Virus record (IMG/VR): IMGVR_UViG_3300035497_000313 | Coordinates: 38,437-102,436 of that record | Reading direction: 5' to 3' (one strand) | Length of the DNA stretch: 64,000 nt | Origin: a virus | Lineage: Duplodnaviria; Caudoviricetes | Shown here: one piece after another, positions 1 to 64,000 of the stretch | Position numbering within the stretch: the first letter of the stretch is position 1 | How the letters are laid out: each line of letters opens with the position of its first letter | Notes under the pieces: model-generated | Told to the model about the DNA's origin: nothing | Databases searched by the model: none | What the model saw: only the letters and a program-made list of their open reading frames with translations | Made by a program: the position numbers and the translations under genes

Positions 1-152
1 CAATAGATTTTAATTTCTCGTCTTCTATTAGACTTAGAATTGTTTGGTTATATACTAAGTCATCAAGTTGTCTTCTTAAACTGTAATTCTGTATTATTCC
101 AGCAGATACAAGTATATATAAAATACCTAAACCACCTTCTAAAAACATAACA

Positions 153-548
153 TTACACCTCTGTTACTATCTTTTTAACTGTGGTTTTTGTACTTGTCTT
201 TTTAACAACAGCATCTACATTTGTTGTATCGGTATCTGTTGCTGTGTCTGTATCTTTCGGATTAACAGTTAAATTTTCGGGAAAATAAAAATCTAATATA
301 ACATTAGTTGAAGTGCCTGAATTTACTACTTTTGGTTTTTCGTTGCAACCAATTTGATAAACTTTTCCAACTGCGACAGTTACCTGTTGGCATTGTGTTG
401 GAGTAGGCAAAACTATATCTTGTCCACCCCAAGCATTTGTTACCACTGTCGGTTTATTTACAGTTGTTGAATAATTTACTTCACCAATCATTTTATGCCT
501 CTCTAACAATAGAAAGTTTAGCGTGATTAAATGTAAAGCCGACTCCAA
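153..548 (-). CDS. hypothetical protein, last gene of Gly/Cys-rich cassette (real start probably the internal Met near 491)
   Basis: ORF track; overlaps the upstream gene, and the internal MIGEV start abuts that gene's stop. Confidence 0.5.
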   Translation of the reverse strand: MESALHLITLNFLLLERHKMIGEVNYSTTVNKPTVVTNAWGGQDIVLPTPTQCQQVTVAVGKVYQIGCNEKPKVVNSGTSTNVILDFYFPENLTVNPKDTDTATDTDTTNVDAVVKKTSTKTTVKKIVTEV

Positions 549-906
549 CTAATCTAACGGTAAAGGTATGAGTATTATAGCAACACGTAGGTACAATAAC
601 AGTTGTGCTAAAATGAAGATTTTCTGTACTGCCGACAGCAACTGTTACGGCATCCATAGCGCAAGGCATAGCTATACCGTCTTTAAACAGTTGTACAATT
701 ACAACACCAGCAGTTGTACCTACACCGAAACCATCGAAGTTAAAAGTGTATAAGCCAGTATTTTTTATTGTAGCACTACCAGAATTAATACTTATTGAAC
801 AACCTGTATTGTCACATACAGAAGGAAAACTAAGTTCACCACCTGTTATAACAGCTTGAGCATTGTTGTTATACATAGTTATTGAAGATTTATTACTATT
901 TAACAT
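493..906 (-). CDS. BclA C-terminal-like beta-sandwich protein
   Basis: IKNTGLYTFNF...VQLFKDG...CC...LSIVR pattern; GGAG SD; cassette context seen in clostridial phages. Confidence 0.55.
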   Translation of the reverse strand: MLNSNKSSITMYNNNAQAVITGGELSFPSVCDNTGCSISINSGSATIKNTGLYTFNFDGFGVGTTAGVVIVQLFKDGIAMPCAMDAVTVAVGSTENLHFSTTVIVPTCCYNTHTFTVRLVGVGFTFNHAKLSIVREA

Positions 907-1014
907 TTTTTTATTACTCCTTTAAAAAATTTATAAAATATAATGCTGTAAGCAATTACACTTACAGCATTATTTGTGCAGTGAATTGCACGGAGGTTAT
1001 TTTGAATGATTTAA

Positions 1015-2858
1015 TTAAGCGTTACAGCCACAATTACCGTAAACACCGTTTAAAGTAGACGTGCCGTAATATGTTGCCATATAGGGGCTACAGCTAGGAT
1101 AAGCAGGTACAGCTCTAGGAAGTAACGTGTCAACAAGTGAAGTTGTCTGTGCTTGATTCTGAGCAGTAAGTTGATATACTGTAAGCTGACGTTGCAATTC
1201 GTTATTGCTGTCACGTAAAGCTTGAATAGTATTGCCTTGAATAAGTGCACGAGTCTGCTCACCGTCATTGAGGATTGCAGTCTTCACATCGCAGCCATTT
1301 TGTTATCGTATAAATTGTTTACTTTATACTTCAATATGTTTCCATATTGTTCAGACTATATCTTCATCCTATATTATTAAATATAGGAGTTCGGCACTCG
1401 TGTCGGGATTATTGGTTATCGTCCTCACCCATTAGTCGTTGAACCTTCAGTACTACTGTTGTCGATATTCGTACTGCTTGGCTGATGATTGGCATATTTA
1501 CAAACATATTTATTTTTTAATAGTTTATTGTTTTTTAATGAAGTTATTATTGCTGAATAAGATACATCTAATTCAATACAAGCTTTTTTTATAGATTCGT
1601 AATATTTTCCATCTATTGTTATTGGTATACACCAGGTCATTCCTTTATAAACCTTCTTAGCAGGTTCTTGTCCTTTATAATGACAAATTATTCCAGTATT
1701 TGTACAACCCTTTGATAACCAAAAACAAATTAATTCGGAAGAAACTGTAAAAGCACGAGCTGCGGATTTTACGCTTTCGTACTCAATATCCCCAATTATT
1801 ACTGATTTACGATGTTTTACACCAACTCTATTTGCAACATCCTTATTCTTCATTGGGTTATTAATACTCATCCTATTACGTTGCGTTTCGGATTTCATAC
1901 AATTATTCTTTGAATACCACTCACGTTTTTCCTTAGTCCAAGTTTTAGTTTCACCCCCAAAACCACCATTATAAATATTACAACTACATTGTCCAATTTC
2001 TTTTAATTCATTTATTCTATCAAATTCAGCTTTAAAAGCATCTTCTTCCTTTTCATAATAACTTATTATTCTACTCTTACAATTATTTTTAGAAAGTACT
2101 GTATTAAATAACTTATTATGTTTTTTACACATATATCTGTCTTTACAACCTTTTCCTACATAAAAAACTTCATTTGTTTCTACAATAAACCATTCATAGA
2201 TATAAAACATTTAATTTCACCTTTATTTATTTTTTTTATTTTATTATACACTAAATAATTAAAATTGTCAATGTGAAATTAAAAATGCTGTTTGTAAACT
2301 TAGCTTTCCATCAATTCACCGAATTGCCATAGCATATTACTATGCTAAAGTGCCTACTGCTCTATTTATGTTAAATAAACGTGTTATATTAAATAAACGA
2401 GTAACTAAATTCTTCACGGCTTTGAAGAATTTTTTAGTTAAGCACTGAGCCAACTGTGCTTGTGTATTCTGGAATCCGAGTTGTGTTGCATACTGACTTT
2501 CCAATATCTGTTTTTGTGTTGCACAAGCGGTATTAAATATACTCTCCTGTGTCTTACAAGCGGTATTGAAAACATCTTGCTGTGACGTAGCGGAAGTTGT
2601 AAGAACATCACGTTCTACTTGTGAGAGGTCTGAGCTACGTACATTAGCGTTTTGTGCTGTAATTATAGCAGATAAAGCACCAATATCAGCACTATTATTA
2701 TCGTGACCACCATAATTTCCACCGCGATTACCGAAGTTTCCACCCCAGCCAAAAGCGAAGAAAATTAAAAGCAAAACGATAACCCACATAAACATTCCAC
2801 CACCGAAGTTGTCATCTCTGTTACGATTAGAAAATAAGATTGCTTCTGAGGCATCCAT
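1015..2858 (-). CDS. Gly/Cys-rich membrane-anchored cassette protein, spliced: exon1 2858-2441 + exon2 1295-1015 (232 aa)
   Basis: Joining TGC T + GC TGC GAT GTG restores AQCCCDVKTAI in frame (418+281=699 nt); N-terminal hydrophobic segment followed by GWGGNFG. Confidence 0.85.
1425..2210 (-). CDS. intron-encoded GIY-YIG homing endonuclease with NUMOD-like repeats
   Basis: FYIY...FYVGKG...R...E...YN motifs; C-terminus runs through the intron core; own SD. Confidence 0.85.
   Translation of the reverse strand: MFYIYEWFIVETNEVFYVGKGCKDRYMCKKHNKLFNTVLSKNNCKSRIISYYEKEEDAFKAEFDRINELKEIGQCSCNIYNGGFGGETKTWTKEKREWYSKNNCMKSETQRNRMSINNPMKNKDVANRVGVKHRKSVIIGDIEYESVKSAARAFTVSSELICFWLSKGCTNTGIICHYKGQEPAKKVYKGMTWCIPITIDGKYYESIKKACIELDVSYSAIITSLKNNKLLKNKYVCKYANHQPSSTNIDNSSTEGSTTNG
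2243..2271 (-). promoter_or_regulatory. sigmaA-type promoter inside the intron driving the endonuclease
   Basis: TTGACA-17-TATAAT. Confidence 0.75.
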
Positions 2859-2931
2859 AAGATTTTATATCTCCTTTTAAATTATTTATATATTAACATA
2901 AAATCCCGTACGCTAATTTTATGCAACATAT

Positions 2932-3291
2932 TTAAAAACCTTTAAAACCATTTGAATTATTATTTGTATTTGTATTTTTATTTTTCATTCCAGTTCTTAT
3001 TGCTTGTTCTGCTTGAATCCATATTTCATTAGGAACTTGATGTTTAAGACCAAATTTTCTTGCAATATTATAATAATTTTTTATTTGTGATAATTTTTGT
3101 AAGTCTATTTTTTTACTTTTTGCTAAAGGAATTAAAACTTTTGCAGGGTCTTCACCATTTTTTATCATTCGTCTTAAAACCTTGGCAATATCTGCCTTTT
3201 CTGGTGGTATTCTATCAAGAAGATAATTAACCATTTGTTCGGGAGAAGATAAACCATTTGCAACTTTAACTATTTTATCAATCCAACTCAT
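2932..3291 (-). CDS. hypothetical cassette protein
   Basis: ORF with GGAGG SD. Confidence 0.7.
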   Translation of the reverse strand: MSWIDKIVKVANGLSSPEQMVNYLLDRIPPEKADIAKVLRRMIKNGEDPAKVLIPLAKSKKIDLQKLSQIKNYYNIARKFGLKHQVPNEIWIQAEQAIRTGMKNKNTNTNNNSNGFKGF

Positions 3292-3856
3292 CTATATCTT
3301 CCTCCACTTTTGTTGTTTTGCTTTTACTTTGCAACTTATTAACTTTTCTATCAAGTGATGCCACTTTTTTATTTGTTTCGTCCAACTTCTCAAGAATAAT
3401 ATTTAATGTTTCGTCAGTTGAATTTACATTAGTATTTTGTGTTTCTTCATTATCAGTTTGTTTATTTTCTGTATTCTTAACATCACTTTCAGTACCATTT
3501 GTACCGTTACCATTCATTGGACTAAACACAAACGATTGTATACTACATTGTCCGTTTGCAAACTTTTTACTGTAAAATACATAATGAACAAAATCAAAGA
3601 ACAATGTAGGTGTGCCGTCAGTAGGAACAGGATAATTTTCAACTTCTTTGTAATCACTAATTTGAATAAATATACCACGTTGTCCCATTGACGGGTTTAC
3701 ATTAACTGTTGGTTGTGTATTTGCTTGCATTTGTGACTGCATTTGTTTATATGTATTATATAATTGGTCTACACTATTATTTACATTATAATTAGGAATA
3801 GGTGCACCGTATGTTCCATACATATTCGGTCCATATAAGTTTTGTCCGTATGCCAT
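3278..3856 (-). CDS. hypothetical cassette protein (Tyr/Asn/Gln-rich N-terminus, C-terminal coiled coil)
   Basis: ORF with GGAGG SD. Confidence 0.7.
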   Translation of the reverse strand: MAYGQNLYGPNMYGTYGAPIPNYNVNNSVDQLYNTYKQMQSQMQANTQPTVNVNPSMGQRGIFIQISDYKEVENYPVPTDGTPTLFFDFVHYVFYSKKFANGQCSIQSFVFSPMNGNGTNGTESDVKNTENKQTDNEETQNTNVNSTDETLNIILEKLDETNKKVASLDRKVNKLQSKSKTTKVEEDIDELD

Positions 3857-3880
3857 ATTAAATAACCTCCGCTATATTAA

Positions 3881-4219
3881 TTAGTCTATATCAATAGTTT
3901 GTTTACTATCGGTTACATCATCTTCCATATCATCGCATAAGTCTGTATTAATAACATAATTATCTGAACTACTGTTTGAACTAAAGAAGTTTTTAAATCC
4001 ACTAAAATTTTCTTTAACAAACGTTGTTACTTCTTTTATTCCGTTCATTATCTTTTTTGTTAATGGTACAGTTTCGTATTTCTCTAATTCGTTTAAATAT
4101 GTCATAACAAACATAGTTTCATTATCGGTTAAAGGAACACCACTTGCTTCCTTTCTCATTATGTCACACGCACTATCTGTTAAACTTTCTAAAAATTTTT
4201 CTCTAAAACTACTTGCCAT
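3881..4219 (-). CDS. hypothetical protein, first gene of cassette
   Basis: ORF with GAGG SD downstream of a promoter. Confidence 0.65.
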   Translation of the reverse strand: MASSFREKFLESLTDSACDIMRKEASGVPLTDNETMFVMTYLNELEKYETVPLTKKIMNGIKEVTTFVKENFSGFKNFFSSNSSSDNYVINTDLCDDMEDDVTDSKQTIDID

Positions 4220-4273
4220 ATTAACCTCTCGAAAATAAAAAATAGGTGTAAACGTTTTTCTGTTTACACCTAT

Positions 4274-4359
4274 ATTATATATGTTATTTTTAACTTGTAA
4301 ATACTGGAAAAGTACTGAATTTAACTATTTTTAATTGTTAAAAGTACTTAATTAGTACT
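4274..4359 (-). promoter_or_regulatory. promoter with two upstream AGTACT-N5-AGTACT boxes
   Basis: TTTACA...TATAAT; boxes at 4300-4316 (one mismatch) and 4343-4359. Confidence 0.6.
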
Positions 4360-4366
4360 GTTATAA

Positions 4367-4978
4367 TTAACTATTGGATAATTTATCTTTATAAAATTGT
4401 TTCTTATTCTTGACACTTTGTACTTCCATACTAAATATATTTGCCAATTCACCTTGTGATAATTTATCTACAAATGCTTTAACACAAAAATCTATTTGAC
4501 TATCATTAAAACCTAAAGATTTACATTTATCTACTAATTCTTGTTCTGTACAATTTTTAACGTTGAAAGAAGTTTGTTCTTTATAAAATTCTACTAAATC
4601 ATTATATCTCGGTTCTATATAATCGTAATCTTCTAACTTAGCTTGTACCATACTTGCTTTATAACTTATTAATGCCATAGCTAAACCTAACATACAAGAA
4701 AATAAAATACTTACATATGTATTCATACTAACGGTTATTGCTAAGGCAAATATTACAATAGATAGTACTAAACATTGTTTTAAAGAAGTAGAATGAAATT
4801 GTCCATTATAAAATTCTCTTGTTATAAAATATGGAACAAGTATACAAGCAAGTTGTATTTCTTTATGAATTAATATACTGTATAATATTAATGTTAATAA
4901 AACACAAAAGAATCCCATTAGTCTATATGCAAACAGGATTCTTTTATATTGTTTTTGTGTTACTTTTATTTTTCTCAT
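4367..4978 (-). CDS. AgrB-like membrane peptidase fused to a C-terminal helix-turn-helix
   Basis: Several TM segments; REFYNGQFHSTSLKQC has the AgrB His-x6-Cys spacing; C-terminal LSQGELANIFSMEVQSVKNKK HTH. Confidence 0.6.
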   Translation of the reverse strand: MRKIKVTQKQYKRILFAYRLMGFFCVLLTLILYSILIHKEIQLACILVPYFITREFYNGQFHSTSLKQCLVLSIVIFALAITVSMNTYVSILFSCMLGLAMALISYKASMVQAKLEDYDYIEPRYNDLVEFYKEQTSFNVKNCTEQELVDKCKSLGFNDSQIDFCVKAFVDKLSQGELANIFSMEVQSVKNKKQFYKDKLSNS

Positions 4979-5005
4979 TGTTTTCCTTACTTATCTATCT
5001 ATTTA

Positions 5006-5155
5006 TTACTCGTCTACAATTTCAAATTTCTTTTGTAAATCGTTGTTAGCACTCTTTTCATTACCTAAAAACCATATAGGGCAGCTAGGTGTCCAAGTAT
5101 CGTTTTTTACTTCTTTAGGTCTTTTTGTAATATCAATCTTTTTTGATTTTTCCAT
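5006..5155 (-). CDS. AgrD-like propeptide (49 aa, not in the ORF track)
   Basis: GGAGG SD; MEKSKKIDITKRPKEVKNDTWTPSCPIWFLGNEKSANNDLQKKFEIVDE with a central C-P-I-W-F; lies directly upstream of the AgrB-like gene. Confidence 0.55.
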   Translation of the reverse strand: MEKSKKIDITKRPKEVKNDTWTPSCPIWFLGNEKSANNDLQKKFEIVDE

Positions 5156-5754
5156 AATTTTATGCCTCCAAAGTAATTTATGAATAAATATATTGAAACT
5201 ATAAATAACTTATAGTCAATTGTACTAAGCATACTTACAATAAAATTAAAATTACTAGATTCCAATCCGCCTATACGACCGACCATAAATAATATACTAT
5301 ATAATAGTTGTAAACCATACAGTATAAAACTATCAATTAGACTAAACCAATTTCTTACAAATAACAACGGAATTATAAAATAACAAACAATATTAAATAT
5401 TTGTACTACTGTATTTCCGTCTATACAATTATTAAATACTAATTCAACTAAACAATTAATTCCAGTACAAATTAAAGTTTGTATGATAGAAATTATTATA
5501 CAGATAAACCAATTTGTTCTACATAATAATTTATATATAAATGTTAGTTCAAAAACCATTAACAAACCCATTATAATTTCTTGCCAAACTCTATTTGGTT
5601 CTTTTATTAATGACGGGTCTGCTGTAAACCAAAGTATTCCACATAATCTTGCTATAACACATAATACCATTACTATTACGCAAGTTGCTAATAAACACGC
5701 TGAAAATACTTGTTCTGCAGTTTTAGTTCTAAAATAAGCTTTAATTCTGTTCAT
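5107..5754 (-). CDS. polytopic membrane protein, candidate peptide sensor (no kinase domain)
   Basis: about 6 hydrophobic segments; first gene of the agr-like operon. Confidence 0.5.
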   Translation of the reverse strand: MNRIKAYFRTKTAEQVFSACLLATCVIVMVLCVIARLCGILWFTADPSLIKEPNRVWQEIIMGLLMVFELTFIYKLLCRTNWFICIIISIIQTLICTGINCLVELVFNNCIDGNTVVQIFNIVCYFIIPLLFVRNWFSLIDSFILYGLQLLYSILFMVGRIGGLESSNFNFIVSMLSTIDYKLFIVSIYLFINYFGGIKLWKNQKRLILQKDLKK

Positions 5755-5786
5755 TGTTGTTAACTATTCTCTTTTTTACAGTTCTT

Positions 5787-5840
5787 ATTATAGCAGATGA
5801 TTTTATAAAAATCAACAAAAATAAGTACTGAAAAAGTACT
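5787..5840 (-). promoter_or_regulatory. promoter with an upstream AGTACT-N5-AGTACT box
   Basis: TTGATT-17-(TG.)TATAAT; box at 5824-5840. Confidence 0.6.
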
Positions 5841-6057
5841 TATTTTACAATATTTTTTATATAAATTGCGTAAAACTAACAATTTATATAAATTATTTTA
5901 ACATCTTACTAAAATCATCACTGTAAAATATCTTCCCCTTTATTTTATTTTTTTATACTTATATTATATAATGTATTTTATTTATTGTCAAGTTTTTATT
6001 TACAATAAATGTTATTTGTAACTGATTTTTTATTTTTCTCCTAATAAACCTTATAGG

Positions 6058-6565
6058 TTACTCTTCCATTCGTACCCAAATGTTGACTGCGATGTACGGG
6101 GGTAGGTTGTTATGACTACCGTCGTTACCCGTACTACCGACAGGTGAAGGATACGGTTGCACAATACTTTTCGTAATTTCTTGGTCATAACTAACAGTCG
6201 ATGTTGTTATTGCATACCAATATTGACTACCCGTTGACAGATAGGCGTAAAAATTGTGGTAATGGCTTGGCATTTCATCAACCGTCAACTTATGAGTTGC
6301 TTCACCGCCCGTTGCTTTAACATTATATCCCGTGCCGGCACCGATAAGCATACGCCCAGTCTGCTTTTCCCAAGTTCCCGAACAACCTAAGTCCGCTGGG
6401 GTTTCGCTACCAAGCGTTATATAAACGCCTGTCTTTTCGGCGTTGGCGTAAACAATTGAATTTAACAAATTGTCGTTTTTAACGCCCCCCCCCTAAAAGC
6501 TCATTCGATAAATTAACCAAATTACCATTGACGTCAAAACATTGTAAACCTGTTGCACTAATCAT
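6058..6565 (-). CDS. tail/baseplate collar-type protein, frameshifted at a G9 tract (6485-6493)
   Basis: GTWE...GRMLIG...TGGEATHKLTVDEMPSH...HNNLPPYIAVNIWVR; SD+ATG at 6565 reads to GGGR-stop with G9 and is in frame with G8. Confidence 0.7.
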
Positions 6566-6570
6566 AGTTT

Positions 6571-7104
6571 TTACTCCCCGTAAACTTCTTTGTGTGCCTT
6601 AACTTTGCACTCTTCGACATAAGCGTTGTATTCGTCAAACTCAAGCTCTGCCGTTCCTGCCAACTTTTCACGCAAGATTTTATTCTCGTCATCGGCTGAA
6701 TACTTTTCTCTTATATATTTAACCGTTAAGCTGTCATACTTTTTCTTTTTATTGCTTTCCAGCTCGTCCTCGGTATAAGGCACGTAAACCTGTATATCTT
6801 CATACTCGTCATACGCTTCAACTGCGGGTGTGTCGGGAATGGCTTTTATTGTTTCAACTGTTCGTCCCAGCTTGCCATTAAGAGCGGTGTACTCTTCTAG
6901 TATCTTGCAATACTCACCGCCGAAAATGCCTACTTTCTCGCCGTTTTCCAAGGCTTCGTTATAAATCTCTTCGGCGGTTTTGCCTTTAACCTCGGCAACT
7001 GCTTCGTGATGTTCTTTTAAGATTTTATCGGCTTTGAGATAGCCTTTGTCAATGTCGATATTGTCATTTAATATTTCGGTTTTAGTTTCGTTATAGATTG
7101 TCAT
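6571..7104 (-). CDS. tail fibre-associated/chaperone-like protein
   Basis: context; IREKYSADDE-type C-terminus. Confidence 0.5.
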   Translation of the reverse strand: MTIYNETKTEILNDNIDIDKGYLKADKILKEHHEAVAEVKGKTAEEIYNEALENGEKVGIFGGEYCKILEEYTALNGKLGRTVETIKAIPDTPAVEAYDEYEDIQVYVPYTEDELESNKKKKYDSLTVKYIREKYSADDENKILREKLAGTAELEFDEYNAYVEECKVKAHKEVYGE

Positions 7105-7121
7105 TGTTGTTTACTCCTTTA

Positions 7122-7751
7122 TTAAACTCGTTTCCAAGCATATACTGTATTACTTCCAACAGTAAATGAACCCAAGCTAGTCCACGTTCCACCTATTGTT
7201 TCAGCAGGTGAAGTTGAAGATGAAGTCAAGAAAGTATCAGTTAAATTTTCGTTAATTACTTCTTTAATTTTAAATACGGTGTTTGTTTGATTTAAGATTA
7301 CTGTTTCGGTAGTTGAAGATGAAAGCTTGTATTGGACAAGCAAATCATCAGGTAAAGTTTCAGTAAGAATAATAATGTAACCTACATTATTTGCACAAAT
7401 CGAATTATCAATTGAAGTTGATAACCATTGGGAAGATGCAGAAACGCGAATATAGTTTTTATTACATACATAAAGACTATCGTCAGCAACAATATCGTTC
7501 GAATTAAAAGAATGTAAACCTTTAGGGGAAATCCATTGTATAACACCGCAATTATTTACATCTTGAGAAAAGTCGTCTTTAGTTAAGTAACCAGTAGCCC
7601 TGGTAATAGTTCCAGTACCGTCACCGTTATCTTTAAATGTATCAAAAGCACCTAAATTATATAAATTTTTATTAACATTACCCGCAATATCTTCCAAGCT
7701 TATAAGTTCGCCGTCCGAATTGTAACTTGTTACATTTGTTGAATTTTTCAT
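7122..7751 (-). CDS. tail fibre-associated protein
   Basis: SPAETIGGTW...YAWKR C-terminus typical of tail/baseplate modules. Confidence 0.55.
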   Translation of the reverse strand: MKNSTNVTSYNSDGELISLEDIAGNVNKNLYNLGAFDTFKDNGDGTGTITRATGYLTKDDFSQDVNNCGVIQWISPKGLHSFNSNDIVADDSLYVCNKNYIRVSASSQWLSTSIDNSICANNVGYIIILTETLPDDLLVQYKLSSSTTETVILNQTNTVFKIKEVINENLTDTFLTSSSTSPAETIGGTWTSLGSFTVGSNTVYAWKRV

Positions 7752-7768
7752 TATTTTATTTTAACTCC

Positions 7769-9724
7769 TTAACTAAATGAAGAAATAATTACTGTAGCTG
7801 TACACTTAACATTAGAATAAATACGTCTAAAATTGCCACTATCACTTTTAACTTGTCTACTTACAAAAGCTACAGTAGGCATATATGGGTCACTTAACGA
7901 TGTAGTTAAACCCACATTACTTTCAACGTGTACACTAGAAACTCTAGCTCCACTAACAGAACAGTCTACGTAATATTTTCCAAGTTGGGTATCAGCAGAA
8001 TCAGTTGATGTTGACCAACTACTCGATGTAAATGTATATTTTTCTATATAAGGTCCTAAATCATCCCATTCCCAATTTCCATCGCTACTCAAACTTGTTG
8101 TATATGTTAATATAATTAATTTACCAGTAGTAGGGACATTCGATGTTGTTAAGTTGTCAGCATAATTTCTTATTATAGTTTTGGCACCTATGCCATTTAT
8201 ACTAAGCGTTGTAGAACTAGTTCCAGCACTACTAACTGGTTTAAATACAATAGTTAAACCCTCATAATATTCTGTTATACTAGCATCCGTGCCCATCCAG
8301 TTAATAGTCGTTGAGTCCCCTGTTGTTATGATAACAGAAGATGCTACATAATGGATAGTATTTTTATTAGCCCGTATATCCCTATCAATAGCTATAAGTT
8401 GATATTGAGTACCGTCATATATAAAAGTAGCAATATCGCCAGCATTTATAATTCCCGCTGTAATCGCACTACCTCTATAATAAATACTTTTTGCGCTTTT
8501 GCTATTAATACTTAAAGTTGCACCAGCAGGAACACTATACGTAAATTTAACGGATACAACACCACCAGTAGATAATACATAACTAGATAAAGCTACTGCC
8601 TTAGCAGTAGTTGTAGCTGCTGTTGAACAAGTACCATAGCCCTGACCTAATGAAGCATTTGTATATGTAGTATTACTATCATAGTAATAGTCTGCCCACA
8701 CCCAATAACCTGTATTCGAAATTGTTGTATATGTCAATAGAACTACTGTATTTACAGGAAGCTGAGTTGTTAAATTACTAGTATTTCTTCTTACAGTTTT
8801 AGCACCCAAACTATTTATATTAAGTGTTGTACTGGATGAACCACCAGTAATGCCTATTTTAAACGCTACAACTAAGCCATCATAATATTCTGTTATACTA
8901 GTATCTGTGCCAGTCCACGTTCCATTCGTACCAGTTGTATTGCCTTGTATATAATGAATTGTATTTTTATCTGCTCTCTCACCTTGTGATGCTGTTGCAT
9001 ATGCTGTAGAATCAGTATATGCGGCACTACCCAAACCTTTAACTGTCACTTCTGTGCCATCTACTTTAATAGTACCGTTTGTAGAACCAGTAGTAACAGA
9101 CTTAACGGCACTATTTGCCGTAGATTGAGCTGTACTAACATCTGTCTTTAACTGTGTAATATCGTCTGCATTTTGCTTTCCTTTATTACCAGCATAAGCT
9201 GTAGAAGAGGTTTCACCGAGTGCCAGTGAAGGACTGATTTCTACATACGCTGTACCACTCCATCTGTATGTGAGATTGGTAGTAGTATCAACATAAATCT
9301 TACCTGTTTCACCAGTAGTAGGAAAATTTGACTTTGCTGTATACTCAAGAACATCATCAACGTATGAAGGAAGTTGCGAACTAGGAACTAAACCACTTGA
9401 ATCAAGTGTTGCGACACCATTGGCTACACCCATTTCACTACGTTTAACCTGTGCATCGTTAGTGACATTACCTAAACCAACCTCACTTGCGGTATATGCG
9501 GGTTTCGTTGATGCCTTAGCCCAATCGTAAACATCGCTTGCTTTTGCCGAGCCTGCTGTTGTAGCATATTTGACAGACTTATTACTGTCTGCCGTGTTGT
9601 CAACATTATCTAGTCCCAAATCTTCTTTAGTGGGTTTATTACTGGAAGAATATACTTTATTATTATTTGTATATATATCTCCATCTATATAGGCATCGCC
9701 ATTTGTTCTAAAAGTTTTTGCCAT
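7769..9724 (-). CDS. tail fibre protein
   Basis: VGLGNV, GVATLD..GLVPSSQLPSYVDDV and FPTTGETGKIYV motifs; Thr/Ser-rich; internally duplicated module. Confidence 0.8.
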   Translation of the reverse strand: MAKTFRTNGDAYIDGDIYTNNNKVYSSSNKPTKEDLGLDNVDNTADSNKSVKYATTAGSAKASDVYDWAKASTKPAYTASEVGLGNVTNDAQVKRSEMGVANGVATLDSSGLVPSSQLPSYVDDVLEYTAKSNFPTTGETGKIYVDTTTNLTYRWSGTAYVEISPSLALGETSSTAYAGNKGKQNADDITQLKTDVSTAQSTANSAVKSVTTGSTNGTIKVDGTEVTVKGLGSAAYTDSTAYATASQGERADKNTIHYIQGNTTGTNGTWTGTDTSITEYYDGLVVAFKIGITGGSSSTTLNINSLGAKTVRRNTSNLTTQLPVNTVVLLTYTTISNTGYWVWADYYYDSNTTYTNASLGQGYGTCSTAATTTAKAVALSSYVLSTGGVVSVKFTYSVPAGATLSINSKSAKSIYYRGSAITAGIINAGDIATFIYDGTQYQLIAIDRDIRANKNTIHYVASSVIITTGDSTTINWMGTDASITEYYEGLTIVFKPVSSAGTSSTTLSINGIGAKTIIRNYADNLTTSNVPTTGKLIILTYTTSLSSDGNWEWDDLGPYIEKYTFTSSSWSTSTDSADTQLGKYYVDCSVSGARVSSVHVESNVGLTTSLSDPYMPTVAFVSRQVKSDSGNFRRIYSNVKCTATVIISSFS

Positions 9725-9805
9725 TTTTATTTTTTTCCTATAATTATTTTTTATTATATTATTATTGTATTATGTTTATTGTTTTATGTCAAGTTTTTTA
9801 TTTTT

Positions 9806-11293
9806 TTATAATATATTTGTACCGTATATTGCTACAGGAACTATTAAATTGTTTTTTGACGTACCGCCAGAAGTAGAATATTCATAACCACCCCATATGT
9901 ATAATTCCGTAGATGACTTAATAGAAAATTGCCGTGTATACCATGTATTGCCACCTACCCATTGGTCAGATACACACATCATCATAGTTGTATATCCAGC
10001 AGTAGCATAGTTTGTGCCAACTCTAAACTTTTTCTGTAGAATCGTACAGTTTTTAGAACCCCTATCACTATCTAAAATATATTCAATAACCAAATATTTA
10101 AAATCTGCAACAGAATGAGTTAATGATACTGATTGTGCTGAAAATTCATTAAGATTCCCATAATCATTTTTATTACTATTTTCCCAAAGTATACCTGAGT
10201 CGACACCCAAGGTTGTTTTAACACCAGCGACATCAGTTGCTCCTGTACCACCATATTTTATAGGCAAAGTACCGTATACACCAAGTGTTACGTCTTTGGT
10301 TCCATCAAATGTAACTAGAGAAGTACTTGCTAAATTGACTGACATAGCCCTAGGATTATTTAATCTTTCAGATGTGGCAACATACGTTATTTTAACATCT
10401 CCTGTACTACCATTAACTGACGTTACTGTATTTACTTGGGCACCTGAAGCTATACCATCTAATTTTGCTTTATCACTTGCTGACATTAAACCATCTGTTG
10501 ACTGTGAAGCAGTACTGTATGTCGTATCAGTAAGACTAACAGTTGTGTTAGAACTTTGATTTGCTGAAAATGTTGCAACTTGAGTATTATTTTGCTTAAT
10601 TGTTAATGTTCCATTATTAACAGTAGGAATTGTAGGTGTATCATTTAAATCTGAATAACTACCACTCGATGCTACTGTTGCAAGCCCTAAGTTACTACGT
10701 GCCGTTGTAGCATCCGTTGCGCCTGTGCCACCTCGAGTTATAGGCAAAGTACCCGTTACACCGGGTGTTATGTTAATAGAACCGTCAAACGAAGATGCAG
10801 AAGTACTTCCTAAGTCAGTCTGTATAGTTCTGGAATTATATAATTTTGTTGCAGTAGAAGCATTTCCACTTATACTATTTCCCAATGTATTGTTACATTT
10901 AACAGGCACACCATCAGAACTAAAATAAACTGGATAAGTAGAAGAACCAACTGCACTAGATAAATTAAGACTATCTGCTGTAGCAGCAGAACTAATATTA
11001 GTTGCCGTACCTGTAAGTCCTATACTTAATTTCTTAGTACTACTATTTTGAGATAATGTAACAGTCATACCATTTGATTTTGAACTGCCAACATCAATTA
11101 AATCAGTTCCAAGCTTTTTTGCTGTTACTACACCATCTTTAACAGAACTTGCTTCAGTAGCTGTGTCAGCATTACCTTTTAACGACCCAGTTATTGTTCC
11201 CCCTACCTCTAAATTATTTGCAATATAAGCATCGCCATCTGTTTTATTATCAGTATTTAGAACTTGTAATTTTTCTTTACCTGTATAAGACAT
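9806..11293 (-). CDS. tail fibre protein
   Basis: Two GTLPI..GGTGATD repeats, GLMSASDKAKLDGI motif, C-terminal receptor-binding-like domain. Confidence 0.8.
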   Translation of the reverse strand: MSYTGKEKLQVLNTDNKTDGDAYIANNLEVGGTITGSLKGNADTATEASSVKDGVVTAKKLGTDLIDVGSSKSNGMTVTLSQNSSTKKLSIGLTGTATNISSAATADSLNLSSAVGSSTYPVYFSSDGVPVKCNNTLGNSISGNASTATKLYNSRTIQTDLGSTSASSFDGSINITPGVTGTLPITRGGTGATDATTARSNLGLATVASSGSYSDLNDTPTIPTVNNGTLTIKQNNTQVATFSANQSSNTTVSLTDTTYSTASQSTDGLMSASDKAKLDGIASGAQVNTVTSVNGSTGDVKITYVATSERLNNPRAMSVNLASTSLVTFDGTKDVTLGVYGTLPIKYGGTGATDVAGVKTTLGVDSGILWENSNKNDYGNLNEFSAQSVSLTHSVADFKYLVIEYILDSDRGSKNCTILQKKFRVGTNYATAGYTTMMMCVSDQWVGGNTWYTRQFSIKSSTELYIWGGYEYSTSGGTSKNNLIVPVAIYGTNIL

Positions 11294-11367
11294 TGTTTTT
11301 ATCTTCCTTTATGTTTTTTCTACATTATAACACAATACCTTTCATTCTGTCTAATTTCATTCTAAAT

Positions 11368-11401
11368 AAAAAGTAGTTATAAATAATTATAACTACTTTT
11401 T
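11368..11401 (-). terminator. intrinsic terminator closing the pentamer array
   Basis: AAAAAGTAGTTATA-loop-TATAACTACTTTTT followed by a U-rich tail. Confidence 0.7.
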
Positions 11402-11413
11402 ACCTTGTTATTT

Positions 11414-12090
11414 CGTTCAATGCCTATACGTTACAAAAATTAACTACACAATTCCAATACTATTCCGCACTTCACTCTGCGCTTCCTTTACGTAACCGAA
11501 CGAAACTAAACGTCACATTTCCTTAACAATACCGTACTCTACTTCACAATACTAAGCCTACACTTATCAAAACCGTACACTACGAAACCTTTACATAACA
11601 TCACGAAGCTGAACATAGCTTTTCCACGGCATTACTCAACGTTGCAATTCCTTAACTGCGCAATTCATATCCATTACGATACTTAACTTGACAATTCCAA
11701 TACAGAGCCAAACTAAACTTTACAGTTCCAACGCTTTTTGATACATCACTCTACATTTCCATTACCTTACGACACTTTACTCAGCTTAGCCATTACCAAA
11801 CTAAAACATACATTACCATTACTATACAATACGGCACTCGTCTTGACCATTACTTTACTGGACTTTACTTCGCATTTCTTTTACCATACATCTCCGAACG
11901 TAGCTTTCACAATACATAGCGTTTTATTACAGTACTGTACCGTTCCTATACTGGACTAAACTCAACATTACCTTTACTTGGCTGTTCCATACTATTCCGT
12001 ACCGCTACTTTACGATACTTCCCTTCACAACACCGCACCGTTGCTAGCCACAACGTAACTTAACAGGACCGCCCAGCACAAAGCCTTTGC
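11414..12090 (-). repeat. non-coding pentamer/hexamer array (candidate guide RNA)
   Basis: About 110 pentamers, all but 4 starting with G (mostly GT/GC/GA + NNN), in 22 blocks each opened by a hexamer (consensus GTAAWG); no minus-strand ORF. Confidence 0.9.
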
Positions 12091-12091
12091 A

Positions 12092-12724
12092 TTATTTATC
12101 GTCTTTATTACCACCTACGGTATTACCATTTTCGTCTAATAATTCATATCGGAAGGACCCCTTTCCAGAGTTACGCCATTGTAAGAAACCATTATACCTA
12201 CCATAATTAAGCCACTCTTTTACAAGTTCTTCAAGTGTATCATCTAATATTGTAATTCCAAATGTACAAGTAGAACCAGCATTTATTTCTTCACTTATTG
12301 CAATACTTATTCTTTCACCTTGCATTGTTTGTGCTCTTAATGGTCTTTGACATTCTGTAATTTCTGTAATATTTTCAATTTTATTTTTTCTATCGTCAAT
12401 AAATACACATAAGTCTATTACTTTCTTATATGCTTTAATTGCTTTTGACTTACTACCTGTTGCCATTCTCATTGCACTACAAGCTGACTTAAAGAAACCT
12501 TTAATTTGATAATCATAAATAAAAGGTGTACCATCTTCTAACTTAGGAAACCAAGTCTTTCCTTTTTCTACTACTTCGTCTACACCTACAGAAGCTACTT
12601 CATCTTCAATAGTGTTTGCATCGGGTGACTTACTTCCTATAAAGGAACGATAAATATCTTTATCACCTGTTTGTGTTCCTAAAACTGATTGTGTAAATGT
12701 GATTTTTACTTTTAAATTTTTCAT
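12092..12724 (-). CDS. stand-alone Cas7/RAMP-like protein
   Basis: N-terminal strand + LG; PFIYDYQIKGFFKSA (RAMP P.I.g..lKG..r); C-terminal glycine-rich loop GFLQWRNSGKGSF; AGGAG SD. Confidence 0.75.
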   Translation of the reverse strand: MKNLKVKITFTQSVLGTQTGDKDIYRSFIGSKSPDANTIEDEVASVGVDEVVEKGKTWFPKLEDGTPFIYDYQIKGFFKSACSAMRMATGSKSKAIKAYKKVIDLCVFIDDRKNKIENITEITECQRPLRAQTMQGERISIAISEEINAGSTCTFGITILDDTLEELVKEWLNYGRYNGFLQWRNSGKGSFRYELLDENGNTVGGNKDDK

Positions 12725-13020
12725 AAATATTTTCTCCTGTTAGTTTAATTTTCTATTTTTAACCTGTTACGGTTATTTCTAATGTTTGTATTTGTTCTGC
12801 TAAATTTAAATGGTCTACTTCCCACTCAGTAAATGGTAAAACTTTTATATCTAGTACATTGTATTTATCTATTTCTTCATTAAATAAAAGTTCTGGAATA
12901 AATCTTCCGAAAAAGATAGTTTCACCTGTATCTGTTACAATGTCTAGTTCTGTTTCATAATGTACAAAAGTTAATAACATTCTTAACGATAATATATTTG
13001 TCATTCTTTACCTCTACATC

Positions 13021-13051
13021 TATATTATATGCTACTTTAAGTAATTTTTGA
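13021..13051 (-). promoter_or_regulatory. class-2 promoter (TCAAA-N15-CATATAATA) upstream of the Cas7-like operon
   Basis: Same motif and spacing recur at about 28801, 31461 and 36626, and partially at 33976. Confidence 0.6.
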
Positions 13052-13483
13052 TTAAACTTGCTTAAAATATTTCTCACCTAATTTTGTTGCCATTCCTTCA
13101 AACCATATACTATCATAAGATGGAAGTTGTTTACCTGTTTTATAATACTTATATTTTTTATACCAATTTCTATACCAATATCTTATTCCACTTGGTATAC
13201 TAACTATAAATGGGAATATTGGTCCAAACATTAAATTCTGTATTCCGTGCCCAGCTTCGTGTTGACGTATATGTAGTGTAGGATTTTTATTAACAATAAA
13301 AAATGGTCCTAATTCTAATCCACCCCAATTACTTCCAACTTCAAAATAAATATTGTAATGAAATCTTTTTGGTTTATGACCTGTGATAATTAAAATAAGA
13401 CACACAATTAAGCCTACAAGCGAAATTAATATTCCCCACGTAAAACTTATTAACCAATAACCAATTCCTTTTAAAACACGCAT
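13052..13483 (-). CDS. membrane protein with HExxH motif (putative metallopeptidase)
   Basis: TM helix; QHEAGH; downstream WFE. Confidence 0.55.
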   Translation of the reverse strand: MRVLKGIGYWLISFTWGILISLVGLIVCLILIITGHKPKRFHYNIYFEVGSNWGGLELGPFFIVNKNPTLHIRQHEAGHGIQNLMFGPIFPFIVSIPSGIRYWYRNWYKKYKYYKTGKQLPSYDSIWFEGMATKLGEKYFKQV

Positions 13484-13506
13484 TTTTAATCACTCCTTAT
13501 CTATTT

Positions 13507-13941
13507 TTATTTTATACCTGAATCACTACAACCACAAACAAATTCATCTGATGAATAATGTCTAAATACCATATTTTCATCTTCTATCATATGTGGTTGT
13601 TTAAGCCATTCTATTTCTTTTTGTAGAGCTTCATCTCTACTACAATTTTTGCCTGAAAAATCTCCATACCAAAAATCAAATGGAGCAATCCAATTCTTAT
13701 GTATTCTTGTTTTAGCATAATCTTCGATTGACAAATTTTTAAACCATTCAAAATTAGTTGTATCGTTTTTATGCTGTTCTAAATAATTATCAACTACCTT
13801 ATGAAAAGTTAATTCAACTTGCTTACAATCTGTAACAGTAAATTCAATATTTAATCTTTGTATTGTACCTTCTATACAAAGTTGATTAAAATCAAATTCT
13901 ATTGTTGCTGTAAAACCTTTATAATATAATTTATTATCCAT
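13507..13941 (-). CDS. HicB-like N-terminal domain protein
   Basis: YKGFTATIEFD...IEGTI...FHKVVDNYLE. Confidence 0.4.
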   Translation of the reverse strand: MDNKLYYKGFTATIEFDFNQLCIEGTIQRLNIEFTVTDCKQVELTFHKVVDNYLEQHKNDTTNFEWFKNLSIEDYAKTRIHKNWIAPFDFWYGDFSGKNCSRDEALQKEIEWLKQPHMIEDENMVFRHYSSDEFVCGCSDSGIK

Positions 13942-14560
13942 TTTTATTACTCCTTACTACATCATAGATGTTTTGATTTATTATTTTTATATTCCTTAAA
14001 GCATCTATCGCATAAAAGTCTTCCATCTTTAACTTTATGCATATGTGCCCATTTTATTGCTTGTTGTACACTATGTACTCTTTCACTGTTATTATCTGGT
14101 ATTACATCACCACAACCACATTCATCGCACTCAACGGTATACTGCACTAAATGATAAGCTGTTACTGCCATAATTAATTCCTTCCTTTTAAATTATTTAT
14201 TTTATTACACAATTCTTATCATAATTAGGAATATCAAACTTAAATAAAAGTTGTTTATACCTATCATAAATATTTACAGTATGATGTTGAACATCTTGAG
14301 TACGAGTTAAATTACTCGCACATTCATAACCTGCTATAAACCCTCGTACATTGCATATACTCTCTTTTTTAGTTAGATACTCAAAATTAACTAAATGAAA
14401 ATCATTATTATAATAATCAACAATTTTATTGAGATACACCGAAACATTATTAAACTCCGCTAAATTATCGAGGAGTTCAAAGACGTGTTTTGTCATATCA
14501 TCAATCTCTAAATATTCTGTACCGTCTTCTTTTACTTTTTTCTTAAAATAAATTGTTTTC

Positions 14561-14799
14561 ACGTTATTATTCTCCTTAAAAATTATTAAAATATTTATTA
14601 GAATATGTTTACTCTAACTGGGTTAAACGCAAACCCTCTACTAATTATTTGAAAAAATTCAAAATTATCAGCTTCTTTTTATAAAAAAATATTTAAATTT
14701 TATCGTTTATAATGAAAAATTTGTTTAATTTACATTATTTAAAATTTGCTTAATAAAATTTAATTTTTTTAATATTATTTAATGTTTTGACATATTATA
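14561..14799 (-). mobile_element. non-autonomous TnpB-associated IS derivative (MITE-like), copy 1
   Basis: Highly similar to 37181-37429; retains a TnpB-like C-terminal remnant QIISRGFAFNPVRVNIF*. Confidence 0.65.
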
Positions 14800-15336
14800 A
14801 TAAAACACAAATTATAAATATTCCCATTATTTTTCCTCCAATTAACGTATTCGTATGTATGTTTCTACATAATCTTGTGTCTCATAAAAGTCAAATTTTT
14901 CATTTGGATATTCTTCTTTTACATTTTGTGATAACTTTCTTTTCGCTTTTTCTAAGTTAGTAAACCAAGTTTCACCATAATCGTCATACCACCATTCCCA
15001 AGAATCAGCACATCTTTTTCCTCCAAACGAACTTATAAAAAACGTTTTTTCACCTACAGCATAAACAGTTTCTTTCAAGATATGTTCATTATGATAAATA
15101 CAATATACTTTTCTACCTATTGACGGTTTCATTCTTCACACCTCTGTTTTTCTATGTGTTCTGCAGAAAGCCACTTTTTTAAGCAGGTCATACAATAAGG
15201 TTCTGAGTTGCAATCATATAGCGAAATACGACTACATAAACTACTATTACCACAAACCTCAATAAATTCATCATCGGTTAAGCTATTTAACCATTCACGA
15301 TTTGTCATTTTAACTCTCCTCAGTTACTTATCTTGT

Positions 15337-15369
15337 TTATAGTATAACACTATAATAAATAAATGTCAA
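15337..15369 (-). promoter_or_regulatory. class-1 promoter TTGACA-17-TATACT within TATAGTGTTATACTATAA
   Basis: Same or related motif at about 20046, 25533, 32042, 32769, 34784, 37677, 38266, 43495. Confidence 0.8.
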
Positions 15370-15953
15370 CTAAATTACAGAACATTTTTTATTTTTCTAT
15401 ACATAAAACTTCTTTAAGTTTTTTATCTACATCACTCATAATCATTTTATAAATTTGTTCTTGTCTTTCTTTTGGAGTTTTACATAACCATTTGTCTTTA
15501 AACTTTTTAACTTGCTTTCTGTAGTCTGCTTCTTCTGTATCACCAGACTTCCACCATTCTAATTCATATAATACATCACATAAGTCTAAAATTAATTCAT
15601 TTAACTCAATGTCTTCCATTTTATCTTCATATGTATCTCTTATATCATTATATAAATAATCAAATACTCCACCACTCATTATTTATTTACTCCTTTAATT
15701 AATTAAATTATTATCCGTATTGTTATCTTTATTATCATTTTCATCAGTATCAGAAATTGTACTATTTAAATTTTTAATTATTACCTGAAAGTATGTTATT
15801 ATAAATTCCTGTACTTCTTTTATTGTTAAATCTCTTTCTACTTTTGATAAAGCTTTTACGGCAGAATTTATTGCATTTTGTATGTTGTCTATGGCACGTT
15901 CTGTAGCGTGTGATACACCCATTACGTAAGCATCAATTATATAATTAGTTATA

Positions 15954-16493
15954 TTATCCATTATTATTGTCCTCTACACACGTCCAACTATTAGCTATTT
16001 TAGATAGCGTATGCTTCCATATTGTATTATAAACATAAAAATCTGTTACCTCTTTTGGTTCATCGTACAACTTAAAATTTGTTATTTCAACACCGTACAA
16101 TAAAGAACTATTAGCTCCAAATTTATTTAATTCTTCTGCTGTCACTTGTCCTCCTCGTTCAAGTTCTAAGGGTTCTATTATTACTTTTATGCGATTACAA
16201 ATAAATTCTCCAATTACTTTTCCATTAAGTAGTTTATAATTAGAATCTTCGTATACTCCAGTAAGCTTCGAATAAGAAGGTGTAAAAGAATAAATATTAT
16301 TTGTAGGTGTAAATAAATAATGTTGTACTTTTCCTTCACTAGAATCTATTTCTAATTTTTTATTGCAATATAAATAACCTTTAAATGGAATATTTATTGA
16401 AGGTAAAGTTTTTGTTATTATTAATGACTTTTTATTTTCTATTATTAATTTACAATTATTTGCATTTTGGGCAAATATAACTGCTTTATCCAT
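15954..16493 (-). CDS. ASCH-domain-like protein (diverged paralog)
   Basis: Shares PFK..Y/LYC..K, NGKVIGEFIC and LYD.PK motifs with 16870-17508. Confidence 0.6.
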   Translation of the reverse strand: MDKAVIFAQNANNCKLIIENKKSLIITKTLPSINIPFKGYLYCNKKLEIDSSEGKVQHYLFTPTNNIYSFTPSYSKLTGVYEDSNYKLLNGKVIGEFICNRIKVIIEPLELERGGQVTAEELNKFGANSSLLYGVEITNFKLYDEPKEVTDFYVYNTIWKHTLSKIANSWTCVEDNNNG

Positions 16494-16869
16494 TTGTTTG
16501 CCTCTTAATCAGTTGTACAATATCCGACTGTGGTTCATAAACAGTACTAAATTCTTTTAGACCGTTTATTATACCTTTAAAAGTTTGGATAAAATACTCT
16601 TGTACCAATGCTGTAGTCCAATCTTCTTTTACGTTATTTAAAGTAGTTGGAATCTTATCGACACATTTTTGTACTAGGTCTATTACACAATCTACAGCAT
16701 CTTTACCACCCATTTTATAAGCTGTATCTAATCTTTGTATTAATTGATTATCCGACTTAGGTGGTCTTGCATTTGAACCGTGCGTAGGTGGTGTAGTTGC
16801 TGTACTTTCCTTTGGTTGATAGCCTTGTTTATCTATATTCATTATTTTTACCTTTAAATATTTCTTTTA

Positions 16870-17508
16870 TTATTCCTCTACATAACACCAACTTTGAGGC
16901 GGTTTCGTAAGTTTATTATTACACTTAACAATAGTATAAGTTTTACAATCTTCACTCCGTGCTCTCTCACACCAAGGTTCACATACTTCATTAGGATATT
17001 TACACGGCTTTTTAAACTCACTTAAATATTTTGGTTTATCATAGATTTTTAAGTTTGATATATGCCAAGCGTAAAAGGTCTTGAATCCGATGCCTATGTA
17101 CTTTTTAAGTTCTTGATACGAAACGCAGGAGTGGGGGAATACAAAGTTTTCATAATCATCGCTTTCATTATCCCAAATCTTTTCAAAATCTTCCTCACCG
17201 TCTTCATCAAGAAAAATTCGTCTTATGTCCTCATAACAATCATTATTGCAAAATTCACTTTCGTATCTGTCTATTCGGTCACAAATAAACTCGCCAATAA
17301 CTTTGCCATTTGCAAAATAAGATATTTTTGTATCACGTAAATTTACAAAACACATCTTCATATCTTGTGTTGCTTTTGTGCAATAAATAAGCACTTTAAA
17401 TGGAACTTCTATTGTTGGTTTAGTTTTTCTTATTTCGTTAGTCTTTTCACCGCATAACATCCCACTACACCATTTAGGATGAATTGATAATAAAACTGCT
17501 TTACTCAT
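16870..17508 (-). CDS. ASCH/PUA-like domain protein
   Basis: LLSIHPKW...GEKTNEIRKT; PPQSWCYV. Confidence 0.75.
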   Translation of the reverse strand: MSKAVLLSIHPKWCSGMLCGEKTNEIRKTKPTIEVPFKVLIYCTKATQDMKMCFVNLRDTKISYFANGKVIGEFICDRIDRYESEFCNNDCYEDIRRIFLDEDGEEDFEKIWDNESDDYENFVFPHSCVSYQELKKYIGIGFKTFYAWHISNLKIYDKPKYLSEFKKPCKYPNEVCEPWCERARSEDCKTYTIVKCNNKLTKPPQSWCYVEE

Positions 17509-18294
17509 TATTGTTATTCTCCTTATTCTTTTTCGCTTTCTCCTTTATAATTTTCAATAATTCTTATCTGACCCATCGCCAAATTATGTGGCTCTGAAAT
17601 AACAGCTATTGAACCCTGGAGGTAATATCCAGTGGTGTCGGCTTGATACAAGACATCTTCTAAATTATTATTTTTTACCCAATGCCAAAACTCGCCATCG
17701 AGTATAGATACCATATCGGCATATTTTGTTCTATGAGCAAGTATGTCCATTACATATTCAGGAACTTTCATTTTCGTTTTCTCCTTTGTAATTCTCAATG
17801 ATTTCAATTTGTCTATCAGATAACGTCTGTGGTTCTACAATTAATGCTATTGAATTGATGCAGTAAAATCCAGAAGTATCTTCTTGATATAGAACATCAT
17901 CAAGATTGTTTTTCGACGCACATTCCCAAAATTCACCATCAAGGCGGCTTATAAGCTCACCAGCCTTTGCCCTACGGTAGAGCAGGTCTTTTATATATTT
18001 AGGCACTTTCATTTTTGTTTCTCCTTAATATTTTTTTCAAGTTTATCCAAACAAGCAAAAAAGTCTAATTCAGAATGTTTGATTAAATCTAATGCAGTTT
18101 GGTATGCACTTGCTTGTCCGTTGTAATATGCAATTACTGCACTTTGCTCTGTCGTGGCTCCGTCACAATATTTTTTAAGTAACCTACGTTGCTCACCTCT
18201 ATAAACATCTCGAAGTTCGCCAATGAACTTTTCTAATTCCTGTATCGAAATATTTCCACCCTTTTCAAGCAACGCACGAAGCTTTAGTTCATAA

Positions 18295-18666
18295 CTATCT
18301 ATTTTGCTCATTATGGTTCTCCTGTAATCTTTCGAAGTAAAATACCACCTTATGAGGCGTTGGTGTTACTAAGCCATACCTTACTGCGTTCTTGTATGTA
18401 ACACTATCTCTTATTAGTACAGCTGGAAATTTCTCCACAGCACTTCTAAATCGTTCAAGTGTCATTGTTGACTTATAATGGTTGCAACTTCGGCAGGAGG
18501 GGAGCATATTGCTTAACTCATCTGCACCATTGTGGTGTTCAAGTGAGACAATGTGGTCAACTTGCATCTCTTTGAATGTTATTTCAATACCACAATATGC
18601 ACAATGTCCGTTGCACTTGCTATAGATTTGTTCTCGTTCTTTACTCTTTAACTTACGTCTATTCAT
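18295..18666 (-). CDS. HNH endonuclease
   Basis: CAYCG...QVDHIV...NMLPSCRSCNHYK; likely start MNRRK at 18666. Confidence 0.85.
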   Translation of the reverse strand: MNRRKLKSKEREQIYSKCNGHCAYCGIEITFKEMQVDHIVSLEHHNGADELSNMLPSCRSCNHYKSTMTLERFRSAVEKFPAVLIRDSVTYKNAVRYGLVTPTPHKVVFYFERLQENHNEQNR

Positions 18667-19874
18667 TATCCACCTCATGACTTTTGCAAATATCAAGTTT
18701 TTTAAAATTTTCAATTTTCCAATTAAATAAACTACACCAATAACGTTTATCACAATAATTATGAGTTTCCATATAACTACTTTTAAGAAATCGACAACCA
18801 TTACAGTTATCATTAGGTACTTCTGCAAAAATTCTAATCGTTTTCATTTTTATTCTCCATACACTCAATTGTTAAGGAATAATGCTTATTATCTATTTCA
18901 AAATCTATTTTATCTTTGTACGTCCTATCTATATAACCATCGTGCTTCCAAGTATTTATAAATGTTTCTTGTATGGTTTTAGCAAACTCGTCTATCATAT
19001 GTTCAATTTTCATTTCAGTTCCCCTGTATACATTTCAATTATCTTGGCTACAGCCTCTTCTTTTGTTTTGAAACACATATCCGTATAGACTTCTTCCTGA
19101 CAATGGTCTTTGTGTGGTGTATTATATTCAAGTCTTACACAAATAGCATTTTTTGAAGTGCGTGGATTATCCATCACTTTTATAGCTACCACTTTCCCAC
19201 AGTACACGGCATACGGGTTACCGTATAACGCATCAAATGAATAGAAATAAACTTGCTCTCCTAAATGGTAAGGTGGCTCTATCAACTCACCACTTTCCAA
19301 CTTATCTTCTAATTCTTTAAGACGACTAAGTTTTTCTATAATTTCTTTGCTGTACTTACCACCATATTCACAATGTGTACAGCTATCAAATACATCATCA
19401 AATTCATAATCTAAAGCCTGTATTAGCTCTACAGTTGTCATTTATTTACTCCTTTATTATATGCTAATTGTTTTAATTTTTGATTTAATAATTATATCTT
19501 CGTATATTTGGAGAGCTACGAACTTCTTGTTTTCTAATTTCATTATAGGCATCATTTTCTTTTTTCCATTCTATGTAATCTTTACATACACCATGACAGC
19601 CTACTTTCCTCCCTGTTTCAGGAGTACACTTTCTACAAGGGCATATTGGTAACATCTTATTTTCCACCTTATCATTTAAAATTTATTTCTATGCCTGTAA
19701 TTTCGGTTGTACGCTAGTTGTGTTACTTGTCTGTATTATTTTCTTATTGACGTAACAAATCGACACACAAGACGATTTACAAGCTTTGCACCAAGGTGCA
19801 TCTTTATATTCTGCGTAAATACATTTCTTACAATTTTTACTTTTCATTTCCCACACGTCCTTCAATACTCTTAT

Positions 19875-20012
19875 TTAGTTGTTTAAATTTAATTTATTTT
19901 GTACCAACAATGTTATGTAAGCCGATACAGTTATTCCTAGTTCAGATGCTTTTGTTTTTAATTGTTCATATACATCTTGCGACAAAGAAATCATTACTTT
20001 CTTTCTAGCCAT
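19875..20012 (-). CDS. ribbon-helix-helix (CopG/Arc-like) regulator, 45 aa, not in the ORF track
   Basis: MARKKVMISLSQDVYEQLKTKASELGITVSAYITLLV; GGAGG SD. Confidence 0.75.
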   Translation of the reverse strand: MARKKVMISLSQDVYEQLKTKASELGITVSAYITLLVQNKLNLNN

Positions 20013-20023
20013 ATTATACCTCC

Positions 20024-20074
20024 ATTTATATAAATTACTGTTTATAGTATAACAGTAATTTATATAAATGTCAA
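20024..20074 (-). promoter_or_regulatory. promoter overlapped by a perfect 19-bp inverted repeat (candidate RHH operator)
   Basis: ATTTATATAAATTACTGTT-N8-AACAGTAATTTATATAAAT flanking the -10. Confidence 0.7.
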
Positions 20075-21738
20075 ATACTTTTTATATAATTTTTATATAA
20101 TTTTTCAATAAAAAATTACTCCCACAATAAGTAGGAGTAATTTAATAATAGGTTTTATTTATAAATAATATCTGTTTGTCCTGTAATTTTCGTAATTGAA
20201 CTTTCTTTATCTTCTTTAACTATAAATCTTATCGGTAAAGACCTAGATAGTTCTGTTCTTATAGATTCTTGCATACGTTCCAACTCAAGATTGTTATAAA
20301 AGCAAGTAATAGTTCTTGTAGCAGATACAGTTTTTACCACTGCTGTTTTTGTAGAATCCATATCCAAAATTAGTTTTTCATCTACCGTATAACCACCTAA
20401 TCTATGAACCAACCAAGTTTTGAATTTATTCAATTACAAGACCTCCCTTGTTATTATTCTATTTCTTCTGTTTTCTTCTTCCTCTCATTAGGTTGTTGAA
20501 CATAAGCTTTGTTTACAAGTTCGTTAAATACTTTTGTATACTGACAAGTACTGCCAAATAAATGTTTAAAGTAAGCGTTCATTATGGCAACTACTTTATC
20601 ATCCTTATCTTCTTCCATTCTTTTTACTTTTACTACTTTACCGTCATCGAATGTAACAATAGTATATAAACCACTAAATACTACTTTTTCTATTCCTAAA
20701 TCTGTTTTATCCATTGTAATAATTCTCATCTTCATTTTATCCAATGCTTTGCTAAATTTTTGTATTGCTTCTTTCTTATTTAAATTTTTATCTTCAATAT
20801 TATCATCTAATATACGAACATCGACTCCATTTTTAATTACTTCATTTGTAGTAGCATCTACAATAGTCATTGTGCCACTATACGTAGCACCAGAACCTGC
20901 TGTTGTTGATTCTTTATGTGTATAATCGATTGAAACTAATGCCGATTTACCAGTGCTTGCTAATCTTATTCCATCTTCTCTATAATCTCCACAAGAACCA
21001 TCGTCCCATCTTACTGAATAGTTATTTGAGTTAGATACATAATTATACTTCCTACTAATAATTGTTCCAGTAATACTACACCACACGGATTCTACTTTAT
21101 CTCCAACATTAAATTTAAACTTTCTTTCACATAACTCTAAAAATTTCTCTTTTATAGTTATATCTTGATTATTGCACATATTAACTGTATATTCTCTTTT
21201 TGCTATGTCATATCCTATTATAGTTCCATCTATTCCTTTATAAATATAAGGACAATCAACTGTTCTTACTTTATCTCCAACATTAAACTTCATTTTTTCT
21301 TATTAATACTCCTCTTTAATTATTCCTTTTTCTATTTTTTCTTCTAATTCATAAAGCCTGTTAGCATATTCTACAAATTTTATATATAAATCTTCTTTAT
21401 CATTTACGTTTAATAATTCTACCTTATCCTTAGGTGTTAATCTCTCATATTTCATAATTTAAGTATAAAATAGTAATTATAAACTGTCAAATGAATTTTT
21501 GACTACTTAGATTCCGTTTCTAAATACTTTAATGTTTCTTCATAACTATCAAATAAATAATTAATGTGTACAACATAAGATGTATGAACACAATCATTAC
21601 TGTTACATTTTACATAATTATCAGGACTAAATTGTTGTAATTTAAATTGAAATTGTTCATCGCTAATAACTACTTCTTGTATTTTGTATACACCTAATCC
21701 TTCATTTAAAATTATATACTTTAGCTTTGAATTTCCAA

Positions 21739-22353
21739 TCATTTAATAAACCCTCGCATCTTCACTGTTGTAAATATATCTTCTACATAGTTATCAAATT
21801 GCTCTGTTGTATAAGCTGGAAGATTCTTCCTTTCCATTACAGGTAAATAGATAACTTCACCTTTAAGTGTTGACGATAAATAGTAAAAGTTGTTGCAAGT
21901 TACTACTAAATAGAGCTTTATCTTACGCCTCTCGGCGTCAGAAAGTACCATATTAAAGAACTCTATGTGCCTTGCGAAGTTATATACATCTGACCCGCTG
22001 TCTAGCCCGTCTATAAAGATACCATATTCTTTCATTCCATCGGGTGGTCTTACATTACTTACCCATTGTGAAAACATATTCTCGTAATGCTCGTGCTCAC
22101 TACACCACGCTTTCTGTAATGCAACACTTAAACTATACATATTATCAATACTGTTTATATCTTGGAAATGAAAGGCTTCATTACAATCTAAATATGAAAA
22201 CTTAATATCTTTACTCTTAAAGAAATCTCTTAATTCTTCTAATAGAGTACTCTTTCCACTCCCATTACAGCCAGCAAGAATTGTCATTCCTTCGACTAAT
22301 TCAAACTTAGTTCTTTCAAAAATATCTAACTCGTTCTTTAATGTAATTTCCAT
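21739..22353 (-). CDS. ABC-type/AAA ATPase
   Basis: Walker A GCNGSGKST; Walker B-like IFIDGLDSG. Confidence 0.7.
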   Translation of the reverse strand: MEITLKNELDIFERTKFELVEGMTILAGCNGSGKSTLLEELRDFFKSKDIKFSYLDCNEAFHFQDINSIDNMYSLSVALQKAWCSEHEHYENMFSQWVSNVRPPDGMKEYGIFIDGLDSGSDVYNFARHIEFFNMVLSDAERRKIKLYLVVTCNNFYYLSSTLKGEVIYLPVMERKNLPAYTTEQFDNYVEDIFTTVKMRGFIK

Positions 22354-25300
22354 TAATTGTTTTCCTCATATTAAACTACATCAATATCAATAAGCTTTAA
22401 CATTTGATATAATACTGATACTGGTTTGCCAGCCTTTACAGTCAACCAAGTCAATTGTACAAATGTGCTAAAATCATATTCATTGTTAACTTGTTTTCCT
22501 AAACTATTTGCTATTTTATACGATTTATCAAGAAATTTAAACTTATCACTATAATCTGAACTACTATTACGATATTCGGTATAGTATTCAAATAACTTAT
22601 CTACAGATTCTTTCTTTACTTTTAAATTCATTACATCTCCTCCTGTAAATATACTAACGCTTCCTCATATGTATCAAAAATATATTTTTTATCTACATAA
22701 AAAACATCATAATCAAATGTATTTTCATGAATAACTGTTACATATTTTTTACTACTATCAAATCCTTCTACTGTTTTTACGCTTATAATTTGTTTTATTG
22801 TTGGACTTGATTCCGATATAATATATTTTTCTTTAATATTACTTTTTATTGCTTTATAATCTTTTTTATCTTCTAAAAACGATTTTATTATTTCAATTGC
22901 TATTTCTAAACCACTATTAAAAATCTCATCATTATATTCAAATATTTCTTTTTTACTATCTTCTATTTTATCAATAATAGTTTCCAATATACATTGTAAT
23001 CTGTTATCTTCCATTTTTATTTATTCCTTATATTACCAAAGATTTCGTTCTTTTAATTCTTTAACTATACAATCAATAAGTTGATAATCATATGCAGTTT
23101 GTGGATAACTTTTATCAAAAGCACAATCATAACAAGCATAATGATAAGCCATAGCACCATAAATTTCTACTTGTGATTTTGCTAATGTCTTTATAGAATT
23201 TCTAATTCTACCTCTTTTATAATTAAGTCCCATAATTTACCTTCCTACAATTCGTCTTTCTCATTACTAAGAAATAGAGGACAATCACTTCTTCTAACAT
23301 TATTTGCACAAGGTATCCAAATTGTATCATCTGATGTGTTTCCTATTGTAGAAAGAGCAAAACAATAAGCATCATTATGTCCACCACCAATAAGTACAAA
23401 AGGACACTCAAAACACCTTTTAGGTATTTCGTCTACTATTACTTTTAATACTTTCATAATTATTACCTCAATGAATTATGCTGAAACAAATCCTTTTTCT
23501 TTTTCTTCTTTCCATATTTCTAATGTTGTAGTAAAACTTTTAATTTTTGTTTCACTATCTTTCTCAACTTCAACGACAACATCAACCCAAATTGTTCCTC
23601 TCACTTTATATTGTTTTTCTTCTATTACTCTCTTTATATAATATTTTTCACCCATTTTTGTTCTCCAGCTTAATTAATTGGTCTATTACATATTTAACAT
23701 CACTATAAATAAGTTCTGTAGTCCAATGTATTACTCCACAACTCGTACCGTCTGCCCATACCTTATAATCACAACTATGTGCATAGTCCCAACCTAAATA
23801 CATCAAATTATCAGTTGAATCCCAATAAGCATCACCATCATAACTAAATCCACCGTGTACGTCTACATCAAAAAGTTTATCGTCAGAACAATCTTCTACA
23901 TCTAATTTACATTCAACGTATGCACAGGGATAACCACCGTGTGATACTATACAAAATTTATGTTCTTTATAAATTCCTTTATATAATATTTCTGTATTGT
24001 CAGAATTTTCATTTGTATATACCATTTCTTTCATTGTTTGTTCATCTGTAGTATTTTCAACAACATCAATAGCAATGTCTAACTTCTCAAAAACCACTTG
24101 TTTTGCATAGTCGTCTAATTCATCAACTTCATCTATGAGCTTATCTTGAATCTGTTTTAATAATTCTAAAAATTGCTGTTTTGTCATACTCTATTCTCCG
24201 AAATATTGAATTCTGTTTCTTCTATTGTTATAAATCCAATAGGAGTTTTCTTATGTGTTCTATAATCCTCTAACCAAACTGTATATGAAACATTAATTTC
24301 AGTTGGTATTATCTCAACATATAACTTATTTGTTTGATAATGATTTTTACATTCTATAATTTTACAAAGGCTATTGAAGCACTCTCTAAGTTTATTAAAT
24401 TCATACGCTTTATTTAATTCACCAAAGCGTTTATCTATTGACTTAAATATTACTTTCATTACTTATTCCTCATATAATATTGTATAAAACAATTCATTTG
24501 TATCACACTTGCCATTATTATGCTGTTTAATTGTTACATTTTGAATAAGTATATTTTGAATCTTAATATTTGGATTCGTTGCTAACCACTTATTTATTTC
24601 TTTATCTATATCTTCTTTTGTAGAAATTGTGTACTTACATCTGGTAGTTCTAAAACTAATACCTCTTTCTTTATCCTCAGCATCTTTAAGAAAATCAATA
24701 TCATATGTATAACCGTCTGTAACATAAAATGTAAATGTTTTAATCTTCATCTTCGTCCTCCTTTAACGTACAGATTCCAGCATCCCTTACAGGACAATTA
24801 TCGTAACTCCATTCTGCATTATTGTTATTAGGGCAATTTTCACAATCAAATGTCCCCGTATTAAATAGTCCACTCATTCTTGCTGGAATTACTATTTTAG
24901 TATTACATTCGTCACAACATCTTCCACCATATTTTACAGGGTAAGGGTTGTTTCCATATCCTTCAAATTCTTTTCCACATATACAACACTTCACGTTATT
25001 ATTTCCCCTTACAAATGTTTATTATATTTATGTTTACTGTTATTACCACTTACTTTAATTTCAGTAACTTCAAACACGCTACCATCTCTATCAATATGTT
25101 GTGTATAACCTTTTCCACCATATTGCTTTATAAGGTCTTTAACTATACTAACAGATAGACCACCTACAAAATTATAAGGTGCGATATGGTCTTCTTCATC
25201 TATATAATATCCACATACATCAGACATTACTTTTTCGTCTGTAAAATCTTCTGGAAATTCGTAATAATTTAATCTCATTTGTAACTCCTTTAATTGCAAC

Positions 25301-25874
25301 GTATATAAATATTATAAGGGTCAAAACCTTCTTCTGCTTTTGTAGTATTTAATATACAAGCGTGTCCGCTATCTATTGTATCTATTACAGATTTTAAATT
25401 GCCACCTTTTAACGGGTCGATTTGTATATATACTCTTGCGTTAGGTTTTTGCCTCTTTAGTACTTCCATTAACTCTTTTACAGTCATAGTGTTTATCATA
25501 ACAGTTGCTCCTTAGTTATTTATCTTAGTTATAGTATAACACTATAATAAATAAAAGTCAACTGTTTTTAGTCAACTTTTAAATATTTTTTATTCTAAAT
25601 GTTCTAACAAACTTAATACTTCTGTATAGGCACGTTCTTGTCCTATATAGTATTTTGTTTCATCATACGCACTTTGTGATTGTGATGCGTAATAGCTACC
25701 GTAATACTGTGGTATGCTTTGCAGTCTACACATAAGTTCTACTTGTTCTTTATTCCTATTTAAACAGTCTAATTTAAGTTCAGAAATTATTTCTTTTAAT
25801 TCTTCCTTAGATATTTTATAATCTTTATCTTTATTAATTTTATTTAATTTTTCTTGTAAGTTTTCTTCCATATA

Positions 25875-26513
25875 CTAATTAAAATCCCTATATTTAATCT
25901 TAACAATAACTCTATTACCTTGTTTGTCTAATATTGTTTGTAACGGACGACCAACAAGTCCTTCCATATAACAGTCTACACCTTCTAATGTGGATTTATT
26001 ATGTTGTTTTACATATTCAACGACTTGTTCTAATGTTCCTTCCATTATTACGGGTACTACTGGAACGTTAAAATAATTTGATATATCTTCTACATCAATT
26101 CTATCTAAATAGAATCCGTTTATTACTACATCGAATATAATAAAATCTAAAACATTTTTCTTATAAATATTGTTCCCTATCTTATTACCACATAATTCAC
26201 CATAGATATAAACTTGTTTATTACCAAACTTTTGCTCAAACAGTTGTGCGTTATCTTCCCCACCAAACATTTCGTAAAGCTTGTCAGTCATAAACTTTTG
26301 CACATCTGCATTTTTAGTTCTACCGTGAAAACTAACTGAATTACCGTCCCAATAAACTATTGTATTTGTTCCGTCTATTTTTTCTGTAAAACTCCATTTA
26401 CAATCTTTTAAATATTCTACTAATGGATTTATAAATTCTGTCGTTAGTTTCTTAGTCTTTTCATCTCTTGTATATAATGTAGGTATTTTTTGATAATATT
26501 TTATTTCATTCAT
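25875..26513 (-). CDS. RNA ligase (Rnl2-like nucleotidyltransferase)
   Basis: EKIDGTN, IYGE, FIIFDV, EGLV, VKIK motifs. Confidence 0.8.
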   Translation of the reverse strand: MNEIKYYQKIPTLYTRDEKTKKLTTEFINPLVEYLKDCKWSFTEKIDGTNTIVYWDGNSVSFHGRTKNADVQKFMTDKLYEMFGGEDNAQLFEQKFGNKQVYIYGELCGNKIGNNIYKKNVLDFIIFDVVINGFYLDRIDVEDISNYFNVPVVPVIMEGTLEQVVEYVKQHNKSTLEGVDCYMEGLVGRPLQTILDKQGNRVIVKIKYRDFN

Positions 26514-29500
26514 TTATTTTCTTTCCTTCCTTATCAAACCTTGTAAAATTTATTGGTATGTGCTTGTCTACTGAAATATCCATAATTGTAGTTAATGCAT
26601 ACCAGAAGCCAATGTTCATACCAGAATCATAATCATAGCAACCTGTACTATCTAGATGTGATGCTTGTTCTTTAGCAATACAGTCATAAATTTCTTGTAG
26701 TTCTTCACTTGTCATTGTTATCTACCCTACCTACAATTTGCATTTCAACAGAATGTGAATCCTTGTTATATGTATATTTTATTTTTAAACCATTTTTAAT
26801 TTTATATCCGTCTGCTCTAAAATCCATAACAGACATAAATTCTTTGTATAATTCTATATCATAACTACTATGGGTTACATCACAATTACGAAGATAATTA
26901 CGATATGATTGATATGTTTCTCTTAATTCCTCGTCTGTAACACCAACTGTTTTATAACGATTTATTAAATCCTTTAATTTTATTTCAATATCTTCCATAT
27001 TTTAATTCTACTCCATTTTCAAAAGCAACATCTACAACTACTAATAATGCTTTAGTAAGTCCGACCTGTACACCCTCATCATAATCAGTGTCTTTAGTCA
27101 TATTTATTCTCGAAGAATTTTTTATTTCTAAAATTTTATCATAAATTAGTTGAAAGTCATTACTTGTCATTATAAATACTCCTGTTTTAAATACCTTTCT
27201 AAAAAATCTATTACTATACTAAAACCAATTCCTTCACCGAGATAATACTGTGCTTCTTTTTCTAACGAATGTTTTGCTAACTCACTATCAAGATTTAAGG
27301 AATAAAACTGTTCAACTATTTCTTTATTTAGTGCAAAACAATCTTTTTTCAAATCATTTAAAAATTGTTTCAGTTCTTGTATAGAAAACTTTGTATTACC
27401 AGTATTATATAAAGCATCGTCAATCTTAATTTTTAATTCACGTTCTTTATCTGCTACGTTCAAAAACATTACTCCTTAATTAAAAATTGTTTAAATAAAT
27501 CCCTTGCACAAGCTGAACAACTATCTCCTGTTACATTTATTACGGAACAAACGTGACCATCTAAATCACGAATAACAAGTGATTCGTAATAAATAAATGT
27601 GTCTCTGTAATCTTTTTCATAAATACAAGAGCCATAACCAAATTGTTGTACAAGAGGTTCTAAAATGTCTTTTGTAAATTTTGCTATACCTTGTTTTGTA
27701 TTTGGATATTTCATTTTAAAGTTCTACTCCTGTTCTTATTCTTAATTCTATTTTTTCTTTCCAAGAAAGTCTATTTCTTAATTCGTCTTTTATTATTTCT
27801 AATTGTTCTATTTCGTCTAAGGCATCGGTATAATTACAATCTAATTGTTCTATACAACAATACTCACAATCTAACTCGTCTCTTATTGAATCTATTTCGT
27901 CAACGATTTCTTTTAAACTTTCTAAGAAATTATCTTTTCTTAATTTCTCTGTTAGCTTATTTGTATTTGGTTGCTTAAACTGCTCAATTAATTTATCTGC
28001 TTTATTTACATAATTTTCTAAACGGTTTATAGCACTACCTAGTACGTCTATATCATATTCATACTTTTCCACTTAATTGCCTCCGTTTAAGTAATGTACT
28101 TTTTGTTCTGCTTCTTCAATAGTATCATATACATATAGTGCATAAAATCCATAAGGTCTTTGATTATAATTAACCCAGCCAACTTCGTATTTTCCTGTAG
28201 ATATATAACCATCATAGTCGCTATCCAATTTTTGTTGTTTTCTAAATATCCACATTATTATTTACCTTAATCCTCTTCTTCAGTATCTTCTTCATCTTCG
28301 TCTAAATCATCAATTTCAACTTCGTCAAAGAAATCGCCCCAACCGTCATCTATTTCTTCATAGGCTAAGTCCTTTGCTTCCTGTTCATCATCTGCTTCGA
28401 CCGATACTGCCCAAGTTCTTGTTATTGTAACTAAATATTCGTGTTTCATTATTTACTCCTTGTATCTAAATATTAATCTTTATCATCATTTATGATTTGG
28501 TCAACTTCTTCGTTATTATTTATATAATCAATAAGGGACTTTTTATCTAAAAACCATTCCTTATTAAAGTCTTTATAATAATGCTTTCTTTCTTCACCAT
28601 CACAAGATTCATCGTTATCGTATATATAATCTTTTCCAACATACAAAATATTTGTGATATGAAAATACGCTTCATCCATAAATACATCGTAGACATAGAT
28701 TTTCAATTTAAAAATACCGTCATTAATTAACATATTTTTTGCGTTATTTAATTTAGTAAATAATTCGTCTGTATTCATTTTTATTTACTCCTTACAATAT
28801 TATTATATGCCAAAACTTTGTCTTTTTGATTTTAATTTTTACCTATTGGTAAATCTTCTACAATTCTGGGGTAATAATATCTTTTAGAATCTCTTTCTTT
28901 TATTCTTACAGCTCCTATTAATTGTGGTAATATTTTTAATGCACCTTGGCTTTTGTCTATCCAATCTTTTACAGGAGTTATTACAGCTAACATATCTTTT
29001 GCTTCCCTTCTTCTTTTTCTACAGTTAGTTAATTTTGTTGCTGTTTTTCCTCTTTCTTTATACTCACCTAACTCCAACTGATGTAGATAGTCTTGTGTTT
29101 CTTTATCACAATCATTTACTACTTTAGAATAATAAGTATAGTCTTTATTTATTGTTCTTATAAAATCATTAAAGTCTTTTATATATTCTGATGTTTGTTT
29201 ACTCATTTTAATTTACCTATTTACCCACCATTTAAGAACACTTTCAGAAAGTTCTTGTCCACATTCTAAGTCATATTTAAATATACTTTCTATACAATGT
29301 GGTTGTAATTCTTTTAATTGTTTTTCTATTTCTTCTCTTGCTAACATTTCACCTTTATAAATATATTGCCCATCAGCTCTTTTATATTCATCTACCATAT
29401 AATGTATTTTAAGTTCACTACAAGGAATTTTCTTTATAGCTGTCATAAAACCATTCTTTAATTCTTCTAAGGAAACTTGCTGTAAGAATACATCCGTAAG

Positions 29501-29564
29501 TTCTAATACAGCATCTTTATATTCTTTTTCTGTTACTGTATCATTATAAAATTTCTTCGATGTT

Positions 29565-30206
29565 CTAATTGTTTTTGTTTTCATCCTTCACCTCTTCAAA
29601 TCTTCTTACTCCAGGTTTTACTTCTTCTGTAAAATCTTCTAATGTTCTTGTATAAATAGTGGCATTTGGACTATCAAATTCTTCTTCAGATATATAATTA
29701 ACATATTGTATTTTGCTTTCTTTATCTCCAGCTTCACTCATAAATAATGTAAAATATCTTTTACCAGTTTTATAATGTTTGTATCTATGAAATTCTTCTG
29801 CTAATGGTTTATGCCTAAATGTTTCTCTTTTAATCCAATATTCGACTTCCTTTAGTAATTTATCTAATGTCTCCGTACTTCCATTCTTTTCATCTTTAAG
29901 TAAATCATTTAATTCACTATTACTTAACTCTATTTTAAGATAGTTGTTTCCAGAATCAGTCTCTTGTTCCTTTTCTATATGTATATCACCAATACGTTCT
30001 AATTGACAATTATAGTGACTTCCATAATCATCTAGGTAAACTGGATAAAAATCATTGTCATTGTTATGTATACCTAAATATAAATCTATTCTCGTTCTAT
30101 CTGTTCTGTTAACAAGATAACTAAAACAATCTGTAACGGTTTTAAACTCAAATCTATCGCTATATTTTCCAAATCTATCGTCTGTTGGTATAAATGTTAC
30201 TTTCAT
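29565..30206 (-). CDS. protein with C-terminal DUF1653-like domain
   Basis: RYKHYKTGKRY...YTRTLEDF...RF. Confidence 0.5.
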   Translation of the reverse strand: MKVTFIPTDDRFGKYSDRFEFKTVTDCFSYLVNRTDRTRIDLYLGIHNNDNDFYPVYLDDYGSHYNCQLERIGDIHIEKEQETDSGNNYLKIELSNSELNDLLKDEKNGSTETLDKLLKEVEYWIKRETFRHKPLAEEFHRYKHYKTGKRYFTLFMSEAGDKESKIQYVNYISEEEFDSPNATIYTRTLEDFTEEVKPGVRRFEEVKDENKNN

Positions 30207-32911
30207 TTCATTACTCCTTACTATCTACAACAGTAGAAATTTATTCAAAAGTTAAAAATCCTATCGCTTTTGTCTCTTTAAATACTTCATCAAAATAACG
30301 GTCAGTGCAAACAACGTATAATACAGTATGAATATATTCATTATAACCGAAACAACGAACGGATAAGGCACGTAAATCGAAAGGTGCATCGTCTTCAGCG
30401 CCTGCTAATTTACGTGTTTCTTCGTCTCTATTTTCTTCTATAATAAAGTTAAAACAATCTGTAAGATTATCGAACTCTTTACTTTTATAAGATTTATCGA
30501 TTATACTTACTGTAACTGGTCTATAAAACATTTTCATCTTCTTAAAATCCTCCTATATTGACTTTCTATTTGTGGAACTGTTAGTTTATTTATATCACCG
30601 TAAACACATTTCAAATCTCCATACTCCTCGAAAGAATAAACTTTTCCTGTATTGTCTATTAATGAATCTTCTGTGGCATAAAACGGACCGTTTGGTTTTA
30701 GCTTACCAGATTCATCTATAACCTCTACAACTTCACCCAGTATAGTTTCTTTAACTTTCATCATAGTTTAGAGTCCTCCTCTCAGCAAATTTCTTAATTA
30801 CACGAAGTTTCTTCCTTCGTTCTTCATTATAGAAAACTGTCATTAAATCCTTATCTCTGCTTCCATTCATAAATCTTATATATCCCAATGTAACCAAATT
30901 ATCATTTTTTGATTTACAGCTTAGTACAAATGGAAATAAAGAACTTGCAGAACTTTTATTAATAAATAAATCTTCTACACGATATAAAACACACGGAACA
31001 TTAAGATAACTAGAACACATAGAATTATGTTCATTCATAATATTAACTGTATATTCTAAACAATCTTCCAATGTTGAAAACATCTCTACCATCGAAAAAA
31101 TACTTTTATCATCTAAGTTCAGTTCCGATACAAAACTATCACCATATAAACGAGATGGAAATAATGCTATCTTCATATTAATTTACTCCTTTACATAGAA
31201 CGCTGTATAAGTTCCTGTTTCTTTATTTAAACAATTGTAGTACTCAAAAGAATTTACAGTCTTATCAAAGTCTTCATCTGTTTTATTGTCAATGTCTACT
31301 CCAGGATGCCAAGCATTTGCTGGATTAAGATTACAAGGTGAAAGCATAATTTCTTTACCTTCACTAAATAATCTTTTTGCTGTTCTTTTTGTTACTCTTA
31401 CATAATTTCCTATTCTTATATTTTTCATAGTGTTATACTATTATAACTCCTGTACATTAATATTATATGCTGTTGTACTATAAATTTGATTTGAAATTTA
31501 TTATTTTTATTGTGAGAACTTATTCAGCACATCACAAAAAGGGTAAATAGTAATAATCTCGTTTTATCTTTCCCTTTTGAAGTTTTTTGTAATAGCATTA
31601 TTTTTTATACTTAAACAAACAGCATAATTCAGTTTGTTGTTATACTATAAATTATTTATTGTAATATACTTAACTATTCACTAACTGTTACACTATAAAA
31701 ACTATTATAGTGTAACAGTCTAATTTACTTATACGACAGCCGTCTTTCTCTTGCCCTTAAACCTACCTGTATTTTGGTCACGACTTGTATGTTTTTGTAT
31801 CTCTGCAACCCAATAACCATTAGTACTAAGAGAAAGAGAAGTTATAGCTGAAGGAGTAGTACTACCAAAGTATGTAGCCTCTTCCCATATACCGTGTGCT
31901 ATCTCAACTAATAACTTAAAATAGTTATGTCCTCTTGATGTCTGTGCCTTATACAGAATTATGAACTGCATAGGTTCGCTTTTTTGTACATTTGTTAATT
32001 CGTTATTCATATGTGCCTCCAAATCTTTATCTTATGGTTATAGTATATCACTATAACATATAAATGTCAAGCGATTTACATATAATTTTTTATGTTAATT
32101 TCTAACAAAAATAAAAAATAAATCGGTTGTTACAATAGATTTACCCTTTATTTTTGTATTTCTACTATAGGGTAAAAACAATATTTTTCTTAAAAGTGTC
32201 GATTATTTCTAACATTTTTTATCCACGTTTACTGATTTATTATATAAAAAATTATAGTGTAACACTATATGTGCTACACTATAATTATAAAAAGGAGGTG
32301 AATATATGCAATATTAGCATATGGAATGAACTAATCACTTTTATGTTTTTTGAAATAATCTACTGCTGCTATTAAAGATAATTTTATTGTTTGTTCATTA
32401 TCTCCTAATTTATCTTTATATATTTCTCGATAATGTTTTTGTAAATCTTTTATAGTATAACAGTCTTTTTCTGTTAAACTCTTTTCGTCTGATAAATAGT
32501 TTAAACTATCTAAATATAATTTATCTATTCCTTTATATTTTTCATTTATATACGTATCTAAATCAGTACATAAATAATTTATTCTATATGTTTTCTTAAC
32601 TACTTTTTTACATCCGTTTACACAAGTTTTTTCATAAGGACTTACTACTGTTTTGCATATCGGACATACCCAACCAAATAACGTATCGCTCATCTTTTTA
32701 CTCCCATTTTTTATTTTTTTAATAGTGTAGTACTATAAAAATTATAGTACTACACTATCAATAATTATAGTATAACACAATAAATATCGGCAGAAAATAT
32801 CGGGGAAATATCTATGCAAAAAAGAAAAAGCTAATTTATATCGTTAGGTTGTTATACTATAATTATGTGTGATTTATTTAACCGTTAAAAGTCTGTTCAG
32901 CTATTTAAAAA

Positions 32912-33565
32912 TTAACTGTTTGGTATTAAGTTGTTGACGGTTTCTTCAAGAGAAGTTGCACATAATTCCAAAGCTGTTTTAACTGTGGAATCGGTCGATG
33001 TTGTGTAATCACGACTTTGCAAACGACCTTCCAACTTTAAAGTTGAACCGTTTTTCAAAGTATCTAAAGTTGCTATTGATTTATACCAACAGATACAAGG
33101 AATGTAATATTCTGTCATTAAAGTGTCATAAACACTCATATAAAAATCTTTTATTTTTCTTCCCTTAGGAGTTATTCTTTCTTCTGATTTTTTTCTTAAT
33201 ATTCCTTCTACTGCTATATAATTTCTATCTGTATCTAAATCTATTCCTTCTTTTTTATTATATTCTGTACATACTGTTAATGCATATACATATATACTTA
33301 AATGTGATTTTCCTTCTTTATCTATTATTCTTTCTGATTCTAATATTCCTGATATACTTACTCTATTTTCTTTCCAATTTTTTATATTTTCTTTATCTAA
33401 TATTTCTTGTATTCTGTTATATGTTTTTGATGATATTCTTACTGGTATTTTATCATATGTTTCACTTAATCTTTTAGTATTTACTATAAATGTATATGCG
33501 TTTTTATTATCTAATTTTTCTGGTTCTGTGGCTATTTTTCCTACTAATCTGTACTTATTTTCCAT
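32912..33565 (-). CDS. tandem OB-fold single-stranded DNA-binding protein
   Basis: KRLSETYDKIP, YYIPCICW, EGRLQSRDY. Confidence 0.7.
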   Translation of the reverse strand: MENKYRLVGKIATEPEKLDNKNAYTFIVNTKRLSETYDKIPVRISSKTYNRIQEILDKENIKNWKENRVSISGILESERIIDKEGKSHLSIYVYALTVCTEYNKKEGIDLDTDRNYIAVEGILRKKSEERITPKGRKIKDFYMSVYDTLMTEYYIPCICWYKSIATLDTLKNGSTLKLEGRLQSRDYTTSTDSTVKTALELCATSLEETVNNLIPNS

Positions 33566-34304
33566 TTTTTCCTTAGTTTTTCCTTATTTTTCTATATTTC
33601 TTCTATTATCCATCCATTGTAATAATGCATGTTTAAATCATTACATTTACTACTTGCTTTTTCTTTTATTCCTATCCATATTTTATTATTTTTTGTTACC
33701 TTATTTATGTTTATCTTAATACATTTTTCATTAGATAATTCACAAATAATTTCATCTGTTTTTATGTTTTTTATTACATATTTTTTCTCTGGTGCTATTA
33801 CATTCTTTACTTTCATCTCTTTTTTCTGTTATAGTAAATACTATATATGTCGTTTTTATAGTATTTACTATTTAACTTTTTGTAGTATATACTATAACAA
33901 TTTAATACGAAATAAACTAAAAATTTTTCAACATTTTCTTTTCTAAAATTTAATTTGTATTCACTTGCTACATCTATATTATATGCGATTTGACATTAAT
34001 TATGTTCTATCTTTTCACAATTTTTTAAATATAATTCTACATAAAATAATTTATCGACATAAAAATCTTTTAACTGAATGTGAAGAGCATCTGCCATTTC
34101 TTTATCTTTCTTTAATACGGGACAGATTTTAAACTTAGGACAACTAGACACTAAATAAGACGGAGTACCATTACATACTGTAAACTCTGCTTGCCAACCT
34201 TTTACTGGTATAAATGTTCCGTTAGACCACGAACATTTACCACAGGCATTTGCACAATTCCAACAAATAGATTCTCTCTTAGCCATACTCTTTTCCACCT
34301 TATG

Positions 34305-34378
34305 TTATACTATAAACGTTATACTATAAAATAGTTATTGTATTATACTATAAATTATTTATCATATTATACTATAAA
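34305..34378 (+). repeat. four direct copies of TTATACTATAAA
   Basis: Copies at 34305, 34319, 34343, 34367. Confidence 0.85.
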
Positions 34379-34933
34379 TTATTTATGCATTATATATGAT
34401 TTCAGCGCATTTAATTTTAGTATCAAATATTTCTCTTACATGTTCTTGCCACACAGCTAATGAAAATGTATCAACAGAATCTAACTTCTTTAAAAGCTTT
34501 TTAACGGCTTTTATAATGTCCTCTACGTCAGTGGGAATAACAATAGTTTTTACATTCCCGTCTGTATCTATATCAAGTATTCTTGTTTCTGCCTCTATAT
34601 CATCGGTGAATACTCCGATATAATGGTATCTAATTACTTTCTTCTTTTGTTCAAAACCTCTTAACCAAAAATTTCTGTATTCTGGAACTTGAATAGAATT
34701 TTGTTCAACGTTATCTAATTTACGTTCATATGCGATAATTTCTGACATTATTTATATCTCCTATATGTTGTTTCTATATTTATAGTATAACACAATATAT
34801 TATAAAAGTAAACTGTTTGAATGAACAAATTTTAACTTTTTTATAAAAAATTAGTTGTCAACCAGTACCTTTTAAGTACTTAAATTAACAACTAATTTTT
34901 GTTAAACAAAAAGATATAAAAAATGAAACTAAG

Positions 34934-35007
34934 TGGTCGAAAACGTCAGACTTGCACTGCGACTCAACATCCCAAATGTTGCGTGTTGCTATTACACTAC
35001 GTTCTCG
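34934..35007 (-). tRNA. tRNA-Pro(TGG), atypical T arm
   Basis: Acceptor stem CGAGAAC/GTTTTCG, anticodon loop TTTGGGA, encoded CCA; T loop TGCAAGT with an imperfect stem. Confidence 0.7.
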
Positions 35008-35189
35008 GTTTGTCTGTCTTTCCAGACTGCCAACCACTATTTGTCGAAGGATTTTTCTTTACTTGCTTTTTCTTCACCCTTGAAAAGCTCTAAGAAAACT
35101 AGGTGGAGTTTCGACACCAAAACAGTCTCCCAAAGTGACTGGCATTTAAAACAACAGATAATTTTATTGTGTACACTCTGTTGCAGGGA

Positions 35190-35266
35190 TGGTCGATGTA
35201 GTGGGATTTGAACCCACAGAACTCGGATTTTAAGTCCGATACCTATGCCAATTCGGTTACACATCG
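35190..35266 (-). tRNA. tRNA-Leu(TAA) with short variable loop
   Basis: Cloverleaf, loop CTTAAAA, GGTTCAAATCCC, A73, CCA. Confidence 0.85.
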
Positions 35267-35428
35267 GTTATGTAAGAGACACACCAACTCTTACTCTACT
35301 CTACCTATGAGCTTATAGGACACGCTGTACCATAGCCAAGTAGTTCACTTTCCTATTCATGTGATTTAAATAAATCCCTATTTTGTTTTAGTCGTAACAG
35401 GTAACCTGACTTACTCGCATAAGCGAAT

Positions 35429-35512
35429 TGGTGGACTGAAAGGGTGTCGAACCCTTGTCTTTAGCAACTCCATTTGTTGGGTTAAATGCTAAATCGAACC
35501 GTCTATCAGCCC
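35429..35512 (-). ncRNA. tmRNA-like RNA reduced to the tRNA-like domain
   Basis: GGGCTGA/TCAGTCC acceptor stem with G3.U70, A73, CCA; stemless D loop ending GGTTCGA; GAC linker and canonical T arm; no tag ORF. Confidence 0.7.
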
Positions 35513-35651
35513 GAACTACTTAAATAATCCTTTCCACATACAATCTATACTTAGGTTAATATAGCTATGCCTCTCATATCTGTGTACACAGTCTTCCATC
35601 AAGAAGCGATTATTTAAGCGTTTACTAGTAAATTTGTTGATTAACCAACAA

Positions 35652-35726
35652 TGGCTGAGGTGGCTGGACTTGAACCAACGAATGTCAGAATCAAAATCTG
35701 ATGCCTTGCCACTTGGCTACACCTCA
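35652..35726 (-). tRNA. tRNA-Gln(TTG)
   Basis: Canonical cloverleaf, U1-A72, G73, CCA. Confidence 0.92.
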
Positions 35727-35856
35727 ATGATAAGTAGCTTAACGCACTACTTGAGAGGAGTCATTTCTCCCTATACGGCAGGTTGCAACTCGTAGACTCA
35801 TCTGCGGTATAATTTTTGGAAATTATACAAACCTTAGCAAGAAGCTATCTTGCATT

Positions 35857-35943
35857 TGGCTCCACTTATAGGACTTGAACCTATAACCTAATCTGCTTGG
35901 ATTAATGATACGTATCACGCTCTACCTATTGAGCTAAAGTGGA
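35857..35943 (-). ncRNA. tRNA-like RNA lacking a canonical anticodon loop
   Basis: Perfect acceptor, D and T arms and CCA; central region is two small hairpins with 2-4 and 6 nt loops. Confidence 0.65.
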
Positions 35944-36663
35944 ATAATTATAATGGAGATTCTTTATCTAAATTAATATAATCTTCGTAACTTCTCCAAC
36001 TATTATATCCATAAGGCTTAACAAAAATTCTCATAATATTATAGTAGTATTCAATTAACTCCTCATCTAATGGTTTCTGTGTAGATACATAATTACATAA
36101 ATATGTCATATCTTTTAATAAAGAATGTGAATTTGTTAATATATGATAATCTTTATCTTTATTTTGATATGCTTTAGTACAATAATGTAATAATCTATCT
36201 GTACAATTTGTATAACCATTTGTTGCATCTATCTTGGCAGTCCATTTATTTAACTTTTGAACTATTTCAGATTCACTATCAAATTTTGGAGGAGCATTTT
36301 TAAGTTTTCCATCCCAATAATATAAATATAACATTTTAATCCTCTTCGCCATCAATCATACTAAACAACAAGTCTGTTAATTTTTCACTTGCTTCGTCCG
36401 CATCTGAAATAAGCACACTATCTAAAACTTTAGACCGCATATCAATAGGCAATTTATAAAGTGATTCATTTACACGCACAGCTAAATAAGCTCTACCTTG
36501 ACAATAATAATCATCACAAAATTTTATTATTTTGTCACCTAACTCTATTTCGTTAAAGCTTTCGTTTATCCCAAATTCTTTTCCGCAAAATAAACATTTA
36601 CTCACATTTATGTCCTTCTACATTTATATTATATACCATTACTTCTAAAATTTGAACTAAATT

Positions 36664-37686
36664 TTAATTTATTTCGTGTACAAGTATTCTGATATGTAAT
36701 CTTTGTATATTATACCCACCTGCATAAATACTTTCAACAGAAGCTCTACCTAATTTACCTTCTACATAACCATTTAAAACAGGTCTATTATATGAACCCA
36801 TTTTTGCTTCCACATTCGACCAATCTGTTATATCACCAGTAATATGCTTAACACGTCTTATAAGGTCTAAAATTAGGCTCTTAGAGGCTTCTACGTTAGT
36901 GCTATGTATCTTTTCTTCTGTCGTATCAATTAGGTCTCTATCGGCTCTTGTATAGTGCTTATAGAACTCTTTATAACCTAATTCTCTATATGCTTTAGTA
37001 GCCTGTTCTTTTCTTTTTAAATCATATTCATCCCATCTACTTACTAACTCATTCTGCAATGTTTTTAGTGCTTCTGGAAGTTCGTTTATAGTTTCTTCAT
37101 CTGCTGTTACTGTAACAAGTTGAGAATTATAACCTTCTAAAGACTTTTCAAGTTCCTTAATTTCTTTTTGTAAATGAGTAACGTTATCATTTTCATTAAA
37201 AATTATTAAAATTTAATAAAAATATTTGTTAAAATAAATTTATTTTAACTGGGTTAAACGCAAACCCTCTACTAATTATTTGAAAAATTCAAAATTACTA
37301 AATTCTTTTTATAAAAAATATTTAAATTTTATCGTTTATAATGAAAAATTTGTTTAATTTACATTATTTAAAATTTGCTTAATAAAATTTAATTTTTTTT
37401 AATATTATTTAATGTTTTGACATATTATATCCTGTTTAAGATAACTTATATCCCAAATTAACCAAGCCGCTTCAAGTTTAATATTATAAACTTCTTTAGA
37501 ATCCGAATCAACAGTAAAACCCATTTTATTTAATTGACTTGTTTTCTTTTCAATTAAAAGGGTTTTCTTTTCTATTGTGGATTGTTTCTTTTCAATTTTA
37601 GCTTTTGCACTATTAATTCTATCTTGTAAAGTTTCTAATTTCATTTTGACAACCTCTGTATCTTTATTACAGTTATAGTATAACAC
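36664..37686 (-). pseudogene. coiled-coil phage protein gene interrupted by the IS derivative
   Basis: ORF 37686 stops inside the element; reading frame resumes (THLQKEIKELEK...) into 37059-36664. Confidence 0.7.
37181..37429 (-). mobile_element. non-autonomous TnpB-associated IS derivative, copy 2
   Basis: Highly similar to 14561-14799; inserted inside a gene. Confidence 0.7.
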
Positions 37687-37723
37687 TATAAGATAAAGTT
37701 GTCAAGCATTTTTATAAACTTTT

Positions 37724-38134
37724 TTATAATTTTCTGTAATCTGGAATTGGTAAATCGATTGAAAGTTTAGTTACTCCTGGAAGTGCGTTCCAATCATCTA
37801 TTGCCCTTTCCCAATAAGTTCTACCAAACCTATCGCCGTCTACCTTTAATTGTAAAGTCTTATACAATGCTTCTTTTTCATCATTAGTTAATTTAGCGGT
37901 TTGTGTTTTTGAATCATAGTACTCGGCTTTTTCAAAATATATTCTTCCACTAACATCCTTTTTACCTTGTTTTTTAAAAAAGTGAAAATGTGGAGGATTA
38001 TGTTCGTTTCTGGACTTAATACCATAAAATACAGAACCAATATCCTCTATTCTTGCCATCTCACATAAATATTGTTCATTTAATACATTTCTTTTATTTA
38101 ATTCTTGTAAATCTTTTAACAATTTCTCGTACAT
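37724..38134 (-). CDS. DUF4160-like protein
   Basis: MARI...NEHNPPHFH motif. Confidence 0.6.
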   Translation of the reverse strand: MYEKLLKDLQELNKRNVLNEQYLCEMARIEDIGSVFYGIKSRNEHNPPHFHFFKKQGKKDVSGRIYFEKAEYYDSKTQTAKLTNDEKEALYKTLQLKVDGDRFGRTYWERAIDDWNALPGVTKLSIDLPIPDYRKL

Positions 38135-38300
38135 AGCACAACTCCCTTATATAACAAAACCTTTCCGCTACTTTATGGGTCGAGCATATTTCACGGAAAG
38201 GATTGTAAACAAATTATTAAAAAACAATAAATAACTAACTCGACCTTAACTATTTATCTATTTATAGTATAACACAAGAATTTTAATTTGTAAAGTATTT

Positions 38301-39048
38301 TTACTGTAATTTAGTTAATTTTTTAACAGATAGATTGTGTTTTTCTAAATCTAATTTTGATATTTTATATTTAGGTTTTGATGATTCTTCTGCAAACCAT
38401 TTATTACCCAATTCAAAATAATTCTTGTCAATCTCACACCCAATATAATGTCTATTTAATCTATAACAAGCTATTCTCAAACTCTGACTACCAGCAAACG
38501 GGTCTAAAATAGTATCACCCTCTTTTGTATAAAAGTTTAACAGCATACTCCAAAGTTGTGTAGGTTTCTGTGTAGGATGAAATCTATTATCTTTATGTTG
38601 TCTATCATCTTGTAGCATACCATTGTACATATAATTAAATACTCTTGCTACACCTTTACTACACCAAGCAAGCTCACAATCTCCGTAGTCATTTCTATCT
38701 GCCTTAGAAGGCAATCGTTTATCCCAAACAACCCAACCTTTTGTAGGTGGTAAAATATCCGTATAGTAACTCCCACCAAAAATTAATTGATTATCACTAC
38801 ACTTTTGCATAAGCTCAAAGTATGTACTACCTATACGCTCACTATCCCAATTAGTCTCTTCGTAAAACCTATGTTTTGCCTTAGCTTCTCCGCATTGTTG
38901 CCCACCCTTTTTTGACATAAAATTGTCAGCTTTTATACCATAAGGCACATCGGTAATTACCCAATCTACTTTAATCCCCCCCCCCAACCATATAATCTAA
39001 CAGCTCTTTACAATCACAATTATAAACTGTATCTAATTTATATTCCAT
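38301..39048 (-). CDS. N6/N4 DNA methyltransferase (beta class), frameshifted at G10 (38976-38985)
   Basis: TDVPY, HPTQKP, ILDPFAGS; ATG 39048 MEYKLDTVYNCDC... is in frame with G9, not G10. Confidence 0.85.
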
Positions 39049-39080
39049 TATTATATACCTTTAATTTTCCTCTGTCTTAA

Positions 39081-40518
39081 CTAATTATTTACTATTTCTT
39101 CTGCAACTTCGGTAATTTTTGTTCTATATTCAATACCTATTAATTCTCCAAAAATAGCCATTAAACAAGTAGTTACAATTGAATCACCAGCTAAATGATA
39201 TGCACTAGACATTGACTGATTTTTCGCTATCTTCTCGAAGTCATCGTCTTTTACACCCATTAAGCGAAAGCACTCACGCTCTGTCAATTTTCGTACACGC
39301 ATTTGTGGGTCAATTATCCTATTATTGTGTTTAGGTGAATTTCCGTCTGTGGTTAATGTACCGACACATTCGTCTTTTCGTATATATCCGTTTTGTTCGT
39401 CAAATGCCAATGACTCTGCAATTTTTATCTCATGTCCACCACCGCAACAAGTATTTATTGTAGGGGAAATGCCATTTTTTGAATATACTCTTCTACTACT
39501 TTCTATCATTTTATCGTATTTACTGTTGCTTAACATTCCCAACATATTACATTTTACAAAATTTCCAGTCCAATTTTGATTTCCAACCGCAGTAATTGCT
39601 GATTTTGCGTATTCTGTTTCATCATTCAAAAGTTGCGTATATTTTCCAATGCGTTTATTTATATATAAAATAGCATTATCAGAAAGATAGTACTTATCGT
39701 CAACTTGTTTATCTAAAAAATATTTAAGTTTATAGTCAAGGATGTTTTCTTTTGGAAATGTATATGTATAATCGCAAAGAATACTAACCATAAAGCAACG
39801 TGCTCTATTTTGTGGTATATTAAAATCTTTTGCATTTAGAACTTTACAGTAATTTATATAACCAAGCTCTTGTAATCTATTCGTCCATATAGAAAAATCT
39901 TCTATACAATTAGAACCAATAACCTGTGGAACATTCTCCATAATTAGAACTTGAGGTAATTCTTTCAGCTCGTAAAGTATTCTGTCAACTTCCCATAATA
40001 AACTGCTCCGTGTTCTGCTGTCTTTCGTCATTCCTAAACCTTTACCAGCAATAGAAATATCTTGACAAGGGAAAGAATAAGTCACTATGTAACAATACTT
40101 ATCTGTATCTGTTATTTCAAGTTGCCCCCCCGATTTGGGTTATATTTACTAAATTATGAGTTGCCTTTATATTGTTATAAATATTTCTGCGTATTTTCTC
40201 GTTATACCTTGCTATTTGCGGTCTTTCAAGCGGTTTATTATAATCGGCAGAAATGCCACAGTTAAACAGTTCGTCCGTTACTTGTTCGCTTGTTAATTCT
40301 TTTGAGTAGTCGGTGTTATCGTCCGAAAAATGCAAATCTTTATAGGCTTGTATTGACTTAATTGCCCACTCACTTATATGCCAATCTTCAAACGGCACAC
40401 CTAAGTATTTCAAGGCAAGTGCTTGACTACCATATCCGCTGAATAACTGAATAAGTCTTATCGGCTTATCAATCTTAAATTTCTTCTGTTTAAAATACTC
40501 TAATTGTTTTACTTTCAT
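39081..40518 (-). CDS. C5 cytosine DNA methyltransferase, frameshifted at G7 (40125-40131)
   Basis: Motif I LFSGYG in the upstream ORF; FPCQ, ENV, QNRAR and GDS in the downstream ORF; G6 or G9 joins them. Confidence 0.85.
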
Positions 40519-42298
40519 ATATTTTTAGTTAATTTTTTAATGTCTAAATCTGGTTTTCCATCTCTTATTAGATATGCAATGACGTGTAAATCTTTCGCTT
40601 TAAAACAATCACATATACATTCTAACCGTCTAAATGCACTATTATAATCCATTTTAGAAGTATCTACATTAACACCAACTAAATAAACGCTATCGCATTT
40701 TTCTAGTTTTTGTATTGCAACTTCTGCGTTTTCGTATATCTGTTTATCTATACTATTTACATCTTCTACTTTAATTTCCATTTTTATTCCTTATTCCTAC
40801 AATTATGACAAGTGTAATGGTCTATTCCTGTACGTTGTCTTAAATTACCATAACAAAATACTACGCAACTTCTATTATTTAAATTGTAATAGTCATAAAT
40901 AAGTTCCTTGTATTCAGTTTTATTTATGCACTGGTCTAACATTACAATTACACCGTAGTTAATAAATTCACCGTTATCTGTATAGTTTGGGTCAACCATT
41001 ATTCTTCCACGAGGAAAGTAATCATAATCAACTTCTTTTCCGTCTACTTTATATTTATCTCTAAATAAATTCCAAGTGTTTTCGTGAGTTTTGCCGTCCA
41101 ATTCGTATCTGTATCCGTATCTCGGAACTTCTGCGGTTATCCCAACTACTTTATTATCAATTATCCAAAAATAACCTTCTAATGGATTTGTAGAGCTTTC
41201 TTGTAATGTTATCATTCGATTACGTCATCCAAATCAGTTTTATTTTTCTTTATATCTTCTCTTATTATTCTCTTGAAATAAGGTATAACTTCACCTTGTG
41301 CAGTAATATGCTCTATAATATCAGCATCAGTAGTTTTATTAAATCTCACATTATAACACTTTACAGTATTTTGAACGTATGCCTTTTGCGCTTTTGTTGT
41401 AGATTCTTTATACTTTTTCCATTTACTACATGGGACTTCCTCTTTATTATTTAACTTCTTTTTTACATTATTCGCCATCCTAATTAGCTCCTATTTTTTA
41501 TTATTTTCTTTGTATTACTAATCTTTGGTAATATCTGACGTATATTATCTGTTACATATACATCATCATATTTAAAATCTACTGGTGTAGGTTTTCCATT
41601 TAATGTAATTATTACTTTAATAACTTTATCGGAAATTTCTGTCACTACACCACGTAAATATTGTGTCTTTTTAAATTGGTCTGCATGAGGGTCATCACAA
41701 AGTTTTTTTGTGTATTTCACATAAACAGTTGAACCCACACAAGGAGTCATCTGCTGTAACTGAAAATTCTTAAGCGATAACTCTGTTATTACACCACGAA
41801 GTTTATTATATGCTTTTTCTAGTTTATCATAATCAAGTATTTTACGAATAATATGTTTTCCGTTTGGTTTATCTTTCTTAAAATCTGAAATTATTTTTTT
41901 AGATTCTTCGTACATATTTGCGTAATTAAGCATCTCGTTCTCAAAGTTATCCATTTTAGCACACACTAATTTTGCTTTTTCGTGTACGTACTTCAACTGC
42001 CCTCTTATTTTTAGTAACGCTCTTCCGTTTTCTGTATTACTGTTTACCGACTTTGGAATTAAACTATGTATACCATTTATGTATCCAATTAAATCTTTTG
42101 CATCTTCGTCTACCGACTTCTTTCTATTTGCGTAACTACAATTTACAGTTGTCGGTATTTCTTCTATCTCTGATTTTTCTATATCTTCACATTCGATTAT
42201 GGATATAAGTGAATTTAACTTATATCCATAATCATAACCATTTTTTACAACGAATGATTGTAGTTTATTTCTCATGTTATTTCCCTATTCCTAAGTTC

Positions 42299-43504
42299 TT
42301 AGGCTACAATTTTACATCTTGTGAGTTCTGTTTGCTTTTCATCCCTAAATTCATTGTGTGCTTTAATTGTGCCTTTTATGTTATATGTTTTGTTATCTTC
42401 TAATTCTAAATCTTTACTTGTTTTCCAAATAAATGTATTGCCATTATTTGTAATCTTATAAATAATTACCATACCAAAGTCTGTATCGTAACTTGAAATT
42501 CTTTTAATTTCACAATTATTTAATTCTATCTTGTCACCAACATTTCCTACATATTCAGAAGTCAAACCCGCTATTCTTTTTGCTTGTTCTTCTCTTTTCT
42601 GTTTAACTACTATACAAGAAGTAATTAAACCAATTCTTTTATTATCAACATAACCACTTTCAATTAACAACTTTACATTTGAATCATAAATGCTATCAGC
42701 TTCCACGTTATGCCAATAAGTCTTAACTTCTTCTACATCTTTTAATGTTTTATCATTCTTTACGAATTTAAAACCTTTATATTCCTCTTCTGATATTTTA
42801 CCGTCTAATATATACTCTTTTACTATTCTAGAAGTACAGTCGGAATTTTCGCATACAAACATATTATCTGTATTATAGTTAATTCTTGCTTTATATCCGT
42901 AACCATTTATTATTTGTATAGCTACCGCTAACACGTCATTAACATTGTGATATTCTTGTGTATGTCCTTCAGATATTTCTTCAAATGTAGCTAACTCTTC
43001 AAATTGTGCTAAAAATGCTACATATCTTTCGGCATCCATACCTGTAAAATTAGATAAACAAGACGAACCAATTTGTTTAGTTTCATTTGTTTCTTCGTTT
43101 AATAACACATAACTATATTTACGATATTGCTTAGTGTTACAATGTTCGCATTTAATTTCAACATTCGTATAGTTATTTAATAAGTTTTCGTAATTAAAAT
43201 TAAAGCAAGTAACTAAGTTTTGATTATTTGTAACTCTTTCAAGTTTACCTATAATCTTCCAACCATTAATTTGTGCTTTACCTTCAACATTAACATTTAT
43301 AAATCTACGATACTTTGCACATCCGTACTCATTCAAATAAGGAACAAATTCATCATTGAGTTTTTCGTAAACTATTTCAACATTAAGCTTAGCAAATCTT
43401 CTTCTAAGTTGTTCAATCTTTTTATCAAGTCTTTCAATGTTGGCTTCGTAAATTTTATAATTCATATGTAACTCCAAATCTTTTTTGTATTTATAGTATA
43501 ACAC
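42299..43504 (-). CDS. phage protein with Zn-binding motif and C-terminal OB-like domain
   Basis: CEHC...QIGSSC; SEYVGNVGDK...KQTELTRC. Confidence 0.5.
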   Translation of the reverse strand: MLYYKYKKDLELHMNYKIYEANIERLDKKIEQLRRRFAKLNVEIVYEKLNDEFVPYLNEYGCAKYRRFINVNVEGKAQINGWKIIGKLERVTNNQNLVTCFNFNYENLLNNYTNVEIKCEHCNTKQYRKYSYVLLNEETNETKQIGSSCLSNFTGMDAERYVAFLAQFEELATFEEISEGHTQEYHNVNDVLAVAIQIINGYGYKARINYNTDNMFVCENSDCTSRIVKEYILDGKISEEEYKGFKFVKNDKTLKDVEEVKTYWHNVEADSIYDSNVKLLIESGYVDNKRIGLITSCIVVKQKREEQAKRIAGLTSEYVGNVGDKIELNNCEIKRISSYDTDFGMVIIYKITNNGNTFIWKTSKDLELEDNKTYNIKGTIKAHNEFRDEKQTELTRCKIVA

Positions 43505-43627
43505 TATATAATCTAAAAGTCAACTAAATTTAAGAAGTTTTTTTATAAAAAAATAAAAAGTTCCAAGTATTTTTTACAAGGAACTTTTTATTTTGGCTTC
43601 AAAGAAATAACCCACGGAGGATGAAAA

Positions 43628-44218
43628 TTAGCTAATTTTACTTGCAGAAACTTCATACACAATTCTTTTTATATTATTGTGCATCATATATTCTCTACTT
43701 TGTACTCTACCAACTATGTCTATATGACTTCCAACTTGTAATTCTTTACAATCTTCTGCTAAATAATTCCAAGCTATTACAGGTATACACATACTACCGT
43801 ATTCTTCATCTTGTACAGTACAAATAATATCTAATATTTTTCTTGTAACTGTTTCCCTTAATTTAACAGGTTTAAAGACATAGCCAGATATAACTATTTT
43901 ATTAAAATCGTGTCTGTAATAGTCTAAAACATTTGTTACTAGTACAAATACTTCCATTCGTATATTGTCATCACCGTCTGTAAGTGATTTAATTGGTAAA
44001 CAAATTAATCTACCGTTTACTGTAATTTTATTATTTTCAATAAACTTATCTTTTATTGTATCATCAAATATTAATCTAAGTGTATCACTACTCTCAAATT
44101 TTCTTTTTATTTTTAAATCACAAATGTTTAATTCTTTTTCTTGTAATTCAATTTTACCAATGTTTAAAACTGTTCCACTTAAGGACAATTCATTAGTATT
44201 CTCTACTGTTTCACTCAT
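43628..44218 (-). CDS. tandem OB-fold SSB (paralog of 32912-33565)
   Basis: CIPVIAW, GRVQSREY, YEVSAS. Confidence 0.7.
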   Translation of the reverse strand: MSETVENTNELSLSGTVLNIGKIELQEKELNICDLKIKRKFESSDTLRLIFDDTIKDKFIENNKITVNGRLICLPIKSLTDGDDNIRMEVFVLVTNVLDYYRHDFNKIVISGYVFKPVKLRETVTRKILDIICTVQDEEYGSMCIPVIAWNYLAEDCKELQVGSHIDIVGRVQSREYMMHNNIKRIVYEVSASKIS

Positions 44219-44804
44219 TCTTACTACCTCTATTACGCAAATCTTCTATTATCTGTTGTTTTTGTTCGTCTGTTAATAATTTCATATCATCGTTGTATTC
44301 TAATGTTAAGTTATCTTTATCAGCAATATAAATTCCACATAAAATATCATAAAGTTTTTGAAATTCTACTGCTATCTTTCCACTTAGCTTAACACTAACA
44401 CATTTAGCATCATTTGTTGGCATTTGGTAAAATACGTCTATAACATTGTATCTTATACACATATATTCTTTATCACAACTGCTACAACTTTGTACTGCAA
44501 ATCTTGGTTCGTATACCTTATTTATAATTGGGTTAATATAAGTTGTACATTTGCCATTGCAGTTAATAACAAATAATCTTTTATTTATTCCAACTTGTGG
44601 TGCTGCTATACCTTGTACAACATTATCGTTACGAACGAATTTTTTAAGTTTAGCTATACATTCTAACATTCCACCATACTTAATTTCTGATTTTACATCA
44701 ACTTCTACGCTGGGTGTATGTAACTGTTCTATATAGTCTAAATCTTCTACGTTTCTTATTTTATAATCCCAATTTTTAGGTATTAAATTTCTATTCTTTT
44801 TCAT
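44211..44804 (-). CDS. peptide deformylase-like protein, probably catalytically dead
   Basis: GIAAPQVG and INP intact; EGCLS replaced by QSCSS; HExDH replaced by KLYDI. Confidence 0.7.
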   Translation of the reverse strand: MKKNRNLIPKNWDYKIRNVEDLDYIEQLHTPSVEVDVKSEIKYGGMLECIAKLKKFVRNDNVVQGIAAPQVGINKRLFVINCNGKCTTYINPIINKVYEPRFAVQSCSSCDKEYMCIRYNVIDVFYQMPTNDAKCVSVKLSGKIAVEFQKLYDILCGIYIADKDNLTLEYNDDMKLLTDEQKQQIIEDLRNRGSKNE

Positions 44805-45198
44805 TACTATTCTTATCCTCTATTTAGGAATTTTGAATCCCTTGTATCTGTTCATCTAAACTTTCTAGGCACTCTTCGTTTGTTTTTACAATTTGTGCTG
44901 GAGTATATTTATCTTCCTCAACATCACAAGATTCATAATCTTCTAAAGGTATATTTTTACTTTTATTTACTTTTCTTTCATCATATAAAAGTAAAGATTT
45001 AACCTTATCGAATATAGCATAAGTATCACAAATAGGTCGCATTGTTTCCACAAATCTATCAACAATTTCTTTATCTGCTTGACCTTGTTCATACAATTTT
45101 ATAAGTGTGTTTGCGTGTTCTCTTGCTTCGTTATACTGTTGTTCTAGTTTTCTATAATATTCTATAAAATGTTTTCTAGCCATTACTATTCTCCAGTT

Positions 45199-45651
45199 TT
45201 ATTTTATTATTAATTGTTTTGTGCTCACTTTTCCATCAGATGTAGATATATCACCTGTAACACTTAGTCCACCATTAGTTGTGGATATATCACCCTTAGC
45301 GGATATTGCCCCACTAGATGTTATAGCTCCAACAAATATAGGTAAATCTACTGTCGCTTTTAAGTTATTGATTTCAACAAGGTCGTCAACAGAATCTACT
45401 GATTGTTTTATATAAAATCCACTCTCATCAACACTTGCCGAATATGAAGTACTATCATTATATAAAAGTGTATCAGTAACTACAGCATAAAGTTGTTCAA
45501 CTGTTGCCGAGCCGTCTCCAATCTTTAACCAACTTCTACCCTTAGTATCATTTGTATTTCCTTCAACTTCAATCGGAGTGCCATCTGGGAAAACTAAACT
45601 ATCAATATTCGTTCCTTGTCCTCTTGCTATTCTTATTTTAGAATCTGCCAC
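45199..45651 (-). CDS. possible tail-fibre N-terminal (Mtd_N-like) domain protein
   Basis: G.P..E...LKIGDG...QL pattern. Confidence 0.4.
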   Translation of the reverse strand: MADSKIRIARGQGTNIDSLVFPDGTPIEVEGNTNDTKGRSWLKIGDGSATVEQLYAVVTDTLLYNDSTSYSASVDESGFYIKQSVDSVDDLVEINNLKATVDLPIFVGAITSSGAISAKGDISTTNGGLSVTGDISTSDGKVSTKQLIIK

Positions 45652-46208
45652 TTAATCTCCCTCCGACTTATTTATAAATAAAACTATTTTATTATAATCA
45701 CTTTCATAATCACCAATAATTGTTACAGACATAAATGGTGAATTTTTCATATTATAAATTCTTACCCAACCGCTATCATTTACTGTTGTAGCATCGTCAT
45801 TAGAATCAAAATCATTATTTTTATCTAACTTTGACATTACTACACCAAGTTTATCAGAGTCAGTAATTTCTACTGTTGCTTGTATTCCACTTTCAGAATT
45901 TGTTATATCAACATTTTCGGATAAGTTTAATCTGTTCTTTACGAAATCTTTAATGTAAGTTTCGTTCTCGTCCACTTCTTCTAAAATTAATTTCATTTAA
46001 AAACCTCTAATACAACTATAATTATAGTGTATTAGAGGTATTCTGTCAATTTATAAAATATTTTGTTTTTATTTCTTCGTCTGATTTATTTTTTAATTTT
46101 TTATAACAACTTTTACATAAATGTATTTTTACATAATTATATTCACAATCATCTTTTGTTTTTATATCTATATAAGTTGTAGCTGGTTTATTACAGATAA
46201 AACATTTA

Positions 46209-47552
46209 TCATTTAACATCTAAAATATCATCCCCATCCTTTATATCAATAGCTTTTTTATATGACCCATCAGACATTAATATCAAATGTTCAGGGTCTA
46301 ATCTTATTACAGTTCCATCTTCTAACTGTAATTCACATAACTCATTTGTTTCTTTTGTTATTATAGAATTTGCTTTATTGCTTTGTATTTCCTGTTTTTG
46401 TGTATACTCATTATAAATATATATAAATTTATTTTTTACATCTTTTATGGGAACAAATTCGTCATTTCCGTTATTATTTAAACATTTTACAAGTGTGTCA
46501 CCATCTAAACAAAATACGTGTTGACCTAAAGTGTGTTGGTCTTTTGAACCAATTACAATGTTTATATTTTTATTAGGTTGGTATCTCGCTGTATGACCTC
46601 TACCTATCCAAGTTCCGTGCTCATTAAACCAAGGACTGATTTTAACGTGTTTAGTAAACTCTGCATAAGCAACTTTTTCTACCAAGTCTAATGTTACGTT
46701 GAACATAGAAAAAGTTATTGTATCTTTAGGGGGTAAACCGTAATACTCATTAGGATTTCTTAGACACATCATTTGATATAATACATAAGCAAAACCAAGT
46801 ACAGCAGCTGTCGTTTTGCCAGCACCAATTGAACCAGTGAAAATGCAATTTGAACTATATATCCCACAACTTAATGCGAAGTTGTGATTTTCAGGTACTT
46901 CTATGTCATAAACTTCTTCCGTATTATATTTTTCTATTGAAATAAATTTTATACATTCCGAATTATCTGCTGGCTGTAAAAATTCTTCATTTGTCTGTAA
47001 TTCGTCAGCTCGTTTGTATTTTCCATTAGACATTAAAAATTTATGATTTTTAGTACATAACACAGACTTGCCATTACTCAATAAAACTTTATAAACATCT
47101 TTTTTTCCTAAATTTTTACCAATAGAAATTAAAGATTGTTCATATTTATTTGTATCTAAATTAAACGAATTTACAAATATCTGTTCACCGCTATTTACTC
47201 TTTTACAAAGATTACAAAGATTATCTTCTGTTCCGTCAGACAGTTGTATAAGTGTATCACCTGTTAGACATTCGTTGAACACTTTACCTTTATTAAATAT
47301 ATTTTCGAGTGTTTCTAACCAAAACGGATATACAGTATTATTTTCATCCCAAGAATTACCTAAATATTGTTTTGATAACACAAATGTTCTTATATCAACT
47401 GGTATTTCGTCATAATCTTTGTATATTAAGTTTTTGTACTCGGCTGAATTTCCGTTATTTACAAACTCGTTTAATATCTTTAAAGTTTCTTCTCTTTCGG
47501 AAGGACTTAATTCAGCAAGTAAACTTTCTATATTTTCTATCGAATTACTCAA
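46209..47552 (-). CDS. terminase large subunit, N-terminal fragment with a mini-intein and a split N-intein
   Basis: YLG...YPFW; Walker A GSIGAGKTT; sequence breaks just before the expected Walker B. Confidence 0.8.
   Translation of the reverse strand: MSNSIENIESLLAELSPSEREETLKILNEFVNNGNSAEYKNLIYKDYDEIPVDIRTFVLSKQYLGNSWDENNTVYPFWLETLENIFNKGKVFNECLTGDTLIQLSDGTEDNLCNLCKRVNSGEQIFVNSFNLDTNKYEQSLISIGKNLGKKDVYKVLLSNGKSVLCTKNHKFLMSNGKYKRADELQTNEEFLQPADNSECIKFISIEKYNTEEVYDIEVPENHNFALSCGIYSSNCIFTGSIGAGKTTAAVLGFAYVLYQMMCLRNPNEYYGLPPKDTITFSMFNVTLDLVEKVAYAEFTKHVKISPWFNEHGTWIGRGHTARYQPNKNINIVIGSKDQHTLGQHVFCLDGDTLVKCLNNNGNDEFVPIKDVKNKFIYIYNEYTQKQEIQSNKANSIITKETNELCELQLEDGTVIRLDPEHLILMSDGSYKKAIDIKDGDDILDVK
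46212..46511 (-). mobile_element. split intein N-fragment (100 aa)
   Basis: CLDGDT...IRLDPEHLIL...KKAIDIKDGDDIL then stop; no C-terminal intein blocks. Confidence 0.85.
46848..47270 (-). mobile_element. mini-intein (141 aa, no endonuclease)
   Basis: CLTGDT...CTKNHKF...VYDIEVPENHNF...SSN/C. Confidence 0.92.
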
Positions 47553-48168
47553 TTATGTCGTCCTCTGAATTTAAAATTGTTTCTTGTTCTTGTTTTTCAT
47601 CTTCAAACATTATAGGTTGTGTATCGTCTGTATCACAGCTATCTACTGGAATTGCCCTTAACTTTTCCAATGAAGCAGCGACAGCTAATTTTATTTTCTC
47701 TCTTGAACTCGGTGAAAAATCATTGTATGTATTTTGTATAACAGATACATTAACTATGTTATTTACTTTTTCTGTTGTATCGTTCAACTCTTTCACAATA
47801 TCATTAGATTTTTGTATTTCTTCTGATATTTGTTTTGATAATAACAATAATGTTTCTGTCTTTAAATAAGAATCTTGCGCTCTTTCTATTATTTTATTAT
47901 CAATTACGTCTTGTAGTTCTGTCAGTTTTGCTATTCTTATTAAACTTCTTTTATACATACTTAACTTAAATAGCGGTATGTATTCACTTAAAGAAGAAGG
48001 ATTCTTTGCCTTAATTATCTTCTTAGTTAAAGTTGTAATATCACCGTTTTTACCAATTATTTTTTTCCAATCAACTTCAGTTGCTGAAACATCATTATTT
48101 GTAGGTGTAACTGGTTTACTAGTTAATTCTATATCTTCTGAATTATCTCTATAATCTTTCCAACCCAT
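47545..48168 (-). CDS. putative terminase small subunit
   Basis: Overlaps the start of the large subunit; helical; inferred from position only. Confidence 0.35.
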   Translation of the reverse strand: MGWKDYRDNSEDIELTSKPVTPTNNDVSATEVDWKKIIGKNGDITTLTKKIIKAKNPSSLSEYIPLFKLSMYKRSLIRIAKLTELQDVIDNKIIERAQDSYLKTETLLLLSKQISEEIQKSNDIVKELNDTTEKVNNIVNVSVIQNTYNDFSPSSREKIKLAVAASLEKLRAIPVDSCDTDDTQPIMFEDEKQEQETILNSEDDIIE

Positions 48169-49736
48169 TTTATACTCCTAAATAGAATCAAATGATTTTT
48201 GTATTGTGTCTATAAAATCACTTTCAGCTTTATTCTGTAATAAATCTGTATTGTACGTTATACTGTCTTTCAATATTTTTGTAAATGGTTCATAAGGTGA
48301 AAAATGACAGATTAGTTTTTTTCCTCTTACACTTATTTCCAAATCCCCATACGGACTTAAAGGCACAATATAGTCAACTCCCTTTTTATTTACCTTTCTC
48401 GGAGCGGTATTCTGTTGACAAATTATATGTGAAATCGTCAATTGCTGTAAATCAAATATCTTTTGCACCACTACATTTGGCAAGCCAGTTAAATTAGCTA
48501 TTGTTTCTGATTGTGTAAAACCTTTCATTTCATTCACCACTTTGCAAAGAACCTACAACGCTATCAAACGCTCTGTCAAGTCGTTTTGAATAATCTAAAA
48601 GTGTTTTTTCCAAAGTATTCTCTACTCCTTGCCGTAAAATATCTTTTATGTCAGCTTGTTCTAACTTAATTAAATTATCGAGCATCATTTTTGTTGTCAT
48701 TGTGTGTCCTATTAAATGTAGTTATTATAGAATCTAATTCCATTATTTTCTTCTTTATCTGTGGTATATCATCTTTATCATACTTTATCCCAGCTTTTGT
48801 TAATGCTTCTCTAAATGTCTTTCCGTTTACCCTAAGTTCTTGATAAACGACTAACATTCTTGTAGCGTTCACTAGCTCTGAAATATCTGGTATCGTTATC
48901 GTTTGTCCTTCATAATATTTTAAAAATCTAAATAAACTATCTTTATCAATAATATAAGGCAGTTCACTTAGTGTTGCATATTTTGTACTATCAGATAATT
49001 TATACAAAGAAAATAAAGCCAATGAATATAAATCAGATGATTGTAATATATCTAAATTAGTCTGTGTCCTCGAATCGTCCAGTTTCCGCATACATCATTC
49101 CTCTCAACATATCTTGTGTTATTGTGTTCTCATCACTTATCATTGTGTTCAATTCGTCATATAGTGATTCACGTACACGTTTATATAAATAATCTACTTG
49201 CCAAATAAAATCATTACTTTTTCGCATATATATTTTTCGTTTTTTATAAAAAGTAAATAATACGGATAAATAACAATCTTGTTTATAATTAATATCATTT
49301 GAACGACAATTCTTATATACAATAGTTTTTATTGTTTTAGGAATATCTTTTATATAGCTTGAAATCTCTACAGCACGAACAGTATTATAAGAAGATACAT
49401 AACCTCTATAATTATATTTATCTACTACGTCTAATCCGTCACTAACTAAATACTTATCATCATTATATGAGTGCATCTTTTGTAAATATTTTACATATGC
49501 TCCTTTTAATGAACCTTTCATATATGCAAATACATTTACTTTCTTTTTCAACCTCTTTATTGAAAAATACATCTCTTCTATATAAAATAATAAAAAACTA
49601 TCTGTATACTCAAGTTTTATTTCTTTACATAAAGAACTAGAATAAAAAATAGATTCGCAACATTTTTTAATTACCTCTAAAAAATAATCATCATATCTTT
49701 TTTCTGTTATTAAATTTTCCAGCTCTTTAAACTGAT

Positions 49737-51650
49737 TCATGACACAGTTTCAACAATTGAATATCCTTGTTCTAATTTTGTTACACGCAATACTTTATCT
49801 GTCGGTACAGCAATATCGCTATGATGTGTAATAATAAATACACTTGAAATATCGTTTAAATTATTTATTATTAGGTCAATTAATTTATCACAACCGATAC
49901 TGTCTAAGTTATCAAATACTTCATCTAATACAAGTATATTACAACTAAAACCTATTGTAGATATAAGCATATCTCTTAAAGCAAACTGTACAATTAAATC
50001 TATTTTTTGTCTTTCACCACCAGATAAGTTTTCATAATCTTTATTACAAAATCTTATCTTTATTGCATTGGAATCTAAAACAAATTCTATATAATCATTA
50101 TTGAACATTGTTCTAGCATAATGTTTAGCTCTTTCTTGTATATAGTTTATACAGTCTAATAACAGATATCCTCTAAATTCACGTGAACAATAACTTAACA
50201 GTTTATTAACACATTCAAATCTTTCATTTAATGTATCTAACTGTTTTCTATATTCTACTATATCCAATTCAGTTTTTTCAACATTTTTATTTAACTTTTC
50301 GTTTTCTTCTTCGAGTAATTGTATTTTAGTATTTACAGTTTTAGCTTCATCTTCTATCTTAGTTTTTTCTATTTTTAAATCTGAAATGTAATCACTTAAT
50401 CCTTTCTGTCTATTTAAGTTCTCGTATATTATATCTTTTTTATTTTTAATAGTTGTTTTACATTGTTTAATATTATCTTTCAATGTTTCTTGTTTAATTG
50501 ATATACTACGCATAAAAGAACCTTTTTGTTCTAACGTATTATAGAGTGTTATTCGGTCGTTTTTACGACTTTCTAGTTCTTTTGTGTATAAAGTTACATC
50601 ATTCTCTAAACTGCTTGTATCTGGCTTAAATATGCCCTCAAAAGGTCTACCACAAGTAGGACAAACAGTTTGCACATTTTTAAGTTTTGTAATTTCTTTT
50701 TGTATATTTTGAATATTTACAGATAAAGCTGTTGTTTGATTATCATAGTCGGACAACTCTTTACTTGCTTTTTCATATTCTTTAAAAATAGTTGTATTCG
50801 TAGATATTAAATCATTTAATTCTTTTTCAAATATTTCCAACTGTTCATTTGTTGTATTAATATCTTCCTTACAAAGTGTTATTGTATTTTCACTATTATT
50901 AATTCCGTCATTAGTTCGACTTATTTGCAAATCTATTTCAGCAAGTTTTTCACTATTATTGTAATTCTTTAAGTCTTGTATCTTCAATTCATTATCTTTA
51001 ATTGTTTGTTGATTATTTGTGATAACATACTGTCTATTTGATATATCTTTTGAAATTTCATTTATATCATTTTGTAAAGTTGCTTTTCTTTCAGTTAGTC
51101 TATTTTTAATTTCCTCAACCATATAATCCGACTTTGAAAGATTTTCAAGAATTGCTTTTCTACCACTAGGTGTATTATTTGTAAACCTCTGTGGAAGTCC
51201 TTGTCCTAAGACTACAACAGAACCTAAAAATTGTATATCAACATCTGGTAAATGTTGTTCTAAAATTTGCTGTGTTTCTCTTAATCCTTTACCTGAAATG
51301 TCTTCACCATTTATATAAAGTTTAAGATTATTTTTAAATTCTACATCGTCTTTATATCTAACAATTCTATATTCGTTTCCGTCTACTTCCATTAAAAGAT
51401 TTACAGAACAACCTTCACCATTGCCGTATATATTATTTACGTCAGTTGTTCCTCTAATAGTAGTTCCTGTTAATGCCCATACAATGGATTCAAAAAGTGT
51501 ACTCTTACCACTACCATTACTTTTAGCATTATCTGTAGGATTATTATTAACACCCTCTACAAGTGTAAAACCTTGATTATCCAACTCAATATAAGCAGAT
51601 TGAAAAGACATAAAATTTTTAATTCTTACATCTTTAAATATTATGTTCAT
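49737..51650 (-). CDS. sbcC: SbcC/Rad50-like ATPase
   Basis: GSGKST, coiled coil with CPTC hook, LSGGE, ILVLDE. Confidence 0.9.
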   Translation of the reverse strand: MNIIFKDVRIKNFMSFQSAYIELDNQGFTLVEGVNNNPTDNAKSNGSGKSTLFESIVWALTGTTIRGTTDVNNIYGNGEGCSVNLLMEVDGNEYRIVRYKDDVEFKNNLKLYINGEDISGKGLRETQQILEQHLPDVDIQFLGSVVVLGQGLPQRFTNNTPSGRKAILENLSKSDYMVEEIKNRLTERKATLQNDINEISKDISNRQYVITNNQQTIKDNELKIQDLKNYNNSEKLAEIDLQISRTNDGINNSENTITLCKEDINTTNEQLEIFEKELNDLISTNTTIFKEYEKASKELSDYDNQTTALSVNIQNIQKEITKLKNVQTVCPTCGRPFEGIFKPDTSSLENDVTLYTKELESRKNDRITLYNTLEQKGSFMRSISIKQETLKDNIKQCKTTIKNKKDIIYENLNRQKGLSDYISDLKIEKTKIEDEAKTVNTKIQLLEEENEKLNKNVEKTELDIVEYRKQLDTLNERFECVNKLLSYCSREFRGYLLLDCINYIQERAKHYARTMFNNDYIEFVLDSNAIKIRFCNKDYENLSGGERQKIDLIVQFALRDMLISTIGFSCNILVLDEVFDNLDSIGCDKLIDLIINNLNDISSVFIITHHSDIAVPTDKVLRVTKLEQGYSIVETVS

Positions 51651-52705
51651 TGTCTTATGCCCTCAATTTCTTCCATCATTATTTTATAATTTATAGAATT
51701 TGTATCAAATTTTTGTGCTACAAATTGTTTTAGTTTATCGTAATGATTTAAACTTGTAAAATGATTTTCTGTTTCTGTATTTACAATAACTTTTTGGTCT
51801 GAATAATCTAAAACTATTCTACAATACAAAAATAAATCGGAATTAAACTCTTGTACTTCTTTCGCATAATCACCTAAACTACTAGGTACTTTCATACTTA
51901 CAACATTAGGTCTATCAAATTGTAATGTGTCAATAAAATTGTCTATCTCTTCTTTTGATTTTAATTGTACGGTATAAAATAAAAAAGCATAAGGATTTTC
52001 TATTAGTTCAACTTTTAAAGTTTCTGTATCTAATATTGCTATTGACGGCTTCCAATTATTTTGTAAACAATTATTACTAAAATTAAGACCTGTTACAGAA
52101 CCTAAATTTAAAATTTTATTATTAACCCAACTTCCGTTATGAATATGTCCGTTTATAAATAATGAACAGTTATTGTTTATATCTTCTAAATCATAACCAA
52201 ATTCCGATATATAACCACCATAATTAACACCCTTTAAATCATTGTGTGAAAGTATTATAGTAGTATTGTTTTCCAAAGCAGCTGTAATCTCTTTTATTTT
52301 AGTAAAATCCTCTTTCTTAGGCTCATTTGTATATGGAAGAAGAAATATATTTTGCCATAAAAATAATGTAGTGGGTGTAGTTATAACGTGGTTAGGTTTA
52401 AATATATTTACTGCATTATATGATAAATCTTTTTTATTAGAATCGTGATTACCTACAATAAAATAGTGTTCCGCTAAATTGAAATCTTGTACCGCCGTAA
52501 TCTCTTCTGCTGTTAAATTACAACTATCAAATAAATCACCTAAACAAATTATCCTTTCACAATTTTGTACTTTTGCTGTTTCGTTTATCCAATCAAAAGT
52601 TTTCTTTAAATATTCAAGTCTTGTAGAATACTTATCCCCTCTTGAACGTATTACAGAACTATTTGTACATATATGTGGGTCTGCATATAACAATAATTTA
52701 CTCAT
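51647..52705 (-). CDS. sbcD: SbcD/Mre11-like nuclease
   Basis: ADPH, LGDLFD, GNHD, GHIH. Confidence 0.88.
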   Translation of the reverse strand: MSKLLLYADPHICTNSSVIRSRGDKYSTRLEYLKKTFDWINETAKVQNCERIICLGDLFDSCNLTAEEITAVQDFNLAEHYFIVGNHDSNKKDLSYNAVNIFKPNHVITTPTTLFLWQNIFLLPYTNEPKKEDFTKIKEITAALENNTTIILSHNDLKGVNYGGYISEFGYDLEDINNNCSLFINGHIHNGSWVNNKILNLGSVTGLNFSNNCLQNNWKPSIAILDTETLKVELIENPYAFLFYTVQLKSKEEIDNFIDTLQFDRPNVVSMKVPSSLGDYAKEVQEFNSDLFLYCRIVLDYSDQKVIVNTETENHFTSLNHYDKLKQFVAQKFDTNSINYKIMMEEIEGIRQ

Positions 52706-52856
52706 TTTTTAATAACTTCTCCTTCAAAAGTTTATTAACTTTAAATTTCTTACGCATTACTTTTTCATAACAAATCGGTCCATATCCAAGTCGTCTTGAA
52801 TCCAAATCTTTTAATGGTCTACCACATAATTTACAAATATTTGAAAGTTTTTCCAT
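52698..52856 (-). CDS. small zinc-finger protein (DUF6011-like, 52 aa)
   Basis: CKLCGRPLKD..S..LGYGPIC. Confidence 0.6.
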   Translation of the reverse strand: MEKLSNICKLCGRPLKDLDSRRLGYGPICYEKVMRKKFKVNKLLKEKLLKNE

Positions 52857-53770
52857 TATAGTATCTCCACCAAAAAATAAGTAACGCTCTGTTCTTCGTC
52901 CATTAAACCTGTCTTTACGGCTGTATCTATTTTTCTTAATAATGTCAAAGCTCGTATAAGTTCTTTATTCGTATATTTATTTGCTCTGTTTCTACATAAG
53001 TTTAAAATAAACGAATTTAAACCAGTTGATTCTGGTGTAGGACTTTTCGACATTTGAAAACCTATTTGTTGTCTAAAATTATTATAAAGTACTGAAAGCA
53101 ATCTAATATTCGGTTCGGCTGTCAATCTGCAATTCTCATATTCACTAAAACTTTTAGCTTTATTTCTATTTATTACAGCATCAGAAAAATTAAAAATCGA
53201 ATCTGGTATTTCCCTATAAATAGCACCTTCGTTTACAAACTTTATGAACAATTTATCAACATCATATTCTTTAAACAATTTTAATTTATCTATCTCTAAC
53301 AATATTCGTGCATAGTCCATTTGACAACAGTCTAAAAGTATGTCAATATTTTTATCATTTAAACCTATTAAACTCCTAACTTTCGGTTTTAATATTGACT
53401 TATCTACTCTGTCAAATGTTACTGTATATTCTTCAAACTTTTTATAAAATTTACTTCTTTTATCAATACTTGAATATATAAGTACTACGTTTCCTCTTCT
53501 TCTAAAAAGTTTATCCCAAATTTCTTCTTGCGTTGTAAATTTTTTATCTTCACGAATAATTACTAGCTTATTTCCAACTGGTATAAAAGATTTTATTCTT
53601 CCAGTTGAAATATAGTCATAAACATTTTCTTGTCGTTCTTCTTGACATTTAAGTACTTTCTTCATTTCAGACAAATACAAATCAATCAAGCCTAATTCAT
53701 CACCCGTAAATATATAAAAGTTATTCAATTTTCTATTTAATATACTATTTTTTAATTCAGCTAATTCCAC
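52856..53770 (-). CDS. holA: DNA polymerase III delta-like clamp loader subunit
   Basis: YIFTGDE, DKRSKFYK, LEIDKL, IDTAVKTG; context. Confidence 0.75.
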   Translation of the reverse strand: MELAELKNSILNRKLNNFYIFTGDELGLIDLYLSEMKKVLKCQEERQENVYDYISTGRIKSFIPVGNKLVIIREDKKFTTQEEIWDKLFRRRGNVVLIYSSIDKRSKFYKKFEEYTVTFDRVDKSILKPKVRSLIGLNDKNIDILLDCCQMDYARILLEIDKLKLFKEYDVDKLFIKFVNEGAIYREIPDSIFNFSDAVINRNKAKSFSEYENCRLTAEPNIRLLSVLYNNFRQQIGFQMSKSPTPESTGLNSFILNLCRNRANKYTNKELIRALTLLRKIDTAVKTGLMDEEQSVTYFLVEIL

Positions 53771-54606
53771 AATTTATATGCCTCAATTAATATAGCATCA
53801 ACTAACATTGATTTATTTGTATTTTTACTAAATGCCAACCTTCGACTGTCTGCAATAATATCAATAAATTTTACATATTTTTGTCTTGCTATTGTATTTA
53901 CATTTTTGTCTAATAACTTCAATCTTAATCTATTCTGCAAACAATTACAAAATATAGTCAATGGATAGTTATCTTCTTTATCTTTATCCGAAGTCTTTAT
54001 TGTGCTTGTAATCTTTAAAATATTTGCCAATGTAGCTTTATGCAAGTTATTAACAATATTGTCACAATCTTCAACTAAATCTTTTGTATTTATATTAGTA
54101 CAACTTATTATCTCGCCTGGACACGAACAAATACTTAATATATTATTCATTTCTTCTTGTGTATATTTCGGATAATTAGTTGAAATAAATTGCCTCAATT
54201 CGTTTTGTGTATAATCTTCTAATTGATACAGTACTCCACGACTTAATACAGTACTTAATAAGTACTCTTTAGATGTACACAATAAAATTATTCTAACATT
54301 TTCTGGAGGTTCTTCTGCAACTTTTAATAAACTATTCTTTGCAGCTAAACTCATATCTTGGGCATCTTTTATTATATACAATACAGGTTGAGTATACGAA
54401 TAAGCCATTTCTATACACTGTCTTATATCGTCTATTTTATTCTCAAAATAAACTACATCACAATTTAACTTTTTAGCAATATATGTACTTAAAGTTTCTT
54501 TACCATATCCTTCATATCCGCATAATATACTAAATCTCGGAAAGTTATCTGTTTCTATTTGCTTGTCGATTAAATTTAATAAATTTCTTTGACCAACAAT
54601 TTGCAT
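53761..54606 (-). CDS. holB: delta'-like clamp loader subunit
   Basis: GYEGYGK, AKNSLLKVAEEPP, TVLSR. Confidence 0.8.
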   Translation of the reverse strand: MQIVGQRNLLNLIDKQIETDNFPRFSILCGYEGYGKETLSTYIAKKLNCDVVYFENKIDDIRQCIEMAYSYTQPVLYIIKDAQDMSLAAKNSLLKVAEEPPENVRIILLCTSKEYLLSTVLSRGVLYQLEDYTQNELRQFISTNYPKYTQEEMNNILSICSCPGEIISCTNINTKDLVEDCDNIVNNLHKATLANILKITSTIKTSDKDKEDNYPLTIFCNCLQNRLRLKLLDKNVNTIARQKYVKFIDIIADSRRLAFSKNTNKSMLVDAILIEAYKLWN

Positions 54607-55658
54607 TACTTCTTTTCTTCCTCGTCATTAAGTGCTACTAATATTATATGCGATTCTATTACAGATTTAGGATTAGTTTCATATTTTATTTTATTTCCTA
54701 AGTCAATTAAACTTTGTAAATATCCTCTTAAAAAACTAAGCTCTGCCGACACATACTCTAAATCTTTTTCATATGTTTGCGGTATTCTTATAACTAACCA
54801 ATCTTTTGTTATTGCATATTTACAACAATCTGTTATAAAATCGGTGTACGACTTTATAAATAATTTTAAATCTTTTCCGTCATTATAAATCTTATTTATT
54901 ATTTCCAGTGCATACTTACAGTTATAGTCAATTATTGCATTAGTCAAGTCAAACATTACACTGTAGTCGTTTTCACCCAGTGCTTGAATTACTATACTTA
55001 ATGTTAAGTTATCACTATAACCTAAGCATTTATCCAACAATGTAATAGCATCTCTCATTCCACCATCACTAATCTTTGCAATATACTGTAATGCAGATTC
55101 TTCATATGTGTACTTTATTTCGTCTAAATCGCTACTATCAGTCAATAAATTCTCTTGTTCGATAATATATCTAAGTCTATTTAAAATGCCGTTAAAACTT
55201 ATTTTTTGAACATTATAACGTTGCGTTCTTGATAGTATTGTTGCTGGTATTTTTTGTGGGTCTGTTGTACACATTATGAATATTGAAGATGGGTTAGGTT
55301 CTTCAAAAGTCTTTAACAATGCTTGAAATCCAGCTAAACTTGTACTATGTACTTCGTCCAATATAAATACCTTATATTTGGCAGTTAAAGGCTTCATTTT
55401 TGAACGTTCGATAATTGCCCTAACTGCATCAACTGTACCGTTAGAAGCCATATCCAGCTCTTCTATTTCACCATTTATAGCCTTTGCATAAATTCTTGCT
55501 AAGGTCGTTTTGCCCGTACCTGCAGCACCAGTTAATAATATTGTATGACAAATATTATTTGTTTCAATCTGTCTTTTTAATATATTTACTACACTCGACT
55601 GTTCGACAACATCCTCCCAAGTTTGTGGACGAAATTTTACTGCTAAAGACGTTTTCAT
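54606..55658 (-). CDS. dnaX: clamp loader gamma/tau-like ATPase
   Basis: KFRPQ, GAAGTGKT, ILDEVH, ALLKTFEEP, GGMRDA. Confidence 0.9.
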   Translation of the reverse strand: MKTSLAVKFRPQTWEDVVEQSSVVNILKRQIETNNICHTILLTGAAGTGKTTLARIYAKAINGEIEELDMASNGTVDAVRAIIERSKMKPLTAKYKVFILDEVHSTSLAGFQALLKTFEEPNPSSIFIMCTTDPQKIPATILSRTQRYNVQKISFNGILNRLRYIIEQENLLTDSSDLDEIKYTYEESALQYIAKISDGGMRDAITLLDKCLGYSDNLTLSIVIQALGENDYSVMFDLTNAIIDYNCKYALEIINKIYNDGKDLKLFIKSYTDFITDCCKYAITKDWLVIRIPQTYEKDLEYVSAELSFLRGYLQSLIDLGNKIKYETNPKSVIESHIILVALNDEEEKK

Positions 55659-55662
55659 TTAT

Positions 55663-56004
55663 CTACATTTCCTCATCTGCTCTTAATTTGTCAACTAAGT
55701 ACTGCATAAGTACTGTATCTATAATATAATAATTTTCTGTATCTGGACCAAAATTAAAAGCTACACAACTATATGATTTTCCATTTTCATATGCTTCTAA
55801 TTTTATTTTATCTATCCATTCCTTTTTAATGGCAAAAGATTTTTGTTCCTTTGTACAAGTTTTACATTCAACGGCAATTTTATTTCCAATTCGTACATCA
55901 CCTTTACTCCAAGGTGTTGCACCACTATTTGCTACCTGTTTACCGTCTAAATCCTTTGCTACACTTTTTTCTTGCTTATCACTATAATAACGTGTCGGAA
56001 GCAT
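55663..56004 (-). CDS. PD-(D/E)xK nuclease, resolvase-like
   Basis: SGA...GDV...VECK. Confidence 0.65.
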   Translation of the reverse strand: MLPTRYYSDKQEKSVAKDLDGKQVANSGATPWSKGDVRIGNKIAVECKTCTKEQKSFAIKKEWIDKIKLEAYENGKSYSCVAFNFGPDTENYYIIDTVLMQYLVDKLRADEEM

Positions 56005-56014
56005 TGTTCTTTTC

Positions 56015-56638
56015 TCACAAATAAGCAGCTTGCATATCGGCTATATGAGCGTACATACAAAATGGACTATCACTAAATACTGCGCTTACATCGGGGTCAA
56101 ATGCGTTTGCAAATTCACCAAAACCACCCATATGGTATCTTATTGCTTGTGATTCTAAGTCTGTCAAATAAATATATTTAAACGTCAAATACATAGATTT
56201 AACACCGTGACCCATTCTAAATTGTTCTTCGTTATAAGTATAATAAGATACTTTTTGCCAACTTCCGTCTGGTTGTTTAACATTCTTTGTATCTACTCTA
56301 TATAAGTCGCATTTACAAATATCGTGGAATAAAGAAACAATAACAACAGATTCTGCAACTTCTACATTTCCGTTTAAATATTTAGTTTTTAAAAACTTCA
56401 AATATCCGTCCGTGTCTAAAAATTCTTTACACCCATAATAATGTGCCATACTTTCAGCAAAATAAGTTAAAAAATTTAATGAATGTTGCAATAATCCACC
56501 TTCCACGGAATCGTGATATTTTGTAGAAGCTGGTTGTTTAAAATATCCATTACACTTACACCAATTAACTAAAGTATCTATTCCCTCTCTGTGTATGTAA
56601 GTTTTTACATAATAATTAAATTTTTCTTCGTTAGTCAT
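56015..56638 (-). CDS. HD-domain phosphohydrolase
   Basis: PASTKYH, GGLLQHS, HDICK, IRYHMG, HIAD. Confidence 0.85.
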   Translation of the reverse strand: MTNEEKFNYYVKTYIHREGIDTLVNWCKCNGYFKQPASTKYHDSVEGGLLQHSLNFLTYFAESMAHYYGCKEFLDTDGYLKFLKTKYLNGNVEVAESVVIVSLFHDICKCDLYRVDTKNVKQPDGSWQKVSYYTYNEEQFRMGHGVKSMYLTFKYIYLTDLESQAIRYHMGGFGEFANAFDPDVSAVFSDSPFCMYAHIADMQAAYL

Positions 56639-57019
56639 TTTAATACTCCTTAATTTCTATAAAATCTTTATCGGCTAACCAACCTATCCACTGAACACCG
56701 ACTCTTGTTGAACCATATATATAAGTATAATTAGGTACTTTATATTGTATAGTACCATACAAAGTTGTATCTGGAGCTGGTATTCCTTTATTATAGACAT
56801 TATTAAAATTACTTGTTTGTGTACATACTTTGGATATAGTAAATTTATAATTTTTTGAAAAATCTAAATTATCAATTTGAATTACTTTTTTACCAATATC
56901 TAGCAGAACACTATCAAATTCTTTTTCTTCTAATTGTGGTACAGTTATTTCTTCACCGTTTAAAAATATTATAAAATCTTTTCTTTTCTCTAACTGTTTT
57001 TTAATAAGTTCATTAATAA

Positions 57020-58078
57020 TCACTCTTTACAACCTGCGTAAACCTTATCGAATAATTCTTGAAATGCCGATGGGTTATCTTTAAACCACTTTAACATTGA
57101 TGGCTTACCTTGCCATTTAATTACATTTCCTTCGGAATCTGTTTTTACTTCACCTGTTTTTATATCTGTATAATCAAACCAAGCTCCTCTTTGATTAAGT
57201 AAACCCATTACTAAAGCAGAGTCAATTGTATCTCCTAAATAGTCTATACCACTTCTATAAATAAGTTTGTATTGTGCCAATCTTCTATCGGGTTTACAAA
57301 ATTTATTTTTCTTAATCTCAACCATTACAAGATTGCCTTGTGGATTAGCAATGCCTTGTGTTTCGGATTCTACATAAACACCTTCGTTTACTTCTTTTAA
57401 AAACTTTCCTTTTGTAAACATCATTCTTAAACTACAATTGTGTTTAAGTGCTTTACCACCAGGGGTTGAAATGTTATTGTACATACTTGCTAAATCTTCT
57501 CTAACTTGATTTATCAATATTCCTGTACAATTATTTTTCTTTAGTTTCGGTACAATTAAATTTGTAAAATTAGTTATAACTTGAGCATTTCCACCATAAA
57601 TTTTCTTTTCAATTCCCTCATCAATGAGTTGCTCTGACGGCATAGCAGCAATTGAATCAAGTACAAATAAACCGATTTCATCGGTATCAACTAAATCTGA
57701 TATATACTGTAATATAGCACCAGCACCTATGCCCTCTGGAGCTACGTGTATAATCTTAGTTGTATCAACACCCAATGTAGTTGCCCAATAGGAATCGAAC
57801 GTACACTCAATATCCATATATAAAACTTTTTTAGCATTTGACATTTTTTGATAATTAGCGATTACGTCTAATGCTGTTGTACTCTTACCACCGCTTTCAG
57901 GTCCATAAAACTCTGTTAGTCTATACATCGGCAATCCACCATAAGTTGCATAGTTTAAATTTGGTGAACTAAAAGGAATACGTTCTATATATTTAGGTTC
58001 TACACCCAATACAGCTACGTTATCCTCGCATTTTTTATTAATATCTTTAATTATTTGTTCTAATGTTTTAGTTCCCAT
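57020..58078 (-). CDS. recA: RecA recombinase
   Basis: GPESGGKST, LDSIA, INQVRE, TPGGKALK. Confidence 0.92.
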   Translation of the reverse strand: MGTKTLEQIIKDINKKCEDNVAVLGVEPKYIERIPFSSPNLNYATYGGLPMYRLTEFYGPESGGKSTTALDVIANYQKMSNAKKVLYMDIECTFDSYWATTLGVDTTKIIHVAPEGIGAGAILQYISDLVDTDEIGLFVLDSIAAMPSEQLIDEGIEKKIYGGNAQVITNFTNLIVPKLKKNNCTGILINQVREDLASMYNNISTPGGKALKHNCSLRMMFTKGKFLKEVNEGVYVESETQGIANPQGNLVMVEIKKNKFCKPDRRLAQYKLIYRSGIDYLGDTIDSALVMGLLNQRGAWFDYTDIKTGEVKTDSEGNVIKWQGKPSMLKWFKDNPSAFQELFDKVYAGCKE

Positions 58079-58658
58079 TATTCGTCACTCCTAAAATTAT
58101 TAGGTATGTCTACACCTGATTTCATTGTGCTCAATGCTAATTCTTGCATACGTCTACTTATTACTTTCTTTACACTTGCAAGCATTTCCATAGCATAATC
58201 AAGTCTTGCCTTTATCTTTTTATACGCTCTTGCATAAATTATATTAACGATTGTTTCTTGCTGTGTTTTTAATTCAGCACTTGAATCTTTATCTTTTATA
58301 GTACCTATACTTTCCATAAATACTTTGTTGTATAATTCTTGTTTAACAGCTTTAGAAACATCTTCTTTAATACCCAATGCTTCTTGCCCCTGTCCTACAA
58401 AATACATAAGATTAGGAAGTTTTAAGCACATATCGTCAAGTTCCGTATCTAACAAATCATTTGTAGAATTTAATTTTGTACTTATGTATTGCATATAAGT
58501 ATCTAAACATCGTGAATATTCTTTAACAACCTTTTCAGTTATGTTATCAATATAACCTCCATTTTCTTCAACTTTAGAAATTATGCTGTCAACTTCCAAT
58601 TCATCTATTTGTGATGACGATAAATTATTTGCCATTGTTCTAACTCCTTACACTAATA

Positions 58659-59141
58659 TTATATGCCGAAAACATTAAAAAATGATTGAAAATCTATAAC
58701 TGGATATGTTCTCGGCTTAGTAAAATCTAAATCTATTATTTTGTCATTTTCTAATTCACTATGTAATGAATAATAATTACTTTTTATGTTCTTTTCTTTT
58801 AAGTCTTTGATTAATTCTATCGGAAACCATCTTATTTTATTTAATTCAACAAACCAAACAATTACACCTGTTATAACTCCGTTTAATCCGATTTTATCTT
58901 TAAGCTTATCATACTGTCTTAATGTAGATATATTATAAGTTTCGTGTACTGTTGCTTTACATTCAATATAAAATAAATTTGGTTTTTTATACATTACAAA
59001 ATCACAAGTATTTGTTGAACCCTTCATTCCAGACATTTGGTCTGGTAGTCTTTCAACAATTGTATTTTCAATTTTTTGTAAGTCCCTTCTTACAATAGAT
59101 TCAAATTTTTTTCCGTATTCAACCATTTTATAACTCCACAA
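58659..59141 (-). CDS. recU: RecU-like Holliday junction resolvase
   Basis: GKKFE, CDF, IECKAT. Confidence 0.65.
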   Translation of the reverse strand: MWSYKMVEYGKKFESIVRRDLQKIENTIVERLPDQMSGMKGSTNTCDFVMYKKPNLFYIECKATVHETYNISTLRQYDKLKDKIGLNGVITGVIVWFVELNKIRWFPIELIKDLKEKNIKSNYYSLHSELENDKIIDLDFTKPRTYPVIDFQSFFNVFGI

Positions 59142-59198
59142 AGCATTGATAAGCTCTACACACTTCTATGTAGAGCTTATTCTTTTTTTCTTTAATTG

Positions 59199-60344
59199 TT
59201 ATTCAACTATTTCGTCATCGTCAGCATCAAGATAAGGTACAAACTGAATAATTCCGTCACTTTCAATTGTAAGTCCTATATCGCTACCAAAACAAAGTTT
59301 AATAACATCGTCTACACATACAGCAATTTGTGTTCTAAGCGACTTAACATTTATGTACTGAATATTTGATTCAGTAATTGAACTTTCTGTACAAGCTACA
59401 GTTTCAACTAATTCAGCATTAGTATAACCATTAAAAATAATGTTATCTTTATTGAAAACTACTTTTGCACTGAACATATCACGTTCGTCAACAAACAATA
59501 AAAGTCTGTCTAAGCAACCGATAAGTTCCTTCTTATTAACCTTTAAGAAGTCCTTACTATTCGTTTGTGCAAGTTCTTTTAAAGGCTGTGCTGGGAATTT
59601 TTCGGCATCATTTAATAATGTTCCTATAATGTCAATATAACCATTAGAAAATCTAATTAACTTGTTATCAATCTGTACGTCTACGTCATCTGTACCGAAC
59701 ACGTCTAACAAATTAACTGTTTCCTTTCTAAGCATAAACGTATTGTCTGTAATATGTACATTGTTATTTACACACGCTTGAACCTCATCGAATGTAATAA
59801 CTCCGTCTTTATCAACATAATAATTACCATACAAAGGATTTAAAACATTATTTGGTGATATACAATTCTTATTATATGTGGTTATTGTTTTTAACTGACT
59901 ACCGCTAACTGTTACCCCGTGGTCACACAAGTGAAAATCAGGGTATTTAATCGCTATAGGGCGGCTACTATCCATATCACTATACACAGGAAACGGATAT
60001 TTACTATTACCAGACAAAACAAATAACTGCTTATTATCTTCAGATAATTCCAAAATTATCTTTAATGAAGTCAACTTTGAAATTAACTTTGCAAATACGT
60101 CACCATTTACACAAGTAAAGAAATCATCACAATCTGATTCAGAAAATGCTTCTGCACAGTGAACACCCATTGTGTTCTTCATATCTGTCGTAGTTAAGAC
60201 AACGGTTTTAATATTGTGCTTTTCTATGTTTAAAACCTCAATATTTAAACACATTGTAGATATAAATTGTTGCTCAAAACTTGAACAACGAACTGCCTTA
60301 GCTACTGCTTCTTGAAAACTTTTTGTATTTAATACTACTTTCAT
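59199..60344 (-). CDS. dnaN: beta sliding clamp-like protein
   Basis: 381 aa; LTTTD, LIGCLDR; near the polymerase and clamp loader genes. Confidence 0.6.
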   Translation of the reverse strand: MKVVLNTKSFQEAVAKAVRCSSFEQQFISTMCLNIEVLNIEKHNIKTVVLTTTDMKNTMGVHCAEAFSESDCDDFFTCVNGDVFAKLISKLTSLKIILELSEDNKQLFVLSGNSKYPFPVYSDMDSSRPIAIKYPDFHLCDHGVTVSGSQLKTITTYNKNCISPNNVLNPLYGNYYVDKDGVITFDEVQACVNNNVHITDNTFMLRKETVNLLDVFGTDDVDVQIDNKLIRFSNGYIDIIGTLLNDAEKFPAQPLKELAQTNSKDFLKVNKKELIGCLDRLLLFVDERDMFSAKVVFNKDNIIFNGYTNAELVETVACTESSITESNIQYINVKSLRTQIAVCVDDVIKLCFGSDIGLTIESDGIIQFVPYLDADDDEIVE

Positions 60345-60569
60345 TTATTTCTCCTAATTTTTTTATAACAACGACAACAATTGGTCTCCGTCCGCAAAAA
60401 ATCTACCCAGTCTATCAAATGTTTTATTACTTGCATAAATATATTTTCCACAAAACTTTCCTAATTTGTCGTAGAGTGTTTTGTCGCCTTTTGCCGGTGA
60501 ATCAAAAACAACTCGTCCTTTAATAAAACCTTTATTATCTCTTAAATATTGGTCCATTAATTGCCTCCA

Positions 60570-63098
60570 TTACCAATTCCATCTTACAGATACTTCTGGG
60601 TCACATTTCATTGGTACATTTACTTCATTGTGAGTTGAGTTTATCATTAACTCACAAAGTCTTGTTTTTACTTTATCTGCGTTTTCTATAGGACATTCAC
60701 CTATAATTTCATCGTGTACAACAATCTGCATATGATAATCTAAATCGTTTAAAATTTTATCATTATATATGTCTATCATTGCCATTTTCGACAAATCTGC
60801 TGCCGAACCCTGTATGCGGCTATTAACGCACTGTCTTTGTGCTTGCGCTATTTTTGAACCGTTATCTTGTATCTGTATGCCTTGAGCTAATGCTTCTTGT
60901 TTAACTTTTAAAACCTCTTTACGTCCTTTACACTTAAAAAGTTTCTTTTTAAAATATTCTACAAGTTCATTTGATTCATCTTCGACTTGTATATCGTCAA
61001 AAAATGGATTAAAGTTTTTACTCTTAGCAACAGTAGTTTCAAATGTATATCTTGGTAGCATCATATCTCTTACGTGACGTCTTCTACCCCATACAGTAGT
61101 TACATAGCCTAATTTTCTTGCCATATCGTCCGTTTCTACAGACCACTTTTTTACTGTCGGAAACGCATTATAAAAACTGTCAATTACATCTTGAGCTTCT
61201 TCTACTGAACATTTCATTTGTTCAGAAATACTGTTAGCACCTCTTCCATAGAGGATTCCCAGCAAAACCGCTTTGGTGTTCTTTCTACGCTTTTTTCCAT
61301 CAGCGTTAGTCGTGCCATCTGGATTATGTTCCAAACAATTTTCGTATGTTGTATGGTACAATTTAGCAGCTACAGTTGAATATAAATCTTTACTTTCTTT
61401 ATATGAATTTATCATATGTTCATCGTTGCTAAAATGTGCCAAAAGTCTTGGTTCTTGTTGCTATTATTGTTATAAGGCTCGCTACACCTTTCTTCAATTA
61501 CTTGAAGTGTCGGACTAACTCTTGTCTTTCGACCTCTCTGTTTCGACTTCGCTTGAAATCTACTCTACTCGGTTACTTAGATTTCTCTTACCCTTTCGAT
61601 AGTCTCTACGGACTAATTTATTATCTATAATAAATTTTGCCACGGGATTGTCCTCTTGGAGTTCCCCGTTTAAGAGAGTTTTACTTCAGCCAACTTTTCT
61701 TAAACTGAAGTCACCACCTACAAATGTGTAACCTGGTGAAGCTATAAACATTTCTCGTATTTCTTTTGGGTCAATTTTTGAACCATCTTTTTTCTTAGCT
61801 GGGATATTTTGCAGATTGGGCGAATTACTACTAAAACGACCTGTATCAGCACCATATTGATTAAACGATGCGTGTAATCTACCTGTTTTTTCTTTAACTT
61901 GTAATGGTATTGCATCTACATAAGTACTTAATAGCTTTAAATATTCTCTATATTCCAGTATACATTTACATACGGGATTATCTATTTTTGATAAAATTTC
62001 TTCTCCTGTTCCTCTTGGATTCCTTTCATCTGGTGGTTGTATTTTTAATATATCATAAAACAAAATTGCCAACTGAGTCGGACTTGTTATTGATATTGGG
62101 TCTGATAATTTATGTTTTGGATTTGCAAGTTTATAAGATTCTATAAGATTATCATATTTACGCATTTCGTCATAAACTTGTTTTTCCGCTTCTTGCGCTA
62201 ATTCGTGATATTTAACTGAAATCTGTTTTCCAAAATCTTTATCAATACAAACTCCATAATCTTCCATATCAGCTACACAAGGTAACACTTTCATCTCTAT
62301 GTTAAGCATTATGTTTTTAGGACCGCTGTTCTCTGGTAGATTAAACCAATCTAATTGATATTCATATAACTTATATGTTTTATAAGAATCCATAGCACCG
62401 TAGGTATACATCAAATCAATTGGAATTATTTTATTTTCCAAACCACCAAACAGCTTATCGAAATCGTATTCTTTTTTATCTTTATTTTCAAATACTTTTC
62501 CGTATTGATATTTCAAAGCTGCCGATTCCTTTTCGTCCATAAGTTTAGAACCTAACATCGTATCCCAATAACATTTAAGTTTAACACCACAAGTATTTTT
62601 AATCACTCTAGTATCAAACTTAGCATTGTGCATTATAAGTGCTGTATTACTTAATTTTTCTAAATACGGTTTTACATCTCGCTCTGTAGGTTGATTTTGT
62701 AATCTTTGGTATGTTACATAACTACAATGATTTATTGGAACATAAATTGCTTTTTGTCCTGGTGTATACAATGAAAAACCAAGTAGTTTACAAGTTATCG
62801 GGTCTAATGCCCCGTCTTTATCTTCATTTGTACCAAATGTTTCTGTATCTATCACACAAATACCATTTTTTATACAAATGTCTATATATGAATTTAATTC
62901 GTCTAAACTTGTTACTAATTGAACTAAATCTTCGTAATGTCCTAAATGTTTACTTACTTCTGCTTTTACAATTGCTATTTTATCAATAATGCTGCCACTT
63001 ACTTTTTTATCGGTTTGAGTTGGCTTTTTTGTTTTAGCTAAAAGTGACGTATCATCATCTTTTGAACCTATTCCTGGAATTGCAACTTTCAAACGCAT
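60570..63098 (-). CDS. polA: family A DNA polymerase, spliced: exon1 63098-61704 + exon2 61460-60570 (761 aa)
   Basis: Exonuclease motifs DTET, HNAKFD, YGAMD; TGRFSS; motif A restored as DFS/QQEPR; KAVLLGILYG; VHDE. Confidence 0.93.
61461..61703 (-). ncRNA. ORF-less group I intron (243 nt)
   Basis: Exon ends CUUCAGU pairing with GCUGAAG (U.G); terminal G; P7 GACUA/UAGUC; splicing restores motif A. Confidence 0.92.
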
Positions 63099-63110
63099 AG
63101 CTTACCCCAA

Positions 63111-63968
63111 TTAGAACGGGTCACCATCAATTTCCGTATTACCTACATTATTACTTCTACGTCTACCTGTCGGAAAATTATTATTATTTTGTCCAGGTAT
63201 CGGTCCAGTTGGGGGTGTTTGCTGATTATAACCGTACTGTTGCACATTCTGTTGAGGATAGCTATTAGGTACTTGATTATAATTATTTGTTTGTGGATAA
63301 CTCTGTTGATAACCTTGTTGATAATTATTCTGTCCGTATTGTGTATTTCTACTCTGTTTATTCTCTACATCGGGAAATTTACTATTCTGTAAGAAATAAT
63401 TAATTTCGTCTACTGTTTTATTCATTACTATTGTACCCAATGCTTCAGGTATTTCAATACTTTCAAAATCTACTGGTGGAATACTTGCAACTACATTTCT
63501 ATCCACTATTGGCAAGAAATTATATTTTGTTTGCATATTTCCCTTTTGACCATTACGAACAATAGTGAACGGATAATTTGAAAGTGGACTATATGTAGAT
63601 ACCATTGTTGAAATATCCGACTTAAAATTACTACCTCTTTCCCATAACTTAACTGTTCCTACATATCTTCCGTCAGATGTCTGTTCATATACCATAAGAG
63701 GAACATAATACTTAATTGTAACCTTTTGATTCATCCTACAAAGAGGACAAGCATCAACTGGTTCATTATATGACCTACAACAAGAGATTTTTCTGTATTT
63801 ATCTCCTACTTTAAGGTCATGTATTGCTAAAATCTCTAAATCTGCAATACTGTTTACTAAAAATCTAACGATAGCTTTATCCCCATCGTTTGTAAGTGAA
63901 AAGAACTGTGTTCCACTTCCACCTTGGTTTTGATAGTTATCAACTTCATTAAAATCGACTCTACCCAT
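63111..63968 (-). CDS. gp32-like single-stranded DNA-binding protein
   Basis: FFSL..DGD, H...C...CPLC Zn site, Q/N-rich linker, acidic DGDPF tail. Confidence 0.75.
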   Translation of the reverse strand: MGRVDFNEVDNYQNQGGSGTQFFSLTNDGDKAIVRFLVNSIADLEILAIHDLKVGDKYRKISCCRSYNEPVDACPLCRMNQKVTIKYYVPLMVYEQTSDGRYVGTVKLWERGSNFKSDISTMVSTYSPLSNYPFTIVRNGQKGNMQTKYNFLPIVDRNVVASIPPVDFESIEIPEALGTIVMNKTVDEINYFLQNSKFPDVENKQSRNTQYGQNNYQQGYQQSYPQTNNYNQVPNSYPQQNVQQYGYNQQTPPTGPIPGQNNNNFPTGRRRSNNVGNTEIDGDPF

Positions 63969-64000
63969 GCTTTTTAAATCTCCTTATTTGTGTTTTTTAT

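Follow-up and report, generated by a model that had tools for sequence, protein, structure and literature searches.

A lone RAMP gene with a single-G pentamer array in a gut Clostridia phage genome, probably a VIPR system of staggered layout

The window analyzed here is a 64-kb stretch of DNA, which makes up the right part of a 102-kb IMG/VR virus record with a GC content of 30%. It very likely carries a VIPR system of a gut Clostridia phage. The minus-strand gene at 12092–12724 encodes a 210-aa single-domain RAMP (Cas7-like) protein, and the minus-strand tract at 11425–12091 is parsed into 129 G-phased units in approximately 21 blocks. The format is probably that of a single-G (YNNNG) repeat in a staggered array. 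The locus is a further example of a published kind of system, and what is new is limited to the large uncharacterized gut clade to which it belongs and to the reading rule of that clade. A preliminary description made from the letters alone had proposed a candidate non-CRISPR RNA-guided system and had pointed to a likeness to VIPR with a constant part of only GY. The kind of system and the likeness both hold, and the published YNNNG and NNNNG repeats and staggered arrays accommodate the shorter constant part; the locus does not stand as a new system, since it is placed within published VIPR.

VIPR (Viral Interference Programmable Repeat) was described by one group in two preprints of April 2026 (bioRxiv 10.64898/2026.04.26.720920 and 10.64898/2026.04.26.720927). 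A phage-borne ancestral RAMP protein (Vipr) is combined there with vrRNAs composed of GGY/NN pentamers, and one Vipr protomer is bound per repeat with the GGY clamped. The NN bases pair with double-stranded DNA while every third target base is skipped (1-nt skip), and competing phages and satellites are silenced (both preprints). VIPR loci are recognized by a small (approximately 20 kDa) single-RRM Vipr with thumb and G-loop, a position outside CRISPR-cas loci and mostly in viruses or proviruses, vrRNAs that are expressed and copurify with Vipr, and, beside vipr, a vap accessory gene. The first of the two preprints reports seven types and 667 loci (bioRxiv 10.64898/2026.04.26.720920). Repeats of the form NNNGG, YNNNG, or NNNNG are listed for some types in its Methods section on VIPR type classification, and "staggered" vrRNA arrays are named in its text and in the legend of Figure S18. 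Noncanonical WGT/NN and TGH/NN arrays beside Vipr-like folds were reported in October 2026 (bioRxiv 10.64898/2026.10.21.760802). Published type II guides contain 9–16 repeats, which specify 18–32 nt, followed by a conserved structured 3′ tail. For the variant repeats, the main texts of the VIPR papers state neither how they are read nor how long the guides are or what they target. A history that runs from VIPR to CRISPR has been proposed.

The vipr-like gene comes last in a leftward operon that consists of small early genes. An 81-aa ORF without a family match (12759–13004, minus strand) is found 34 nt upstream on the same strand. On the other side of the gene, the array is followed by a short nonperiodic spacer (11400–11424, minus strand), in which the G phasing of the parse is lost, and by a putative intrinsic terminator (11364–11399, minus strand) with a 13-bp A/U-rich stem, a 4-nt loop, and a U tract. 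The RNA fold of the minus strand from 11370 to 11700 places this hairpin and its U tract at 11370–11399, approximately 25 nt past the end of the array, as had been anticipated when the array was said to end at a terminator. The hairpin was missed by a consensus terminator scan because the stem contains too few G–C pairs. It is taken to close the operon that holds the vipr-like gene and the array. A strong promoter-like site for a tail-fibre gene comes after the hairpin, and tail-fibre genes adjoin the locus. No strong promoter-like match was found inside the array (the best was 9/12 on the array strand). The array starts one base past the TAA stop codon of the ORF at 12092–12724 and, given this position and the lack of a strong internal promoter-like match, is most likely the 3′ UTR of the vipr mRNA.

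The prior claim that no CRISPR repeat or cas gene adjoins the locus was upheld. No CRISPR-like direct repeats were detected in the 64-kb window, no Cas1 was found in the 102-kb genome record, and the six neighboring ORFs gave no defense-family, Pfam, or cas-family match. No gene for a nuclease, a helicase, or an effector partner (Cas10, Cas14) adjoins the vipr-like gene. The array contains no Rfam family or ribozyme, and hence no hammerhead spacers. No conserved vap partner is found beside the vipr-like gene, and vap1 is absent. The 81-aa ORF has no homolog beside the vipr genes of relatives and was a singleton when the upstream ORFs were clustered. A small XRE-type HTH gene is located upstream of the vipr-like gene in 35 of 85 viral relatives and is absent in the window.

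The array was parsed by dynamic programming along the 667 nt of the minus strand from 12091 to 11425. The parse provided 129 units, composed of 108 pentamers and 21 hexamers. A G is the first base in 125 of these units, and the remaining four are AAAAC at 11925, TGTAT at 11812, AAAAA at 11739, and TTTTT at 11439. The preliminary description had read the minus strand, one base past the stop codon, as about 110 G-initiated pentamers with four exceptions, and this reading proved correct in all details that can be counted. The parse score is 100 for the array, compared with 0.2 ± 5.3 (maximum of 16.5) in 300 shuffles; 186 further segments of 667 nt, taken from both strands of the window, score −20 or less. 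The autocorrelation of G, which had been suggested as a check for period 5, takes values of 0.49, 0.37, and 0.27 at lags 5, 10, and 15. The array is the sole tract of this kind in the 102-kb genome record; it was not detected by TRF. C makes up 10% of the array strand, and the G bias is strand-specific.

At the second base, the 129 units have 82 T, 20 A, 18 C, and 9 G, so that a pyrimidine occupies this position in 78% of the window units, and bases 3–5 are free. The G phase shifts by +1 at intervals of about 30 nt, and the mean period is 5.17 nt. The approximately 21 blocks each consist of one hexamer followed by 2–10 pentamers of the form GNNNN, most often 4–6, and most blocks are 26–36 nt in length. 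The hexamer is GGNNNN in 18 of the 21 cases. Block ends are often GTAWW and block starts are often GGAAWT, with no tail between the blocks. When the repeat is read one base earlier, it becomes W-G-T-N-N in this AT-rich window.

The structure of the 210-aa protein was predicted using AF2 with a 32-sequence alignment, which provided a model with a pLDDT of 80.8. On this model the protein is a single-domain Cas7/Csm3-like RAMP fold, as had been expected from its glycine-rich loop. The top Foldseek matches in the PDB, with E-values of approximately 1e-7, are type VII Cas7 (9j9e, 8z4j, 8yhe) and the Csm3 subunits of numerous type III-A complexes, and 183 matches were obtained at E ≤ 1e-3. With the HMM of the broad family, type VII Cas7 (1.8e-6) and Csm4 (1.4e-3) were matched through the half of the protein that extends from the thumb to the G-loop. 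The thumb is a long β-hairpin at approximately residues 122–147 with invariant R127 and R130, and the G-rich loop is G179..Q182-W183-R184-N185..G189. Searches of Pfam, PHROGs, PADLOC, and NCBIfam gave only subthreshold Cas6/Csm4 matches, including a weak match to Cas6d. The nearest structure in BFVD is that of a 56%-identical phage protein, which was named "Cas system-associated RAMP superfamily protein" by its depositors. Clustering at 90% leaves 3725 proteins in the family, and at 50% identity with E ≤ 1e-3 there are 1978 clusters. At least 562 relatives were confirmed in a scan of IMG/VR. The MAGs that carry the family are mostly from gut Oscillospiraceae, Ruminococcaceae, Lachnospiraceae, and other Clostridia.

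The protein was compared with the Vipr of Escherichia phage SUSP1. The SUSP1 genome (NC_028808) contains a 195-aa ORF (L013:28474-29061) flanked by long intergenic regions. A 97%-identical relative of this ORF (P0123) matches the PDB chain 36pp_D, "SUSP1 Vipr protein", at 1.2e-127 and bears H17, K33, R138, and D177-W178-R179, numbered as in the structure paper. In the SUSP1 structure of the VIPR preprints, W178 stacks on G2, R179 holds Y3, and G1 is read by H17 and D177. The hhalign comparison of the broad family profile (A3) with the SUSP1 family (A2) gave a probability of 74% and an E-value of 2.7e-5 over 183 columns, which is the full length; with a narrower family profile the G-loop alone aligns. 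In the search with the family HMM, the SUSP1 Vipr chain 36pp was not reached at E ≤ 10, and type VII Cas7 scores higher. The sequence similarity is remote, and since the family HMM misses 36pp, membership in the Vipr clade, as against another RAMP lineage, is argued from the 74% hhalign probability together with the architecture. In the AF2 models, strands and helices succeed one another in an identical order in the window protein and the SUSP1-type Vipr. This order is β1, a two-helix insertion, a β-strand, RRM helix 1, a short helix, two strands, and the thumb hairpin, followed by a strand, helix 2, the G-loop, and the last strand.

The G-loops are aligned by hhalign as GlgQWRNsGxGrF for the window family and GlgDWRPr-FGRF for the SUSP1 family. 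The Trp and Arg of this loop are invariant or nearly so in the window family, and a nearly invariant Gln (Gln182) replaces D177. H17 falls in a 5-residue loop that is missing from the window family in the same alignment. These changes are the pattern expected if the clade had stopped reading G1, in which case GGYNN would become N-G-Y-N-N, that is, "YNNNG"; the alignment from which this is drawn is of modest confidence. The loss of the two G1-reading residues and the loss of G1 from the repeat would together represent a simple case of protein–RNA covariation.

The nearest solved sequences and folds of the window protein are those of RNA-targeting Cas7 proteins, namely type VII Cas7 at 1.8e-6 with the family HMM and Csm3 by Foldseek, and these score above the SUSP1 Vipr that the HMM did not reach. 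Such a ranking would be expected if the locus encoded a RAMP–guide system directed at RNA, in which a Cas7-like filament binds complementary transcripts, in the manner of the Cas7 backbones of types III and VII, and blocks or marks them. This alternative is considered improbable. Neither Cas10, Cas14, nor a nuclease is found nearby; the pentamer register and the clamped G match the DNA-binding mechanism solved for SUSP1; and the full-length hhalign match to the Vipr family has an E-value of 2.7e-5. The assignment of the locus to VIPR, with DNA as the probable target, is retained in what follows.

The linkage of gene and array was measured as the period-5 power of G beside the gene in 85 viral relatives with protein identities of 49–85%. 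The array is located directly downstream of the gene in 83 of these and upstream in one, and the signal is marginal in one. Among 80 loci of relatives from MAGs, the array is downstream in 63 and upstream on the same strand in approximately 10. The linkage spans very different phages and GC contents. Adjacent periodic arrays beside homologs had been named beforehand as something to look for, and 84 of the 85 viral relatives and most of the MAG loci possess them.

The content of the arrays varies greatly between relatives. In relatives with 84–85% identical proteins, the DNA is 75% identical through the gene, and the alignment stops at the stop codon. No DNA similarity is detectable between the arrays of these relatives, and the same grammar and G register are kept, so that the variable positions are diversified between related phages as the preliminary description had anticipated. 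The identical protein was found in contigs from four other samples and is accompanied there by an identical array. When the 4617 pentamers of 73 distinct arrays were pooled, position 1 is G at a frequency of 0.97, positions 3–5 are free, and position 2 is C at.53, A at.23, T at.12, and G at.12. The constant G of the GY proposed earlier is borne out, and the Y was overstated, a pyrimidine being present in 65% of the pentamers family-wide. Of the 873 pooled hexamers, 92% start with GG, and the blocks most often contain 5–7 units.

Individual blocks reappear with little change in the arrays of other phages, at other positions and among other neighbors. The blocks are therefore regarded as modules, and in this respect they behave much like the spacers of CRISPR arrays. 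In homologous blocks, position 5 differs at a frequency of 0.084, compared with 0.043–0.056 at positions 2–4, or about twice as often.

The dinucleotide statistics of the variable positions were used to examine the reading rule. In an array-stratified comparison with the DNA of the phages themselves, the pairs 3–4 (r 0.67) and 4–next 3 (r 0.65/0.57) carry the dinucleotide bias of neighboring bases. The pairs 4–5 and 5–next 3 do not have this bias (r 0.26 and −0.2; array-stratified). These statistics and the divergence of position 5 weakly favor a two-base reading at positions 3–4. The over-dispersion of base use among blocks is marginal. The test for avoidance of stop codons in positions 3–5 was without power and gave no result. 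With two bases per unit, a block of 5–7 units specifies 10–14 nt, which is far below the published 18–32 nt. Since both G1 readers are lost and the guides are too short for a specific two-base reading, a different rule may apply. The clade could in that event read by a rule other than the published xNN, with three bases per protomer or with cooperative blocks, and sit nearer than the characterized Viprs to the Cas7 of types VII and III as an intermediate in the proposed VIPR-to-CRISPR history; this suggestion is speculative and rather unlikely.

Targets were sought under gapped and contiguous models, as had been proposed in the preliminary description, and none was obtained. Under 10 gapped models, the 20 blocks of the window had as many mismatches at their best sites in the 102-kb record of the phage itself as random blocks had. 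No target was found for 597 unique blocks from 80 arrays in 1.4 Mb of the relatives' flanks, using 24 gapped models and 12-nt seeds, or when this search was repeated with 15–20-nt seeds and with the contiguous whole-pentamer model. The flank search gave an excess at period 5 alone, which came entirely from unmasked array copies. Seeds that span the block junctions gave no target. Exact scans of IMG/VR with the 10-unit block of the window and with the 12-unit block of a relative (L015), each as xNN and as contiguous NN, gave no target, nor did scans with the window blocks at 11522 and 11625 as contiguous NNN 21-mers. A 7-unit block searched as xNN gave more than 118 chance matches, and the best of these, in L205, is without support from other blocks. 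The block at 11522, as contiguous NNN with two or fewer mismatches, has 0 matches in 401 Clostridia genomes, compared with 2 for the reversed control. These searches, eight IMG/VR scans among them, could detect a block only where it matched exactly or nearly so over its whole length, and they sampled a small part of gut phage diversity; for these two reasons the null results are not counted against a guide function.

The failure to obtain a target under any model and the shortness of the blocks are the two observations that could be explained if the array RNA were a scaffold or decoy that is coated by the protein. The role of the RNA would then be structural or sequestering, and the variable bases would drift. 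Simple drift would not lead one to expect what is found across phages, where blocks are kept nearly intact amid differing neighbors. Positions 3–4 also carry the dinucleotide statistics of natural DNA, and the published relatives are programmable guides. A scaffold or decoy is accordingly regarded as quite improbable. A scarcely credible alternative is that the tract acts as DNA, in the form of a phased-G bent or protein-wrapping element between the early and tail-fibre genes with incidental RAMP adjacency, since two units at a period of 5.17 nt span approximately 10.3 bp, near the helical repeat. Against this, gene and tract share a strand in most MAG relatives and in 84 of 85 viral relatives, which vary widely in phage background and GC content; the G bias is strand-specific with C at 10%; and for SUSP1 an array of this architecture has been proven to act as RNA.

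For the favored assignment to VIPR, the following mechanism is proposed. The vipr-like gene and the array in its 3′ UTR are probably cotranscribed from the upstream early operon, and the transcript would end at the hairpin at 11370–11399. Vipr protomers would polymerize along the array RNA with one protomer per pentamer. The thumb and Trp183 of the G-loop are predicted to clamp the invariant G, which would be the counterpart of G2 in GGY, and Arg184 would clamp the pyrimidine-biased base that follows as the counterpart of Y3. From the missing G1 readers (the absent H17 loop and the replacement of D177 by Gln182), the former G1 position would therefore be a free base, pentamer position 5, by which GGY/NN would turn into "YNNNG". 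Positions 3–4, and perhaps a third base, would be displayed for noncontiguous pairing with double-stranded DNA. The extra G after every 5–7 pentamers would shift the register and divide the array into approximately 21 independent guide blocks, and the GG junction suggests itself as a possible mark of processing or nucleation. The likely output is that competing phages or prophages are bound and their transcription silenced, as has been shown for SUSP1. Silencing by binding is the most likely output because no nuclease or helicase adjoins the gene.

So far, experiments on VIPR have been made with two type II systems, whose GGY/NN guides contain 9–16 repeats, and the locus described here belongs to a much larger uncharacterized clade of phages of Clostridia in the human and animal gut. 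Learning how such short and sparsely marked guides locate DNA would show if a single rule or several underlie the noncontiguous code, where the lower size limit of a programmable DNA binder lies, and what gut phages silence in one another.

The window locus was compared with the class 1 CRISPR-Cas effectors, the SUSP1 system, and the variant VIPR types. The Cas7 backbones of class 1 effectors polymerize along the guide RNA with a fixed step. The Cas7 proteins of type VII (8yhd/9j9e) and type III-A Csm3 (6ifn/6xn3) share the RRM core, the thumb, and the glycine-rich loop with the window protein and are its best matches in fold and sequence among solved structures. The step of Cas7 is 6 nt without base specificity, whereas the step in the window is predicted to be 5 nt with a sequence-specific clamped base. 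The guide of the window is written in the repeat itself, in contrast to the spacers of CRISPR, and no partner cas genes are near. The locus has the Cas7 RAMP fold of the class 1 CRISPR-Cas effectors, but no direct-repeat array was found in the window and no partner cas genes beside the gene.

The SUSP1 and window systems are both phage-borne and combine a protein of similar size (195 aa for SUSP1 Vipr and 210 aa for the window protein) with a pentamer-phased guide RNA by the gene and no nuclease. SUSP1 has four separate vrRNAs, each with 12–14 copies of GGYNN followed by an invariant tail of approximately 40 nt. In the window the repeat has one fixed G, there is no tail, and one additional G separates each block from the next; vap1 of SUSP1 is lacking, and of the G1 readers H17 is absent and D177 is changed. 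The array thus departs from the canonical GGY/NN repeat and from the type II guide format of 9–16 repeats with a structured 3′ tail, its guides being blocks of 3–10 units, most often 5–7, approximately 21 in number, within the 3′ UTR of the gene. The "YNNNG" and WGT/NN alternatives both fit. The YNNNG and NNNNG variants of VIPR likewise consist of a lone small RAMP gene in a phage without cas genes and an adjacent intergenic 5-nt array with one fixed G and a pyrimidine-biased next base. The likeness of the window locus to the YNNNG variants is drawn from their text descriptions and carries no assignment to one of the seven types. In the staggered VIPR arrays, as in the window, the guides abut with a one-base offset in register.

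In 35 of the 85 viral relatives (loci L002, L017, L032, and 32 others), the RAMP gene is directly preceded by a gene for an XRE-type helix-turn-helix protein of 64–75 aa. The gap between this gene and the vipr-like gene is 15–24 nt in most carriers. The upstream gene is a candidate accessory gene of the vipr-like clade, akin to vap. The XRE-type gene is absent from the window. A 144-aa ORF is found on the minus strand of the window at 13507–13941, and residues 1–59 of its product match the PHROG HicB-like antitoxin family with an E-value of 3.9e-7.

A near-consensus sigma-70-type promoter (TAGACA, 18 nt, TG-TATAAT; 11/12 match) appears on the minus strand at 11324–11353, directly past the array terminator and upstream of the 495-aa tail-fibre gene at 9806–11293. 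This places the array where an early operon meets a late one.

A minority of relatives carry the G-phased array 5' of the gene and in the same orientation, rather than downstream (L003, MT835477.1; L218, L228, L251, L263, L269, L270, and L291). Two copies of the vipr-like gene, approximately 48 kb apart, are carried on a single Oscillospiraceae MAG contig, JAGCAN010000001.1, at loci L276 and L278 (22454–29074 and 70347–76967, respectively; one copy each).

Some blocks in the relatives' arrays are made up of internal 10-nt tandem duplications (L001, positions 4965–5030; L031, L057, L077, L084, and L088), as illustrated by GCAGA GAACC repeated four times and GCAAG GCATA repeated four to five times. 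If blocks were read with period 3, the target counterpart of such a block would be a tandem repeat of 6 bp. Another possibility is that the duplications show how blocks grow.

The family HMM built from the broad alignment A3 was compared with the PDB. The Cas7 of type VII CRISPR (8yhd/21bh) was reached with an E-value of 1.8e-6, and the solved SUSP1 Vipr chain (36pp) was not reached at E ≤ 10. In sequence, the vipr-like clade may lie closer than type II Vipr does to CRISPR Cas7.

What the first reader, a model, noticed from the sequence alone, without database searches (positions are those of the whole stretch)
11414..12090. Second-order punctuation of the array into 22 guide-sized blocks
Seen: a hexamer (GTAATG, GTAAAG, GTTAAG, GTATTG and similar, nearly always ending in G and so creating GG, often followed by GAAAT/GAATT) shifts the phase by +1. 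The 21 complete blocks measure 46,36,31,26,41,26,31,31,26,31,31,31,26,21,26,36,31,36,36,31,31 nt. All are 6+5n, mode 31, and they sum to 661, matching the coordinates. Blocks differ in sequence, so this is not slippage of a single repeat. Inference: the hexamer is a processing or filament start/stop signal that yields about 22 separate guides, analogous to repeat-spacer units.
Basis: partly seen in the sequence, partly recalled or inferred. Interest (0 to 1): 0.85.

Follow-up and report, generated by a model that had tools for sequence, protein, structure and literature searches.

The report
Phage VIPR guide array, +1 punctuation
The 680-base non-coding tract is the guide-RNA array of a phage VIPR system, a recently described relative of CRISPR, and a conserved one-base "GG" step about every 31 bases divides it into about 21 short modules; the system is known, but this way of delimiting modules seems not to have been characterised.

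Summary
On the minus strand, 12084-11409 is a run of 131 G-Y-N-N-N units. All shifts are +1. Their spacing (sd 5.5 nt) is far more regular than random placement.

The punctuation is conserved. In 70 distinct arrays next to homologues of the upstream gene, units are 5 nt (3714) or 6 nt (669), and under 1% have other lengths. Blocks average 31-32 nt. The junction consensus is GYAAN-GG-AANN, and its GG is the slowest-evolving part of the array.

The upstream 210-aa protein has a Cas7/Csm3 RAMP fold. The locus fits the VIPR systems described in 2026 preprints, in the YNNNG repeat variant. Those preprints mention tail-less "staggered" arrays with a 1-nt overlap. I found one such -1 array in L078. 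The window's stagger is +1, with shorter modules of 4-9 units.

Reading the modules as separate guide or filament units is the best-supported explanation, but it is unproven: I have no RNA ends and found no targets.

The scan has noted solo-RAMP genes with 5-nt arrays before, in at least 11 other genomes.

The parts
12092..12724 (-). vipr-like gene: 210-aa solo RAMP (Cas7/Csm3 fold), G-loop G-x-G-Q-W-R-N-S-G-x-G
   Evidence: ORF. No Pfam or PHROG family. The family profile hits type VII Cas7 (E=6e-6) and Csm4. AF2 model pLDDT 91.7. Foldseek top hits are type VII Cas7 and Csm3, TM 0.5-0.59. hhalign to SUSP1 Vipr is full length, E=5.8e-4.
12085..12091 (-). leader between the stop codon and block 1; reads T-GCAAAG and with the next G forms a junction-like GCAAAG|G
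   Evidence: Sequence. Relatives likewise start the array with a junction motif right after the stop codon.
11409..12084 (-). whole array: 131 G-Y-N-N-N units, 21 of them 6 nt; 10% C
   Evidence: RNA fold of 11405-12095 (array plus flanks) is no more stable than shuffles, z=0.18.
12039..12084 (-). block 1, 46 nt (9 units)
12003..12038 (-). block 2, 36 nt
11972..12002 (-). block 3, 31 nt
11946..11971 (-). block 4, 26 nt (the boundary with block 5 depends on the parse: one search gives 31 and 36)
11905..11945 (-). block 5, 41 nt; ends GTGAAA, one of two junctions without GG
11879..11904 (-). block 6, 26 nt; ends GTAAAA, the second junction without GG
11848..11878 (-). block 7, 31 nt
11817..11847 (-). 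block 8, 31 nt
11791..11816 (-). block 9, 26 nt
11760..11790 (-). block 10, 31 nt
11729..11759 (-). block 11, 31 nt
11698..11728 (-). block 12, 31 nt
11672..11697 (-). block 13, 26 nt
11651..11671 (-). block 14, 21 nt (shortest, 4 units)
11625..11650 (-). block 15, 26 nt
11589..11624 (-). block 16, 36 nt
11558..11588 (-). block 17, 31 nt
11522..11557 (-). block 18, 36 nt
11486..11521 (-). block 19, 36 nt
11455..11485 (-). block 20, 31 nt
11424..11454 (-). block 21, 31 nt
11409..11423 (-). terminal remnant of 15 nt (GCATT GAACG AAATA) that decays into the terminator
11364..11405 (-). AT-rich hairpin followed by U-rich sequence; likely intrinsic terminator that ends the gene-plus-array transcript
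   Evidence: Fold -18.9 kcal/mol, z=-7.6, none of 200 shuffles folds as well. The consensus scan did not call it, because that scan needs at least 3 G-C pairs.

Best explanation
The locus is a VIPR (Viral Interference Programmable Repeat) system. It consists of a solo Cas7-fold RAMP gene (Vipr) and, in its 3' untranslated region, a vrRNA array built from x-G-Y-N-N pentamers, the 'YNNNG' variant of the published GGY/NN repeat.

By homology with the solved SUSP1 complex, one Vipr protomer should bind each pentamer. It would hold the invariant G and the pyrimidine and expose the variable bases.

The second-order punctuation is a dedicated junction with consensus G-Y-A-A-N-G|G-A-A-N-N. It puts two anchor Gs side by side and moves the register by +1. 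A filament growing in one register therefore cannot continue in phase. Inferred consequence: the single transcript is divided into 21-22 tail-less modules of 4-9 protomer sites (mode 6, about one helical turn), and each module acts as its own guide or filament unit.

Shown here: the grammar, its conservation and constraint, the independence of module lengths, the protein fold, and co-orientation with a terminator. Taken from the preprints: the filament and guide mechanism. Open: whether modules are physically cut apart, by Vipr or by a host RNase, or work as beads on one RNA; and which of the three variable bases are read.
For: 1. Grammar. 131 units, 21 hexamers, only +1 shifts, spacing sd 5.5 nt against 25.6 for random placement.

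2. Conservation. At least 557 viral contigs encode a homologue. Of the 80 fetched, 77 have a period-5 G array, 76 of them directly downstream of the gene. In 70 distinct arrays there are 3714 pentamers, 669 hexamers and 44 units of other lengths. Blocks of 21, 26, 31, 36 and 41 nt number 62, 112, 149, 108 and 67.

3. Junction. 231 of 236 junctions in 29 non-homologous relatives, and 18 of 20 in the window, contain GG. The logo is GYAAN-GG-AANN-GY.

4. Constraint. Divergence between related arrays is 0.008-0.04 at the junction GG and its A and 0.03-0.04 at the anchor G. At variable positions it is 0.11-0.25, and at 4-fold sites of the adjacent gene 0.12-0.18.

5. Modules, not a lattice. In 30 non-redundant arrays (216 blocks), adjacent block lengths correlate at -0.008 and the variance of cumulative lengths grows nearly linearly.

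6. Modular evolution. Indels between relatives are 5n or 5n+k nt, where k is the number of junctions removed. Switches between conserved and replaced segments cluster at the junction unit: 23 of 78 unique events against 16% expected, p=0.002. This result is confounded by junction conservation.

7. Array start. Arrays start with a junction motif right after the stop codon.

8. Protein. RAMP G-loop match to type VII Cas7. Confident model, with Cas7/Csm3 as top structural matches. Full-length though weak profile match to SUSP1 Vipr.

9. Repeat variant explained. SUSP1 residues W178 and R179, which hold G2 and Y3, align with the near-invariant W183 and R184 here. H17 and D177, which hold G1, align with T17 and Q182 here (residue roles from 10.64898/2026.04.26.720927). 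This matches the loss of the first G of GGY.

10. A parallel case. L078 carries a second, canonical Vipr (GEWR loop; BLASTP E=1e-11 to SUSP1) with a GGYNN array punctuated by -1 steps (GGCA|GG) every 8-17 units. A one-base register change is thus a recurrent delimiter of tail-less vrRNA arrays.

11. RNA properties. The RNA is unstructured (z=0.18) and ends at a strong hairpin.
Against: There are no RNA-end or expression data, so cutting at junctions is not shown.

No target was found for any block. I tried 0-3 nt skip rules with 2, 3 or 4 read bases per unit against the phage's own 102 kb and 80 related loci, and two exact-pattern scans of IMG/VR. These searches were small or required exact matches, so they weigh little.

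Modules of 4-8 units carry only 8-16 read bases if the published two-base code applies. That is short for a specific guide.

Homology to an experimentally studied Vipr is weak (hhalign probability 29%).

No recognisable vap accessory gene was found next to the gene.

Mean module size (6.2-6.5 units) is close to the published 6 protomers per turn, so a structural per-turn role cannot be excluded.
Confidence: 0.6

Rival explanations
1. One continuous Vipr filament coats the whole 680-nt RNA. The extra base about once per six protomers is a structural relief or hinge, roughly one per helical turn, and does not mark functional units.
For: The published binary filament has six protomers per turn (10.64898/2026.04.26.720927). 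Mean module size here is 6.2-6.5 units. The mean unit length of 5.15-5.2 nt is similar in almost all arrays.
Against: Module lengths range from 4 to 8 units and are statistically independent: adjacent correlation is -0.008 and cumulative variance is near-linear. A geometric phase constraint predicts compensation between neighbours. The junction is a specific, strongly constrained motif (GG plus A-rich flanks), not merely an extra base. SUSP1 arrays keep a strict 5-nt register for 10-16 units with no relief. The canonical array in L078 uses a -1 step, the opposite sign.
Confidence: 0.17
2. The array is a decoy or sponge RNA rather than a set of guides. It would be a dense track of protomer sites that titrates Vipr proteins, its own or a competitor's, or a host factor that binds GGA. 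The variable bases would carry no targeting information.
For: No targets were found. Variable positions are not under purifying selection. The VIPR literature describes solo vrRNAs used by satellites to misdirect a phage's Vipr (10.64898/2026.10.15.759431). About 21 GGA-containing junctions recall CsrB-type sponges; that comparison is from my own knowledge.
Against: Variable positions diverge about twice as fast as 4-fold sites in close pairs (0.22-0.25 against 0.12), and whole segments get replaced. That looks like diversifying turnover of information, not neutral filler. A sponge would not need regularly sized modules or a register reset.
Confidence: 0.12
3. The hexamers are evolutionary scars. 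The array grew by duplication of an ancestral 31-nt unit, and the +1 positions have no present function.
For: Autocorrelation at lag 31 is slightly higher than at lag 5. Arrays change by indels of units and blocks.
Against: The junction GG and its A are the slowest-evolving positions, about 5-20 times slower than 4-fold sites. The same grammar recurs in 30 arrays with no detectable sequence homology to one another.
Confidence: 0.04
4. The periodicity acts at the DNA level. Two units span 10.33 bp, close to the helical repeat, so the tract could be a protein-wrapping site such as a centromere, a packaging site or an origin.
For: A mean unit of 5.16 nt gives 10.33 bp per two units.
Against: The pattern is strictly strand-asymmetric, with G on the coding-sense strand only. 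The tract always lies between the stop codon of a RAMP gene and a terminator. There is no lattice locking. The partner protein has an RNA-binding Cas7 fold.
Confidence: 0.03

Closest known systems
VIPR type II systems (Escherichia phage SUSP1, Pseudomonas fulva prophage); bioRxiv 10.64898/2026.04.26.720920 and 10.64898/2026.04.26.720927
   Same: Both have a phage-encoded solo RAMP of about 200 aa with an RRM core, a G-loop and a thumb. Both have adjacent non-coding tandem pentamers with an invariant G and pyrimidine and hypervariable bases. The G-loop W-R pair that holds G2 and Y3 is conserved.
   Different: SUSP1 repeats are GGYNN in strict register for 10-16 units, and each vrRNA ends in a roughly 60-nt structured tail. 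Here the first G is free (x-G-Y-N-N). The SUSP1 G1 contacts H17 and D177 align with T and Q. There is no tail and no structure. Units of 4-9 repeats follow one another in a single tract, separated only by a +1 junction. No vap gene is recognisable.
'Staggered vrRNA arrays' of the VIPR preprint (Fig. [quoted passage not shown]
   Same: A tail-less continuous array in which a one-base register change marks unit boundaries. L078:610-965 shows such an array next to a canonical Vipr.
   Different: The legend describes an overlap, that is a -1 step. In L078 this is GGCA|GG every 8-17 GGYNN units. The window has a +1 step at GYAAN-G|GAANN every 4-9 units of x-G-Y-N-N. The figure is not held, so I cannot tell whether the +1 form is also shown there. 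The text does not list staggered arrays among the architectures confirmed by small-RNA sequencing.
Class 1 CRISPR crRNPs (type III Csm3/Cmr4 and type VII Cas7 backbones)
   Same: The protein fold is shared. Both polymerise along the guide with a fixed footprint. About six backbone subunits per guide, and guide lengths that differ by whole footprints, are also shared; those two points are from established knowledge of type I and type III complexes.
   Different: The footprint is 5 nt rather than 6. There are no identical repeats, no cas1, cas2, cas5, cas6 or cas10, and no spacer acquisition. Anchor bases are embedded in every unit rather than in a repeat-derived handle.

Membership tests
VIPR system | Vipr protein: minimal RAMP with a single RRM core, a glycine-rich loop and a thumb hairpin | tested here: met
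   AF2 model pLDDT 91.7 with a long beta-hairpin at residues 122-147 and a C-terminal G-loop. Foldseek top hits are type VII Cas7 and Csm3, probability 1.00. The profile hits the Cas7 and Csm4 G-loop.
VIPR system | Sequence homology to an experimentally studied Vipr (SUSP1, KT454805.2 28474-29061) | tested here: inconclusive
   hhalign covers the full length (174 columns), E=5.8e-4, but probability is only 29%. The profile search of the SUSP1 genome found nothing.
VIPR system | Adjacent non-coding tandem pentanucleotide repeats with conserved G(G)Y and variable N positions (the preprint accepts the variants NNNGG, YNNNG and NNNNG) | tested here: met
   G at position 1 in 95-97% of units and Y at position 2 in 73-85%; the other positions vary. 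This is the YNNNG variant.
VIPR system | Stand-alone locus in a virus, with no CRISPR array or other cas genes | tested here: met
   No tandem repeat array. The eight neighbouring proteins have no cas family. The phage context includes tail-fibre genes. In relatives the locus sits beside integrase and the cI and cro genes. I did not scan the whole genome for cas genes.
VIPR system | vap accessory gene next to vipr | tested here: inconclusive
   The upstream ORFs (81 and 143 aa) have no family. In relatives the upstream neighbour is often a cro-like HTH protein, which may or may not count as a vap.
VIPR system | vrRNA is expressed and co-purifies with Vipr | not testable with these tools
   Only indirect evidence: same strand, no gap after the stop codon, a terminator hairpin downstream.
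VIPR system | Variable bases match natural DNA targets under a gapped skip rule | tested here: inconclusive
   Nothing above shuffled controls in the phage's own genome plus 80 loci. Two exact IMG/VR pattern scans returned nothing. The search space was far smaller than in the preprint.
VIPR type II (SUSP1-like) | Each vrRNA has 9-16 GGYNN repeats capped by a conserved structured 3' tail | tested here: not met
   The first G is not conserved. Modules have 4-9 units. No tail or structure is present. SUSP1 itself shows tails and strict register.
Staggered vrRNA array (1-nt overlap) | Consecutive tail-less vrRNAs share one nucleotide, a -1 register step | tested here: not met
   All 21 steps in the window and 669 of 713 irregular units in the 70 arrays are +1. 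A -1 array of the published kind is seen in L078.
CRISPR array | Near-identical direct repeats that alternate with unique spacers | tested here: not met
   TRF finds no repeat in 11400-12100. Only an 8-11-nt degenerate junction motif recurs.

The most novel reading that the evidence does not exclude
The +1 GG junction is a previously uncharacterised, self-sufficient delimiter of vrRNAs. Without a tail, ribozyme or separate promoter, one inserted anchor G resets the Vipr filament register and so defines short guides of about 6 protomers. These guides would read three bases per repeat (G-Y sequestered, NNN read) instead of two. That implies a second VIPR code with a different skip rule, made possible by the H17-to-T and D177-to-Q changes in the G1 pocket.
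Probability: 0.3. Interest if true: 0.7.

Novelty: new variant of a known kind. Interest (0 to 1): 0.5.

Why it matters
VIPR systems were described only in 2026. Experimental work so far covers tailed type II vrRNAs and a few other architectures.

This protein family is very large: 1614 clusters at 50% identity and 3725 hits among the 90%-identity clusters. It is mostly found in uncultured gut phages.

It packs about 20 modules into one untranslated tract, using a one-base register shift as the only delimiter. If the modules are guides, this is the most compact multiplexed guide array known. It would also give a simple rule for designing tail-less multiplex VIPR arrays.

The x-G-Y-N-N repeat, together with the matching substitutions in the G1 pocket, gives a testable structure-to-code relationship.

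In temperate relatives the locus sits directly after cro. That position fits the proposed role of VIPR in conflicts between phages.

Tried and rejected
- Rfam, with permissive thresholds, found no family.
- TRF found no tandem repeat in the tract.
- blastn of the locus against GenBank phages found nothing. tblastn found only four unannotated human-faecal phages.
- Pfam, PHROGs and PADLOC gave no family for the protein, apart from a chance-level Cas6d hit.
- My first idea was that the +1 steps correct DNA or duplex helical phase (5.16 x 2 = 10.33). I dropped it because block lengths are independent, with no lattice, and because the tract is strand-asymmetric and sits in a 3' UTR.
- Self-target search by blastn-short and ungapped scans was no better than shuffles.
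- Gapped-code target searches used 2, 3 or 4 read bases per unit and DNA periods of 2-6, against 1.5 Mb. Only period 5 gave an excess, and those hits were unmasked pieces of homologous arrays. The best remaining hits were A-rich chance matches.
- Two exact gapped patterns from blocks 1 and 5 returned nothing in IMG/VR.
- A shared GAACGAA motif near the array's 3' end proved not to be general: it lies near the end in 3 of 30 arrays.
Self-assembly therefore rests on homology only.
- The preprint's supplementary files and figures are not held. I could not check which VIPR type this family belongs to, or what Fig. S18 shows.

Full report
**What is there.**
All genes in this part of the window are on the minus strand. 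A 210-aa ORF (12724-12092) stops 8 nt before a non-coding tract that runs to an AT-rich hairpin at 11405-11364. That hairpin folds at -18.9 kcal/mol, z=-7.6. A promoter-like site for the next gene, a tail-fibre homologue, follows.

Read on the minus strand, the tract is a chain of G-Y-N-N-N units. G is at position 1 in 107 of 113 pentamers and T at position 2 in 80 of 113. Identity autocorrelation peaks at lags 5 and 31. This is the only period-5 region in the 102-kb genome record. The array is 10% C. As RNA, the array region folds no better than shuffled sequence, z=0.18.

**The observation.**
The phase of the G anchors advances by exactly +1, 21 times, and never by any other step. A different parse moves some boundaries by one unit. 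18 of 20 junctions carry GG. 12 of the 21 blocks that follow a junction begin GAAnn or GATAT. Spacing sd is 5.5 nt. Random placement gives a mean sd of 25.6 and never 10.3 or less in 200,000 trials.

**Is it conserved?**
The upstream protein has at least 557 relatives in IMG/VR, 3725 hits among the 90%-identity clusters and 1614 clusters at 50% identity. None carries a Pfam domain or an informative name.

Of the 80 fetched loci, 77 have a period-5 G array, 76 of them immediately downstream of the gene. In 70 distinct arrays a length-free segmentation finds 3714 pentamers, 669 hexamers and only 44 units of other lengths. Mean unit length is 5.1-5.2 nt in almost every array. Block lengths of 21, 26, 31, 36 and 41 nt number 62, 112, 149, 108 and 67, with a mean of 31.5.

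In these GC-richer relatives position 2 is C rather than T, so the unit is G-Y-N-N-N. Anchoring on GG captures 231 of 236 junctions in 29 mutually non-homologous relatives. The resulting logo is GYAAN-GG-AANN-GY.

**Constraint and evolution.**
Related arrays are alignable at 85-98% identity. They differ by indels of 5, 10, 20 and 25 nt (whole units) or 21, 31, 78 and 83 nt (units plus 1 or 3 junctions), so register is always kept.

I used independent pairs and compared the arrays with 4-fold degenerate sites of the adjacent gene:

| Site class | Divergence, (stringent alignment filter) | Divergence, (close pairs, no identity filter) |
|---|---|---|
| Anchor G | 0.026 | 0.035 |
| Junction GG | 0.008-0.014 | 0.03-0.08 |
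| Junction A | 0.039 | 0.10 |
| Variable positions 3-5 | 0.11-0.15 | 0.22-0.25 |
| 4-fold sites of the gene | 0.18 | 0.12 |

The junction is the most constrained element. The variable bases are not under purifying selection and may turn over faster than neutral. Part of that turnover is local replacement of segments. The ends of replaced segments cluster at the junction unit: 23 of 78 unique events against 16% expected, p=0.002. The junction's own conservation biases this test.

**Modules or lattice?**
I first suspected a helical phase correction, because 2 x 5.16 = 10.33. That model predicts compensation between neighbouring blocks. In 30 non-redundant arrays (216 blocks; mean 32.2, sd 8.4, against about 30 for random placement), adjacent lengths correlate at -0.008. 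The variance of sums of k blocks grows almost linearly, reaching 356 against 423 expected at k=6. The blocks therefore behave as independent modules with a preferred size. Arrays also begin with a junction motif directly after the stop codon.

**The protein.**
A profile of 87 family members matches the C-terminal G-loop of type VII CRISPR Cas7 (E=6e-6) and of Csm4. The AlphaFold model is confident, with pLDDT 91.7. Its best structural matches are type VII Cas7 and type III Csm3, with TM 0.5-0.59 and probability 1.00. It is a solo Cas7-fold RAMP.

In the roughly 40-kb temperate relatives, the gene sits just after a cro-like HTH gene. It faces the cI-like repressor and integrase and precedes early genes (Gp157, SSB, NinB).

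**What is known.**

- VIPR systems pair a phage-encoded minimal RAMP (Vipr) with vrRNAs made of GGY/NN pentamers.
- One protomer binds each repeat in a right-handed filament, with six protomers per turn in the binary complex.
- GGY is sequestered: G1 by H17 and D177, G2 by R138 and W178, and Y3 in a pocket that includes R179.
- The NN bases read double-stranded DNA with a one-base skip.
- Seven types exist. Variant repeats NNNGG, YNNNG and NNNNG are mentioned.
- Array architectures include 'staggered arrays with overlapping vrRNAs'. The Fig. S18 legend says the vrRNAs derive from 1-nt overlapping positions, so that the end of one marks the start of the next. The text does not list these among the architectures confirmed by small-RNA sequencing.

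**Direct comparison.**
I fetched the SUSP1 locus (KT454805.2). Its four vrRNAs keep a strict 5-nt register for 10-16 GGYNN units, and each ends in a roughly 60-nt tail with a hairpin. There are no internal register steps.

hhalign of my family profile against SUSP1 Vipr aligns 174 columns end to end. The match is weak: E=5.8e-4, probability 29%.

In that alignment the SUSP1 loop G-D177-W178-R179 corresponds to G-Q182-W183-R184 here. W183 and R184 are near-invariant in the family. SUSP1 H17 corresponds to T17. The residues that hold G2 and Y3 are thus kept, and both that hold G1 are replaced. This fits the repeat here being x-G-Y-N-N. It is an inference from a weak alignment.

**A natural control.**
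Locus L078 carries a second system. Its protein has a G-E-W-R-P loop and is clearly related to SUSP1 Vipr (BLASTP E=1e-11). It is followed by a canonical GGYNN array. In that array a 4-nt unit, GGCA before GG, shifts the register by -1 every 8-17 units. This fits the preprint's '1-nt overlap' wording.

A one-base register change therefore recurs as the delimiter of tail-less arrays. In the window's family, however, the step is +1, it uses a different motif, and the modules are about half as long. With three free bases per unit, a module of about 6 units carries roughly 18 variable bases. That is comparable with 9-16 units x 2 bases in type II. The arithmetic suggests, but does not show, that three bases per unit are read.

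**Guide function.**
I could not find targets:

- The phage's own genome gave nothing above shuffles.
- Gapped searches under 11 combinations of read bases and skip lengths, against 1.5 Mb of related loci plus the genome, gave only array-to-array homology at period 5 and A-rich chance hits.
- Two exact gapped patterns returned nothing in IMG/VR.

These searches are far smaller than the preprint's, so the result is inconclusive.

**Verdict.**
The finding is real and conserved. It is best read as the unit delimiter of a tail-less VIPR array. My odds for the readings are:

| Reading | Probability |
|---|---|
| The locus is a VIPR system | about 0.9 |
| Junctions define separate filament or guide units | about 0.6 |
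| The units are cut apart | about 0.4 |
| Per-turn structural hinge | 0.17 |
| Decoy RNA | 0.12 |
| Duplication scars | 0.04 |
| DNA-level site | 0.03 |

The kind of system is known.

Noticed in passing
L078:2-965: A second VIPR system lies on the same contig. It has a canonical Vipr (G-E-W-R-P loop; BLASTP E=1e-11 to SUSP1 Vipr) followed by a GGYNN array. In that array a 4-nt unit (GGCA before GG) shifts the register by -1 every 8-17 units. This is probably the 'staggered, 1-nt overlapping' architecture of the preprint.
   Followed up: partly
L003:4607-5231 (also L013, L061, L062, L077): An extra ORF of about 205 aa sits between the vipr gene and the array. Its last residues repeat the Vipr C-terminus (…KGRFTWEEIQ). 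It looks like a mobile insertion, perhaps a homing-endonuclease-type gene, into the 3' end of vipr with duplication of the end.
   Followed up: no
L001-L080, about 3 kb upstream of each match: In the roughly 40-kb temperate relatives the vipr-plus-array unit is the first cargo after the cro-like gene of the immunity region. The order is integrase, HTH gene, cI-like gene, divergent cro-like gene, vipr, array, then Gp157, SSB and NinB. That is an early-expressed position.
   Followed up: partly
window 11409-11423; L023:2994; L072:5033: The motif GAACGAA(A/G)TA lies near the 3' end of the array, just before the terminator, in the window and in one group of relatives. Looser forms (GAAACGAAA) occur in a few others. 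It is not general: it lies near the end in 3 of 30 non-redundant arrays.
   Followed up: partly
window 11324-11353 (-): A strong sigma-70-like promoter (TAGACA, 18-nt spacer, TG-TATAAT, 11 of 12 matches) lies directly downstream of the array's terminator hairpin. It presumably drives the tail-fibre homologue at 9806-11293.
   Followed up: no
window 13507-13941 (-): A 144-aa ORF two genes upstream of vipr has a HicB-like antitoxin N-terminus (PHROG 9151, E=4e-7).
   Followed up: no
related arrays, L001-L080: In close pairs, the variable positions of the pentamers diverge about twice as fast as 4-fold degenerate sites of the adjacent gene (0.22-0.25 against 0.12). Position 5, the former G1 site, is the fastest. 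Part of this comes from replacement of whole segments.
   Followed up: partly

Follow-up and report, generated by a model that had tools for sequence, protein, structure and literature searches.

The window, i.e., the whole 64-kb stretch of DNA analysed here, is part of a 102,436-bp virus contig in IMG/VR. The contig derives from a gut-type phage, has a GC content of ~29% and is ~55% complete as estimated by CheckV. A cluster of five RNA genes lies on its minus strand, and the genes are given below in the order of transcription, under the extent of the entire cluster.

34934..35943, minus strand: cluster of five RNA genes, all in the same orientation (ARAGORN, Rfam tRNA)
35857-35943, minus strand: odd tRNA-like gene, 87 nt (ARAGORN; Rfam tRNA, 48 bits)
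35652-35726, minus strand: tRNA-Gln (ARAGORN, Rfam tRNA)
35429..35512, minus strand: whole mini-tmRNA gene including the encoded CCA (RF00023, 27.8 bits end to end; covariance model R1, 54 bits, E-value 8e-13)
35190-35266, minus strand: tRNA-Leu (ARAGORN, Rfam tRNA)
34934-35007, minus strand: tRNA-Pro (ARAGORN, Rfam tRNA)

The third of these genes is the subject of this report. It occupies 84 nt of the window (35429-35512, minus strand), with nt 1 of the RNA at 35512 and nt 84 at 35429, versus ~360 nt in a standard tmRNA. We regard it as almost certain that the element is a phage gene for a tmRNA composed of the tRNA-like domain (TLD) only ("standard form, no CDS"). The gene is real; its kind is already known, albeit the present copy is a divergent one. 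The mini-tmRNA is a natural miniature, in which the acceptor stem, D loop, T arm and helix 2a of tmRNA are kept, and the tag-coding and pseudoknot part of roughly 300 nt is reduced to a 20-nt closure. Its parts, from the 5' end of the RNA onward, are listed below, with the two strands of the acceptor stem placed together.

35506..35512, minus strand: 5' strand of the acceptor stem (nt 1-7, GGGCUGA), pairing with 35433-35439 (pair probabilities, 0.93-1.0)
35433..35439, minus strand: 3' strand of the acceptor stem (nt 74-80); the equivalent of U70 is nt 78 at 35435 (G3.U70 in 67/67 family members)
35494..35505, minus strand: stemless D-loop region of 12 nt (nt 8-19), ending in GGUUCGA (the tmRNA D-loop consensus GGaUUCGA minus one base)
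35487..35493, minus strand: 5' strand of helix 2a (nt 20-26), forming 7 bp with 35460-35466
35467..35486, minus strand: 20-nt closure of helix 2a, comprising an A-rich internal loop (UUAAC) and a 3-bp hairpin (R1 alignment)
35460..35466, minus strand: 3' strand of helix 2a (nt 47-53; R1 alignment, family covariation and pair probabilities)
35457..35459, minus strand: GAC linker before the T arm (nt 54-56), aligning to GGAC in the tmRNA consensus
35440..35456, minus strand: T arm (nt 57-73) with a 5-bp stem (AAGGG/CCCUU) and a 7-nt loop (UUCGACA) (RF00023 and R1)
35429..35432, minus strand: discriminator A73 (nt 81, 35432) and the encoded CCA (nt 82-84, 35429-35431), read from the sequence

The acceptor stem comprises 7 bp formed by nt 1-7 and nt 74-80, including G3.U. 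An earlier note on this DNA had listed G3.U70, A73 and CCA in an alanine-acceptor tRNA-like domain, and all three are found as described once the minus strand is read. The rest of the architecture put forward in that note is present as well, namely a stemless D loop ending in GGUUCGA, a 7-bp helix, a closure of about 20 nt (exactly 20 nt), GAC and a T arm. CCA is also encoded in at least three of the four neighbouring genes (tRNA-Gln, tRNA-Leu and the odd tRNA-like gene). Helix 2a is closed by a structured element and not by a plain loop; its inner hairpin is built of 3 bp (CCA/UGG, 35478-35480 with 35470-35472) with pair probabilities of 0.83-0.95. The fold z-score of the mini-tmRNA was -3.0. 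By thermodynamic folding alone, the T arm received a pair probability of only ~0.3, and low values of this kind are common for T arms. The minimum free energy (MFE) fold contains no T arm, and the structure supported by covariation is 4.4 kcal/mol less stable than that fold; we set the MFE fold aside in favour of the comparative evidence. No complement for a D stem was found in the mini-tmRNA sequence.

The best match to the element within the tRNA clan of Rfam was the tmRNA model RF00023. The alignment extends over model positions 1-374 with only the two ends filled (local E-value, 8.5e-9; permissive thresholds), and the positions for the resume codon, the tag frame, the stop codon and the four pseudoknots (PK1-PK4) are all deleted. 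Of the two programs suggested in the earlier note, Infernal thus aligned the tmRNA model end to end, albeit with a score below the gathering cut-off (27.8 vs 47 bits), and ARAGORN called neither a tRNA nor a tmRNA at 35429-35512. A further covariance model, R1, was built from 24 similar phage RNAs (alignment A2) with the structure written by hand and the window copy left out. R1 matched the window copy over the full length (model 1-79) at 54 bits with an E-value of 8e-13 over 64 kb, and this was the only significant match in the 64-kb window and in the whole contig.

The flanks were also searched for a separate coding piece, and none was detected in the window or in the 102-kb contig by ARAGORN or Rfam. 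Nor did these programs detect a further tmRNA, whether permuted or in standard form, in either of the two sequences; the contig is ~55% complete. Families of permuted tmRNAs gave no match at E-values up to 10 within 34300-36800, and the order of the parts in the element is standard. Consequently, the claim of a tmRNA tRNA-like domain without an mRNA-like domain holds, as (i) RF00023 is the best match in the clan, with the middle of the model unoccupied, (ii) the element belongs to a covarying family of TLD-only RNAs, and (iii) the contig contains neither a coding piece nor a second tmRNA. The spacer at 35110-35159, which shows inverted-repeat similarity to parts of the element, was considered as a permuted second copy or antisense partner and was rejected, since the resemblance was at chance level (blastn-short E-value, 14) and the matching pieces were not collinear. 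Neither SmpB nor a protein with an RF-1/ArfB domain, a peptidyl-tRNA hydrolase or an integrase was found to be encoded in the 102-kb contig, which is ~55% complete; a phage SmpB or a full tmRNA could reside on the missing part. A flanking 135-aa protein has no relative in IMG/VR.

Similar RNAs were collected from IMG/VR by a loose DNA pattern consisting of the D-loop UUCGA, a gap of 25-55 nt, GAC and a T arm, which matched at least 120 stretches. The matches were filtered for a perfect 7-bp acceptor stem, in which G3-C70 was also acceptable. Among the matches listed, 52 distinct molecules passed this filter; they are 73-95 nt in length (76-98 nt with the next three bases) and share the same architecture. 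All of these 52 members among the matches listed bear A73 and G3.U70, and only 13 encode CCA. U70 and A73 were imposed neither by the search pattern nor by the filter. The pattern itself required UUCGA, GAC and GGG/CCC in the T stem; the invariance of these positions among its matches therefore carries no independent weight. The copy of Mycobacterium phage DS6A (see below), which was found without the pattern, differs at some of the positions demanded.

Alignment A3 comprises 70 model matches, 67 of which are distinct. In this alignment, 96.4% of the cells were paired, versus 65.6% in shuffles and 37-54% when the partners were slid. Both sides changed in 18 of the 23 pairs and all four helices covary: the changes on both sides extend to 8/8 model pairs of helix 2a and 3/3 pairs of the inner hairpin, and two outer pairs of the T stem covary. 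G1-C72, G2-C71 and G3.U70 are invariant in 67/67 members. The covariation, together with the excess of pairing, indicates that the structure of the family is real and under selection. The invariant positions show that the signals for alanine charging are under selection as well.

Some members are longer (94-103 nt) and have an extended closure of helix 2a (L151:7858-7960, L153:3487-3580, L068:11908-12002 and L090:11235-11329). In locus L127, a pattern match (9227-9283) and a match to the covariance model (9492-9571) lie ~200 nt apart on the same strand, and may represent two tandem tRNA-like or mini-tmRNA genes. Synechococcus phage S-CRM01 was rejected as a member, as the match was weak (21.8 bits) and limited to the 3' half.

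The window copy is of the most divergent kind among the members, and is missed by ARAGORN and Rfam at default thresholds. No close relative was found by an exact 19-mer search of IMG/VR or by a blastn search of the 84 nt against 50,697 phage records. A pattern made from its inner loop matched locus L020 only, and a pattern with its T arm had no match in metagenome contigs. Thirteen other members tested with RF00023 scored 51-75 bits, above the cut-off. Infernal-based pipelines would therefore label such members "tmRNA" without noting that the RNA is 80 nt long. ARAGORN called none of the family members checked as a mini-tmRNA: the member at L143:4471-4552 was labelled tRNA-Leu(taa), and L090:11236-11879, which contains a 95-nt, GC-rich long mini-tmRNA, was folded into a 644-nt "permuted tmRNA". 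The annotation of mini-tmRNA genes in public records is likely wrong or missing.

The closest precedent of the element is the RNA of Mycobacterium phage DS6A, which was listed as "Mycobacterium phage DS6A (TLD only)" by Hudson, Lau and Williams (2014, PMC4131195) and corresponds to tmID 11587 of the tmRNA Website with the form "Standard, no CDS" (PMC4131195; PMC11915505). Of the sequences in the 2025 tmRNA database, only 9 are of the "Standard, no CDS" form and a total of 79 are from phages (PMC11915505). We located the DS6A element at 28478-28557 of JN698994, in which it is unannotated. R1 matched it over the full length at 54.6 bits; as the window copy matches the same model over the full length with nearly the same score, the two RNAs are members of one family. 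Both are phage-borne RNAs of ~80 nt without a tag frame, arranged in the standard order, and share a stemless D loop, G3.U70, A73 and a short hairpin that caps helix 2a. Nevertheless, the two copies differ in several respects. The window copy is AT-rich, from a phage of 29% GC, whereas the DS6A copy is 70% GC; the closing pair of helix 2a is U-A in the former and C-G in the latter; the D loop of the window copy is one base shorter and its CCA is encoded; and the window copy resides within a tRNA gene cluster, whereas the DS6A copy stands alone between protein genes.

The element shares the tRNA-like domain, helix 2a, the A-rich internal loop that follows it and the alanine identity with standard tmRNA (SsrA, RF00023), whereas the resume codon, tag frame, stop codon and PK1-PK4 are found in standard tmRNA only. 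The TLD-only forms of some mitochondria, which the earlier note had cited as precedent, fit in part. The CDS-less tmRNAs in the mitochondria of jakobids and oomycetes (RF02544) are classified as "Permuted, no CDS", and the plastid CDS-less forms of Mallomonadaceae are roughly 65 bp (PMC11915505). These organellar RNAs resemble the element in the tRNA-like domain, the lack of a tag frame and the presumed dependence on SmpB. The mitochondrial genes are circularly permuted and two-piece, however, unlike the one-piece phage gene described here. Engineered TLD constructs are of essentially the same design as the element, in that the two ends of tmRNA are joined by a short loop; they bind SmpB, have served for crystal structures of the SmpB-TLD complex, and are active on the ribosome in vitro when SmpB is present. 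For instance, the construct in PDB 2CZJ consists of 25 nt of the 5' end and 34 nt of the 3' end joined by a UUCG loop (PMC3929946). In contrast to such constructs, the element is a natural, conserved gene, and its closure is longer and structured, with a covarying 3-bp hairpin.

A narrower, strict pattern, which requires the U-A closing pair seen in the window copy, was searched to completion. It matched 42 stretches in IMG/VR, 26 of which are true members as assessed by R1, and 99 stretches in 596 Gb of species-representative bacterial and archaeal genomes, only one of which is a true member. This sole member from the prokaryotic set (L247:1819-1900, 63 bits) probably derives from a prophage or from a phage contig that was binned wrongly. 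The contrast between 26/42 in IMG/VR and 1/99 in prokaryotes indicates that the family is large and almost confined to phages. Extrapolating from the 10 of the 42 viral strict-pattern stretches that are among the loose-pattern matches listed, we roughly estimate that some 500 stretches in IMG/VR match the general pattern and that ~60% of them are true.

The members occur in two recurring settings. In large phages, the mini-tmRNA gene lies within tRNA arrays, as in L149, where it is placed between two tRNA-Lys genes; a tRNA gene was found within 500 nt in 18 of the 70 members, on the same strand in 17. In small, HK97-like contigs, the mini-tmRNA gene stands by itself in the head-gene operon, on the coding strand (e.g., L056, L070, L097, L126 and L129). 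Of the loci in the latter setting, 8 have a prohead protease gene just upstream, 10 have the major capsid gene at a distance of 15-299 nt downstream, and 11 have a portal gene nearby. We found no protein neighbour common to the two settings. tmRNA databases treat the DS6A RNA as a curiosity (PMC11915505), and the window now contributes a second, divergent RNA of this type, carried by an AT-rich phage of the gut type. The RNAs in question make up a large family with a covarying structure, almost confined to phages. In the literature searched, only mentions of DS6A were found and no description of a phage mini-tmRNA family; the kind is known, and the size and the genomic settings of the family appear to be undescribed in searchable papers. 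The mini-tmRNA of the window is moderately interesting alone, and more so as part of this large and little-described phage family.

With moderate confidence, we propose that the mini-tmRNA is an alanine-charged competitor, which uses the SmpB of the host and replaces host tmRNA at stalled ribosomes without adding a tag. The RNA would be transcribed together with the flanking tRNA genes, trimmed by the tRNA-processing enzymes of the host, and charged by the host alanyl-tRNA synthetase (AlaRS) via G3.U70 and A73. As AlaRS, EF-Tu and SmpB all bind to the TLD (PMC3929946), the mini-tmRNA is expected to be bound by host SmpB and EF-Tu. Since no SmpB, RF-1/ArfB-type factor or peptidyl-tRNA hydrolase was found in the contig, it must work with host factors. 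It would then compete with host tmRNA on two levels, for binding to SmpB and for entry into the vacant A site of ribosomes that have stalled on broken mRNAs. Because the mini-tmRNA bears neither a resume codon nor a tag frame, it would suppress ssrA tagging during infection, together with the downstream proteolysis and decay of mRNA.

This proposal is consistent with the behaviour reported for similar molecules. According to Mao et al. (2009), as cited in PMC4131195, a similar TLD-only molecule strongly inhibits tmRNA irrespective of whether it can be charged with alanine, perhaps by titrating SmpB. The same study, as cited in PMC11915505, is the source for inhibition of endogenous tmRNA by a DS6A-type form in E. 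coli. The alanine identity set is strictly conserved in the family, which suggests that charging matters. Taken together with the inhibition in E. coli without charging, this conservation implies that the mini-tmRNA probably acts on the ribosome and does not only soak up SmpB. If such action at the level of the ribosome is genuine, phages commonly tamper with bacterial ribosome rescue by means of an 80-nt RNA, and the family would provide a natural minimal system for testing what the tRNA-like domain does without a message. The two functions offered in the earlier note, an SmpB decoy and tag-free rescue, are both compatible with the sequence evidence; for the ribosome, the outcome may be release or a dead end.

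The main rival to competition with host tmRNA is productive rescue without tagging, which we consider possible but unlikely. If this is the case, the alanine-charged mini-tmRNA gains access to stalled ribosomes with the help of host SmpB and EF-Tu, and the nascent chain is transferred to it without a tag being added. Ribosomes would be quickly recycled from fragments of host or phage mRNAs, and the chain would be released by drop-off and peptidyl-tRNA hydrolase or by an ArfB-type factor; in a variant of this scenario, a short tail of alanines would be built up in repeated rounds. The complete set of alanine identity elements and the invariant A73 fit such a role, as they are needless for a mere SmpB sponge. 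A TLD fragment with SmpB makes polyalanine in vitro without a template (Shimizu and Ueda 2006, as cited in PMC3929946), and TLD-only RNAs can thus be accommodated, accept a peptide and translocate. The CDS-less tmRNAs persisting in mitochondria with imported SmpB also suggest a tag-free use (PMC11915505). Nevertheless, the mini-tmRNA offers no stop codon at which the event could end, the contig carries neither an RF-1/ArfB-type factor nor a peptidyl-tRNA hydrolase, and the only in vivo data on such a molecule cited in PMC4131195 and PMC11915505 point to inhibition of tmRNA and not to rescue. A working minimal rescue RNA, which enters ribosomes stalled on the mRNA fragments that arise during infection and frees the ribosome untagged or adds a template-free alanine tail by repeated rounds, is a rather doubtful account of the mini-tmRNA. 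If it is nonetheless true, the mini-tmRNA would amount to an RNA-only rewiring of bacterial ribosome quality control, encoded by hundreds of phages.

A function outside ribosome rescue is improbable. Here, for example, the mini-tmRNA would serve as bait for a tRNA- or tmRNA-cutting nuclease of host defence, or would engage RNase R together with SmpB. In the AcrIIIA1 system, Cas10-Csm and RNase R are bound by phage-derived tRNA and tmRNA fragments of ~90 nt that correspond to the TLD part (PMC11662646), and a second odd tRNA-like gene (35857-35943) is present in the same cluster. On the other hand, the mini-tmRNA is not accompanied across the family by a nuclease, an Acr-like gene or a conserved protein partner, the neighbours vary by phage type, and the conserved positions are those recognised by AlaRS, EF-Tu and SmpB.

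Least credible of all, and already contradicted by the covariation and the model scores, is the idea that the element is an ordinary, degenerate or intron-bearing tRNA, an attP remnant of host ssrA or a chance resemblance: although it lies in a tRNA cluster, one family member is mislabelled tRNA-Leu by ARAGORN and temperate phages often carry 3' pieces of ssrA (PMC10865867), the ordinary tRNA fold that the earlier note had weighed against its own reading is not seen (no D stem, no anticodon arm, ARAGORN silent, RF00023 the best clan match), the D loop and the 5' acceptor strand have both been retained, with covariation linking them to the 3' strand, which would not be expected of a remnant, the attP reading is unsupported because the contig has no integrase, and E-values of 1e-9 to 1e-12 speak against chance.

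The odd tRNA-like gene at 35857-35943 deserves a separate description. ARAGORN called it tRNA-Asp with an impossible anticodon, 'atc'. Its acceptor, D and T arms and CCA are intact, and 25 nt stand in place of the 13-nt anticodon stem-loop. It may represent a further tRNA mimic or a tRNA gene with an intron. The five RNA genes are separated by spacers of 130-180 nt (35008-35189, 35267-35428, 35513-35651 and 35727-35856), and genes in other phage tRNA arrays (e.g., L149 and L143) are spaced by 2-15 nt. The spacers of the cluster may hold promoters, processing sites or further small RNAs, and a palindromic motif, TGTGTACAC, occurs twice in them, at 35168-35185 and 35581-35598.
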